From Octopus sinensis (Eukaryota): a DNA stretch of 64,000 nucleotides. Numbering within the stretch: the first letter of the stretch is position 1; each line of letters begins with the position of its first letter. Both the position numbers and the translations under genes were made by a program. This document shows positions 1 to 64,000 of the stretch, piece by piece. The stretch is from positions 30,256,001 through 30,320,000 of the forward strand of contig NC_043017.1 of assembly GCF_006345805.1 (NCBI RefSeq), given 5' to 3'. The notes under the pieces were generated by a model. The model saw nothing but the letters and a program-made list of their open reading frames with translations, searched no databases and was not told the origin of the DNA.

Positions 1-858
1 GTTGATGTAGTTTCCGTAATTCATGTTGTTGCCCATGTTAGTTTTCTTGCCGTAGTTAGTTTTCTTGCTTTACAGTCGCTCTAATTAATTCTGTAGGGGC
101 AAAATACCACTGTTGTTATTGCCACTGGTTTTGCTGGTGGCTTTGTTCCTGTATTGATTCTTTCAGCAGAATAACTAATCCTCCTTATCTTCTACTTTGC
201 GGTGAACAGAAGGCATTAACATACGTTGAGGCAGCACACGAATGAGAACGTGACATTTTGGCCATCCACGACTACGGACCGATTTGTGCCATCTGGTAGA
301 CTGATCAGGTCCGAGATACGTCCTATATTTTCTTGAACATTTCAATCAATATATCCATCCCTTAGCACGATCAACTCAGCCTAAAAAATTTTCCCGAACG
401 GACGAATAGTTCAAAAGAGTTGCTAATTTGTGAGGATACTATTTGGCTTAAATATGAAACGGTTCAAACAAACCTTGTGCTCCAACATTAGGTCCGGTCT
501 GTTATGCATTAGCACCTGGTCTTTTTAGATTGGGAAACCCCAGAGCATTTAGCTAGTATCCGATTCTGCCACTCTCTGCGGTCTGTGCTTATACCACGTC
601 TTGTCTCACTCTAGCCCCCACTTTTCACAGTTTCAAAAGTAGCACTTCCGCTACCTGGTGGTTATTATGATTATTATTGTCTTTATGATCATTATCCTCC
701 TCCTCATCATCATCATCATTATTATCAAGATGGAGAGTAGTTATCGATAGCATAGTCACCAGAATTGTACTGATACAATATTTTCTTACCATATGATAAT
801 TTCAAGTATCAACATGAATTGATTGCCGAGAAATTTAATTCAATAATATTATATCATA

Positions 859-1252
859 CTAGCAGTATCGCCCGGCGTTGCTCGGGTTTGTAAGGGAAAT
901 AAATATATAAGCATTTTTAGAGAGTTATAGCCAAAATATATAAAAAAATGCATTAAAAATGGAAAAAAATGTTAAATTCTTTTTTAATCGTTGACTCATC
1001 GTAGACGTTTTTAAAGTGTTACTTCCCTTTTTTAATAGCGAAAAAATGCATTAAAATGGAAAACAATTATGGTAATTTTTTTTTAAATCGTAGACTCATC
1101 GTAGACGCGCGCTAATACCCAGAAGGGCTCGATATGAATCACGACTATAAGATACCCGGTTTTGGTTAAACTGCACCGCAAAATGTGGGAGTAGTTAGGA
1201 ATCTAAATCGTAAGAGACAGACAGCACACAACTTCATTTTTATATATAAAGA
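859..1252 (-). mobile_element. Non-autonomous Helitron, family H1
   Basis: On the minus strand it starts TCTTTATATATAAAAATGAAG, ends with a GC hairpin (CCCGAGCAACGCCGGG) plus CTAG, and sits between host A and T with no TSD. It is homologous to 20897-21294 and has an internal tandem duplication (~941-1007 / ~1041-1107). Confidence 0.85.
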
Positions 1253-1406
1253 TATTTTATTACCTTTTTTGGACCCTTTAGTGGAACCTTATGCTATTTC
1301 CGGTGCAGCCTCACAGGCATTCAGTACATTTCTTCTTCGATTTTAAGTAATCTAGAAACTTTCCTTCTACAGCTAAACTTGATCCGAACGTTGTAAATGA
1401 GAGTAG

Positions 1407-1513
1407 GTTTCCGAAGTAGTTACCCACTTTGAAGTGCTGAAAATGCCTATGAATACTCTCTTTCCTAAGTAGTTACCCACTTTGAAGTTCAGAAAATGTC
1501 TATGACTACTCTC
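1407..1513. repeat. Two-copy tandem duplication, ~54-bp unit
   Basis: tttcc(g/t)aagtagttacccactttgaagt...gaaaatg(c/t)ctatga(a/c)tactctc occurs twice head-to-tail. Confidence 0.8.
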
Positions 1514-1635
1514 AAAATACACTAACATATTAAGCGCACTCACACACAGAAGCACTTGTGCGTTGTGTAGGGTATATAATTTGCTGAAAGAAGGGAAATT
1601 TCATGTAGAAGATAACTCTGTGTTGCTTAAACTAA

Positions 1636-2028
1636 TCTCTCTATATATAAAGCTGAAGTTGTCTTTGTATGGAAGGTTTGGTAGCCTTCAACAAACACTA
1701 TCTCCTCCGACACCCTGCGTCACTAGTTCACCAAAATTGAGAGTATGATAGAAGAAGGTTTGCTTTTCCTTCCGTAGAAGAAAAAATTCAAATGGGACCA
1801 TGTTAACACCAAAAATTATTTACATCAAAAAGGTGCTTTTTTGGTATTTTAAATCCCTATTTTTTACGAATTTTTGACTGCTGTGTCGCCATTTTTCAGT
1901 GTATTTCAACCAGAAAAATCTTCACTTAAAAAGAATAACAAGCTACATAAAGCAACATTTTTACTTTTCAAAAGTTTCAATTCTAAAGGGTTGAAATAAC
2001 CTCGAGCAACGCCGGGCGATACTGCTTG
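1636..2028 (+). mobile_element. Non-autonomous Helitron, family H2 (H1-like termini, different interior)
   Basis: Starts A|TCTCTCTATATATAAAGCTGAAGTTGT and ends CTCGAGCAACGCCGGGCGATACTGCTTG|T (CTAG decayed to CTTG). The interior is unrelated to H1. Confidence 0.75.
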
Positions 2029-3222
2029 TATTATATATAATTGCTTTAAGTATTAGCTCATAATCATTGTGATTTATAGAGATAATTGTCCTAGACCGCC
2101 CCCAAAAGAATGGCGTTACGTCACCTGCTGCGCACATCTTTTATAAATTAAAAACATTGTAAAAATACTTCTCCGGTGATGACTTAAGTATTCATCCAAC
2201 TACAGATATAGGATTTCTTTTAACAATCATACATGTAAGCTGATTTGGGGCTGCATCTCATTCATGAATTAACATCGTGTCACGCATGACCGCAAATATA
2301 TGTGGAGAATTCGTCCGGCCAAAAAAGGCAAATGATTACCACCTGAAACGGCTTATATAACACTTGATCCGACGACTAATTTGCAGAATTTTGGTCATTT
2401 ATTCCTAACCCAAATAAAAAGTGTATTGGAATAATCGAATGAAAATGCAAAACAATCTCTCTTGATGTATCATCTTTCGAAATTAGAGAATCGAATGGCG
2501 ACAGATAACGAATTTTTTTCTGCTACATCTGCTAAGCAGATTAAAGAGTTAGACACTACTTAATGACCACTTATTTGGAAATTACAGTGTAATTAGAGAC
2601 AGCTTCAATGGAAAATACCGGAAAATACTTGAAAATACGAGAAAATACTAAAAGAAATACAAGGAAATACTTAAAATTAATGGAAAATTCATATGATATA
2701 ATAGCGGAAGTAACAAGTTCAATATTGAGTCTCTTGAGAAGAAAATGAATATTGAAATACATGTGTCAAACAAATGTCAAATAAAGAAACGTAAATACTA
2801 AAGAAATGTAAACAGGACGAAAATAAATGCTGGTTTCTTGGAAGAGGACACAATGAAGAATATTCCAAACATAACGGAGATAGAATAACACCGAAACAGC
2901 CTCCACCAATACTTGGTATTTTAACATTCCACACAATCCAGAGCTTCAGCGGTGACTGATGTATCCTTCCATGCTTAGAGCCACATGTTATCACATACAT
3001 GCATCACAGTATGGTTAAAACGCTGGTTTTGCAACTACATGATTTCGGATTCAATTTTGCAATACTATGGGAAAATGTTTTCTTCTTATAGCTTCGAGGC
3101 GACCAATGTCTGAAGACATAATCAAATACCCAACTAACACTGTGAACACGCTTTAACAGTAAGCTAACAGGGGTATACTATACAATACGTTACCTAATAA
3201 AAATTATAATAATGATAATAAT

Positions 3223-3279
<57 letters not shown>

Positions 3280-3331
3280 GGCAGTCATCTAAAAGTTTTT
3301 GCTCTTCATGGTGCTGACATAAGTTCCTTGT

Positions 3332-3414
3332 CTTTCCTGATGAGATGACGGCATAATGCACCCTTTATTCCTTCGGAATTAGGAATATGCTGCCTTAGAA
3401 ACATGTGTCGAGAG
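3332..3414 (+). ncRNA. Decayed type I hammerhead ribozyme motif in a (TA)n-flanked module (3277-3470)
   Basis: Stem I ctttc/gagag (extended by ttcctt/aaggaa), core CTGATGA at 3337-3343, imperfect long stem II (cggcata...tatgctg), then GAAAC-atgt-GTC at 3398-3409. Confidence 0.55.
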
Positions 3415-3467
3415 TAAAGGAATTTTGTTAAAATCGTCGTTCGATTCCATTCTTTCTTTCTTTCATT

Positions 3468-3535
<68 letters not shown>

Positions 3536-3649
3536 AGGATTAATACGAAGTAGCACAAAATTACATTTACTTCCTTTATATATATATATATATATATTGT
3601 TGTATTTAGGAATGCAAAACATATATATATATATTTATTTATTTATTTA

Positions 3650-3793
3650 TCTCCTTGTTTTTTCCTTTGTTCCTTTCAGTAGAAGAGCGTAGGCTCGAAA
3701 CGTAAAATACTTTCTATTCTTGAGCGTTATACTAATACATCTCTTTGTTTTGTACACCATCTGTCTTCATCATTTTGATTTTTCGTAAACTCT

Positions 3794-3796
<3 letters not shown>
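3650..3796 (+). mobile_element. Short (TA)n-associated PLE-like module, family P1, with variant minimal HHR at 3674-3707
   Basis: ttt-CAGTAGA-a-gagc(gtag)gctc-GAAAC-GTA-aaa. Homologous in reverse complement to 23199-23385, 17205-17325 and 62921-63020. Confidence 0.6.
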
Positions 3797-3857
<61 letters not shown>

Positions 3858-3904
3858 TGTGTGTGTGTGTGTGTGTGTGTTGTGTGTGTGTTTGTGTAGT
3901 GTAC

Positions 3905-4495
3905 TGGTATAACAATGCACCAATATTTACTGGAACTAGCACTCGATAATATACGACGCTAGAGTAAAGCTTCACTCTATATATTATATATATTATAGTG
4001 GCAAAAATGATTGCGGGTGGTGAACATTTCATCTTAACTGTAGGAAGAACATTAAATAAATGTACAACCCAGATGTGGATAAACTAGGTCCTAGGTTTCG
4101 AAATTCCCAAATTATGTTTGATAATGTAAATTTGATTAGTTCTCATCAGCTAGATACACCTAGACAAAATTTCAAATGTCGCTACATCAATGCTAGTATT
4201 TTCACATCTGGACGCATAGCCGTTAACAGACTGAGAACAGTGAAAAAATTTTCAAAGAAAATTTATTAAATAGTGCAATATTGCTTCCCAGTATAAGAAA
4301 GCACCATCAGGTTAAAGTATATATATTGTATCGTGGTACAACAATACACTAATATTTACTGGAAATAGTAGTCGACATTATACGACGCAACGTTAAAGCT
4401 TCACTGTGTATATATACTGGCCAAAATGTTATCGGGCAGCGAACATAAAACAGTTCATTTTACCTGTAGGAAAACATTATTTAAATGTACAACCC
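3905..4495 (-). repeat. ~1.4 tandem copies of a ~430-nt unit with one decayed HHR (4084-4153, minus strand)
   Basis: 3905-4070 is repeated, diverged, at 4334-4495. Between the copies the minus strand reads ctag-CTGATGA-gaa...ttc-GAAAC-ctag-GAC-ctag (cleavage GUC mutated to GAC). Confidence 0.6.
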
Positions 4496-4555
4496 TACAT
4501 ATGTTTCTACTGCATCGATTATTAACAGCTGCAAATGCAACCTTACTATAATACT

Positions 4556-4788
4556 TATTTCTTTACTACCAACAAGGGGCTAAACACAAAGAGGACAAAC
4601 AAGGACAAACAAACGGATTAAGTCGATTACATCGACCCCAGTGCGTAACTGGTACTTGATTTATCGACCTTGAAAGGATGGAAGGCAAAGTCGACCTCGG
4701 CGGAATTTGAACTCAGAACGTAACGGCAGACGAAATACAGCCAAGCATTTCGTCCGGCGTGTTAACGATTCGGCCAGCTCACCACCTT
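4556..4788 (-). mobile_element. SINE family B (tRNA-derived head, Meta/MESC-like middle), full length
   Basis: Matches 60063-60294 in reverse complement. Flanked by the direct repeat accttactataatact (4540-4555, 4784-4799). Confidence 0.9.
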
Positions 4789-5106
4789 ACTATAATACTG
4801 GTGCAGTTTCTTCGGGGTTTTCACTTTAATATTCGTTTATCTAATCTGCGTTGTCTGATTTGGAATTGTTCGTTAATTTAGACGTGAGCGATGTACAGTG
4901 CAAGTTTTCAAAACATTTTATTGTTCAAATGTTTATTACTCATTTGTATTCAGCAAAGGTAAATTTCCTCATATGCGCCTTCGTGTCTTCGTGTTTGTTC
5001 GAAGCTTGTCAATCTGCGCATACTTGTTTCCGACCCTGTAACTTAGGAATTTGACAGAAGGGAAGAACAATTAAGCACATTTTTGAAGAGAATCTGTCCT
5101 ATTTCT

Positions 5107-5490
5107 CTCTTTTACTTGTTTCAGTCATTTGACTGCGGCCATGCCGGAGCACCGCCTTTAATCGAGCAGCTCGACCCCGGGACTTATTCTTTGTAAGCCC
5201 AGTACTTATTCTATCGGTCTCTTTTGCCGAACCGTTAAGTGACGGGGACATAAACACACCAGCATCGGTTGTCAAGCAATGCTAGGGGGAAAAACACACA
5301 CACGCACATACATATAAACATATATACGACGAGCTTCTTTCAGTTTTCCGTCTACCAAATCCACTCACAAGGCTTTGGTCGGCCCGAGGCTATAGTAGAA
5401 GACACTTGCCCAAGGTGCCACGGGGTGGGACTGAACCCGGAACCATGTGGTTGGTAAGCAAGCTACTTACCACACAGCCACTCCTGCGCC
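5107..5490 (-). mobile_element. SINE family A (tRNA-derived), full length
   Basis: Pol III-like A box TGGCTGTGTGG, B box GGTTCAGTCCC, CORE-like CCTTGGGCAAGTG, internal microsatellite and stem-loop tail. About 20 homologues occur in the window. Confidence 0.92.
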
Positions 5491-6112
5491 TAAGGGCCAC
5501 TCCTGTTCCGGTAATTATTTCAAGACGGTACCCTAGCATAGTTAATTTATGAAACCAATCAACTTCTACGACCACAATATCCATCTGTCCATCCACTAAT
5601 CTATTCTTCTCTTCCCCTTTCTACCAGATTTTATATACAAGTAGCAAACGATCTTTGATATGACACTATTTCCTCTTTACTTTTCTATTCCACTCACTTC
5701 TCATACCTCATTCATTCCGAGTTGATTTCGTTTGTATCTATAAAAAACTTAAGCGAAGAGATAAGTTTACTTCAGGCAAGCATCTGAGTTATCCCCATGA
5801 AACTGGGATTCCCAAAAAATTTTGAAATTAATTCCCGCTTTTCACTCGCCGGAAGAAAATTGCTATATTTAATGTAAATAAGATGAACGAGAGAATTACG
5901 AGATTCTGGAATAATTTTATCAATCATTTTACGTGTAACTGATGTTACCTGTTTAAAAGTATACACATACGAACACACACACAGACCCATACCTATATGT
6001 GTATGTATAAATCCATACATACATATATATATATACATATATTTGTATTTTATTTTACTCAAAGCCAGGAACTCTTCAGCAGCCCTTCGTACATGTAAGA
6101 AACATACATATA

Positions 6113-6320
6113 CCTATTTCTTTACTACCCACAAGGGGCTAAAAACCAAGGGGACAAACAAGGACAGACAAACGGATTTAGTCGATTACATGGACCGCAG
6201 TGCGCAATTGGTACTTATTTAATCGACACCGAAAAGATGAAAGGCAAAGTCGACCTCGGCGGAATTTGAACTCAGACCGTAGCGGCAGACGAAATACCGT
6301 TGAGCATTTCGCCCGGCGTG
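6113..6320 (-). mobile_element. SINE family B, 5'-truncated
   Basis: Homologous to 4556-4788 and 60063-60294. Confidence 0.88.
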
Positions 6321-6857
6321 AACGCCTATCCTGTAAGGGATCATGTGTAACATCCACTTAGAAATTTACCAAACCTGCCTGTCTTTGCTTTATTGTGTAT
6401 ATGTGATGTGTGTGCGTGAGTTTTTGCCAGATTTTGTGTGCCTGTGTTTGTATGTGTAAATATATATATCTTTATGTATGTGTAAATCTTCCTGACATGA
6501 CAAACAAAATTTAAAGGACTGACCACTAAAAGTGGACGGTCAATATGCTAGATATAGACGTCAATATCGCTATTTTCCACGAAGAATGTGTTCTCAAGAC
6601 AAATCTCAGCACAAAACCAAAGTGTAAAAAATAAGCAAAACAAATGAAAATATACAAAATAAATACGATTACCTATGTACCGATCAGTTTCGCTTGTTAA
6701 TATTCACGCATATGTAAACGTGAAATTTTGTATGTAAAAAATATCTTAATCTTCGGGTGTTTGTAATATGCTAGGCCACTGGTTTAAATTGATTAATATC
6801 AATTTCTACCCTCATTCAATTATAAATAATAAAAAAAATGTTCTTCCTGACAAGATA

Positions 6858-7264
6858 GGTGCAGGAGTAGCTGCGTGGTAAGTAGCTTGCTAACCAACCA
6901 CATGGTTCCGGGTTCAGTCCCACCGCGTGGCGTCTTGGGCAAGTGTCTTCTGCTATAGCCCCGGGCCGACCAATGCCTTGTGAGTGGATTTGGTAGACGG
7001 AAGCTGAAAGAAGCCTGTCGTATATATGTATATATATATATATGCGTGTGTGTGTTTGTGTGTCTGTGTTTGTCCCCCTAGCATTGCATGACAACCGATG
7101 CTGGTGTGTTTATGTCCCCGTTACTTAGCGGTTCGGCAAAAAAGACCGATAGAATAAGTACTAGGCTTACAACAGAATAAGTCCCGGGATTGATTTGCTC
7201 GATTAAAGGCGGTGCTCCAGCATGGCCGCAGTCAAATTACTGAAACCAGTAAAAGAGTAAAAAG
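6858..7264 (+). mobile_element. SINE family A
   Basis: Full-length homology to the other A copies. Confidence 0.92.
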
Positions 7265-7446
7265 TATGCAAACTCACAAATATACGACGGGCGTCTTTAT
7301 GTTCCCGTGTATTAAATCTATTCAAAAGGATTTGGACTACCAGAGGTTACGCAGTAAGAGTGATAACAGACGTGTAGTTGGGAGGTAAACATTTCATCAC
7401 ACGTCCATGCATGCACCTATTATGTTTAATTGTTTTCTGTTTTTGC

Positions 7447-7608
7447 GTGGCTCTGTGGTAAGTAGCTTGCAAACCAAACACATGGTTCCGGGTTCAGTCC
7501 CACTGCGTCGCATCTTGGGCAAGCGTCTTCTGCTATAGCCTCGGGCCGACCAATGCCTTGTGAGTGGATTTGGTAGACGGAAACTGAAAGAAGCCTGTCG
7601 TATATATA

Positions 7609-7686
<78 letters not shown>

Positions 7687-7920
7687 GTGTGTGTGTGTGT
7701 GTGTGTGTTTGTGTGTCTGTGTTTGTCCCCCTAGCATTGCTTGACAACCGATGCTGGTTTGTTTACGTCCCCGTAACTTAGCGGTTCAGCAAAAGAGACC
7801 GATAGAATAAGTACTTGGCTTACAAAGAATAAGTCCCGGGGTCGATTTGCTCGACTAAAGGCGGTGCTCCAGCATGGCCGCAATCAAATGACTGAAACAA
7901 GTAAAAGAGTAAAAGAGAGT
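7447..7920 (+). mobile_element. SINE family A with expanded internal (TA)n/(TG)n
   Basis: Homology to the other A copies. Confidence 0.92.
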
Positions 7921-8531
7921 AGAGAGAGATATAGGTAGATTCTACTGTTGTAGGCCCGTCTTCCTTCGACACGTTTCCTCAATGTTACGCTATTCTGTAT
8001 CTCAAGAGCCGTACATATGACCATTCTTTATTACCACAGAAGCTTTATTCTCGTCTAGAGTATACTTGTAATCGGACACCGAATGTCGTCGGTAAATTAG
8101 ATTCATTTATAATTTATACTCTAATTGCGTGCGTATTTGTGTTTGTGTGTTTGTCTGTGTGCGTTTATGTGTATATGTCTGTGTCTTTGCAATTAGGTGA
8201 TTTATTAATACGTGTGTACGCACTGAAATTCATTACAGCTTACAGAAAAAGGCAGACATTGACAACACCTACGCTCTCGACATAATTCAAAGAAGTCGAG
8301 CAGCCGTAGTCATTGGTTTGTAACTAACTTCTGTACAAAGGTTCTGCGATTGAGACGCGAAATATTATATAGAGAAGGATATGGATTATATCATCAAATA
8401 AGGTGGATGAAGGATTTAGTTATATTAACCTCCTATCACTTTTAGAGATAGAAGCTTAACATAAAGAAATCGAAAATTTATTTGACATAAAGATGTGTGT
8501 GTGCGCGCACGCGTGTGTTCATATCTCCTCA

Positions 8532-8562
<31 letters not shown>

Positions 8563-8564
<2 letters not shown>

Positions 8565-8934
8565 GTTAATCTTAACATGAACAAAGAGAAAACACAACAA
8601 CGCGAGGACGTGGAACAAGTATAATGATATTGGACGCTCAGGAAAGGAAAGAATGAAAGAAGATTTAACGTCTCGAGCGGAGCGACAAACATAGATGTGT
8701 AGATGCTAAATATATAATATATATATATCATTCAAAATGTGACCGCGTGTGTACCGTTGGCGATTTTTTCCCTCTGTCTTCCCTTCTCTGGATCTTTCCT
8801 TCTATGTTTCTGCCGAAGAGCTCCACTCGAATCGTTAAACCCTCCTTCTTCCCTTCGTTCCTGAGCGTCCAATAATACTATATTTGTTCCCCGTCCTCGC
8901 GTTGTTGTGTTTTCTTGTGCTTTCTTGTTTGGAT

Positions 8935-8940
<6 letters not shown>
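8563..8940. mobile_element. Inverted pair of PLE-like modules, family P2, with decayed minimal HHR at 8806-8840 (+)
   Basis: 8563-8683 is the reverse complement of ~8820-8940, and both outer ends abut (TA)n. The HHR-like text is gttt-CTGCCGA-a-gagc(tcc)actc-GAATC-GTT-aaac; the inverted copy restores gctc. Confidence 0.6.
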
Positions 8941-8970
<30 letters not shown>

Positions 8971-10382
8971 CATCAGATTTAAATGTGGAAACACATTGAC
9001 GACAAAGATAGATGTGTAGATGCTAAATATTTAAATCGAGTGAAATACAGAACGGAGACGTCAGAAATCTTTCCTGTTAAAAATACCCGAACAGTTATAT
9101 ATGATGCTTTTGTTAAAGATTTTATGAATTAGATTGCACATCCGAATTTGTATATAGGTCAGGTAGGGCAACATTGCATTTGCACCGATAAAATAGGCAC
9201 CGTTTCAAGATTTTATTTCTAAGTATTAGCAATATATCTCCTTGAAACTTTAACCGCATGCCATCTTGGAAGATATCTACTTGACAATATAACTAAAGAA
9301 AAAAGAACATACCAGTTAATTGTTTGCCCAACTTTCTTCTCATGCCGTCTCGATAAAAATTTGGTCGGTGATGAGGTAACAACGGTATGAGATTTTTAAA
9401 TAAGATTGATGGGATAGGAATATCAACGAAATGGTAGTGAGGAAGACATTTGCCTGTTTACAACATACAGCCCTTGCCTATCATTTAATCCATTAATGTT
9501 TAATCTTAAGTCAACTTGCGGTGGTGACCTATAATAAAATCGCATTTAAATTGTAAAGATACCCTACGTTTTAGACTTATAGGACTACATTATTTAGCAT
9601 TTCATTTTATTATTTATGATAGTACGGAGTGGAGGATGATTTGAAGCAATTTTGTTTGTTATTTGTTCCAGATCGGTCGATCACTTGGAGACTATTTGAG
9701 TTGTGAGTTGATCAGAGATTCACTCCTGTGAGTGACCAAGCAAACTATGCTGTCAGACTCATTGCTCTTGTAGCGTCTTTATTCACGACTACACCAGTTT
9801 GAAGACGATGAAATACACAGCTCGCATAGCAGTTCAAAGCAACTAACTATAAACATGACCCAACAAACTGCTTTTAGTTGTAATTCGGCTGTGTAATTTC
9901 AGTGAATTTATGGACCTCTGCCTTCCTTTGGAAGACCTTTTATCAGGCCTTCACATTTTAGCTTATTAAGATTTTATTTGCAGCGAGTTTCTCGGAATTT
10001 TCGATTATCTTTTTTTCATTTTTATCTATCTTGAAGATCGTGTGAAACGTAACTACTAAATATTCCGATTTTTTTCTGGGTTTTCCATGTCTAATCAACG
10101 TTATTTATAGTGTTAGCATGATATTTAAAGCGTCAACACGCGAACACACGGAAACTCTAAAACCGAGGTAAGAGATATAGAATATACTTTAATTGATCGA
10201 CAACTTTCCCGGGTATCATTGCCAAACGTCGTAAATTCTTCCTTTTTAATATCGATTCCTTCGTTCACTCTTAAGATTCAAATGCACAACAAGACTATTT
10301 AAATACAAATTCAACTCTTCTCTCATTGAGTGCACATATACCCGTCTTTCTTAAACGTCTATCAAAAATTGATACTAATATC

Positions 10383-10742
10383 GCGTGTGTTAAGAAGCTT
10401 GCTTCGCAACCACATGGTTCTGGGTTCAGTCCCACTGAGTGGCATCTTGAGGAAGTGGCTTCTACTATAGTTTCGGGCCGACCAAAGCCTTGTGAGAGGA
10501 TTTGGTTGACAGAAACCGAAAGAATCCTGGTGTGTGTCTGTTCCCACCCATCACCTCGACAACTGGTGTTCTGTGTTTATGTACCCGTAACTTATCAGTT
10601 CGGCATAACAGATCGATAGAGCAACAACCAGACTTAAAATATAAGTAGTGGGGTGAATTCATTCAACTAAAAATTCAAGGCGACGTTCCAGCATGGCCGC
10701 AGTCTAATAATGGTAAGAAGTAAAATGTAAAACATAAAAGAT
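10383..10742 (+). mobile_element. SINE family A, older diverged copy
   Basis: Recognisable head, CORE-like segment and ccagcatggccgcagtc tail. Confidence 0.8.
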
Positions 10743-10837
10743 AAACGATAAATAGGTCTAAAATGCTATTGTTTTATTTCGTACCTACTTAGTTATTCTT
10801 TCGAGCGTCATAATTCCTTCCAAACATTATAATATAG

Positions 10838-11064
10838 TTTTACTTGTTTCAGTCATTTGACTGTGTCTATACTGGAGCATCGCCTTTAGTCGAGCAAATC
10901 GACCCCAGAACGTATTCTTTTGCAAGCCTAGTACTTATTCTGTTGGACTCTTTGGCCGAACCGCTAAGTTACGGGGACATAAACACACCAGCATCGGTTG
11001 TCAAGCGATGTTGGTGGGACAAACACAAAAACAAAAACATATACACACACATACATATGTACAA

Positions 11065-11130
<66 letters not shown>

Positions 11131-11292
11131 ACGGACTTCTTTCAGTTTCTGTCTACCAAATCCACTCACAAGTATTTGGTCGACCCGAGGCTATAGTAGA
11201 AGACACTTGCCCGAGATGCCACGCAGTGGGAATGAACCCGGAACCAGGTGGCTGGTAAGCAAGCTACTTATCACACAGCGGCTGCTGCGCCT
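10838..11292 (-). mobile_element. SINE family A
   Basis: Homology to the other A copies. Confidence 0.9.
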
Positions 11293-12247
11293 ATGTGTGT
11301 ATGTATGTATGTATTTCAAAGGGCCGGCCTTGTCACACTCTGTGTCACGCTGATTCTCCCTGAGAACTACGTTAAGGGTACTCGTGTCTGTGGATTGCTC
11401 AGTCACTTGCACGTTAGTTCCACGAGCAAGCTGTTCCGTTGATCGTATCAGCTGGGACCCTCGTCGTCGTAACCGACTGAGTGTTCCTTATGTATGTATG
11501 TACCTATGTATGTATACCTGTGTGTGAGTGTGTGTGTGTTTATTTATCGACTTGATATTATCATATGTGTGCTGTATTCCTTATTTTTTCTTATTTGATA
11601 ACATGAAATCTGCATCATATTAGGTAAATGTATAATATACTTTTTACACATAACTTCAAAAATTTTACACTCCAATGTTTAATTCCCGCTCTCTTAGGTT
11701 CTGAACCTGTCCCTGTCACCCTTTCTCTTGCTATCGATGTGCCTGTCTCCTCTTTTCTCTTACGCTTACTCATTCTCTCGCTGAGTTCTCAGTCATTGTC
11801 TCTCTCAAATTCAAGCACGTTATGAATTTTAATGGAAAGAAGAATGCCTTAAATCATTCTCCGTGTCAACAGCAAGGAATTTTAAGCAAAAGTTCAAATA
11901 AGGTGATGATCGGCAATACAAATCTTTCCCTTCTTTTGTTCCATGCTGAAACGGTCCATCAACTGCAAGTAGGACAATAACTATACAAATGAAAAATGGA
12001 ATTGAGCCTCTATAAAACTGACCCACACTTATCCAACATGATGCGGAATTCATGCTATGAAATAAGGAGGCCTGAGGAATACAGCACACGGATGATAAAA
12101 TCAAGTCAAGAAATACAAACACACACACACACACATACATACACAGGTATACATATGGACATGCATGCATACATACATACATACATGTGTATATATGTAT
12201 CTCTTTCTCTCTCTCTCTATGTGTATATATATATATATATATATATA

Positions 12248-12643
12248 CTCTTTTACTTGTTTCAGTCATTTGACTGCGGCCATGCTGGAGCACCGCCTTT
12301 AGTCGAGCAAATCGACCCCGGAACTTATTTGTGAGCCCAGTACTTATTCTATCGGTCTCTTTTGCCGAACCGCTAGGTGACGGGAACGGAAACACACCAG
12401 CATCGGTTGTCAAGCAATGCTAGGGGGACAAACACAGACACACAAACATATACATACATATATATATATATACATATATACGACAGGCGTCTTTCAGTTT
12501 CCGTCAACCAAATCCACTCACAAGGCTTTGGTCGGCCCAAGGCTATAGCAGAAGACACTTGCTCAAGATGCCACGCAGTGGAACTGAACCCAGAACCATG
12601 TGGTTGGTAGGCAAGCTACTTACCACACAGCCACTCCTGCGCC
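12248..12643 (-). mobile_element. SINE family A
   Basis: Homology to the other A copies. Confidence 0.92.
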
Positions 12644-13084
12644 TATATATATATATATAACAATTTAGTAATTAAACATATGCATACATACATATATGTA
12701 CATACCTACATCTATATGTATATATACATGCATATATGAGTACAGGACACCACAAATAAACGTAGAACACAACGAGAAATGTAAACATAAAATTAAACAA
12801 GTAAACGAACTTTTTTTAACAACGAAAAAAACAGAGTACAAGACAAACAATACAAGGAATATTCCCCTTCATCAGCTGCCCCTGTTTCGACTCAATGCGT
12901 GTATATATTTATAAATATAATAGAATGGGGACTATGGACACCTAGGAAAGTGTTTAAAAACATTTTTTATTTCAAAATTTGAAATGCTGGTAAATATATG
13001 TGAAAGACATCGACCGTGTTCTTCTCCATTGGTGTCTGTGTTTTTCGCTTATGGGAAGAATTTTTACTGATATGGATAAATTAA

Positions 13085-13600
13085 TGTAGAGAAATGTAAA
13101 TAGAATAAGAAGAGAGTATAATATAGTAGATATACAAGGATAGGTTGCGAGGAAATTTGATAAATATATAAAGATTTATATAGAGATTATGGAAGAGAAA
13201 ATAATAGAAATTGTGAACAATGTGTATGAGAGAGAATATAAGATAGATTGTTACAACTTTAGAGGGATAAATTATAAAGGAAAATATATAGATATTAATA
13301 GAGAGAGGGGACAATGAAATAGTGACATTATACAATAAGAAATGAAATGATAGAGGAAGTACTGAGACAAGTTGAAATGGGAAATAAATTGAGAGAAGCT
13401 TAACAAGATATAGAAGAAATGAAGCCAACGAAATTGAAGCAATGAAAATATTCATATCTAACGAAAACGACGATCTAGAAAGATTGATTAGTTTCGAAGA
13501 CATTGTGGAGGGAAGAATGAAACAAAATGGTGGAAATAGCAAATATAGACTTAAAATTGCTAGAGTGTGCACATTTATGAGTTTAACGACTCTCTGATTA
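13085..13600 (+). pseudogene. Possible heavily decayed PLE-type reverse transcriptase fragment
   Basis: A plus frame with stops reads ARKFDKYI...NNVYEREYKI...INYKGKYIDI...IVTLYNKK*ND. The spacing is reminiscent of PLE RT RYxDD...IYPxEL...YLDLxI...TxLYxKxxD. Confidence 0.35.
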
Positions 13601-14749
13601 TGTATGTGTTTATATGTCTGTCTGTATTTTTGATAGAAGAGAGCCAGAATTATAATAAGAAAGTTAAGCAATAAAGTGGGGATCATTCTTTATTTATGAG
13701 AAATGTTTCTTGAGTTAATGTCGTTGGAATAAGCAGTAGGTTATGGTTAAATTATCCTCATTGGCATTGGGTTTGATTTATATGTGAAAGGCTGCTTATT
13801 GACCCTCTGCCAACAGCACCACAACCATCAATAACATCAATATAAACACTAATATCCACAAAACCGATATCATCATCACCATCACCATAAATATTTAGAG
13901 CAACACACACACACAGCTACATACATACGACCGAGAACATCACTGACATCATACAACCAGCAGCAAAAGCTCCATTGATTGAATTTTTAATATGATTTCC
14001 ACTTTTCCTATTCACATTTCTATGATAGAAGAAATAAAGCTATAACCTCCACACAGGAGCCTTTCAAATCCAAGATGACACCCGATAATATATGTCAGTC
14101 CTAACCACGGATGATATGTAATATCCATTCATTCACTGCAAAGATATGACAAACTTGAATGTAACATAAATAGATGCTTTAAATGTAAATATCGCAAATA
14201 AAACTCAACAAGAGGGGAAAAAAGTATTAACATAATAGAAAACATTGTTCAGTTCTACCGACAGAAAGAAAGAGCAGCCAATTCTTCTGAAACATATCGT
14301 CAACCCTGAGAATGGAAAGGACATATACGGCATCAAAAGCTCTTCTAAGATTAAATGTAAGCTGCATGATTGATTATCAGAATATGCTTCATCATGGGTT
14401 TCCTTCCTCTCAGCTGATACAGGGCTAAGCAACAACACCAGTATAATAAACGTTTATTACCTGTCCTTTCATACACCCAGGGTATATATATCAAATACTG
14501 CGCCCAAACCATTTACCACACCACGTCAGAAACATTAAGCACGCCATTTAACGAAACGATTTGCTATTACTTGCTTGTATGCGTGTGAGAGAAAATTATG
14601 TATGACTACATTTATATGTGAAACTGAGCAAAATTATTGTAACAGCTTAGTGATTTAACGTGACAGATGTAATAAACGTGTATTAAGAGTGCTGTTATAT
14701 GTGATTCGGTTTTTACATTCAATAAACAAACTCTAAATATTTTTCAACA

Positions 14750-14913
14750 TGGCGGAGGAGGGGCTGTGTGATAAGAAGCCTGCTTCGTAACCACATGGTT
14801 CCGGGTTTAGTCCCACTGCGTGGCACCTTGGGCAAGGGCCTTCTACTATAGCCTCGGACCGACCAACTCCTTATTAGCAAATTTGGTGGACGGAAACTGA
14901 AATAAGCCCGTCG
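14750..14913 (+). mobile_element. SINE family A, 5' half
   Basis: Head through gcccgtcg, ending at the microsatellite slot. Confidence 0.85.
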
Positions 14914-15494
14914 AATTTATTAGTATGTATCGGCCACCGTGGAAAATGCTGTTTAAGTATTATTATTATTATTAGCAAGCGAGAAATGAAAATGTAACCG
15001 TGATATAAAAGAAACCATGAAATTCTAAAGAACATAAAAGACATCCCTAAAATAGAGCAGTTTTTTTTAAAGACATCCCTAAAAATAGGCGAAAAACAGA
15101 GCTATAGTAATGAAGTAAACGTGGAAAGAGACATAACTAAATAAGAGGAGGTTAACCAACCCTTAAATTACAAATGTAAAAATCAAAAAATGTACGGTAT
15201 GTAACGCTTTGTAATTTGTGACAAGAAACTCCAGTTTCAAGCTGGTAAGATTATAGTCGTATAATATTATCGGAGATGAATATTTATGATTAATATAAGA
15301 GAGGGTACCTACAAGTAACCGGAAAAGTTCTTTATTGAACAAGCCCATTGGAGCTTTGTATTCTGCTGCTAGATGCCACTTGATACAAACCTCAGGCATC
15401 AGTCTGCTAATCATCAACTTCAAGTTCAGTCGTACTGCTATGTCGTGCGTCTTTGATTTACAGTACTTCTCCCTTGTTTGTCGATTTTCGCGAA

Positions 15495-15872
15495 GACCGA
15501 AACGAAGGAACAGGCTGCTTCCGGGAAATTCTGCTTTCCGCTGGGGATGGGGATAAAGACGGCCAAAACAGCTGTCATGCTTTCAAACAGCTTGCTGCGA
15601 TGCTGCTATGAGCAAAACACAAGTTTAGGAGTGGTTTTCACACTTTTGGAATGGTTACTTGTCGTTTGAACACCAATTGTGTACGGGGCGAACATCAACC
15701 TCCTGAACTAATGAAAACATCAGGGAAATTCATGCACTGATCTTGGTGGACCGTCGCTGAATAATTGATGAAACTATTGATATTAGTGTGGTGTCCTGGA
15801 GCTCCTGCCTACGACTTTTGTGCGAGGAATTGCGAATGGGAAGAGTTGCAACTAATCTTGTGGCACGTTTGC
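15495..15872 (+). pseudogene. Decayed mariner (Tc1/mariner) transposase N-terminal HTH region
   Basis: Translation across frameshifts and stops gives KEQ...KFCF.LG...AMSKTQV*EWFSHF...GRTSTS*TNENI...LILVDRR...LRMGRVATNLVARL, matching the mariner GRPST...DRR...KFVPR.L layout. Confidence 0.8.
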
Positions 15873-16409
15873 ATGATTTATAACAACAAAAATGTACTTA
15901 AAGGACATCGTTCTGCAGATGTCGAAGTGTTGAAGAAATAAACGACGAAGGTTTTAAAAGCATCACTTTCTAAGAGTTCCACTACTTCTTCGAACGCTAG
16001 AAAACGCATCTGAATCGATACATTCCTGCAACTGGAGACTACATTCTAGGCAATAAAAGTGAAAAAAGGAAACATTTTGTGAATAATAAAATATTGCAAA
16101 ATTCCGGTTTCTTTTGGGTATGCCCTCGTTTAATTGAATATTTTTCAGCAAGAATCGTGTGTGGGCGCTTAATCTGCAGGAATACGTTTAATTGCTGTTA
16201 GACAAGTAATAACGTAAGTGCTCTTAAATTCAAGTTACGTGCTCTTCGCCCGAAATTGCGAAATATATTTATATATATATATATATAACAAAGTAAAGAT
16301 GTAAGACGCCGTACGAATGGAAATATATATGAAAGAAGCTTTGAAAATGTAATTTTAAAGATATTTATTCAGTTTTACTTGTTTAGAAAGACATTGTCAA
16401 ATGTAAAAT

Positions 16410-16700
16410 GTAAAGCCCAGTACTTATTCTATCGCTAAGTTACGGACGTAAACACACCAGCTTCGGTTGTAAAGCGATGTTGGTGAGGACAAACACAGAC
16501 ATACAAACACTCCCACACGCAAATATATATATATATACGACAGAATTCTTTCAGTATCTGTCTACCAAATACACTCACAAAACTTTGGTAGGCCCGAGGC
16601 TATAGTAGGAAACACATACCAAAGATGCCACGCAGTGGGACTGAACCCGGAACAACGTGGTTCGTAAGCAAGCTACATACCGCACAGCAACTCCTGTGCC
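16410..16700 (-). mobile_element. SINE family A, 3'-truncated
   Basis: Homology to the other A copies. Confidence 0.85.
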
Positions 16701-16914
16701 CATATACAAATGATTTGTAATTACAAAATAAATATTACATATGCTTCGTAAATTGAAATAGTATATGTGTATAGATTACCTTTATATGCGAAACAACGTA
16801 GGCTTATGCTAACAAATCTTATCAGTTAATCCTATAGTTCTAATCAATTTATTTCAAGAATCATAAATACAAATGAATTAATATATGTTAAGTCTATTAA
16901 TATGAGTGTACGTT

Positions 16915-17160
16915 TAGCATAGCACGGTGGTTAGACCGTCAGGGTCACAACTATGCGATAGTGAATTCGATTCCCGGAACGGGTTGTGAGTTGTGTTCTT
17001 GAGTAACACACATTCTTTCACGTTGCCTCAGTTCACTCAGCTCTACACAGCCGTTGCAATATCACTGGTGCCAAGCTGTATCAGCCTTTCCACTGGATAA
17101 CATCGGTGGCGTGAAGACGGGAAGCCTGTATGCATGAGCGACTTCTGGTCTTCTCCTGAT
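16915..17160 (+). mobile_element. Older tRNA-derived SINE, family C
   Basis: A-box-like TAGCACGGTGG, B-box-like GAATTCGATTCC and CORE-like gtgttcttgagtaacaca. Related pieces lie at 32675-32860 (-) and 35080-35237 (+). Confidence 0.6.
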
Positions 17161-17204
17161 AAATATGAGAAGACAGGCGGATGAACGACAAACAAGTGCA
17201 TTAA

Positions 17205-17325
17205 TTTGAGGCTCTGGAAAATGAAAAAGGCTTCTACATTTCGATCTTACGCTCTTGAACAGAAAGGAATAAGAGAAAATTGACAGAGAGAGAATGAAAA
17301 AACTTGTAGATTTCAGCGGTTCATA
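17205..17325 (-). mobile_element. Family P1 PLE-like module, decayed
   Basis: Minus strand ctttctgttcaagagcgtaagatcgaaatgtagaag is homologous to the 23290-23323 HHR variant. Confidence 0.5.
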
Positions 17326-17382
17326 TAGATGTGTGTGTGTGTACGTATGTGTATATATGCATGTATATATATATATATATAA

Positions 17383-17413
<31 letters not shown>

Positions 17414-17417
17414 TATA

Positions 17418-17808
17418 AAGGGCGGAGGAACTCTTGAGAGTCAACGGCCATCCAATAAATGCCTTATGGCTGTATCATGCGCGGGGACATAGAAATAATC
17501 AGATCGAATACCCGATCGCGCAGTTAATCCATTGGGAGTGAAGGACTCCTAGATTTTGTTAGGGCATCCTTCTAGGAGAAGGTAACTCAGGTAACTGGGA
17601 TAACTCCGACGTAAATCTGCGGCTCAGTGGTTACCGATGATGTTGACTTGTTGTTCTTTTCGGATTATGGCTGCTGTTGCTTAGTGAGTGCGATTGACTA
17701 AGTGCACAGCTTTTCCTCACTTTAAAAAAAATATTGCACAAGCATTGCACGATAACAACATTGATTGAGCTTCGTGCAATGGCCATACTCGATAACGAGG
17801 GGCAGCCA

Positions 17809-17810
<2 letters not shown>
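17418..17810 (+). mobile_element. Short non-autonomous RTE-derived (bipartite) retroelement
   Basis: The last 43 bp (17768-17810) match the 3' end of the RTE LINE at 51910-51953 with one mismatch and one indel. Internal ggcatccttctaggagaaggtaactc (17563-17588) resembles RTE 5'-UTR motifs. Flanked by (TA)n. Confidence 0.75.
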
Positions 17811-17848
<38 letters not shown>

Positions 17849-18293
17849 AGAGAGAGAGAGAGAGCAAGATAGAGAGAGATACAGACATACAGACAGGCAG
17901 AAAGGCAGACAGACAGGCAGAAAGGCAGACAGGCAGGCAGGCAGACAGACAGGCAGGCAGACATACACGCTTGTGTGTGGAATTTAATTTGTTGGCTTTA
18001 AACCGTTTCGTAATGGCTCCAAAAAACAAGGGAAATGACGACCGAATATATGATGGTGTTCATCTAAAATTCTATCTGCGAAATGACACAATTTGAGTAT
18101 CCTGCTGTGGTGAGAAACAAGGATGTATCATTGCTGTTCTTTGAAGTGGAACCGTGAAAAGCACAAGAGATTGTTAATTGGTAAAATTTATCTGTTTTTG
18201 GCATTCCAATACTTAAATATTTACTCCTGTTTTGCCTACAATTCCAGTCGACGATTATAGCTTGCGGTTTATGTGTGAATGTAAACGCAGAAT

Positions 18294-18684
18294 GGCGCAG
18301 GAGTGGCTGTGTGGTAAGTAGCTTGCTTACCAACCACATGGTTCCGGGTTGTGGCACCATGGGCAAGTGTCTTCTACTATAGCCCCGGGCCGACCAAAGC
18401 CTTGTGAGTGGATTTGGTAGACGGAAACTGAAAGAAGCCCGTCGTATATATGTATATATGTGTGCGTGTGTATGTGTGTGTCTGTGTTTGTCCCCCTAGC
18501 ATTGCTTGACAACCGATGCTGGTGTGTTTATGTCCCCGTCACTTAGCGGTTCGGCAAAAGAGACCGATGGAATAAGTACTGGGCTTACAAAGAATAAGTT
18601 CCGGGTTCGAGTTGCTCGACTAAAGGCGGTGCTCCAGCATGGCCGCAGTCAACTGCCAGAAACAAGTAAAAGAGAGAGAGTAAG
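18294..18684 (+). mobile_element. SINE family A
   Basis: Homology to the other A copies, with a small deletion after the B box. Confidence 0.92.
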
Positions 18685-18989
18685 AGCTTCTCCTTCATTT
18701 ATTTTGTTCCCTTTGATTTTTTTTCCTTTTCGGGTTTTTGTTTCCGTATAATGAACAGCTGGTAATAACGTGTTGGAGAAATGTTAATGATATGTTCAAC
18801 TCGTGATAAGAAGCTTGCTTCGCAACTCCGTGGTTTCGGTTTCAGTCCCACTGTGTGACACTTTGGGCAAGAGCCATCTACCATAATCCCAGGATCTTTG
18901 CGGTTACCGTCACTGCATGCCGAAATCTTGAAAAGAAAATTTTAAAGTGTCTTATAGATGTAATTCTTGACACGGAATCCGATTTTGTT

Positions 18990-19235
18990 ACTCTTTACTC
19001 TTACTTGTTTCAGTCATTTGACTGCGGCCATGCTGGAGCACCGCCTTTAGTGGAGCAAATCGACCCCGAGACTTCTCCTTTGTAAGCCTAGTACTTATTC
19101 TATCGGTCTCTTTTGCCGAACCGCTAGGTGACGGGGACGTAAACACACCAGCATCGGTTGTCACGCAAAGCTAGGAGGACAAACACAGACACAAAAACAT
19201 ATACACATACATACATAAATATATATATATACATA

Positions 19236-19289
<54 letters not shown>

Positions 19290-19296
19290 TATATAT

Positions 19297-19329
<33 letters not shown>

Positions 19330-19346
19330 TATACATATATATATAT

Positions 19347-19398
<52 letters not shown>

Positions 19399-19586
19399 TA
19401 TATATATATATATATACATATATACGACAGGCTTCTTTCAGTTTCCGTCTACCAAATCCACTCACAAGGCTTTGATCGGCCCGAGGCTATAGTAGAAGAC
19501 ACTTGCCCAAGGTGCCACGCAGTGGGACTGAACCCGGAACCATGTGGTTGGTTAGCAAGCTACTTACCCCACAGCCACTCCTGCAC
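18990..19586 (-). mobile_element. SINE family A with ~230-bp internal AT microsatellite
   Basis: Homology to the other A copies; internal repeat at ~19195-19425. Confidence 0.92.
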
Positions 19587-20205
19587 CTGTTATTCAGTTA
19601 TTCCAGGAAAAGTTAGCGAAAATGTTACAGGTGATCAAAATTCGATAATATTCACAATTTTCAGTCGATCAGAAAACAGCGCGTTCGCTGCCCTTCCCAT
19701 CATCTGCCGCAGTAGCGAGAAAGGTGGTTGTAGTGGTGGTGATGGGACCGACATGTCAAAACATTAAACTAGCTTCAGTAAATACTGAAAAACATTTATA
19801 GATTGGTGAGCAAATCAAATATTTAAAGTCACAAGCAAACAGACAGGAATTGCTAGAAATAACAGCCAAAACATTAAAATATGCACGAGCAAAGTAAACA
19901 GTAAACGGTAAATAACATTAAAACATTCGTGAGCTAAGTAAATATTTAAAAGCTACGAGAAAATGAACAGGAGTTGCTAGAAATGACAGTGATAACATTG
20001 CTAAAAACAGATATTAGCTAGTTTTAAAAATTCAAGAACGGAAGATTTCAATACAATCTGGGATTTTATCAAATAAATTATCTTTCACATATCTTCTTCT
20101 CTACATAAATTTACAAAGATAAGAGTCAACCATGGAACGGTGTGTCTCACGCCGGCGTTTATTTTCTCTCCGCGTTTTAAAGATGCCCAGCTACTCTTAC
20201 TTTTG

Positions 20206-20219
20206 GTTACTATGGAAAC
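20206..20219. promoter_or_regulatory. Candidate RFX X-box
   Basis: GTTACTATGGAAAC fits the GTTNCCATGGNAAC palindromic X-box with one mismatch, and lies in non-repetitive, locally CpG-containing sequence. Confidence 0.3.
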
Positions 20220-20435
20220 AGAGTTCTTCGCAACCGGCTATGCTAACAGAACTTCACGGGGATGTATAAAATACTTGTTTCTGATGAGCAAAAATACTCA
20301 AATTTTGAAAAATCTAAATGCTAATATTTTAGCTATGATTTTATAGGGAAAGTGAATTTCATTAATCCATATACTAAATTTGAAAATCAATTGGTAGAAG
20401 ATTCTAGACAGTGAGAATAGCCACAAAAATGTCTA

Positions 20436-20825
20436 ATCCCGAGTCGACAAAATCATTTGGAATGGATTCGGTAGACGGAGACAAAGAAAAAACAGCCGTG
20501 TACATGTATACATATATATATATATGTTTGTATGTGTGTGTGTGAGAGAGAGTTTGTGGTTATGTGTGTGTGTGAGAGAGAGAGAGAAAGAGAGAGAGTT
20601 TGCGGTTGTGTCTTTCTGTCTGTGTTTGCCCTCCACCACACACTGCTTGGCAACCGGTGTTGGTGTGATTACATCTCCATAACTTGGCGTCTCATGTGTA
20701 AAGAAACATATAGAGTAAGTATCAGGTTTTAAAACAAAAAGTAGTGGCGTCGATTCATTAGAATTCTAGCTCGTCAATTTGGCACCCCAGTATCACTGAA
20801 TTCTAAATACCTAAAAAGGTAAAAA
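20436..20825 (+). mobile_element. SINE family A, old and 5'-truncated
   Basis: ggtagacggag...tgtgtttgccc...caaccggtgttggtgtg...ccccagtat...; diverged homology. Confidence 0.7.
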
Positions 20826-20896
20826 TTATGTATATATGTGTGCGTGTGTATGTGTGTGCGTGTGTGTATGTGTGTGTTCATACCCACACAAGCATA

Positions 20897-21294
20897 TCTT
20901 TATATATAAAAGTGAAGTTGTGTGTGTGTCTCCTACGATTTAGATTCCTAACTACTCCCACATTTTGCAGTGCAGTGTAACCAAAACCGGGTATCTTATA
21001 GTCGTGATTCATATCAAGCCCTTCTGAGTATTAGCGCGCGTCTACGATGAGTTTACGATTAAAAAAAAAAGAAATTACCATAATTGTTTCCATTTTTAAT
21101 GCATTTTTTTTGCTATTATATAAGGGAAGTAACTCTCTAAAATTGTATTATTAAATCTCAGAACGTAAAAAGCTACAGTAACACCACCCTTTGTGGTTAG
21201 CCATATTGTGATGGCTATTATACTTTACATCTCTAAAAATGCTTATATAGTTATTTCCCTTACAAACCCGAGCAACGCCGGGCGATACTGCTAG
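20897..21294 (+). mobile_element. Non-autonomous Helitron, family H1
   Basis: A|TCTTTATATATAAAAGTGAAG ... CCCGAGCAACGCCGGG-CGATACTG-CTAG|T gives the canonical Helitron termini and AT target. Confidence 0.88.
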
Positions 21295-21919
21295 TTTACA
21301 TATAAACGCATACGCACTTAAGCTCGCTCATCAGTTCTCCACTCGTATACTCGAATCTACACATACAATTTTATAACGAGTTGTGCGTCTCTATAAGAAT
21401 GATATAACAATGAACATCTTGTACTAAGACTCGTTTTATATGAATTCTTCACAGCTATTTACAGCTTCATTCCCACGCCTGACCGAACATCAAACGATAA
21501 CAATATGCCTACATCACGCCGAAATAATTCTTAATAAGACTTTCAATCTACATACAATCTACAGTTGAATACTTTTCTTAGTTCCTTCTCCAACCAGTCT
21601 TTCTTATACAATTACATCACCAATGTACACCACATGTAATTATATCCATCAATCGACCATCCAAACAAAGAACAAGATACATACCCACACATACATACAT
21701 ACATACCTACAGGAATAGAAATATACCCTGTTTATTTCTAAAATTCTAATGAAGACACTTTATAATCTAGGTTAGAGACAAGTTCTATCTCTATTGGCAA
21801 GAAATCTTGAAACAAAACTGAATAATGATATACGTACACAAAGATACATATATACGTGTGTGTGTGTGTATGTGTGGTTATATATATACATATATAGATA
21901 TATTGATAGATATATACAT

Positions 21920-21960
<41 letters not shown>

Positions 21961-23116
21961 TTTTCATATGCATATACATTGATATATATTTATTTATATA
22001 CGCACACGGACAATTCTCGTATTCTAAAAATACCACCTACAATATAATTATTCCGCATGTGACCCTTCCATATTTTCCCTACGTGTACGTGCATATGATC
22101 CAAGTCTCCATTATTCGATATTTTCCGTTTTAGAGATTGTAGAGTCTGCCTGGATTCTAATTCGGTCGTATTGTCCGGGAGATGAAGGAACGACTACGTA
22201 AAACGTCCATAGAATTTAAGCTAAACTACGTGGTACAATGAATCATTTCGACTGAAAACAAGATAAACAACAGGCTGGAGATGCTGGCGTTCGTTGAAGA
22301 ATAGCACAAAATAAACGCAAATAAGCATTAAAATCTAAAACAACAGTAACTTTATAATAATAACAATACAGTTATAAAATAGACCAATTACTACTACTAC
22401 TACTACTAATAATAATAATAATAACAACAATAATAATAATAATAATGGCCATAAAAATAAAAATATAAAATCTACTACTACTACTACTACTACTAATGAT
22501 GATGAACTTCATTTTAGAAGACAAATGTTAAATCTAGCGAAACATAAAAACAATCTATTTTAATGGTTTTAGGCAGAATTGTGTTTAAATCGATTTAAGA
22601 ATTAGGGAGATTAAGGGATTTAAGAATTAATAATTTCACATAAATAATGGAAAGTTTATCTACATTAACAGAGGTAGTTGTTTTTCGTCCGCGACGCTTC
22701 AATTTCCATTAAGCAATAAAGAGATAGAAAGAAAATCTTATTGTCTCTAAGTGCGCTCATGTTTTGGGTGTATTAAATGCGAAGTTTATCTTTTTTGCAC
22801 TGTAGGGGACTAATAAAAAAAGGAATAAAAATGTCTTTAAAAAACCCCTCATAAATCTATGATTCAAAAGAGTGTAGTTACAGTGAAAGATGTAATTAAT
22901 GGCAGCAGTTCCTTAAGTTCAAGTAAGCGAAGGGATTTATCTAGCATATGAATATGTAATTAATATCTCTATAAGTAGTTCAGAGTCAAAATCACGAGTA
23001 ATAATAAAGTGAAAAATCTGACGAATGTGAATAAGGTCTCGTTAACATTGGTTCTTTCAAGTTTTGAAGAGCATAATCGCGTACTCAGAGAGTACAAATA
23101 TATATATATATATGTG

Positions 23117-23192
<76 letters not shown>

Positions 23193-23198
23193 ATATAT

Positions 23199-23385
23199 AG
23201 GGAGAGTTTACGAAAAAAAAACAAAGACAAAGACAGGTAATGTACAAAGCAAACAGATGTTTAGCATAACGCTCAGGAAGAGACAAGTATTTTACGTTTC
23301 GAGCCTACGCTCTTCTACAGAAAGTGACACAGAAAAAAACAAGGAGAGAAAAAAATGTGTGTAGTAGCTAACGATCTATCATGAC
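23199..23385 (-). mobile_element. Family P1 PLE-like module with variant minimal HHR at 23290-23323
   Basis: Minus strand ttt-CTGTAGA-a-gagc(gtag)gctc-GAAAC-GTA-aaa; the 3' end abuts (TA)n/(TG)n. Confidence 0.62.
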
Positions 23386-23865
23386 ATTTCTTTGGGGTTT
23401 TGAAAATGTACCTGAATCTCAGAAAGTATAGTCGTTTTCAAATTACGTAATGAATTTAATCAAATACCAATATGGTTTGGACATTTTAGATCTATTTTGC
23501 TTTACCACTGTTACACATATGAATAAATTGTTTAGGAGAGTTTAAATTTACAAGGGAAAAACATGTTTAAATGATCAAATATTAAAATGCTCACAGAAAC
23601 TTCAATGGCTTTCAGAGCGACAGATATTAATAAAATCGTAAATGTTCGCTGAAGATTATAACAAATGTACATCATTGAAAGTTCATTCATATTGAGTTTT
23701 TATAACAATATTGGAGAAGAAAGAGTAAAAGGTGGAGAGACAGAAGCAAGATTGTTTTTTAAAATGTCTGTCGTAGTGCGTGAAGTTCTTTTTTCAATTC
23801 TATTCTCAGTGCACTGTTGTCTTATATATAAATATACATACAAGTACACACACACACACACACAC

Positions 23866-23896
<31 letters not shown>

Positions 23897-23897
23897 A

Positions 23898-24252
23898 TTT
23901 AATTGTTTCAGTCATTTGACTGTGGCCTTGCTGGAGTGCCGCCTTCAGTTTAGCAAATCGACCCCAGGACTTATTATTTGTAAGCCTGGTACTTATACTA
24001 TCGGTCTCTTTGCAGAGCCGCTAAGTTACGGGGACATAAACATACCAGCATCGGTTGTCAAGTGATGTTGGGGGGACAAACACAGACACACAAACACACA
24101 CATATACATACATACATATATACGACGGGCTTTCAGTTTCCGTCTAACAAATCCACGTAGAAGACACATCCCCAAGGTGTCACGCAGTGGGATTGGACTC
24201 GGAACCATGTGGTTGGTAAACAAGCTACTTTCCACACATCCACTCCTGCGCC
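23898..24252 (-). mobile_element. SINE family A with internal deletion
   Basis: Homology to the other A copies. Confidence 0.88.
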
Positions 24253-24693
24253 TATTGAAATATATATAAATTCATTTAATTAAACATATATGTGTGTCTG
24301 CGTAATTGTCGGGTTTGAATTTTTCCTTTATGGCATCACATTGCCTCTAGCTGTTTATAAAAATGCTATATATGGATGTGTATATGTATGGATGTATGTA
24401 TGTATTTATGTATGTATTTATGTATGTCCTAAGATCTGATGAGAAAGATGTTTCGAACGCGGTAATGAAACATTCCGTAAGTCATGTGGAATGAAACCTC
24501 TCAAAAATATGAGTAACGTTTGCCAAATATGTTGAGGGTTCCTTCCTTTCTTTGATCACTCACTTTCACGCAATACACACACACACACACACATACAGAC
24601 ACAGACATACATAGACAAATAGACACACGTATACACATATAAACACACACACACACAAATACATATATATACATACAGATACATACACGCGCA

Positions 24694-24739
<46 letters not shown>

Positions 24740-25815
24740 CGTATGTATGTGTGTGTGTGTATACAGAGAAAGAGAGAGGGAGAAAAGAGAGTGATAGATA
24801 GATAGATAGCTAGATAGATAGATAGATGTACATATTCCGAGGTAGTTCTCATTTATTTACATATGAAGCACCGGTCTAAATTCATTCTGATGTATTTTTT
24901 ATGACACATGAACGCACAAACAAAAAATTTAACCGTACGCAGAATAATGCCGAAACCTAATTTCAAATCTTTATATCTGAATAATTATTTCTCGCTTCTG
25001 TAATTTCAAATGAATCTCTCTAATTGTCATCTGAGTTCTCACGTGCGCTTAAGAGAGTATATTGCCTTGGGGGCGTGTTGCTCTTTTGCAAGGGCGTTTG
25101 GCGCATTATCAAAGTGAGGTTGCTTCGTTTCCTGGAACCCAATGGGTGACGATATTTCATCTCATATTGCTGCAGCCTACTAAACAGAAAATGAATACCA
25201 GAGGAATGTCGGCACAAATTTCTTATCCTCCAGTTAGTACACACAGAATGTTTCTCTGTGAAAAGACGAGAGAGTTAAATGCATTTCTATAGAATCTGAA
25301 AAATTAGGAATGGCATGATACATAATTCGAAGCGCTAATCATTTACAATTGATGATTTGTTCTCGAGATCTAATTATAAAATATATATTTGAATTAGACG
25401 AATGATTTGTAAGGAAAATCCTTTGATTGTGTTTTGATCGCCATTCATGCGATTTAGAAACGATTTAAAACGCATTAATTCTGCATAGATTAGTTGCACA
25501 TCTACTTCTTATTTTATAGACGTGATTCAATGAACCGATATGTTATGGGGTATTAAACTGTTGTGTACACGCCCCCAGACGATGAAGTAGGTCAACCCAA
25601 TACGTAGATATAGGGGAAGAAGTTTAGACGTCAAGGCAGACTAGAGTACAGAGAACGGAGTAGTTGAGGCATCCGTACGTGCGACAAAACATAAACAAAG
25701 CGTCATTGGTTGTCCAGAGGTGGAGGAAGAAAGCACCACACGAACATAATCATAAACACACTCACTACAGGCTTCCAGAGAGTTTCTGTCATTCAATTGC
25801 ACTGACAAGGTATCG

Positions 25816-26128
25816 CAGTTATATATTTAAGAGATGAAGTATGAACATTATTTACATTTGACGGATATTTGTCCTCATCTTGTTTGTTGTTAACACAACA
25901 TTTCGGCTGATATACCCACAAGCCTTCATCAGGTGTCTTGGGGAAATTTCGAAACTTGGTTCGCATTCCTAAGATATAAATAACATCGAAAAATACCTTA
26001 AGAAAGAGAACCCAGTTTCGAAATTTCTCCAAGACACCTGATGAAGGCTGGAGGGTATATCAGCCGAAACGTTGTGTTAACAACAAACAAGATGACAAAT
26101 ATCCGTCAAATGTAAATAATGTAAATAA
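25816..26128. mobile_element. Palindromic PLE-like insertion, ~128-bp arms each carrying an HHR, inside an old SINE A
   Basis: Arms ~25845-25973 and ~25997-26122 are inverted copies. Flanked by the 13-bp direct repeat tgacaag(g/t)tatcg (25803-25815, 26129-26141), with SINE A remnants on both sides. Confidence 0.8.
26033..26078 (+). ncRNA. Minimal type I hammerhead ribozyme, intact core
   Basis: Stem I gacac/gtgtt, CTGATGA at 26038-26044 plus an extra A, stem II ggctg/cagcc with a 10-nt loop, then GAAAC-GTT with palindromic minimal stem III. Confidence 0.78.
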
Positions 26129-26669
26129 TGACAAGTTATCGGGTAGTGCGGAGACTTCCCTAAATGTGCCGCTTTCACAAGTAGTGGGACTACACTCGAA
26201 AAGATTCGTTTGCATATGTCCCTCTTCACCCGCGTGTCTTTACTTGTCCCTCATTTTCTTTGAAATTAAATCATAATTGCAATGATTTGTTATTGGCTTG
26301 ATCAGGCGGTCTGATAAAATTACATCTGGGCAGAACCAGAGCAACTATTTAAAATGCAAGTAAACCGATATATTTTCTCTTCATATATCTGTGCTAAGAG
26401 TGCAAAATTTTAGTATTTCTGTTAATGACACAGTTACATATACTTTACATAATAAATCTTTAATTGATGTTGAAGGATATGAATTATTAAGTATTATATT
26501 TCTTCATCGATGTCATATGTTTATACTTAATAATTAAGGTGAATGTTTATGCAAACTATATTTCAAAATAAAATTTACGCAGTAGGTGAAATTTCATTAT
26601 ATAAAACGATGAGGTGAAAAAAATCGATAAAATGTTTTTGAAATTTAAATTTCAAAATTTGGCACAATT

Positions 26670-27100
26670 CCTTCCTGGAAGATCCTGGTAGGAATTGTGC
26701 AAAATTTTGGCATTGAAAGCTACACAAATACCAGAAGGAATGACACTGCATAGTGCCAAAGATCCCAGCAATGCCATCACGCTTCAGGACCAGTTACTGC
26801 GACAGCCTGGGTTTCAAGGGCCCACAGTTTTTTAATATTCTCCCAATGAGTCTGAGGAACTTGCACAAAGTAGATGCAGGGGTTTTTAAATCAAAGTTGG
26901 ACCTCTTCCTGTCGAAAGTCCCAGATGAACCTACCTCACGGCAAGAGGTGCAAATGAGGGTAGCTATATCAAACTCCATTCTTGACCAAGTGCCACATAT
27001 TAGAGAAGGTTCTTAGTAATAACAGTGTAGCAAAATGGCGGTGCATCAGCTTGGCCGCAGCTCTGAGCTGAAACTATGGAGAAAAAGAAAATAAATAAAT
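26670..27100 (+). mobile_element. 3' end of CR1-group LINE (ORF2 C-terminus plus 3' UTR)
   Basis: WKILVGIVQNFGIESY...SLGFKGPQFFNILPMSLRN...FKSKLDLFLSKVPDEP...SNSILDQ, followed by the tail ggcggtgcatcagcttggccgcagctctgagctgaaac and an A-rich end. Confidence 0.85.
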
Positions 27101-27169
27101 ATTTCAAATTTAGTTAAATTTCGGGGGAATATTTAAGGAGATTATATCATCTGCATTCTTCAACTTGTT

Positions 27170-27375
27170 GTTATTTTAGCCACCACGAGGGAAACAGATG
27201 TAAATTCGACCTCGAATGAATTTCAAATCAGTTCGTGTATATTTATTTCATAGATCTCGAAAGGATGAAAAGTGAGGTCGTCCTCGAGGGAAATTGAATT
27301 CTGGAGGTAAAAACGGACGAAATGCTGCTAAGCATTTTGTCCGGCGTACTAATGATTCTGCCAGCTTGCCTCCTT
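27170..27375 (-). mobile_element. SINE family B, old fragments
   Basis: gaaaggatgaaa...cggacgaaatgctgctaagcattttgtccggcgtactaatgattctgccagcttgcc. Confidence 0.75.
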
Positions 27376-28591
27376 GAGAAAATTGAAATATGAAACATTT
27401 ATTTAATTAACTGAAATGATTACACCACATTTAATATTTTTTTTCTTCAACACTAGTATTTAAATATTTAAATAGATTTGAATTGCGGCAGCATCAGAGT
27501 GCCGGTCAAAATATTTTACTTTATATCGGTATGGTGAGATTTACATACTCTCTTCTCCTTTTTCAGATTACATATGAATCACATCTTAAAGTGTTTTGAA
27601 ATTTGAAATAGCACGTGTGTAATTTTCCTAATTATTTGATTTGGAATTCGATATAGACTATAAATTTTGTATTTAGTTACGTCTCCTAGATTCTGATTTC
27701 ATATTGACAATAATTTATAGCTGCTATTTCCTTTCTGACTTCCTCTGTCAATAAGTTTAATACTCGCAGAAGGGGAATTAACGCTTATTTGGCTCTAGTA
27801 TTTCTTCATTAACAGCAACGCACAACATACAAAGATCGGAACTGAATACCAGAATCGTGAGGTCTCCAGGCAACCATCAGGTACGCTGACACCAAAAGAC
27901 AGGACTGTTACGTCACTCGAAATGAAGTTCATTTCGCTTGCCCAATTGATTAATAGAAAATAATCACTTGTTTTAATGTTGTGTTTCGAACCCTTAGTAC
28001 TTGGTACCAATTTAGAACACATTAGGACATAATTCATTACACTGATCGCTCTAATCATTAATTGCATTGATTGGTTTTCGTTTAATCAACCCATGAAACA
28101 TAGGAGGTAAAGTGGAACTGAATGTCTTTGAAAATAATTGCGTCAGATAACTCCAAATGTTTAGTCGTTAGAACTATAACGACAGAACTCTTACTCACCT
28201 ACCATTTTGCCAATATAAGCGAAATTAATTGCATGATATCACTCATAGGTAAATCATGCCATGCACTTATTAAACTCATAAACACTATTTCTCTCTCTAT
28301 GTTTGCGGATATGAGTGTCTAGCAGTTTGTATATGTTCTTGCGAAGGGGTGTGCTGTTTTATATATGTCCGCTGTCTTTGATTTTATGCATATGTAATAT
28401 ATTTAGCATTAGATGATGTTTTCCGTTCTGTTTCTATCAGTAAACTGAAATTCACTTTGATAAAATATATGAATGCAATGATTGAGAAATATTTGTCCAA
28501 ATTGTATATTAGGAGGTGAAAAGATTATCTTGATCAGGGTCATAAAACTATCAAATGAAGTAGGTAGATTTTAATAATCTGGTTACGTTTG

Positions 28592-28640
<49 letters not shown>

Positions 28641-28660
28641 CATATATACATGTATGTATG

Positions 28661-28691
<31 letters not shown>

Positions 28692-28849
28692 TATACACAT
28701 GTGTGTGTGTATGTATGTATGTATAAATATACCTGTGTGTGCATGGGTCTGTGTGTATATATATATATATATATATGTCAATATTTTTGTACTACTGATG
28801 ACTATACTATTAATGACGATACTATTAAGCATGATTTCACAGAGTAACA

Positions 28850-29430
28850 CGACATGCTAGAAATAGAAGTCAAATAACCACCAAATCGTATACTACAGTT
28901 CTTAACCAACTGAGACGCACACAATGTTCTACGGCTACTACATATAAAAGGAAATTCTTTGTTTTTGAGCTTTTTAACGCTTTCACCACCATAAGTCTTA
29001 TCATGCTAGAAATAGTTGCTAAAGATACTTCAATTCACAGCTCATTGCATTATAATTAGGAATTAATTACTTAGATTACTTGGTGCTGAACATAGAAAAC
29101 TGCGGAATGGTTACGGTCATGGTCACGCTCTCAGAACTGACATAGTGCCAATGCACAAGAACCGCAGAGAGACTCTGATTCAACTCATTTGCCTCAATTA
29201 TTTTACTCTAGATATAGCAGCCAAGCCTTCCACATCTTATATGTTATCATCTTGAAAGGACGGATACATTTGTCAAATTATTTATTGCGCTGCAATGCCT
29301 GACGACAAAACCGAATATACATGGACGCAATGATTTTGATAAAATGTTTGCCTATCTGAATTTAAACAGCAGAAGCTAACCATTTAGTGCCATCTTGGCA
29401 GCTCGACTTATTAAAAATAGCAGCCACGTC
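28850..29430 (+). repeat. Degenerate array of a TGCTAGAAATAGCAGCCAAA-like motif
   Basis: Variants at ~28855, 29003, 29208 and 29410, also at ~19851, 19974 and 32060. Confidence 0.5.
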
Positions 29431-29959
29431 TCCATAAAACTTCACATCATTACAAATAAAGCATAAATAATACGAAGTTACCACTTGATAACGTATCCCA
29501 AATTTCATAACAACTAGGAAATTATACCGAAGTATCCTCAGCCAGAATACCTGTCATCCTAAATCAGGTTGATCACAACGTCATCATTAACGAATACTCA
29601 AAACCTGGCACTGCCCTTACACGACATGCATTCCGTAGTGAGTGAGGCACCTTACTTGTAGACTAGTACAGTAGCAGCTAGTGTTTGCAGGTGTAAGAAA
29701 TGCAAGTAATACATAGAGTTAATTAGAAAGGCGTTGCTGAGAATATTCAGTAATCAACAAGGAAAAATAAATTGCTATATTTAATTATGTCTAAGGCGGC
29801 AAGCTGGCAGAATCGGACAAAATGCTTAGTGACATTTCGTCAATCTTCATGTTGTGAGGTTCGAATTCCGTCGAGGTCGTTAAAATAGGTGACTGTTAAA
29901 CAGCGAGGCTAATGTAATCGAATTAAACCGTCCCCCAAAACTGCCCGCTTGTAATAAGT

Positions 29960-30147
29960 TATTATTATCATTAATATTATTATTATTATCATCATTATCA
30001 TCATCATTATTATTATTATCATTAATATTATTATTATTATCATTAATATTATTATTATTATTATCATCATCATTATTACCATCATCATTATTACCATCAT
30101 CATTATCATCATCATTATCATCATCATCCTTATTATTATTATTAATT
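29960..30147. repeat. (ATT/ATC)n trinucleotide microsatellite following an old SINE B (29792-29950)
   Basis: Direct reading of the sequence. Confidence 0.95.
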
Positions 30148-31942
30148 TAATCATGTAAAAGTCCGTATGTATCGATCAATATTTTATTTAGTTTATTCAA
30201 TTTTTCGATTCTGTCAGCTCACAGTCTTATAGTTAAAATAGCGTCACATATAATGTGAGATCTTTTGGTGCATGACTGACTGCTCATTGTGTATATATCT
30301 GCAACACTGACTCATGTCAGATGACTAAATACCGTGTATACTAAAATATGATACCGTGCATTATATAATATTAGCTGATATTTTGAGAGAAATGTCGATA
30401 AAAAACGGACATTTTTTAAGCTATAATAAGAAGGATATAGCCATAAGCTTGTAAATCTTTCATGGATTTTATAATGTTAATCTTCACACTTCCCGGAAGG
30501 TAGAACTGGAACAAGTTTCGGAGAAAAAATCGCTAATGTCAAAGCCTTTGCTCTGCTGCACTGCATGCTGTAGGTGATAGGCACCTCTCTCTCAAATACA
30601 CATCATAACGTTTGCATCAGGAAAGACGATATTGAATAGTAGTATTAAATGTTGAAGATAGTACATAGTAACCAGCTTTCTCCATACTGAAATGCTTGCA
30701 AAACAATGTTCGCTACACAGCAATATGGAGACAACGATTCGACAGGTTGTTGAATAAATATATTAAAGCGAAACGTATCAAATCTTGGTTTACTCTAGCA
30801 TCAGTTAATTACAGAAGATATTGATTCCTAATATTAGGTAGAAGTCCAGAAATTTCAGGTGAACGATAAGTTTATTATATCGACCCCAGTGTCCAAGTGG
30901 TACTTAGTTTATTGATCCTGGAATAATAAAAGACATTGGCGGAATATGAAATCTGAACGTAAACATGCACAAAATACCTCAAAGCATTTGGGCTTGCATG
31001 TGTACTAACGATTCAACCAGATCGCCACGTTTGTACATACAAATAATATTTTCTATGAATTATTATAGGGAGAAATCGGCTCTTTCATCTTGCATATTTA
31101 TCTATTTTGGAATAATTTTTGAGAATTTAATATCAAGGGAAATGCTGCATACTACAACATCGTAAAGTCACTGGCTTTAAAATGAAACTTTGCCACTTCA
31201 GAAATACATTAAAAAATTCATAGTGAGCATAGAGGCTTCAAAGATTCATAGAGAGATTTTTAAAATAGTTAATAAAAACTAACCTTTGTATTATAGTTGT
31301 GAATGTGGCTAGCTGTTTACATCAACTCAAGCGTTCAAATGGAAATTATAATTTCGACCGACAAGAGGGAACGCAAATCAATTAAGGCGGAATTTCAGCA
31401 TACTACAATGCAAAGCCGGAAGAATGCTCCTAAGCGTTTTGTGAGACAACGTAACGAGCAGAAGTGAAAGATCACAAACCAATAGTATCATTTGTAGTGT
31501 CAACTGTGTCAAACTGCAAATTGCATGATTAATTATAGGAATTCATTGACTCAGAATTTAAGCAAAATGGATCACACTCCTGTACACATGCAAACACGCT
31601 CACATGAATACTTGTACATTTACATACACTTGCAAACGCACAAGTATGTATGTAGGTATAAATATGACAAATTTAGGTTAGTTGAAATATATTCGTGACA
31701 TATTTCAACCGCTAAGAGGCAAAGACACTGCAGGTAGCGTGGAAAATATATCTCTTTCACGGTAAAACTGTCTGAAAACACTCGGTTCGTTCAGTGACGA
31801 CATCTATTAGGAATCCCAGTCACCGATGTTTCAAGCTCCTAGGCTCTTGTCGATGAGGTGTACCTAAGAGTGACAACTCTGAACGAACTTATAAAGCTAT
31901 AGCTTTATGTATAATTTCATCATCTACGTTGACTAATTTGTG

Positions 31943-32016
<74 letters not shown>

Positions 32017-32199
32017 AAAGGGCTTAGTAAAATAAATTACTTTGCCGCATACTGAACTCATTAGAAATAGCAGCTAAAAAAACTTTTTTAAAACTATTTC
32101 TAATACTTAAAGAAAACCTCTCTCATATAGTGTTTGCTCAATTCAACTCACACAAAGTATGGGGGTAAAGACATTAAAAAATCAAATGCAAAGGTTATT

Positions 32200-32251
32200 T
32201 GAGAACGTACGTTTCAAGATTAGTCAACTCGACACTCCTATCATCAGCTCA
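32200..32251 (-). ncRNA. Type I hammerhead ribozyme in a (TA)n-flanked module (32012-32639)
   Basis: Minus strand tgag-CTGATGA-t-agga...tctt-GAAAC-gtac-GTT-ctca: 4-bp stem I and palindromic stem III aacgtacgtt. Confidence 0.72.
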
Positions 32252-32465
32252 GAACTCCTTGTTTGGATTTGAAAACACTGAAAGTGGGAGCATACCCTTT
32301 CGGCTTCTTATCGCTTCTGAAGATCTGCTCGAAACTAACAGTGCCAGCAAACTCAATATGCAAGCGAAGCATTTCTGCTCTCCCCTTTCCACCAGCGTGG
32401 GTTAAAATCAGTAAACCTATGCTTTTTTCGGTAAAATCCGAGGCATTAAATAGAGAGAGATGAAT

Positions 32466-32639
32466 TATAATTTCAACAATTGAGGGTAAAATAATTAATT
32501 AATCAATTTCACCAAATATTCAGTATGCAAAGGGACCATTTAAGGCGAATTCAATTCGCCTTAAATGGTCCCTTTGCATACTGAATACTTGGTGAAATTG
32601 ATTAATTAATTAATTTTACCCTCAATTGTTGAAATTATA
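32466..32639. repeat. Near-perfect palindrome, 86/87-bp arms, 1-nt spacer
   Basis: Centre ggcgaatt-c-aattcgcc at 32552. The arms differ by one substitution and one indel. Confidence 0.95.
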
Positions 32640-33159
32640 TATATATATATATGATGGACATTCCGGTGAAGACGACGTATGAGTATTGTTCTGGCTTGCC
32701 GTACAAATGACCTGTACAAATGATTTATTTATAGCGTTCAAATCGCCAATCAAAGTGAGGTGAAGTGTTTTGCTTAAGAACAAAATTCACCATCCGGTCT
32801 AAAAACTGAAAATATGATATTGCGATAGTGAGTGCAGCACCCTAACCACTCGGCCATACACCATCCTAAATGTGCTTGCATATGTTTGTGTGTATGTATT
32901 ACATAAAGCAAGCTATCCACTGGTTAGCTTCACTTCTGACTGTTTTATATAGGACGTAAATATTGTGTTATAGTTTCGAGGAGAGAATCGCATACGCTTC
33001 CATTTAAGATGCACAATAAACTGGGAAACTGCCAGTCAGAAGCTTCCTTCATCTTTTATCCGCAAATAGAAAAGATCCAAGGAAAGTATATAGTCTTCTT
33101 TTCCTCTATATACAGGTATATATACGGCTATGTATATCTAGAGATGTTTATAAATGTTA

Positions 33160-33731
33160 TATATACATATATATACGTACACATATACATACACACACAT
33201 ATATATATACACACACGCATACATATATATATATATATATATACACACGCATACATATATATATATATACACACGCATACATATATATATATATATACAC
33301 ACACGCATACATATATATATATATATATACACGCATACACATATATATATATATATACACACGCATACACACATATATATATATATATACACGCATACAC
33401 ATATATATATATACACGCATACACATATATATATATACACGCATACACATATATATATATATATATACACACGCATACATATATATATATATATATATAC
33501 ACACGCATACATATATATATATATATATATACACACACGCATACATATATATATATATATATATACACACACACGCATACATATATATATATATACACAC
33601 ACGCATACATGTATATATATATATATACACACGCATACATGTAATATATATATATATATATACACACGCATACATATTATATATATATATATACACACGC
33701 ATACATATATATATATATATATATACACACG

Positions 33732-33784
<53 letters not shown>

Positions 33785-33880
33785 GCATACATATATATAA
33801 TATATATATATATATATACACGCATACATATATATATATACACACGCATATATATATATATATAATATATATATATATAT
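33160..33880. repeat. Compound minisatellite [ACACGCATAC(AC)(AT)n]n
   Basis: More than 20 units, read directly. Confidence 0.95.
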
Positions 33881-33991
33881 GCGCACATGTGCGCGCGTCG
33901 TGTGTGAGGATGTGTATGAGTGCCTGCATATGGTTTCAAAGAAACATAAGGATTTTAGTGTGTATTTATGCATTATGTATGTACATGCGCA

Positions 33992-34029
<38 letters not shown>

Positions 34030-36450
34030 AGTGTGGATGCACGTATGGAAGTATGGAAATATTTTTTTTCTTAGATGTAGATAAGTTAGGTGTGAAAGCA
34101 AAAAAAAAAAAAAAAAAAAAAAAATGCTCGCGGATAAACCATTGCAGTAACATAAATCTTCGATTATTCGCTAACAGCAAATTTCGAAAATAAAAGCAAA
34201 ACCAATGGAAAAGAAAGCAATACAAACAAAAACCTGAAGTAAAAGAATAAAAATACAAAGCAAAAAAAAAAATCATATCTTTCTTTACTTTCCATTGAGA
34301 CAAATGAGGATGCATAGGATATAATGTCATTCAATGATGGAAATATATAAAAGGCTTATCTCATAAGAAAGGAGTAAGTAGGCTTTGGGATATAATAATA
34401 ATATTGATTACTTTTAGATACACAAGCTCCTTACATATACTGAAGAAAGCAAGGAGAGAAATGTCTACACTACGGCCTGATTCAAGCGAGTTAGCGATGA
34501 CATATAAGTAAAATGAATGGTATTTTGGCTGTGCATTAAAAACCAATTGCAAGTCTTGCTTTTACTCAACGTTGCTAAATATTAAATTGTCGCTAAGGCA
34601 CAATATCACATTTTTATTTTATGAAATATTCACAATCGATCGAATCCCTGAACCTCTGCAGTATATATTCATAACATGTCATTATTTAATAGGGTCGAAG
34701 GCTGCGGATTGGCTTAATCCTTACAACGTTCGGTAAAATGCTACGTGGTCATCCTTTCAAAGTTTAACGTTCTGAGTTCGTATTGCGTCCAAATATTGCT
34801 TTTCATCGCGGGGTCGATAAAAGAAATTAAAATAAGGTCCCAGTCAAGTACTGTGGAGATGGTAAAGATTTATCCTCATCGTTCAAACTTTTTAGTCTTG
34901 TGCGAAAATGCCATCTACCTCAGGACTTGTCGGGTACTTTATTGACAAAAGTTGACCTCAGCAAGATTTGAGCTAAAAGCATAAATGACCGGAATAAATA
35001 CAGCAACGCATTTTTCTCGATTTCTTAAATTGGGACAAAGTCATTGATTTTGCAACAACCATTGCTTAAAGCGATTGGTACGTTGTGTTCTTGAGCAAAA
35101 CACTTCATCTGATGTTGCTCTGCGGTCACTTCGACGCAGGGTTACCATCGATTTGATGGAGGATCTGAGCTAATGTATATCTACTATAAACAAATCATTT
35201 GTGCTGGTCGTTCAGCAAAAACTGAACACTCATACGAGAGTCCATCACTCAGCGCGAGAGTCCATCATCATCATCACCATCAACGTCATCATCATCGCCG
35301 TCACGTCACCATCTTCGCCGTCATCATCATCATCGCCGTCATCATAATCCTCATCATCATCACCAATATTGTTGCTGTTATTATTGTCAAGTCGGTTTCT
35401 TAATCAGTTCGAGGAAGAGACAGAAACGGCATGATGGGCTGAACAAATTGAAAACTGCTAACATTTGTGAGTGTCTTCATTGGTTAGAGCTGGAAATAGA
35501 AACCGTTTCTTCTTTTACTTCTACTTTCTGTCCCTCACAGATTCAAACGCTGCATTTGTATCTCCCCTGCTTCCTTACTGTGTGGGTTTCCTTCTCTAAT
35601 CTGTTTTCCCTTTTTTGCTATTCTGTTTTTCACACACCTCTAAATTTTAGCAACTACTTTCTTCCATTGACAGTGTAAAATCATTCAAACTAATCTATTA
35701 TATTTTGTGACTAATAGTTAATAGATCCCTGGTTTCGATTCCCGGCATGGGAAAGCCTATTTTTTTTAAACGGTGAGCTGAAGACATCATTAGAATGCCG
35801 TTTGATATGCTTGGCTGCATTTCATCCATCTGCAAGTTCTAAGTTGAAATTTCACCGAGGCCGATTTCACCGTCTCGGGGTCACTAAAATAAGCTCCAGT
35901 TGGACATTGGGATCAATGAAAGAGTCTTAGCGTGGCCTTGAAAATTGTTGGCCTTCTGCCAACACTTTTAACCATTATTTAATGGAACCTAGTGGACTGA
36001 AAACATCTGTGTGCATGACAGAACATTTGGATTTACTCTTCCTCAAAGCAAACTAGTTTCTTCCATATTTCAATGATTGAAATACGAAGTCCGGTAATAT
36101 TTGGACTCAAAATATCATAGCGAAATACCTGCTAATATTGATGCGTTACATATTCCTAGATTCAGTTACCTATCAATTGAAGATGAAGTATACGGCATAA
36201 GATTAATTGGTACAGTGGTTTCGAATTTATGATGTCAACTTCATTTCCCACAGTCTTATACTGGTATAGCAGTATAAAATTGCTGGTATACCAGTATAAG
36301 TTTGCTAAAACCAGCTACATTTTGGAAAAACTTTACACCTAACTACCCTGTAAAAAGGTATGACATATTAGGTAATATATTTGAAAGTATCCTGCATATG
36401 ACGAAATGGTTTTCAGTGGAATGTCTAAGCGACTATTGTTTTCTGAAACT

Positions 36451-36640
36451 AAGCTCCACATCGGTAATGGTTGAATTAGACATTTTGAAGGGCGTCCGTC
36501 CAGTTCTTTTCCCATGCAGTGTGCATTTAAGACTGCATTGTATAATGTGTTATCAGTTCCTTCCCTGACCCTTTTTAGATGCAAGTATTTTATCTGGAGT
36601 CAATTTTATCCCAGCTACAACATTGAACTACTTTTGCAAG
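36451..36640. repeat. ~190-bp direct duplication (second copy 38329-38520)
   Basis: aagctccac...tacttttgcaaga occurs twice, 1.88 kb apart, at roughly 90% identity by eye. Confidence 0.9.
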
Positions 36641-37492
36641 AAGAGGTGAATTGATACGAAATAGTAATTTATGGAAATAGTTATCAAATAACTTTCAATT
36701 TATAAACGACCACCCTGAGAAGGAAAGTTTATAGACTGGACACCAAAATACATATATATATAGAAGGAATTTGGTTATAAACCTAAACGAACATGGTTTA
36801 TTCGCCAAGAAAAGGCACTAAATAAATTCTGGAAATCGTATTAATGACGTAATCTCTACAGGGTCTGTTTGTCGGCTATGAAAAGCAACCATTTTGACAT
36901 CATTTCGCATTGTACTAAAATTTTTGAAATGACTGATGGTTACTTTAAATTTAGTTGTGATGCGAGCATGTGTCCTCGTTCAGAACTAACCTGAGGTCAA
37001 ACACCTACAATAACAAAAGCAACATTAACTCAGACTACTACAAGGAGAGCCTAGATGATAGTAAAACACTTAAAAGATGGTAATATTTTTTCCTGTTGAC
37101 AATAAATCAATACATATAATTTCAAAAGCTTCCGTTGAAGAGAGTTTAATGTGTCTAGCTTGTCTGCTGTTCGTCTTTGGAATCATAATATGCGGACGTC
37201 ATTTCAGTATAACATAACTCACGCACCATTTAAAATGTTATAGAAACAAAACCAAACAAAAGTCAGATGGTGTGAGGAAAACAGTCATTTACAATTCTTT
37301 GAACGGTGGCCCTGCAGTGCAGACATCTCCAAAGATAGTAAAAGATACTATGTATCAGATTAATGTGTTAGCTTGGTATACAATATATACGAATATTTCG
37401 TGAACCTTTATGTAAAAAGATATATTGTGGTACAAAATATACGACAGCTATACTACACGGCAGATTAACTAATAACACAGACACGAATAGGA

Positions 37493-37539
<47 letters not shown>

Positions 37540-39176
37540 ATATATATACCTAATGTAAAATATTCTACAATAAATTTTCGGGAACCAGGTGCAGTTTATT
37601 GACAAACGAACTTGTATTAAATTTATGAAGAAATTACCCAAAATGAAAGATAGTTTTTCTCAGTATTTTATAGCCCTTCCCTGTTTTATATAGTATACTA
37701 ACTGTCACCCATTTGCGCATTACTTGATCATTAACCCATTATTGGAATTTTTCTTTTGAAACATCTTTTGCATTCATACCAGGGCTTTGAGTGATACATT
37801 CTTTTACGAATTTGTTTACGTGAGTTCTTGTTGAGTTTTGTAATACCTTGCTTGAAGGTTATGAGCTCAACCTCGTGGAAAAGATTCTTTTTAACTATCA
37901 GTTCCTCCTGTGGCCAAAAGAGACAATAGACTTTTCATATACTTGCCATTTTTGTAGTTCGTCTCTCTATCTCAAAGCAAAAAAAAAACAAAAACGAATG
38001 ACTCCAATCCACCTCAGATATTTTAGTATTAAGAACACATATATCTGTCTTGTAGCATTTAATTTCCTGAGATCATATTATGGCAAACATACAGTTTCTT
38101 CATTTTCGCGTAAACCTTTATCCCAGCGTGCCATGGATCATTAAACCTATTACACTTTTCTGCACAATGATCTTCTCCGAGTTCGCGAAAATATATAATC
38201 ACATTTTAGAAAGAATCACTTCAATCTTTACGGTAACTCTTGCATTATTATAACTATTCATAGTAGAAGTAGTGGCGGCAGCACCAGCACCAGTAGTAGT
38301 AGTAGTAGTAGTAGTAGTAGGTCTTGTAAAGCTCCACGTCTGTAATGCTTGAATTAGACATTTTGAAGGGCGTCCGTGCAGTTCTTTCTACCATGTAGTG
38401 TGCAATTAATACTGCATTGTCTAATGTGTTATCAGTTCCTTCCCTGACCCTTTTTAGATGCAAGTATTTTATGTGGAGTCAATTTTATCCGAGCTACAAC
38501 ATTGAACTACTTTTGCAAGATCCACCGATAGTAGGGTCGTGTGTCAATGGTATTCTGGATACTCTGAGCCTTTCAATGCTACTCAAAAGAATTTGTAGCC
38601 CAAGCTCTAGTAAATACTTCGTAGCAAAGAGTTTATAACCCAGTGTTGCCTTTCCCTTAAGCACCAACAACATTTTCAGCTGCCAATAAATATTAACTTT
38701 TCAGAAAATTCGGTGTCATCGAAAGATGGATTACTGCTCTGGTCCAAGACTATATTACTCCAAAACTGATTTATTGACATGGAATAGTTTCTCAGCAAAT
38801 CCCGATATTTGGCTCACATTCTGGTTGTTTTCTCACTCCGTGAGTAACACCGCCACGACTACTACTACTACAGTATATCTACACACAGTCCCTCCTTTTC
38901 TCATCAGCTATACTTTTGCCAGCATTGCAATGTCCCGTACGTAACCATAATGAAGTCATTTTCCTCCCCATTCAATCATACTTGAGGCGTCAACATTGAG
39001 TTACTCGCCCGGTAGAATCAACCCTGTCGATTCCTTCAGAGAATGCCTAGATAAATCCATTTAGAAAATGAACTTGTTTCTTATTTGGAGACGAAGGGGA
39101 AAGTACGAACTTAAACCTAATATGTTGAAGTACACTGAATCAGTTATTTATGATTTAACTCTTTAACAAGTGAACC

Positions 39177-39837
39177 GGACCTTTACCTTTTGACCAACAG
39201 GTTTTTTTAAAAAGGATTTTTTTTAACTAAACATTTTCAAACTTTTGACACTAGTAGAATGTGTCATATAAAACATCTTTTACTTTTAGCGTTTCTGAGA
39301 AAAGCTTATATTTAGAAAGTTATTTCACATTCAAGTTGTAGTATTTTGGTAATTTCAACCATTCAATGACGTGTGTTCAGCTGATTCAAATTACTGCCGT
39401 TGTTTTTCAACAACTATCGGCGGTGTATTTTTCGTTTGTCACTGTTATTTATGACATTGTTCGAGCGTTTGTACTAGCTTTAGGGCTTTGGGGTTAGGGT
39501 TAGGGTTAGCGTTAAGGTTTTAGGGTTAGGATTTTAGGGTTAGGGTTGTCAGATACAACAGTGACAAACGAATTATACACCACCGCAAGTTCTTGTTGAC
39601 AAACAACAGCAGTAATTTTATTCAGCTGAATACACGTCATTGTTTGTTTGAAATTACCGAGATACAGGCGCAGGAGTGGCTGTGCGGTAAGTAGCTTGTC
39701 TACCAACCACATGGTTCCGGGTTCAGTCCCACTGCGTGGCACCTTGGGCAAGTGTCTACTATAGCCTCGGGCCGACCAAAGCCTTGTGATTGGATTTGTT
39801 AGACGGAAACTGAAAGAAGCCCGTCGTATATATGTGT

Positions 39838-39871
<34 letters not shown>

Positions 39872-40281
39872 ATATATATATATATATATGCGTGTGTGTA
39901 TCTGTGTTTGTCCCCTCCCATTGCTTGACAACCGATGTTGGTGTGTTTATGTCCCCGTCACTTAGCGGTTCGGCAAAAGAGACCGATAGAATAAGTACTG
40001 GGCTTACAAAGAATAAGTCCCGGGGTCGATTTGCTCGACTAAAGGCGGGGCTCCAGCATGGCCACCGCAGTCAAATGACTGAAACAAGTAAAAGAGTAAA
40101 AGAGAGAGTAAAGAGTATACTACAATTTTAACGTGAAATAACTTCCTAAATATAAGCTTTTCTCAAAAACGCTATGAGTAAAAGATGTTTTATATGACAC
40201 ATTCTACCAGTGTACGAAGTTTGAAAGTGTCTAGTTACAAAAAATTATTTTTTAAATCTGCCGGTCAAAAGGTAAAGATCC
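39177..40281. mobile_element. Foldback/MITE DNA transposon with ~280-bp TIRs, 8-bp TSD and central TTAGGG repeats
   Basis: TSD agtgaacc (39169-39176, 40282-40289), termini GGACCTTTACCTTTTGACC / GGTCAAAAGGTAAAGATCC. Left TIR 39177-39456; right TIR 39547-40281, interrupted by SINE A. Confidence 0.88.
39667..40113 (+). mobile_element. SINE family A nested in the foldback TIR
   Basis: Full-length A copy splitting the right TIR. Confidence 0.92.
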
Positions 40282-40859
40282 AGTGAACCGTCCACATCAG
40301 GCATAAATACTCTACCCGTTTTAGGTTCAAACCGACCAGATCCATCCTCACGCACATACCCTACAATGCCATTCTAAAATCAACAATCAATCGCAAAAAT
40401 TTTGCAGATATAAGATGATGCATGATTAATTCAAAACAATATTAAACATTATATATGACAAAAATAAACCGAATGCTTACGGATTAAAGAGACACAACGT
40501 CATTCCGACCATAGGATACGAAACTGGCCCCCATTTGGTTATTTCTCCGATATCCTATGTATTCAGATATCGGATTTTCCAAGAAGACAGTAAACCGACA
40601 TCGTAATTTACTCCATCTTTCTCTGATACTACAGCAATGATGTTACAGCAATCATACATCACAAGACTATAGAAGAAACTTCTAATATCTTCACATATTT
40701 CATAGAAAATTACTGAATATAAAATACAAACGTTCATTTTATATTCAATATTATTGTTGTTGCTTTTTTTTTGGTTTTGTTTATTGCAAAACAATTCGGC
40801 TGATTTATCATATTCAACAAAATTTATAATGATAATAATAATAATAATGAAAAATTGTT

Positions 40860-40926
<67 letters not shown>

Positions 40927-42589
40927 GACGTGTGAGAAGGAGAGAGAGAAACAGTGACGCTTAGGTAAAGATAGTTAAACGTATATTGGATTTAGGGAAA
41001 TATGGAGAAATACGTATACACTTTATTCTCCTTCTTCAATAGGATAATTGTCTTCCGTTTCCCCGTTTTATATTTATTCGTTTATTTACATTTTGTATGT
41101 GTTGCATTGCAATTTTCAGAAGAATATATTTATTTTTCGTTAGTTGTGGACTGCTACTTTCTTTCTTTCTTCCCTGCTTTGTTTTCTTTAGAAGATTCAG
41201 TATTCTTGATGACAGAAACTGAAAGTGAATAAAATCCGACTTCAAAGACGTTTCTAAAATCCTGATCCATAATTCTATATTGCTTGTCTGTTCTGAAGAA
41301 AGTCGTTATTTTACTTTCACCTTAGTAATCAATCATAGGGAAGAAAACCAATTATGATGAACAACAGCAACAGGCCTTCAGACCACTTGCAGATCGGCTG
41401 CTGCTGCTGTTGTTTGAGATTCATCTCATATAATAGCTCCGATAACCCGCTATCATATAGATATTTCAGTCAGACAAAGCAGATTTATTACGCGATAGAC
41501 CCAGCATTACTAACAGAAATATTTGTCAAATTCGTGATAAATAAGTTTTCTCACTGAATGTATGCTACTATTGAGATGAAAAAAGAAAAATTAATACAAA
41601 AGAATTAATTGATCTTCATTCTGATTCTGCATGTTTTATTTCTCTGAACTTGGCAATAGATTTCCCACGAAAATATTTACAGCTTTAGAATCGTATTAAA
41701 ACATTCGCCCTGCCTACATTACACTACCTGCTCACTAAGATTGATTTTCGGAAATAAAACTAAGTCCCTTAGTTCTAAAATGTTATGGGCAATGGTCATA
41801 TATTCTGTACTATACTATGGAGGAAAAAAAGAAAGTTTCTTTTAAGGAAAAATTGATAAATAAAATATATTTCTTTCTCCATTATATCAACAGTTCTCAC
41901 AATGGCAGGCATGACAAACAAACGGAAGAATAAAATATAAATGTTGCATAAAGTCTCCAGTAAAAGACTGGATATGATTTAAGAGGGGCGAGAGAAGAAA
42001 TTATTGACCAGTGAGCTCGATGTAGCAAGGAAAATAGAATATTGCAGTAACGACTATCGACCATTTAATGATTGCTTCTGGTCAAAAAACAAAAAGCAAA
42101 ACAAAAACAAAGCAAAAAAGCAGGGGCGACAAGTACCACAATTCAAATTAATTCAGTTTAAATTAAATGCAATTAATTAAGAATAGAATGCCATAGGGAA
42201 TGTGTATGATATTTTTCTTTCTAATTACCTAGCGACATTTAGAGATTTTTCTGCATGTATCTTGTATCGCTTTATAACTGAAAACAATGACGTCTGTAAA
42301 ATATTCTGGATAGCGAAATTTATCAACAGTTCTTTAATGAACACAATAGGTGCTTCGGCCTGAAGATCGTTGTGGAGATATGCTACATTTGATTAGAGAA
42401 GTTTTCTAAGTGGAAAAAGAGAATTCTATTAAACAGTTTACTTTCTATATGTACACACATGAAATATTCCAGTGTTGATAAAATGACTATCCGATCATGG
42501 ATTTTGATATAAGAAAAAGTCATTTAAGAATATACATGGTCATATAAATAGATAGATTTTTTAAAGTTAGTCATTTATGGGAGCTGGGA

Positions 42590-42975
42590 CTAACGATGAT
42601 GGTTGACACAAAATGCTTAGCGGCATTTCGTCTGTCTTTACCTTCTGAGTTGGAATACCGCCAAGGTCGACTTTGCCTTTCATCCTTCCGAGTTCGATAA
42701 AATGACTTCCGGGTGAGTACCGCCGTTGATGTAATCGATTTAGCCTCTCTAAGAAATTGTTGGCCTTGAAACCAACATTTCGGGCCTGTGTAAGGTGGCG
42801 AATAGGCAGAAAGATTACCATGCCGGTCAAAATGTCTATTGGCATTTCGTTCATCTTTACAATGAAATTCCACCGAGATCAGCTTTGCCTTTCATCGCTT
42901 CAGGATCGATTAAGTACCGGTTGATAAGTAGACACGAGGTAATCGACTTATATCCTTCCCGAAATTGCTGGACCA
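42590..42975. mobile_element. Two old SINE B copies in the same (+) orientation, head to tail
   Basis: aaatgcttagcggcatttcgtctg...gtcgactttgcctttcatccttccg at ~42590-42780, and ggcgaataggcagaa...tttgcctttcatcg at ~42795-42975. Confidence 0.7.
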
Positions 42976-43247
42976 ATATTTCCGTACCTGTGAGTTTTGA
43001 TTCAACACTTACAAGATCAAGGTCATTTAAGCCTTTGTATATATAAGAGAGCAGTGAACAGTTTTCCTTTCTTTCAAAGATGGTCGTGCGTTTTAAGATG
43101 TACCCACACCTAGTTTTTCAGGTTCCTTTAGCAAACATTGGCGACAAAAGACTGCCAAATATTTCGACTAGGAAACCTTTGAATAAGTATATATACGACA
43201 TCAAGAAGGAGTCATTCGTAACCCCACCCCCCAAAAAAAACACAGTA

Positions 43248-43654
43248 CTCTTACTCTTTACTCTTTTACTTGTTTCAGTCATTTGACTGCAGCCATGCTG
43301 GAGCACCGCCTTTAGTCGAGGAAATCAACCCCCAGGACTTATTCTTTGTAAGCCTAGTACTTATTCTATCGGGCTCTCTTGCCGAACCGCTAATTTACGA
43401 GGACGTAAACACACCAGCATCGGTTGTCCATCGATGCTGGGGGGGACACAGACACAGAAACCCACACACATATATATATATATACATATATACGACGGGC
43501 TTCTTTCAGTTTCCGTCTACCAAATCCACTCACAAGGCTTTGGTTGGCCCGAGGCTATAGTAGAAGACAATTGCTCAAGGTGTCACGCAGTGGGACTGAA
43601 TCCGGAACCATGTGGTTGGTAAACAAGCTACTTACAACACAGCCACTCCTGCGC
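43248..43654 (-). mobile_element. SINE family A
   Basis: Homology to the other A copies. Confidence 0.92.
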
Positions 43655-44597
43655 CTGTAGTATATCCTTTGCAACAAAAGTACAGTATCGTTAAACAAAT
43701 AACTTCTTTGTCATAGGGAAATTCAGTATGTTCTGGGGTGCTAGTGAGTTTTTATTATGATGCGTTAATGACACTTGAAAGGAATGTTTACAAAGAATTC
43801 TGTCAGTCTTAATTTGTAAAATCATACAAAACAGAGTAATTTATTCAATTTTAATTCTCTTGCTTGTAACGTATTATTCTTGGCTGAAGCGTCATGACGT
43901 CATAATTTCCTCTGATCTCTCATATTCTTGGACAAAATATGTATAGGAAACATTTATATTTCTGTTGAATATTAACTATATAACGAATTAAAGAAATCTC
44001 AAGAGACGCTTGGAAGAGAGCCATGTATGAACTGTAACTCATATATTATATACATCACTCGTTGATTCTACGTATAATCGCTTTTCTAAAATGAAAACCT
44101 ACATACACACCAATATTTGGGCATATTAGGCGGTGACCTAGTAGAATCGATAGCAAACCGCTCGAAAATTCTACTCGAAAAACTAAATTAATGTAGTAAA
44201 CTTTATAATATTCGATAAACTTGAATTTTTGTAACCTTGGCAGCCAAAGGATCCGCTTATAAACGTATAGGAATATATCTATATACATATATAATTATGT
44301 TATATTCTATTCAGAACGTAGTAGATTAAAAAAACTCGTCTACCTTCGGTTTTCACCCGGTACTATCCAGTAGTAATATTATACGTATTACACGTATAAT
44401 ATTATACGATTTGTTTTGGGGCTTCTGTAAAATGTGAATAGATAAAAGAATAGTTCTCCAGGCCTGCAAGTATTTAATTATGTAATCGTTTTCTTGCATT
44501 ATGAGTTCTAGTTATGTTACCTCAGGCGATACATAAATATTTTCTCATGAACTCAAATTCTCTCGGGGCGGGAAGAGGTGAGGAAGAGAGTTCACTG

Positions 44598-44631
<34 letters not shown>

Positions 44632-44641
44632 CAATGCAGAT

Positions 44642-45200
44642 ACGCGGTGAGTTGGCTGAGTCGTTAGTACGTCGGGTGAAATGCGTAGTCGTATTTCGTC
44701 TGCCGTTACGTTCTGAGTTCAAATTTCCACCGAGGTAGACTTTGCCTTTCATCCTTTCCGGGTCGATAAATTAAATACCAGTTACGCACTGGTGTCGATA
44801 TAATCGACTTAATCCGCTTGTCTGTTCTTGTATGTCCTCTCTGTGTTTAGCCTCTTGTGGGTAGTAAAGAAATAGGTATTTCGTCTGCCGCTACGTTGTG
44901 AGTTCAAATTCCACCGAGGTCGACTTTTCCTTTCATCTTTTCGAGGTCGATTAAATAAGTACCAGTTACGCACTGGGGTCGATATAATCGACTTAATCCG
45001 TTTGTCTTCTCTGTATTTAGCCCCTTGTGGGTAGTAAAGAAATAGGTATTTGTTTATCTTCTTGTTCTGAGTCCAAATGTCGCCTTTCAAATGTCGAGGC
45101 GGATAATTTAAATACCAGTTACGCACTGGGGTCGATATAATCGACTTAATCCCTTCATCCAATTTCCAGGATTTGTGCTTGAAGTAGAAATGATTATTAT
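44642..45200 (+). mobile_element. SINE family B head-to-tail trimer
   Basis: The tail aaagaaata joins directly to internal ggtattt twice (~44875, ~45045). The last unit ends in the older-type tail and (att)n. Confidence 0.85.
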
Positions 45201-45379
45201 TGTATGCAGCACAAGGGCGATGTATATTCCGAACGGTGGTAATATCTTGGAATTTTCTCACTATGCTTCTTTATTAGGTTTTCTTAACACGATAGACAAG
45301 GCTTTTTCAAGTCTATATGTATGTGTGTGTGCGCATGTATGTATGTATGTGTTTATATATATGTATATATATATAACTA

Positions 45380-45555
45380 GGGGTGGCTGTGTGGTACGTA
45401 GCTTGTTTACCTGCCACATAGTTCCGGGTTGAGTCCCACTGAGTGCCAGCTGGGACAAGTGTCTTCTACAATCACCCCGAGACCAAAGCCTTGTGAGTGC
45501 ATTTAACAGACGGAAACTGAAAGAATCCTGTCTCTCGTGTGTGTGTGTGTGTGTG

Positions 45556-45596
<41 letters not shown>

Positions 45597-45825
45597 CGTG
45601 TGTGCGTGTGTGCGTGTGTGTGTGTGTGCGTGCGTGTGTGTGTGTGTGTGCCCCAACCATCGCTTGAGAAACGATGATGGTGTCATTCCGTTACCGTAAC
45701 CTTAGCGGCTCGATAAAAGGGACCGATAGAGAAAGTATAGGCTTCCAGAGAATAAGGCCTGCGGTCGATTTGTTAGACTAAAAGGCGACGCTCCAGCATG
45801 GCTGCAGTCAACTGACTGAAACAAG
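45380..45825 (+). mobile_element. SINE family A, diverged, with (TG)n insert
   Basis: Homology to the other A copies. Confidence 0.85.
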
Positions 45826-46769
45826 AAATTAACAGAATAATATTTGGTAAACCAATATTGCACTATTTTAAACGTGCTCTCTCTTTCTGTTTATACATAT
45901 GTGAGGGTGTGTATGGATTGACGTATGTATGCATGTAGGTGTGTGATCACGTATGTCATGTATGTATACGTATGTGTGTATAAATGTAGATATATAATAA
46001 AAAGGATGTATGTGTAAATGTAAGCCAATAAACCGAATGACTGGAGAATTCTTGAAGGTCAGCCAAGGACAAACACAAGTGTAACCAGCCATGAAAAATA
46101 AATCAACAGTACATTGAAATCGAATGCCAATCCCTTCAAAAGAAACCTCAATAGCAAAGCCCCCAACCCACTCCCTCCGTGCATTCAAAACAGTTTTTCA
46201 ACAGACTTTCAGCCACAACACATTTGTTGATACACTCAGTGTATCTCGAAGGTCACGAGAGAGAAATAGGATGTACTTGAAGCTGAGAACGACAAAATTT
46301 CTATATTGGTGTTTGATTAATACGAACTATTCAATAATGAAAGAAAGGCCTAGTCTCTCTGGTCAAATAGTTCATGTAGGGGAGAGTCGATTCAGCAGAG
46401 AGTCAGTGTAATCTAAACTGAATCAAGGTAAGGTGCCTAAAACACAAGCCAAAGAAGAAATATACAGACAATCTGAAACAGGTAATTATGTTAACCAGTA
46501 CTAATGGCAAAATCTAGGAAATGACTGTTCCAGACAGACACCAGTTAAGGATTCGGATGTAGAGTGATGATGAGGAGGAAATGAAGTGCATCTCTTGCGC
46601 TGAACTGAAAATTGCTGCGCGACCTCTATACGCATGCATGTGTAATTACATATATTTATACATACGAACACACTTTATAGATATCTATCTATATACACAT
46701 ATATTTATGTATGTGTGTGTACTTAAGTATATATATACATATATATATATATATTTGTATGTATGCATA

Positions 46770-47170
46770 TATATGTTCGTATGTATGTATATATGTTTGT
46801 ATGTATGTATGTATATGTTTGTATGTATGTATGTATATATGTTTGTATGTATGTATGCATATATGTTTGTATGTATGTATGTATATATGTTTGTATGTAT
46901 GTATGTATATATGTTTGTATGTATGTATGTATATATGTTTGTATGTATGTATGTATGTTTGTATGCATGTATATATGTTTGTATGTATATATGTTTGTAT
47001 GTATGTATGTATATGTTTGTATGTATGTATATGTTGTATGTATGTATGTATGTATGTATGTATATGTTTGTATGTATATATGTTTGTATGTATCTATATA
47101 TATATATGTTTGTATGTATCTATGTATATATGTTTGTATGTATCTATGTATATATGTTTGTATGTATGTG
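46770..47170. repeat. Minisatellite [ATATGTTTGTATGTATGT]n
   Basis: Direct reading of the sequence. Confidence 0.95.
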
Positions 47171-47217
47171 TGTATATATATATATATGAGTTAATCTTAT
47201 ATACGAGCTAATCTTAT

Positions 47218-47256
<39 letters not shown>

Positions 47257-47261
47257 TTATA

Positions 47262-48235
47262 AGTTTTAGCTCTAAAGTTGTGACCATGCTGGGGCACCGC
47301 CCATGTAATCGCCTTTTAATTTGCCAATTCTTTGTGATTGTCTATTGGTGAAGAGGAGAGTTCGATCTTGCCGCCCTCTTTTGTGTTTCCTTCCTTGATA
47401 TTGGTTCATCTGGGATCTTGGATAGCAAGAGGACAAGTTGTTTCATGAAACCAACTACCCACTGTGTGGAGATCCCTCAGAATATTTTTGTAAAGCGTTA
47501 AATAACTGTGGGCCCTTAAATCCAAGGTTATTGCAGTACACCTTAAACGGGACAGCTGCGACTATTTGAACAGTGACCTCCATTCAGGGGTCTGGTATAA
47601 CTCTCAATTCCAATGTTTGGTGCTAAACCTTCCAGTATCTTCCACATATATCACTGCACACCTCTCCCCTCTTCGCTCATTTCGCTTTTACAGCTTGGTT
47701 TCTGTCTTTTAAGAAGTCATGTAACCACTATCCGATTTTCCCAGCTATGCCGGGTCTCCGTAGTTTGTTACATATAATCCTATGATCAATCTTATTAATT
47801 ATATCCACATTTAAGATATTCATTAATTGTTTCAACGCCCAGTCATAGTTCTGCAAAAGCTGTGAAAATCCTACTTCTTTCTGAGCGAAAGCCATGCTGG
47901 GTGTCAGGAAGCAATTCATTATCTTCAAGGAACGCAATCACTTTCCTCCTGAAGATGCGCTCCATGATTTTGCTGACATGGGAAGTTCCAGAGAGACGTC
48001 TATAATTTTTAGCCTCTACTCTACTACCTCCTCCCTTATGGATAGGGCATATTATGCGTTCCTTTAACATATTGGGAATTCTTCCAGTTATGAAGAAGCT
48101 CTGGCAGAGAATCTGAAGTGGTCTTGCTAGAGCCCTTTTCCATTCCTTTAGGAGGGTTGCTGGAAAACGTGTCAGGGCCTAAATTTGAGCTCATTTCACA
48201 AATCGTTGATAACATATCAGTTTCCCCTATTTTGA
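47262..48235 (-). mobile_element. CR1-group LINE remnant with internal deletion (RT N-terminal part, C-terminus and 3' end)
   Basis: ORF 47843-48070 reads [29 protein letters not shown]...QHGFR, followed by KIDHRIICNKL...GIAGK. The C-terminal WKILEGLAPNIGIESY and the tail ggcggtgccccagcatggtcac resemble 26670-27100. Confidence 0.88.
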
Positions 48236-48239
48236 TGAT

Positions 48240-48364
<125 letters not shown>

Positions 48365-48423
48365 ATGCGTGTGTGTGTCTGTGAGTATGTTTATATATAT
48401 ATATATATATATATACACAAATA

Positions 48424-48589
48424 TACGGTGAGATTCTTTCAGTTTCCGTCTACCAAATCCACTCACAAGGCTTTGGTCAGCCCGAGGATATAGTAGAAGA
48501 CACTTGCACAAGTTACCATGCAGTGGGACTAAACGCGGAACCAATGTGGTTGGGAAGCTAGTTTCATATTGCACAGCTACTCCTGCGCC
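48424..48589 (-). mobile_element. SINE family A, 5' half
   Basis: Head homology. Confidence 0.85.
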
Positions 48590-50364
48590 TTATATATAAT
48601 ATCTTTTATTCGAAAGGAGCAGATTATAAACTGTCTTTATCACTTTTGTGAGAATAAATGCTAAATGGAAGATGCATCGTTAGAAATAACTTTTAACGTA
48701 GGTATTTGTCTTAATTCTACTAACACTGAATGAGATTACATCTGAACGCAAATACACAAAATCTTATTATTCATTTATGTTATATAGGTATATTAATATT
48801 TTGTACCGCTCATAAAAGTACATCGTACAGTTGTTCTGATTCACCCAAAAATCTAGATTATAAGTAAATAAAATTTGAATAATTGATGTTTTTGTTCAGT
48901 GCTTTTATGCATTTATTTATAGCTAAACAAGATTCCCATGGAATTTGCGCAAATAAGGAGAACGCCATGAAGGAAACAAATATTAAAACAATGAAAGAAA
49001 GGAATATGGAAGTAAAAAAAGAAAAGAATTTTACATGAATAAGATATTAAAACAAATTGAAATTGCATTTGAATGTATTGGAAATATTTACAAAATGTTA
49101 GATTACATCAACTGAATGTTTCTAGGATTATTAAAAACAAAACACGAATACAATAGAAATTAATTTCCTTGAAAAAAAAAATTTTGGCTACGATAATGCA
49201 GCTAAAACATAAATAACTTTGTCACATTGAAAAAATAAATTTCAGATAAAATGAAGGAGATAAAATTTGTTAATTTCAATTTCATCAATTCTCTGGAAGG
49301 TCAAACTCGTACATTCGTATAGTGTTTCAAATACGGTGTTAACTTTTCTATCGTAGCAACTAAAGGATTTAAGCTGTACTGAATGTTCGATACTGAATAA
49401 GGTAAATGATGTCGATCTATTACTAAATTTATACGTTCATGGATTCATTATTCTAGTTTTCATTAAAAAAATAATTTTGGTAGAACTATAATAAAAACAA
49501 TAGTCAGTCTATGGTCATTCGATATTTTATGAAAGCGTCTGATGTCTCAGTCCAACCATACTTTACATTGAACAGCTGGTTACCTTTCTATTGTTTGTTA
49601 TAGTAGAATGTTGCTACAGTAGAAATCATTTCTACTATACCAACAAGGCCACGAAAGTTTGGGAGATGAACCTAGTCAATAAAATCGATGTCAATACTTA
49701 TTACATGGAACCCAGATGAATGAAATGTAATGTAGGCATTGGGGGAGATCAAAACTTGAATGAAAGGTAAAATCGGTCTTGGCAGGGCATAGACATCATA
49801 AAGAAAATTCGAAGAATTACATCTAATTATTTTTTCCAGTGTGTTAACATTTCTGCTCTCCCTCTCTTTCTTTCTCTCTCTATCTCCCCCTTAAAAAAAA
49901 CAAAAAAAAAAAACAAACATACAAATATTGCGATCTAATGCAAAGCTAACGGTAAAAGAAATAAGAGAATGATCGGATATATCTGTACAAGCATCGCGTT
50001 CTTGACTCGGTAGAAAGATTTCCTGATGTCGAATGCAATCACATTCCTCTCACAAAATTCCCTCAAGCCATCTAGCGGGTGACAGGAGAGAGAAGGGCAG
50101 ATATATATAGAGAGAAATGAGAAACCATGTAGTGCAGATCAGTTAAAAGAGAGATTTAAGTTGATGTAAGACGACATTATTAATACCTACGCCCGTTGGC
50201 CAACAAGTACTAAAGTGAGCGTAATATTAGAGTGGTTGCACAGACTGGTATTCTTAGGAATCAGAAAGGCTAACGTATAAATCTCTGAATACTGGAGAAA
50301 CTGTAGAAATTTTATTAGTGTAAAGGTTAGATCTGATATCAGTGAATGTAGTTAATGGAAGAGA

Positions 50365-50784
50365 GGCATCATAACCAGTTGCTAGGTATGTTGCTACCCA
50401 ATCACATGCCCCTGGGTTCAACCCCACTGTGTGGTGCCTTGGAATAGTATCTTCAAGTATACACTCGGTCTGAGAAGACTTCTGAGTGGAATTTACTAAA
50501 CGGAAACTGAAAGAATTCCGTCGTATATTTGTATGTGTGTGTGTATTTGAATACATAGATATACACATACACACACAAACATATATATACAAATGCATAA
50601 ATGTATGTATATATATTTCGTTTTTTGATTTGGTTTACATGATTCTCTATATGAGTTCGTGTGACTATTGAAAAGGTTGCAAGACGCAAAAAAAATTTTA
50701 GAAAATAAAAATAAGAAATAAGTGGAAATTTTACCGGTGAGTGTGTTAAATAATAAGGCGCTCTCCCCAGACACAACAAAATAT

Positions 50785-50818
<34 letters not shown>

Positions 50819-51130
50819 CAGTATATATATATATATATATAACAGAATATATATATATATATACATAGATATGACTGTGTGTGCGTGTGAGTATGTATAT
50901 ATATATATATGTATATACCCATGTGTGTGCGTAGCATGTGCTCCCAACCCAACCCCACGCGTCTTTACAACCGCTGTTGGTTTACTTAGGTCCTCATAAC
51001 CTAGTGGTTCGACAAAATAACCGAAAAAATAAGTGCCACGTTCGAGTTAAAAAAAAAACACAATCATTACAAGCTGGAGCTGCATCATGGCCGCAGTGTA
51101 ATGACTGAAAGAAGTAAAAAGGGAAAAGAT
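50365..51130 (+). mobile_element. Old SINE A split at its microsatellite slot (50365-50525 plus 50930-51130)
   Basis: Diverged head and tail separated by ~400 bp of (TA)n and an unrelated insert. Confidence 0.65.
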
Positions 51131-51909
51131 AAACGACAATGCTAATTGAGGAACTAAAGTTTGCTATATCAGTTCACTTCTGTTCCTTTTCCTAACATTA
51201 ACATATGTGGACTAATCAACAATCACAAATTATCTAATCTAACTGTCCTACTTTTAATTACGATTATATCAGTTTATTACTGTCTCATTTTCTTTGGAGA
51301 AATCCCACACGTACTTACAATAGCCATTTTCAATAAATTGTTTTATGATGATGTTACATTCCTCTTTTCATCTTAAAACTCGTTATTTCTGCTAAACTCC
51401 CAGGGCATTATTTTTTCTTCTATTCAACTGTGACTCATTTAATAATATTTTTCTGCCAGATTTCTATATTCACTCACCTAAAGGAGTTAATCTTTCATCT
51501 ACTTTGGCACACTCTCGATATTTTTATGATCATTATCAGTACTATTAATACCGTTATTGTTGTTAATACTAATATTGTTATTTGAGTAGTCTCATTTGTA
51601 TTGCGTGTTTTCGATGCGTTAAGTGTTTTCTTTTCTCTATTTTATTGAAAGTACTCTGCGACTTATGTGTGCAGTGCCAATAATTATTTAGTTACGCTTG
51701 TTGGTACAAAACTTAGAATTTCCATACACATGATTAGAGCCTTGAAATAACCCACACATAACCCCGATAGTCCAAAAGTGTGTGAAGTTACACGACCAAG
51801 AGGAACTGAGAGGAACGGGAAATCATCGCTTTAAAATCTTATTCGATCTAACTTGTACTTAACATTCACTTCTCTTTCAAACAATACATGCATACATACA
51901 TACATACAT

Positions 51910-52638
51910 GGTGGTTGCCCCCTCGTTATCGAGTATGGCCATTGCACGAAGCTTAACTGTTACTGGTGCTGTGATCAAATGTGACTTTTTAGCCCAGCTA
52001 AAGATCTACAATGTCTTGTACAAAATTAGCAACTAAAACCTTTACCGGTAATAATCGGCTGTAGTTGTAACTGGGCTTCATGTACCTTTGCATGTCGTTT
52101 AAGTCCTCCTACCGAATTACACACTTCCACATGCCCGACACATGATTAGTATGGTGGCCAGGTTGGCACTCATCTGTCTCGTTTCATGACTACGAAGATG
52201 ACTCTTGAGTTCAGCTTTACTGAGGCAGGGTCTTGCATAGACATTGTATGTCAGCATCAAAGGAAGACCCTTCCCTTCTGGAAGTGTAACAGCGATGCCC
52301 TTCCTGACATCCCTCCTTACTTTCTCATGTGCAACTCGAGATTTCTCAAAAGTGGCTGTCCCCTCATGCACAATCCTTCTCCACCTGCTACGATCAATAG
52401 CTATGCCTTCCCATGTGTCAGCAAGTCCTTATACACATATCGATACCACCTTAAACAACGGATCTATGGCTTTAAGTGGAAGGACCGCATCAGTGATCTT
52501 GAAATACTGGAAGACTCTCGGTGTGAAAGTATAGAAGCTCTTGTGTTAAAGCAAAAGCTCAGATGGAGTGGTCATCTGGTCAGAATGAAGGATTTAAGGA
52601 TGCCAAAACAACTCTTTTACGGAGAGTTAGCTAAAGGA
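51910..52638 (-). mobile_element. RTE-BovB-type LINE 3' fragment with 5' inversion
   Basis: Minus 51910-52445 reads DTWEGIAIDRSRWRRIV...CLSKAELKSHLRSH plus 3' tail. Plus 52447-52638 reads RIYGFKWKDRISDLEIL...LRWSGHLVRMKDLRMPKQLFYGEL. Flanked by catacatacatacatg repeats. Confidence 0.88.
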
Positions 52639-52843
52639 GCATACATACATACATGCGTATATGTATGTGTTTGTGTCTATGTACGTGAAGGTATGCATAT
52701 ATGGTAATACGTGTGGATTGATGCGTGTCTTTTGTAAGTGTGTTTGCGTATGTCTGTGCATTCACTAATGCGTGAATATGTAGCTATACATCGATGAGTC
52801 GATTTTATATGCACATAATTTCGTGACATTTAGACAACTATTA

Positions 52844-53223
52844 CATATTTATATGGCAAACAGACGTCACGATGTGTTGTAGCTACTGTTTATAACTCGC
52901 TCTGAGATTTATTATTGTTTGTTTACACCTTTTCGATATCAGTGTCTATCGATACTGGAAAAAGGTTTAAGTATTTGTGAAGGGAACCAGCTTCTCATCA
53001 ACAACTGTGATTGTCACACGCCGATGACGGGTCAATACCCAGAAACTCGAGTCCGTGTGTATCATAAGTTTGAGACGGGAAGGATGGCTTCCTTTTGCAA
53101 ATACTGATAGGGCACAGAAAGTGTGTCTATAGCCAGCTGGAGGAGGTGTCCTCCTGGGGCTGCAAACTACAGTAGCATCCACCTTTAGGGGTTAGCCATA
53201 TTTATATGGCAAACAGACGTCAC
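52844..53223 (+). mobile_element. Retrozyme-like 353-nt structured unit with 27-bp terminal redundancy
   Basis: catatttatatggcaaacagacgtcac occurs at 52844-52870 and 53197-53223, enclosing multiple long stems and a central HHR. Confidence 0.7.
53015..53059 (+). ncRNA. Type I hammerhead ribozyme (U4C variant in this copy)
   Basis: Stem I cacacg/cgtgtg, extended by tgtgat/atcata and aact/agtt. Core CCGATGA, stem II gggt(caat)accc, then GAAAC-tcga-GTC with predicted cleavage after 53053. Confidence 0.8.
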
Positions 53224-53634
53224 TATATAATTTTTGTTTTGCTTTAAAACCTCACACTTAATTTACATTTATAAAAACTCTCACCCTATTATTTGTACCA
53301 ATTCCTTCCGACATCTATTACTCCATTATTCTAGCCGTATTTGTCATAAACTTGCCTTTCCTTTATACCCATCACTGTTCACTCAGTTACAGTTTTATAT
53401 TCCTTTAAGATAAGCACATTCCTTTCCTTTCCAATGACCCTATTCTTTGTACATGTTTCTTTCTAACATTCCAGGTAGCACTGGAATAATTATGTAATCA
53501 GTAAACATCTATTATTCCGTTATTCTGATTCACTCTGCCATAACGTCGCCTTTCCTGCATAACCGTCACTATTGTTAACTCTGTTAAAGTTCTATATTCC
53601 TTTATGTTGAGCTCAATCGTTTCCTTTCCAATCA

Positions 53635-54329
53635 CTTGTCCGAGATAAACTTTACAGGTAAGGAAGTGCGGTCAGCCGGACCTGCCCGAGGAACGTCCAG
53701 GACGATGAAACCGTTTCGAACCGCTCTAGTGGCAGAGTAATGCTGACATGTGGGTGTATGTCGAACACCTGCTGTCGTGTGTATGAGAGACCTGCCCACT
53801 AGCTGAATCCATTGTGAAGATTGCCCCGTCGCCCTCTTTTGGCCGGGTGGGGCAAGCAATTATTATTCTTCTAGAGGCCGTAGCGAAAGAGGTAGTATGG
53901 CGGACCCCTTTTGAAAGGGGTTAAAGACAGACACTTTCCTATTAGACCTAGCCCTCGTCATCTCTGAAATTTCACTTAAAAATGAAGTTGAGGATGGAGA
54001 GAGAACTGTTGCCTTCAAGCAACTTTGTTGAAAAGTGGGTGAATGTAAGGAAGAATGGCCAGTGTGAAAGGACCAATTCTGGGAATGCACATGTGAAAAA
54101 TAAAAGAAGGGCTCTTGTCATGTTGATCAGGCACCCGTGGATTTTGTGGGGTTCCCCACGAGGACCTTAAAGTGCCCCTCCTATTGAGAGGTTTACTTTG
54201 ATTAATTTGTTATTGTTACGGTTTGTTTACTTTCGGAAATCTCATTGTATCGTCCCGCTTTTGTCTTTTATGTTGTTGCATGTGCTTTAAGGTTATTGAA
54301 TGTCAGACCTTGTGGCTAATAAAAGAATA
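53635..54329 (+). mobile_element. 3' end of Tx1/L1-clade LINE (zf-RVT region plus 3' UTR)
   Basis: VRDKLYR*GSAVSRTCPR...DETV, then WVYVEHLL...AVAKEVVW, then RMERELL.SSNFVEKW. It ends ccttgtggctaataaaagaata before a (TTC)n-like flank. Confidence 0.75.
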
Positions 54330-54433
54330 TTTCTTCTTCTGCTTCTTTTTCTTATCATCATCAACATCATTATTATTATTATTACTATTATTATTATTAT
54401 TGTTGTTATTATTGTTGTTGTTTTTATCAGTAA

Positions 54434-54840
54434 TGCGGTGAGCTGGCAGAACCGTTAGCACGCCGGCCGAAATGCTTAGCGGTATTTCGTCTGCCGCTGC
54501 GTTCTGAGTTCAAATTCTGCCGAGGTCCACTTTGCCTTTCATCCTTTCGGGGTCGATTCAATTAAGTACCAGTTACGCACTAGGGTCGATGTAAGCGACT
54601 TAATCCGTTTGTCTGACCTTGTTTGTCCTCTCTGTGTTTAGCCCCTTGGGGGTAGAAAAAGAAATAGGTATTTCGGCTGCCGTTATGTTCTGAGCTCAAA
54701 TACTACCGAGGTCGACTTTGCCTTTCTTCCTTCAGGGTCGATTAAATAAGTTTCAGGTACGCACTGAAGTCGATTTAATTGACTTAATTCCTTCTCCACA
54801 GGCTGTCCACGTGCCAAAGATTTGAAATCATTATTATTAT
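54434..54840 (+). mobile_element. SINE family B head-to-tail dimer
   Basis: Same aaata|ggtatttcg junction as 44642-45200; ends in the older tail plus (att)n. Confidence 0.85.
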
Positions 54841-55030
54841 TGTCATTATCCTTATTATTAGTAGCAGTGTTAGTATTAGTAGAAGCATCAGCCTTAGTAT
54901 TGCCGGAAGTAATAATAGTGGTGATGGTGCTTGTGGAGACGTGGTGATAGTAGTAGTAGTAGTAACAATAGCAGTATGTTCTTGCTGGGTGTAGTGGTAG
55001 CGGAGTTAACGCCTTGGATGCTAGTAGTGA

Positions 55031-55061
<31 letters not shown>

Positions 55062-55519
55062 TATTGTAGAACGGATATCCTCTCAACGTAAGTGCCGCAG
55101 CCCCACCATTTTATAGATTTATATCCCACTTAGAACCGATTTTAATTTTATTGCTAATCCTGCTCTACGTCAAAATTTAAGTACTTTGCCATAGAAATCT
55201 GTCGTATTGCTATCATGCAACCAATTGTTAATATCATATCTTTCATATCAATAGTCGTCGGCATCGACAATTTCGTCATCACCGTCGTCGTCATCAGCAC
55301 CACCACCATCATCAACGTCGTCATTATCATCGCCACTATCATTCTCAGCGGTCGTTATCATTATGCCAAGCTGTCATCGAGGCATCATCAGCATGACAAT
55401 GCATCAATATTAACGTATTTTCTTCACGTATCGATAAGAAAGTTCTAAGCCTATAGTTTGTATGTTTGATTTAGCTACCATCATTTCGACACTTCGGTAA
55501 GCAAGTTACACACACACAC

Positions 55520-55564
<45 letters not shown>

Positions 55565-55635
55565 ATTAGGGAGTAAATCCAAACTTACAGAGAAAAATTA
55601 GATTTAGGATTAAATCTAATTTAATAGTATAAATA

Positions 55636-55825
55636 TATATATTAAATTAGAAATAGAACCACTATTAGGCAACTCAAACAGTGAAAATCATAAACCAATA
55701 CATAGAAAAAAATTAAATAATAAAAAATATAAAATTCAAAATATAAATTATTTAAATTTAAAGTTAAAATAAAAAAAATTAAGTTTCAGTTGCCTAATAG
55801 TGGTTTTATCTCTAATTTTATATAT
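55636..55825. repeat. Inverted repeat (~43-bp arms) in a (TA)n-flanked AT-rich module
   Basis: aaattagaaatagaaccactattaggcaactcaaac versus gtttcagttgcctaatagtggttttatctctaatttt. Confidence 0.8.
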
Positions 55826-56085
55826 ATATATATATACATACATATATATACATATATACATATATACATACATATATACATACATACATATATACATACA
55901 TATATACATACATACATATATACATATATATACATATATATACATATATAATATACATATATATACATATATATATACATATATATATATCATGTATATA
56001 TACTATATATATACATATATATACATGTATATATACATATATATTACATATATATATACATATATATACATATATATACATATAT

Positions 56086-56124
<39 letters not shown>

Positions 56125-56213
56125 GGTGAAAAGAAACAGTAGTTGATAAATATGGAAATAAAAGTCAAGGTAGAAATTGCTAAAATATGTTTATAAAAAA
56201 AAAAAAAACATTT

Positions 56214-56249
56214 CAGTACCGGTTTCAGTCATTGAGACTTTTTCAACTG
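56214..56249 (-). ncRNA. Minimal hammerhead ribozyme with compensatory U3-A8 core
   Basis: cag-TTGAAAA-agtc(tcaat)gact-GAAAC-cg-GTA-ctg. Confidence 0.65.
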
Positions 56250-56783
56250 TAAGTATGGAAATCAATTCAATTTTGTAAAAGTTAAAAGAAAAGTTTTTAA
56301 AAAGAATATTTGCATAGTATTCAAATACAAGTGGCATCTTCCTTGTTTCTGCCTGTCTCTGTCTCTCTTATTTAAGAGGTCATTGTGTATTCTTGGCAGG
56401 GAAAAAGAAGGAATAGGAGGGGGAAGAGGAGAATGCGGGAGTGGCATGATAGTAGTAGGATGTTAAATGGTCAAGTGACATAAAAAGTATTTCGTTATGG
56501 ATTATTGCAGGAATTGGAACCGGTTTTTAAAAAATGTGTTTCTGGAATGAGATGAGATGAACGGTAGATATTGCTTGGAGTCCATGGGATTATGGTATAT
56601 ATCTGCTTCTGTTTCGTTGTTGGATTTGTTAATGAGGATGTCGAGGAATTGAAGTTGTCGATGGCTATAATCCATCGTGAATTGAATGTTTATGTCAAGT
56701 CTGGCTATATCTGCTTTAAATTCTTCAAATTCTTTAAGTCTCTCTATCCTTTCATGCAAAAGAATGAGACAGTAATCCAGATA

Positions 56784-57431
56784 GGCGCAGGAGTGGCTGT
56801 GTGGTAAGTAGCATGCAAGGCGGCGAGCTGGCAGAAACGTTAGCACGCCAGGCGAAATGCTTAGCGGTATTTCGCTTGTCGTTACGCTGTGAGTTCAAAT
56901 TCCGCCAAGGTTGACTTTGCCTTTCATCCTTTCGGGGTCGATAAATTAAGTACCAGTTACGCACTGGGGTCGATGTAATCGACTTAATACCTATGTATGT
57001 CCTTGTTTGTCCCCTCTATGTTTAGCCCCTTGTGGGTAATAAAGAAATAGGTAAGTAGCTTGCTAATCAAACACATGGTTCCGGGTTCAGTCCCACTGCG
57101 TGGCATCTTGGGCAAATGTCTTCTGCTATAACCTCGGGCCAACCAATGCCTTGTGAGTGGATTTGGTAGACGGAAACTGAAAGAAGCCTGTCGTATATAT
57201 GCATATATATATGTTTGTGTATGTGTTTGTGTGTCTGTGTGTGTCCCCCTAGCATTGCTTGACAATCGATGCTGCTGTGCTTACGTCCCCGTAACTTAGC
57301 GGTTCGGCAAAAGCGACCGATAGATTAAGTACTGGGCTTACAAAGAATAAGTCCTAGGAGTCGATTTGATCGACTAAAGGCGGTGCTCCAGCATGGCCGC
57401 AGTCAAATTACTGAAACAAGTAAAAGAGTAA
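56784..57431 (+). mobile_element. SINE family A inserted in the PLE RT and carrying a nested SINE B
   Basis: The head at 56784-56816 resumes at 57050. Confidence 0.92.
56817..57049 (+). mobile_element. SINE family B nested in the SINE A head
   Basis: 14-bp TSD ggtaagtagc(a/t)tgc at 56803-56816 and 57050-57063. Confidence 0.93.
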
Positions 57432-57846
57432 ATACCTCTTCCAGTTATTTTCTATGTAGAGGGAGAATGGGTTGCCGTATTTTTCTAGTACCTTTTGATA
57501 AAGACTGATTTCAAAATATCCCATGACTCGGTTACAATACGAGTGGGCCATTCTCGTACCCATCGCATCGCCCGAATTTTGTCGATAAATATTATCCTTG
57601 TATATAATATATTAAACTACATACATACTCTCTCACACACACACAAAAACAAATGAGGGAAGGGAACGGAATGGAATTCACTACAACACTTATCAAAACG
57701 ATCGTTTCGACCTGATTTGCATCCGTCCCTGGCAGGCGGGATGCTATAAAACGTGTTGCATTGAAACCTCCGGTGTAGATATACCTCCTACGTTGCATTC
57801 CGAAAGATGCATCAGCCAATATATATATATGTATATATATATATAT

Positions 57847-58008
57847 AGGCGCAGGAGTGGCTGTGTGGTAAGTAGCTTGCTTACCAACCACATGGTTCCG
57901 GGTTCAGTCCCACTGCGTGGCACCTTGGGCGAGTGTCTTCTACTATAGCCTGGGGCTGACCAAAGCCTTGTGAGTGGATTTGGTAGACGGAAACTGAAAG
58001 AAGCCCGT

Positions 58009-58082
<74 letters not shown>

Positions 58083-58280
58083 GTGTCTGTGTTTGTCCCC
58101 ACAACATCGCTTGACAACTGATGCTGGTGTGTTTATGTCACTGTCACATAGCGGTTCGGCAAAAGAAACCGATGGAATAAGAACTGGGCTTACAAAGAAT
58201 AAGTCCCGGGGTCGAGTTGCTCGACTAAAGGCGGTGCTCCAGCATGGCCGCAGTCAAATGACTGAAACAAGTAAAAGAGT
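57847..58280 (+). mobile_element. SINE family A
   Basis: Full length, with (TA)n on both sides. Confidence 0.92.
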
Positions 58281-58725
58281 ATATATATATATATATATAT
58301 ATATCGTAAACCCCATATACACACTCGCATATGAACATTTATTTGTACATAATTAGAAAAGATATACTAGAGGAACTTTCCATGAAAACTTTTACGAAGT
58401 ACAAACTTAAATGAATTATCATGGTTAGTTACAAAAGCAAAGAATTCCCCTATTGTAATACAGGTCAGTTGCCATGCAGATATGAGCTGGGTAAAATAGT
58501 TCGGAAGGAATGCTTCCAACTTTTAATATTAATAGGTCACATCAATGAAATAATTACATTATCTTACTTTGAAATGTACAGGGTTACACACGTTGCACAC
58601 AATTTTCCATGGAATATTAAAAAATAGTTACCATTAATATCAAAAACATATTTTCTGCATCATATTTGGTAAATAATCAAATACTGGTTTGAAGGATTCT
58701 ATGCTGTAGCTCTCCCTACTTTATA

Positions 58726-58932
58726 CGAGTGGATGCTAGAAAGTTTCTCGCTTTGGGGGTATCACGAAAGACCTTGTTGGAGGTTTCAACTTCCCGAGTT
58801 AGAAAAAACTTAGAAAAACTGAACGACCTTTGCAATAAGTGTGTTGATCTGAGAGGAGAATATGTTGATAAGACGCATAACTGATCCTCCTATATTTTTT
58901 CCCAAAGCCAGGATCTTTGCAGTACCCCCTCG
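58726..58932 (+). mobile_element. Mariner-derived MITE
   Basis: TA TSDs, imperfect ~32-bp TIRs (cgagtggatgctagaaagtttctcgctttggg / cccaaagccaggatctttgcagtaccccctcg), and the internal mariner C-terminal motif NKCVDLRGEYVDK. Confidence 0.85.
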
Positions 58933-59680
58933 TAGTGCTGTAATATTTCCCTTATAAATAATGAAGAAAAACACTGTTATATACGACTGATTATAATTTT
59001 AAATTTAGATGGTAATTCTAGAAAAGTCGCGTCATCGGAGGCGTGCCATATTCCACGAATTAGCATATGTTTCTCAAAAGACTAACTTTATAATGCAATT
59101 TGAGTTTTATGTTACGTAAATTAAAAGCAACTTTGATTTCAAATTCCAAAGGATATGAAGGAGCACAAGGGAGCCACAAAGTGTTGAAAATATAATAAAT
59201 TTTGTTAGCTATCAGTTAGGAAATATGAAAATTGATATTCATTTCGCTCAGACAGTAAAAGTACAATTCTCTTACCCTGCTCTCGTGTGATTTGTTGGAG
59301 TGAGGAAACAAATTATTATTAAATTTAAGAACAACAGTTTAAGTATCCTTGCAGACTAATTTTATTTCAGCCCAAAATAAAATGTATTTCAAGGTGTTAT
59401 TCTATGCCCCGTAAAATATACGTCCCTCTATTTCTTTTCACTGCACTGTTAATCTATCTTTATCTAAAGTGAAAGAGTAAAAGCCTAATAAGCTCTGGGT
59501 GGTATTTGAACTCAAAGTGCAAGTTTAACTGAAGCAATCTGGATGATTAATGTGCGGGGTTCTAAATGGTGAAGTGCTCTAAATCTCTTCTATGGTGAAG
59601 GACACCATTTCTTTCAAAAGTAACCTTCTAATTGCTGCTGATAATAATTTCAAGCGAGAAGACTACAACAACATGAAATA

Positions 59681-59941
59681 CAGTAATATCTCATTTTACG
59701 AGTACCCCGCTTTACGAATACCCCGTTGTATGAGTTTTATTTTATAATAAATACAAAATGGTTAAACAGACATTTTGAGCGTGTGGCAGCACTGCTTTTA
59801 ATGCGTCCACATAGAGACGGGTTAAAATGGCAGCATAAAATTCCATTGCTACAATGTGAAATTATTGCTCTGCTCTACAAGTGTACTCATTACGACCGAT
59901 CACCAAAAATAAATTCAGTCGTATATCTCGAGGCATTACTG
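59681..59941. mobile_element. Pogo/Tigger-like MITE
   Basis: TA|CAGTAATATCTC ... GAGGCATTACTG termini with internal tacgaNtaccccg subrepeats. Confidence 0.6.
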
Positions 59942-60062
59942 TGTAATGTTTAGACACACAAACATAACGAACCAAGATCTATCCACAAATCGAACACAAA
60001 ATTTCACGTTGGGAAAATCGACATCGTAACCCTTTGTTCAAGCGGATCCATGTACAAGACTA

Positions 60063-60294
60063 AGGCAGCGAGCTGGCAGAAACGTTAGCACGCCGGGCGA
60101 AATGCTTAGCGGTATTTCGTCTGCGTTACGTTGTGAGTTCAAATTCCGCCGAGGTCGACTTTGCCTTTCATCCTTTTCGGGGTCGATAAATTAAGTACCA
60201 GTTACGCACTGGATTCGATGTAATCGACTTAATACCTATGTTTGTCATTGTTTGTCCCCTCTGTGTTTAGCCCCTTGTGGGTAATAAAGAAATA
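60063..60294 (+). mobile_element. SINE family B, young full-length copy
   Basis: Perfect 19-bp TSD ggatccatgtacaagacta (60044-60062, 60295-60313) and B box GAGTTCAAATTC. Confidence 0.95.
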
Positions 60295-60717
60295 GGATCC
60301 ATGTACAAGACTAGGTGATATTTCACTTCGTGACTTAAGAAGCTGCAAATTCGGCGTTTCAGGTATTATTAGCACAAACACAGCCATGATCATATACTGG
60401 ATGGATTGCTTTTTTCGATATAAAAATCAAATCGTTTATTCTTTAAGACGGCGTATGCAAGAAATAAAATTCAAAATTTCAGAGAAATGCGAATGCTAAT
60501 AGTAGGATTTAATATTTCTCCGGTTGACCAATTTGTCGGCTGACGTATGTGATTAGAGCAACGAGTTCTCAATTCAAACGTGATGTTATTTTTGCTTCAG
60601 GAATTCGGAAGTACACTGAAAATTTTAACTAAAGATAAAACACTATAGATCATATAACTAAATGTTTAAACGTAAAGATGTACTCATACAGATCTCGCTT
60701 TATATATATATTCATAT

Positions 60718-60719
<2 letters not shown>

Positions 60720-60781
<62 letters not shown>

Positions 60782-61262
60782 TATATATACGTATACATAT
60801 ATGTATATATACATATGTATACATATATGTATATATACCTATATGCATACATATATATGTGTGCGTGTGTATGTATGTATATATATATGTATACATATAT
60901 GTATATATACCTATATGCATACATATATATGTGTGCGTGTGTATGTATATATATATGCATACATATATGTATATATACCTATATGCATACATATATGTAT
61001 ATATACCTATATGCATACATATATGTATATATACCTATATGCATACATATATGTATATATACCTATATGCATACATATATGTATATATACCTATATGCAT
61101 ACATATATGCATACATACCTATATGCATACGTACCTATATGCATACATATATATTATATATATGCGTGTATATTTATGTGTATATATATGTGTGTGTGTG
61201 TGTGTGTATGTATGCATATATGTGTGTGTGTGTGTGTGTGTGCGTGCGTGTGTATGTATGCA

Positions 61263-61298
<36 letters not shown>

Positions 61299-61315
61299 CA
61301 CACACACATACATAC
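60720..61315. repeat. Compound microsatellite/minisatellite [ATATACCTATATGCATACATATATGT]n
   Basis: Direct reading of the sequence. Confidence 0.95.
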
Positions 61316-61563
61316 AATATAAGCCAATGCGAATAATAGGATATCTGGTAGAGAAGTATGTCTGTACCACTCGATAACTATGTCTGTGGTCGTGCTTGAT
61401 ATACATATATATATTTATATATTGTTGTATCATCCAACCACAAGAAGTAAACCATGTAATTTAATATCTAATTAGTGTTGAGTGGGCAGGAACACGAGTT
61501 ACAATAATTTACTTTTAATTACACTTCCAACACAAAAAAATATATAATACACAAACACATGTG

Positions 61564-61601
<38 letters not shown>

Positions 61602-61804
61602 ATGTTTATATGCGTGCGTTTATGCATGTTTCCTTTTGTGTGTGCGTAAAGTTTACATAAAATATGCGTACATCTATATGTATATTCCATCGTATGCCTA
61701 TACGTGTGTGTTAGTGCGTGTTGTGTGTATGGCTGTGTACTTGCGTATATATAACGACGTTGCTTGAAATGTGTAATAATTTTGCCATAGAAGCAATAAC
61801 ACTA

Positions 61805-62230
61805 ATGATGGTGATGATGGTGGTGATGATGATGGTGGTGATGATGATGGTGGTGATGATGATGGTGGTGATGATGATGGTGGTGGTGGTGATGGTGATG
61901 TTGATGGTGATGGTGATGTTGATGGTGATGATGATGGTGATGATGATGGTGATGGTGGTGGTGATGGTGGTGGTGGTGGTGATGGTGGTGGTGATGGTGG
62001 TGGTGGTGGTGGTGCTGATGATGATTAAAAGGGAGGAGGCGAAGGAGGAGGAGGAGGCGGAAGTGGTGGAGAACAGGAAGAAAAAGAAATGGAAGTTGAA
62101 GAGGAAAAGTAAGAGGAAAATATAATTAGAAAGCAATACGTAGAAAGAAAAGAGAACAGTGAGGAGGACGAGCAGGAGGAAGAGGAGGAGGACAATGATA
62201 ATGATGAAGATGAAGAAGAATGAGAAGAAA
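61805..62230. repeat. (GAT/GGT)n trinucleotide repeat followed by GA-rich low-complexity sequence
   Basis: Direct reading of the sequence. Confidence 0.92.
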
Positions 62231-62307
62231 ACAAGATGAACGACAACAACACCAACAACTATGACAAAATAACAACAGCAATAACAAGCACAAGAAAACC
62301 AAGCAAA

Positions 62308-62526
62308 TACTCTCTTACACTCTTTAACGTGTTTCAGTCATTTGACTGTGGCCATGCTGGAGCACCACCTTTAGTCAAGCAAACCGACCCAGGACATTCT
62401 TTGGAAGACTAGTACTTATTATATCGGTTATTAGGCCGAACCGCTAAGTGACGGGGACATAAACACACAAGCATCGGTTGTCAAGCGATGTGGGGCGGGG
62501 GGGCAAACACAGGCACACAAATATAT

Positions 62527-62559
<33 letters not shown>

Positions 62560-62722
62560 ATATACGACGGTATTCTTTCTGTTTCCGTCTATCAAATCCA
62601 CTCACAAGGCTTTGGTCCACCCGAGGCTATGGTAGAAGACACTTGCCCAAGGTGCTACGCAGTGGGACTGAACATGGAACCATGTGGTTGGTAAGGAAGC
62701 TACTAACCACACACCCACTCCA
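62308..62722 (-). mobile_element. SINE family A
   Basis: Homology to the other A copies. Confidence 0.9.
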
Positions 62723-62819
62723 TCTATCGATCTATACTATTTGAGGGCAATCCAGGCAAATATACGAACAGAATAAAGTGTATAACTAATGAACAGATTT
62801 ATAGAAACGAAATACATAC

Positions 62820-62864
<45 letters not shown>

Positions 62865-62920
62865 GTGTGTGTGTGTGTGTGTGTTTGTGTGTGTGTGTAT
62901 ATACATACATACATATAAAT

Positions 62921-63020
62921 AGGGGAGAATTCACAAAATGACAAAATACGAAGACATGTGGGAAGTGACAAAGTCTTTAACTTTTCGAACCAACACTCTT
63001 TCACAGAAAGGAGCACAAAC
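62921..63020 (-). mobile_element. Family P1 PLE-like module, decayed and deleted
   Basis: aggggagaattcacaaaa...ttttcgaaccaacactctttcacagaaagg resembles 23199-23330. Confidence 0.45.
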
Positions 63021-63277
63021 ACACACACATATATATTATATATATATATATATAATATATATTTCGTAAACTAGAAACAATAAAGAGTAGAAATCATAAA
63101 AGTCAACTTGTGTATTTCTGAAATCGAAGTATCTTTTCCCTCCTCCAAGTTGAAACCGAAAAAGCATCGAGAACATGGAAGCGAGACGAGGAGTGAAAAT
63201 AATATTCACCGCTATACCACTTGTTATATTCATTCTTGAGACTCTACATATATAAAGATTCACGAGACACGATCAGG

Positions 63278-63311
<34 letters not shown>

Positions 63312-63498
63312 GTGTGTGTATAGGGTTTTGGGCACGTGCGTATATGCAAGATAACGCACAATTCAGTGCAATAAAACGCATACGCATATTGGCTAAAAAA
63401 CACTGATTTCTTTAGAAAATGCTTGCATGCACAGCTATTCTTATTAAGGTTTTGATTTTTTGTTTATAGCCATGCTTACATTGTATGTTTGCTAATGC

Positions 63499-63532
<34 letters not shown>

Positions 63533-64000
63533 CTGTATCTATATATGTAGACCTATTTGTGTAAATATATATACATATTTATATATATCTAAATATGTGT
63601 GTGTGTTCGTATGTATGTATGTATGTATGTATGTATGTATGTATGTATGCCTCAATGGGTAAGATACCAAATCATGTGATACTCTGAAACAGAGAGCGAC
63701 AAAGATAGAAAAAATAGCGTAAATTCTAAAACATTTTTCTGATAATGGTAGATGAAACAAACGAGAGACGCTCAATCACTAGAAAATCGCAGACAATTGT
63801 TGAATAGAATTAGAAAAACGATAAAATTCTGAGAAATAGAAGAAAGTAAAGAATTCCTTTATATTTACTCGCTAATTAATCATCGCTCAGCGGAACGAAC
63901 GCGATACATCTATGAATCTATTTTTCCATAAGAATGCAAGTAGAGAAAAATAAACTTATTCTTTTGCTTTCCCTAAAAAAAAGGTTGTTTAAATGGAGTA

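Follow-up and report, generated by a model that had tools for sequence, protein, structure and literature searches.

A 353-nt hammerhead retrozyme family of Octopus sinensis, probably copied by a Penelope-type reverse transcriptase-endonuclease from circular RNA

The window analyzed here is a stretch of 64,000 nucleotides from Octopus sinensis (assembly GCF_006345805.1, contig NC_043017.1, positions 30,256,001 to 30,320,000, forward strand). It contains an insert of about 380 bp that corresponds to 1.08 turns of a 353-nt unit with a type I hammerhead. In the following list, coordinates are those of the window; "phase" denotes the position in the unit, with phase 1 at 52871 and the cut site after phase 183.

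52844-53226, plus strand: retrozyme insertion of 1.08 units, a single arm from site A, assigned to subfamily S4 (4.2% from the S4 majority, 10-15% from the other four subfamilies)
52812-52827, no strand assigned: tentative decayed target site duplication (TSD) and stub, seen by eye; a 10-mer matches 53224-53233 at 8/10, and after it 6 nt match the site A end in inverted orientation
52844-52870, plus strand: 5' redundant 27-mer, putative start of a second pass, 5'-truncated inside a GCCATA-TTTA-TATGGC hairpin; the two passes are identical, and 0/166 arms at other loci are as close
52882-52889, plus strand: 5' arm of the closing stem, pairing with 53169-53176 in the fold
52911-52928 (mostly 52914-52920), plus strand: 3' end site B, second putative reverse-transcription start, used by 102/258 arms and read through in the window copy
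52927-52966, plus strand: side hairpin in the minimum free energy (MFE) fold
52970-53105, plus strand: long rod tipped by the hammerhead, its pairs showing compensatory changes between subfamilies
52970-52986 / 53089-53105, plus strand: rod pairing in the MFE fold
53003-53017, plus strand: equivalent of the site that a 1.87-kb zinc-knuckle element targets in other copies, empty here
53015-53059, plus strand: type I hammerhead motif with U4C core, C·A at the base of stem II and palindromic stem III, predicted cut after 53053
53169-53176, plus strand: 3' arm of the closing stem, pairing with 52882-52889
53197-53223, plus strand: 3' copy of the 27-mer, probably the first bases copied, judging from the family ends
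53220-53226, plus strand: 3' end site A, after ACGTCAC, putative reverse-transcription start used in the window copy and by 126/258 arms

A preliminary description of this DNA had reported a 27-bp direct repeat bracketing a 353-nt period, with a type I hammerhead at 53015-53059. Both were found exactly where described. The repeat (52844-52870 / 53197-53223) is exact over 27 bp and matches at 29/30 positions on extension. In the hammerhead, stem I pairs 53015-53020 with 53054-53059, the core CCGATGA occupies 53021-53027, stem II is GGG/CCC with the mismatch C53028·A53041 at its base, and GAAA follows at 53042-53045; stem III is palindromic (ACTCGAGT), and the GUC triplet lies at 53051-53053. 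A motif scan of the 64-kb window gave four matches, among which only the retrozyme match has a 6-bp stem I. Rfam did not report a hammerhead in the region 48000-58000 at E<=1, and the ribozyme call therefore rests on the motif and on its conservation: core and stems persist through five subfamilies and in an older family, with only core position 7 free (U, C, G or A). In alignment A1, one off-target row (L202) was disregarded.

For the unit, the predicted folding energy is -124.1 kcal/mol (z -5.7, 0/100 shuffles as low), and its MFE fold contains the rod, the side hairpins and the closing stem that had been proposed. Folding of the circularized monomer, suggested earlier as a check, gave a z of -5.5 against 25 shuffles; circular folds as a whole ranged from -4.6 to -8.9. 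The predicted active hammerhead fold lies 5-6 kcal/mol above the local MFE. Covariation in the stems had been named as a decisive point. When the structure was taken from one subfamily alone and then compared across subfamilies, 7-8 pairs were changed on both sides, against a null mean of about 1.5 (1.4-1.6) and 0-2 in slid controls. Together with the kept core, these changes show that selection acts on the RNA fold and on the ribozyme.

The 27-mer had been regarded as part of the element and not as a host TSD. This was borne out, as it is repeated in other copies at unrelated loci, and real TSDs in the family measure 11-13 bp; such a TSD has no clear counterpart at the window copy. Because rare variants are common to both passes and none of the arms elsewhere matches as well, the 27-mer is, by sequence comparison, the start of a second pass. 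Copying for slightly more than one round, as originally proposed, agrees with the existence of longer-than-one-turn copies and multimers in the family. If the insert were instead a SINE-like or satellite repeat with a hammerhead motif arisen by chance, the 27-mer would be a plain target duplication; the silence of Rfam could be cited for this. The recurrence of the 27-mer at unrelated loci and the TSD lengths refute this reading, core and stems are conserved with covariation, and we give it virtually no credence.

Several other features of the window are recorded here in their own right. A 55-nt stub of a retrozyme 3' end (21170-21223, plus strand, phases 294-348) is 82% identical to the unit, and a diverged direct repeat with a period of 194-197 nt lies directly right of the insertion (53283-53640). 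About 200 bp to its left, 52117-52640 holds a decayed LINE fragment that we take to be RTE-like by motif, with no Pfam hit. A different hammerhead repeat family, with a CUGAUGA core and a palindromic ACGUACGU helix III region, is seen on the minus strand at 32200-32640.

The claim that the insert belongs to a multi-copy, non-coding hammerhead retrozyme family was supported genome-wide. A search of the 2.72-Gb genome with the unit returned 3,216 first-look candidates, of which 40 were scored. An exact 29-mer from the 3' part had at least 1,867 matches and a subfamily-specific 29-mer at least 706, with 0 for reversed-pattern controls; such exact-pattern counts are lower bounds. Matches are dispersed across all large contigs, and the scattered family, the window copy included, counts at least a thousand members. 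The unit is 352-353 nt long and repeats head to tail without seams, the longest arms spanning 6.8 and 7.1 units. With a longest stop-to-stop frame of 74 aa on either strand, it appears non-coding and, as judged on reading frames, free of LTR architecture. The RT plus GIY-YIG ORF of an autonomous Penelope is absent from the unit and its multimers.

Five subfamilies (S1-S5) stand 15-55 nt apart. S1, with a CUGACGA core and a full GAGG/CCUC stem II, has a median divergence of 0.7% and is the youngest. S2 and S5 have U·U at the base of stem II, S3 and S4 have C·A there, and the U4C core is found in S4 and S5. The preliminary description had noted U4C and the C·A mismatch and suspected that the window copy was inactive. 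Both changes are present; their reading as decay of this copy did not hold, as 35/37 of the nearest copies have them and the subfamily has spread. They are, by this distribution, inherited subfamily traits. Exact ribozyme motifs number at least 998 for canonical CUGANGA and at least 177 for U4C genome-wide, again with 0 for reversed-pattern controls. U4C is known from a viroid, in which activity in vitro is reported to be considerably lower and infection still possible (PMC3088659); in the present family, a hammerhead with U4C has spread through an animal genome.

An older retrozyme family, about 80% identical, has the same build, the C·A pair, a similar end B and a CUGAGGA core (L193-L222; 531 first-look candidates). 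It was considered as the parent Penelope and rejected, being a separate retrozyme family without an RT ORF at the 30 loci viewed. One of its loci (L195:1497-2060) has, after a full unit, three tandem units of 187-189 nt that lack the whole ribozyme rod. Of the listed data sets containing the unit, none is registered as RNA. Contigs from four runs (guessed to be RNA; assembled only) showed no place with many molecule starts or ends, and their depth is unreadable as expression. In run X6, labelled as a second organism, contigs span the unit and take in its U4C ribozyme region (record 28, 53001-53160, 8 differences).

In order to characterize insertion ends, we mapped 258 arms of at least 25 nt at 159 loci. 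These came from four samples: the 30 most similar loci (biased towards long copies), 40 found by a ribozyme 31-mer (two counted under the positional sample), 62 among the leading 100 matches by position on contig C1, after removal of 8 overlapping stretches, and a further 27 loci of S1. The 3' ends fell at site A (phase 346-8) in 126 arms and at site B (phase 41-58), about 45 nt beyond A on the repeating unit, in 102; only 30 ended elsewhere. A TA run came next in 128 of the 228 arms ending at A or B. The 5' ends were scattered, copies ranging from stubs to seven seamless units, and 36/94 A/B arms in the positional sample were longer than one unit. Circularly permuted ends had been expected; the variable 5' ends agree with that expectation and the 3' ends contradict it, being confined to two fixed sites. 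Among arms reaching the ribozyme cut site, 4/159 start within about 6 nt of it (phase 180-190).

Head-to-head arrangement was frequent (34/62 loci of the positional sample), and tail-to-tail arrangement was seen at 0/159 loci. The 82 head-to-head pairs comprised 62 A+B, 1 A+A, 0 B+B and 19 with an off-site end, so that pairs with both ends on-site were A+B in 62/63 cases (p 7e-18). Of these 63 pairs, 42 lie inside TA runs and are hence unscorable for a TSD. At non-TA targets, 13/21 pairs (two of the 13 still TA-rich) were flanked by a direct repeat of 11-13 bp (mode 12), compared with 3/420 mismatched flank-pair controls at a threshold of >=10 bp. The inner junctions mostly overlap by 0-7 nt. 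In 24/62 A+B pairs each arm covers sequence missing from the other, so that the second arm of those pairs cannot have arisen by fold-back copying of the first cDNA. Two loci have unusual layouts: at L109 the same flank follows both outer ends (an inverted duplication including flank), and L164 has two adjacent head-to-head pairs with an identical junction.

These footprints resemble those of Penelope-like elements, for which 5' truncation, an inverted adjoining copy, a tail at one end and a microsatellite bias are described (PMC8557442), as are 8-10-bp TSDs and an inverted copy proposed to arise by self-priming (Arkhipova 2013, PMC3846280). For an anole Penelope in vitro, both strands are reported to be cleaved and extended, the tail being delimited by two internal RT starts (PMC11167929). 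Penelope-type mobilization of the retrozyme is thus very probable from its insertion marks.

Penelope machinery is present in the same genome. A window fragment (56502-56894) used as query gave 140,933 candidates, several loci having frames of 720-784 aa, and one locus of this abundant family scored for RVT_1 and GIY-YIG. The following intact frame was found.

L071:2774-5125, plus strand: intact 784-aa Penelope ORF with RT and GIY-YIG, by domain scores

The intact Penelope family has a U3-A8 hammerhead-like motif at its 3' end, two ends about 36 nt apart and TA-run targets, and its head-to-head loci are A+B in 3/3 cases (L073, L080, L081). Another Penelope ORF, distinct from the first, occupies L071:6382-8433. 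In the window, 56130-56894 (minus strand) is a decayed 3' end of the abundant family with an RT thumb fragment and a TA-run end, and a U3-A8 hammerhead-like motif is seen in it near 56215-56250. At L081, the CUGAUGA-core hammerhead family seen at 32200-32640 of the window forms arrays with a period of about 556 nt on both strands around a Penelope insertion. Comparison of the retrozyme unit with Penelope ends found no sequence similarity among 22 loci. The abundant family was accordingly rejected as the retrozyme's parent, and the Penelope family counts as a candidate partner rather than an identified one. By eye, a short TAT(C)AACTCG-like motif seems to be common to retrozyme and Penelope tails.

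With every insertion mark being Penelope-like, the units could also be stumps or solo pseudo-LTRs (pLTRs) of an autonomous Penelope family still to be discovered, and Xenopus retrozymes are reported to resemble pLTRs (bioRxiv 10.64898/2026.07.22.740005). We consider this improbable. The units run seamlessly head to tail for up to seven turns with no ORF, and their canonical type I ribozyme differs in build from the U3-A8 motif of the local Penelope end. In a comparison of flanks among 60 loci, the shared non-repeat sequence chosen for closer study proved to be the zinc-knuckle insert and not an RT gene.

The two arms of a pair belonged to the same subfamily in 41/42 cases. At three polymorphic sites in 25 S1 pairs (one locus supplying two), 12 minor alleles were shared and 0 discordant; shuffled pairing gave 4.1 shared and 13.4 discordant, and 0/5000 shuffles were as extreme. 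Transcripts of one source locus, rather than one molecule, could account for the shared haplotype. A test for sharing of private variants gave no excess over a nearest-other-locus control (9 in 8841 and 7 in 8130 columns, versus 26 in 43175). Multi-turn S1 arms were haplotype-uniform in 18/19 cases, and only 4/93 types of single-turn variants recurred at another locus. A further 14 variants were common to only some turns, and six of these occur in two neighboring turns of a single array; this suggests some duplication at the DNA level or an error in the assembly.

A circular RNA is the probable template, given that the ribozyme is under selection although its cut is not marked by copy ends, and that unit differences are not handed on to the turns. 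Two further arguments were examined and dropped. Stops are in excess just past one turn (S1: 0 arms at 303-353 nt and 10 at 353-403; mixed sample: 2 versus 11), but the excess falls on hairpin-rich phases where first-pass arms stop too and is no proof of a circle. Dimer circles were suggested by alternate-turn variants at L128 and L169; these arrays are indel-rich and the pattern fails across columns.

The live rival is the same Penelope insertion with an uncut linear multimer as template, copied with template jumps that restore length, the ribozyme serving another step. For the anole element PAc, uncut RNA is described as the main substrate in vitro, and ribozyme mutants as inserting normally (PMC11167929), so a linear multimer can serve as template. 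Loci of up to seven units are possible sources, and a subfamily with a U4C ribozyme spread nonetheless. On the other hand, a source array should hand down its unit differences, whereas single-turn variants rarely recur between loci and the haplotype is uniform across turns. Daughters could not exceed the template in length, and no long master array was present among the matches listed (the first 100 places of each search). Moreover, the ribozyme is conserved even though 5' ends keep away from where it cuts. We regard the linear template as unlikely, though well ahead of the pLTR explanation.

Together, the above observations are consistent with a non-coding 353-nt hammerhead family whose RNA, probably a circle, is copied by a Penelope RT-endonuclease, a reading to which we assign a probability of roughly 0.7. 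A locus with two ribozymes would be transcribed and self-cleave, the cleavage probably being aided by pairing of palindromic stems III between neighboring ribozymes, and the monomer would be ligated into a circle. A Penelope-like protein would then cut AT-rich or (TA)n DNA with one nick in each strand, some 12 bp from each other, as the footprints suggest. The nicks would prime cDNA internally, one at A and the other at B, which would explain the observed A+B pattern on the same RNA haplotype. The polymerases appear to stop variably, after a few dozen bases to seven turns, crossing the ribozyme cut site. Finally, the two cDNA ends would be joined head to head, mostly with an overlap of 0-7 nt. 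Loss or near-loss of one arm would leave a single arm, as in the window copy, which ends 27 nt past one turn. With one ribozyme, that copy could not release a circle alone and is a predicted dead end.

A more specific version has one circular RNA copied simultaneously by both halves of an RT-endonuclease dimer, primed at A and B; we hold it tentatively, at slightly less than an even chance. If correct, nicks 12 bp apart with several rolls from each would explain the tail at one end and the head-to-head layout of Penelope elements generally. The dimer version also includes a three-tier chain of parasites, in which an ORF1-only retroelement targets the retrozyme and can hitch-hike.

That retroelement was found inserted in other copies of the family.

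L078:5054-6935 (also L079 and L223-L242), minus strand at L078: zinc-knuckle (zf-CCHC) element, inserted upstream of the retrozyme hammerhead

The 1.87-kb element has a zf-CCHC frame, AATAAA and a short A-rich end, and occupies one fixed site directly 5' of hammerhead stem I, flanked by a duplication of about 15 bp that tracks the host subfamily sequence. A search gave 297 candidates, 40 of them scored. Among 20 loci viewed, the target motif was matched as a pattern at the 3' junction in 18, and a decayed ribozyme followed in the 19th. Tails differ, and independent and tandem insertions were found in S3 and in the older family. The protein matches only two Octopus proteins, in line with the cephalopod origin suggested in the preliminary description, and no autonomous partner was found in four stretches of 6-7 kb. 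The element looks like a sequence-specific ORF1-only non-LTR element, for which we take Tx1 and HAL1 as comparison names. Related elements seem to use the same site (L225, L227/L244). The family thus shows a retroelement targeting a ribozyme repeat.

The Penelope cycle behind tails and inverted copies has been described as undefined (PMC8557442), and re-entry of animal retrozymes into the genome has so far been a proposal from co-occurrence and pLTR similarity. The octopus family offers hundreds of young, short and readable insertions, a 353-nt template and, within one genome, a candidate enzyme whose ORF is intact. Its exact predictions (two starts, one per strand, a 12-bp stagger and multi-turn cDNA from a circle) fit the existing in vitro Penelope assay. 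Circles as templates for copying beyond unit length have already been proposed (PMC4209133). In the accessible literature on retrozymes, cephalopod ribozymes and Penelope, no octopus family and no retrozyme insertion ends are described, though an earlier listing is possible. There, a tail at one end is known qualitatively, and we found no counterpart to the per-insertion A+B count and the haplotype result.

By every mark that could be assessed in the genome, the family belongs to the animal non-LTR retrozymes, whose units measure 350-390 bp in mussel and 330/353 bp in axolotl (Cervera and de la Pena 2020, PMC7229834; for further marks see PMC7761336). As in the account given there, it has a non-coding unit of about 350 nt, a canonical type I hammerhead with a short palindromic helix III, strong self-pairing, multimers, a TSD longer than 4 bp and Penelope elements in the same genome. 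The U·U at the base of helix II in S2 and S5 is as in axolotl HHR_Amex2 (PMC7229834). Unlike the retrozymes of that study, octopus copies are nearly all dispersed single insertions of 0.1-7 units and not long arrays; each copy therefore keeps its footprint of two fixed 3' ends, head-to-head arms and a 12-bp TSD. Circles and cleavage were demonstrated for the former (PMC7229834), whereas the octopus family is known from genome sequence.

Li, Clavereau and Pollet (2026, bioRxiv 10.64898/2026.07.22.740005) proposed that vertebrate non-LTR retrozymes use Penelope enzymes, and the two cases share this proposal and dispersed monomers. In its available text, that proposal rests on co-occurrence and pLTR similarity, with insertion ends unanalyzed, whereas the octopus case builds on footprints, no pLTR similarity having been found among the 22 loci compared. 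Those authors call a retrozyme active when it has at least two complete tandem ribozymes. This applies to the family (25/188 arms of at least 150 nt, 21 of these S1) and not to the window copy, which has one.

With EN+ Penelope-like elements as portrayed in PMC3846280, PMC8557442 and PMC11167929, the family shares 5' truncation, partial tandems, a head-to-head inverted copy and a tail that may be present at one end. TSDs (8-10 bp in those elements), a preference for AT-rich or microsatellite targets, two RT starts inside the template and the use of both strands as primers are further points in common. It differs from them in having no RT-EN ORF and a tail of about 45 nt instead of 30-40. Compared with the self-priming proposal of Arkhipova (2013, PMC3846280), A+B in octopus was counted per insertion, at 62/63, with fold-back excluded in 24/62.
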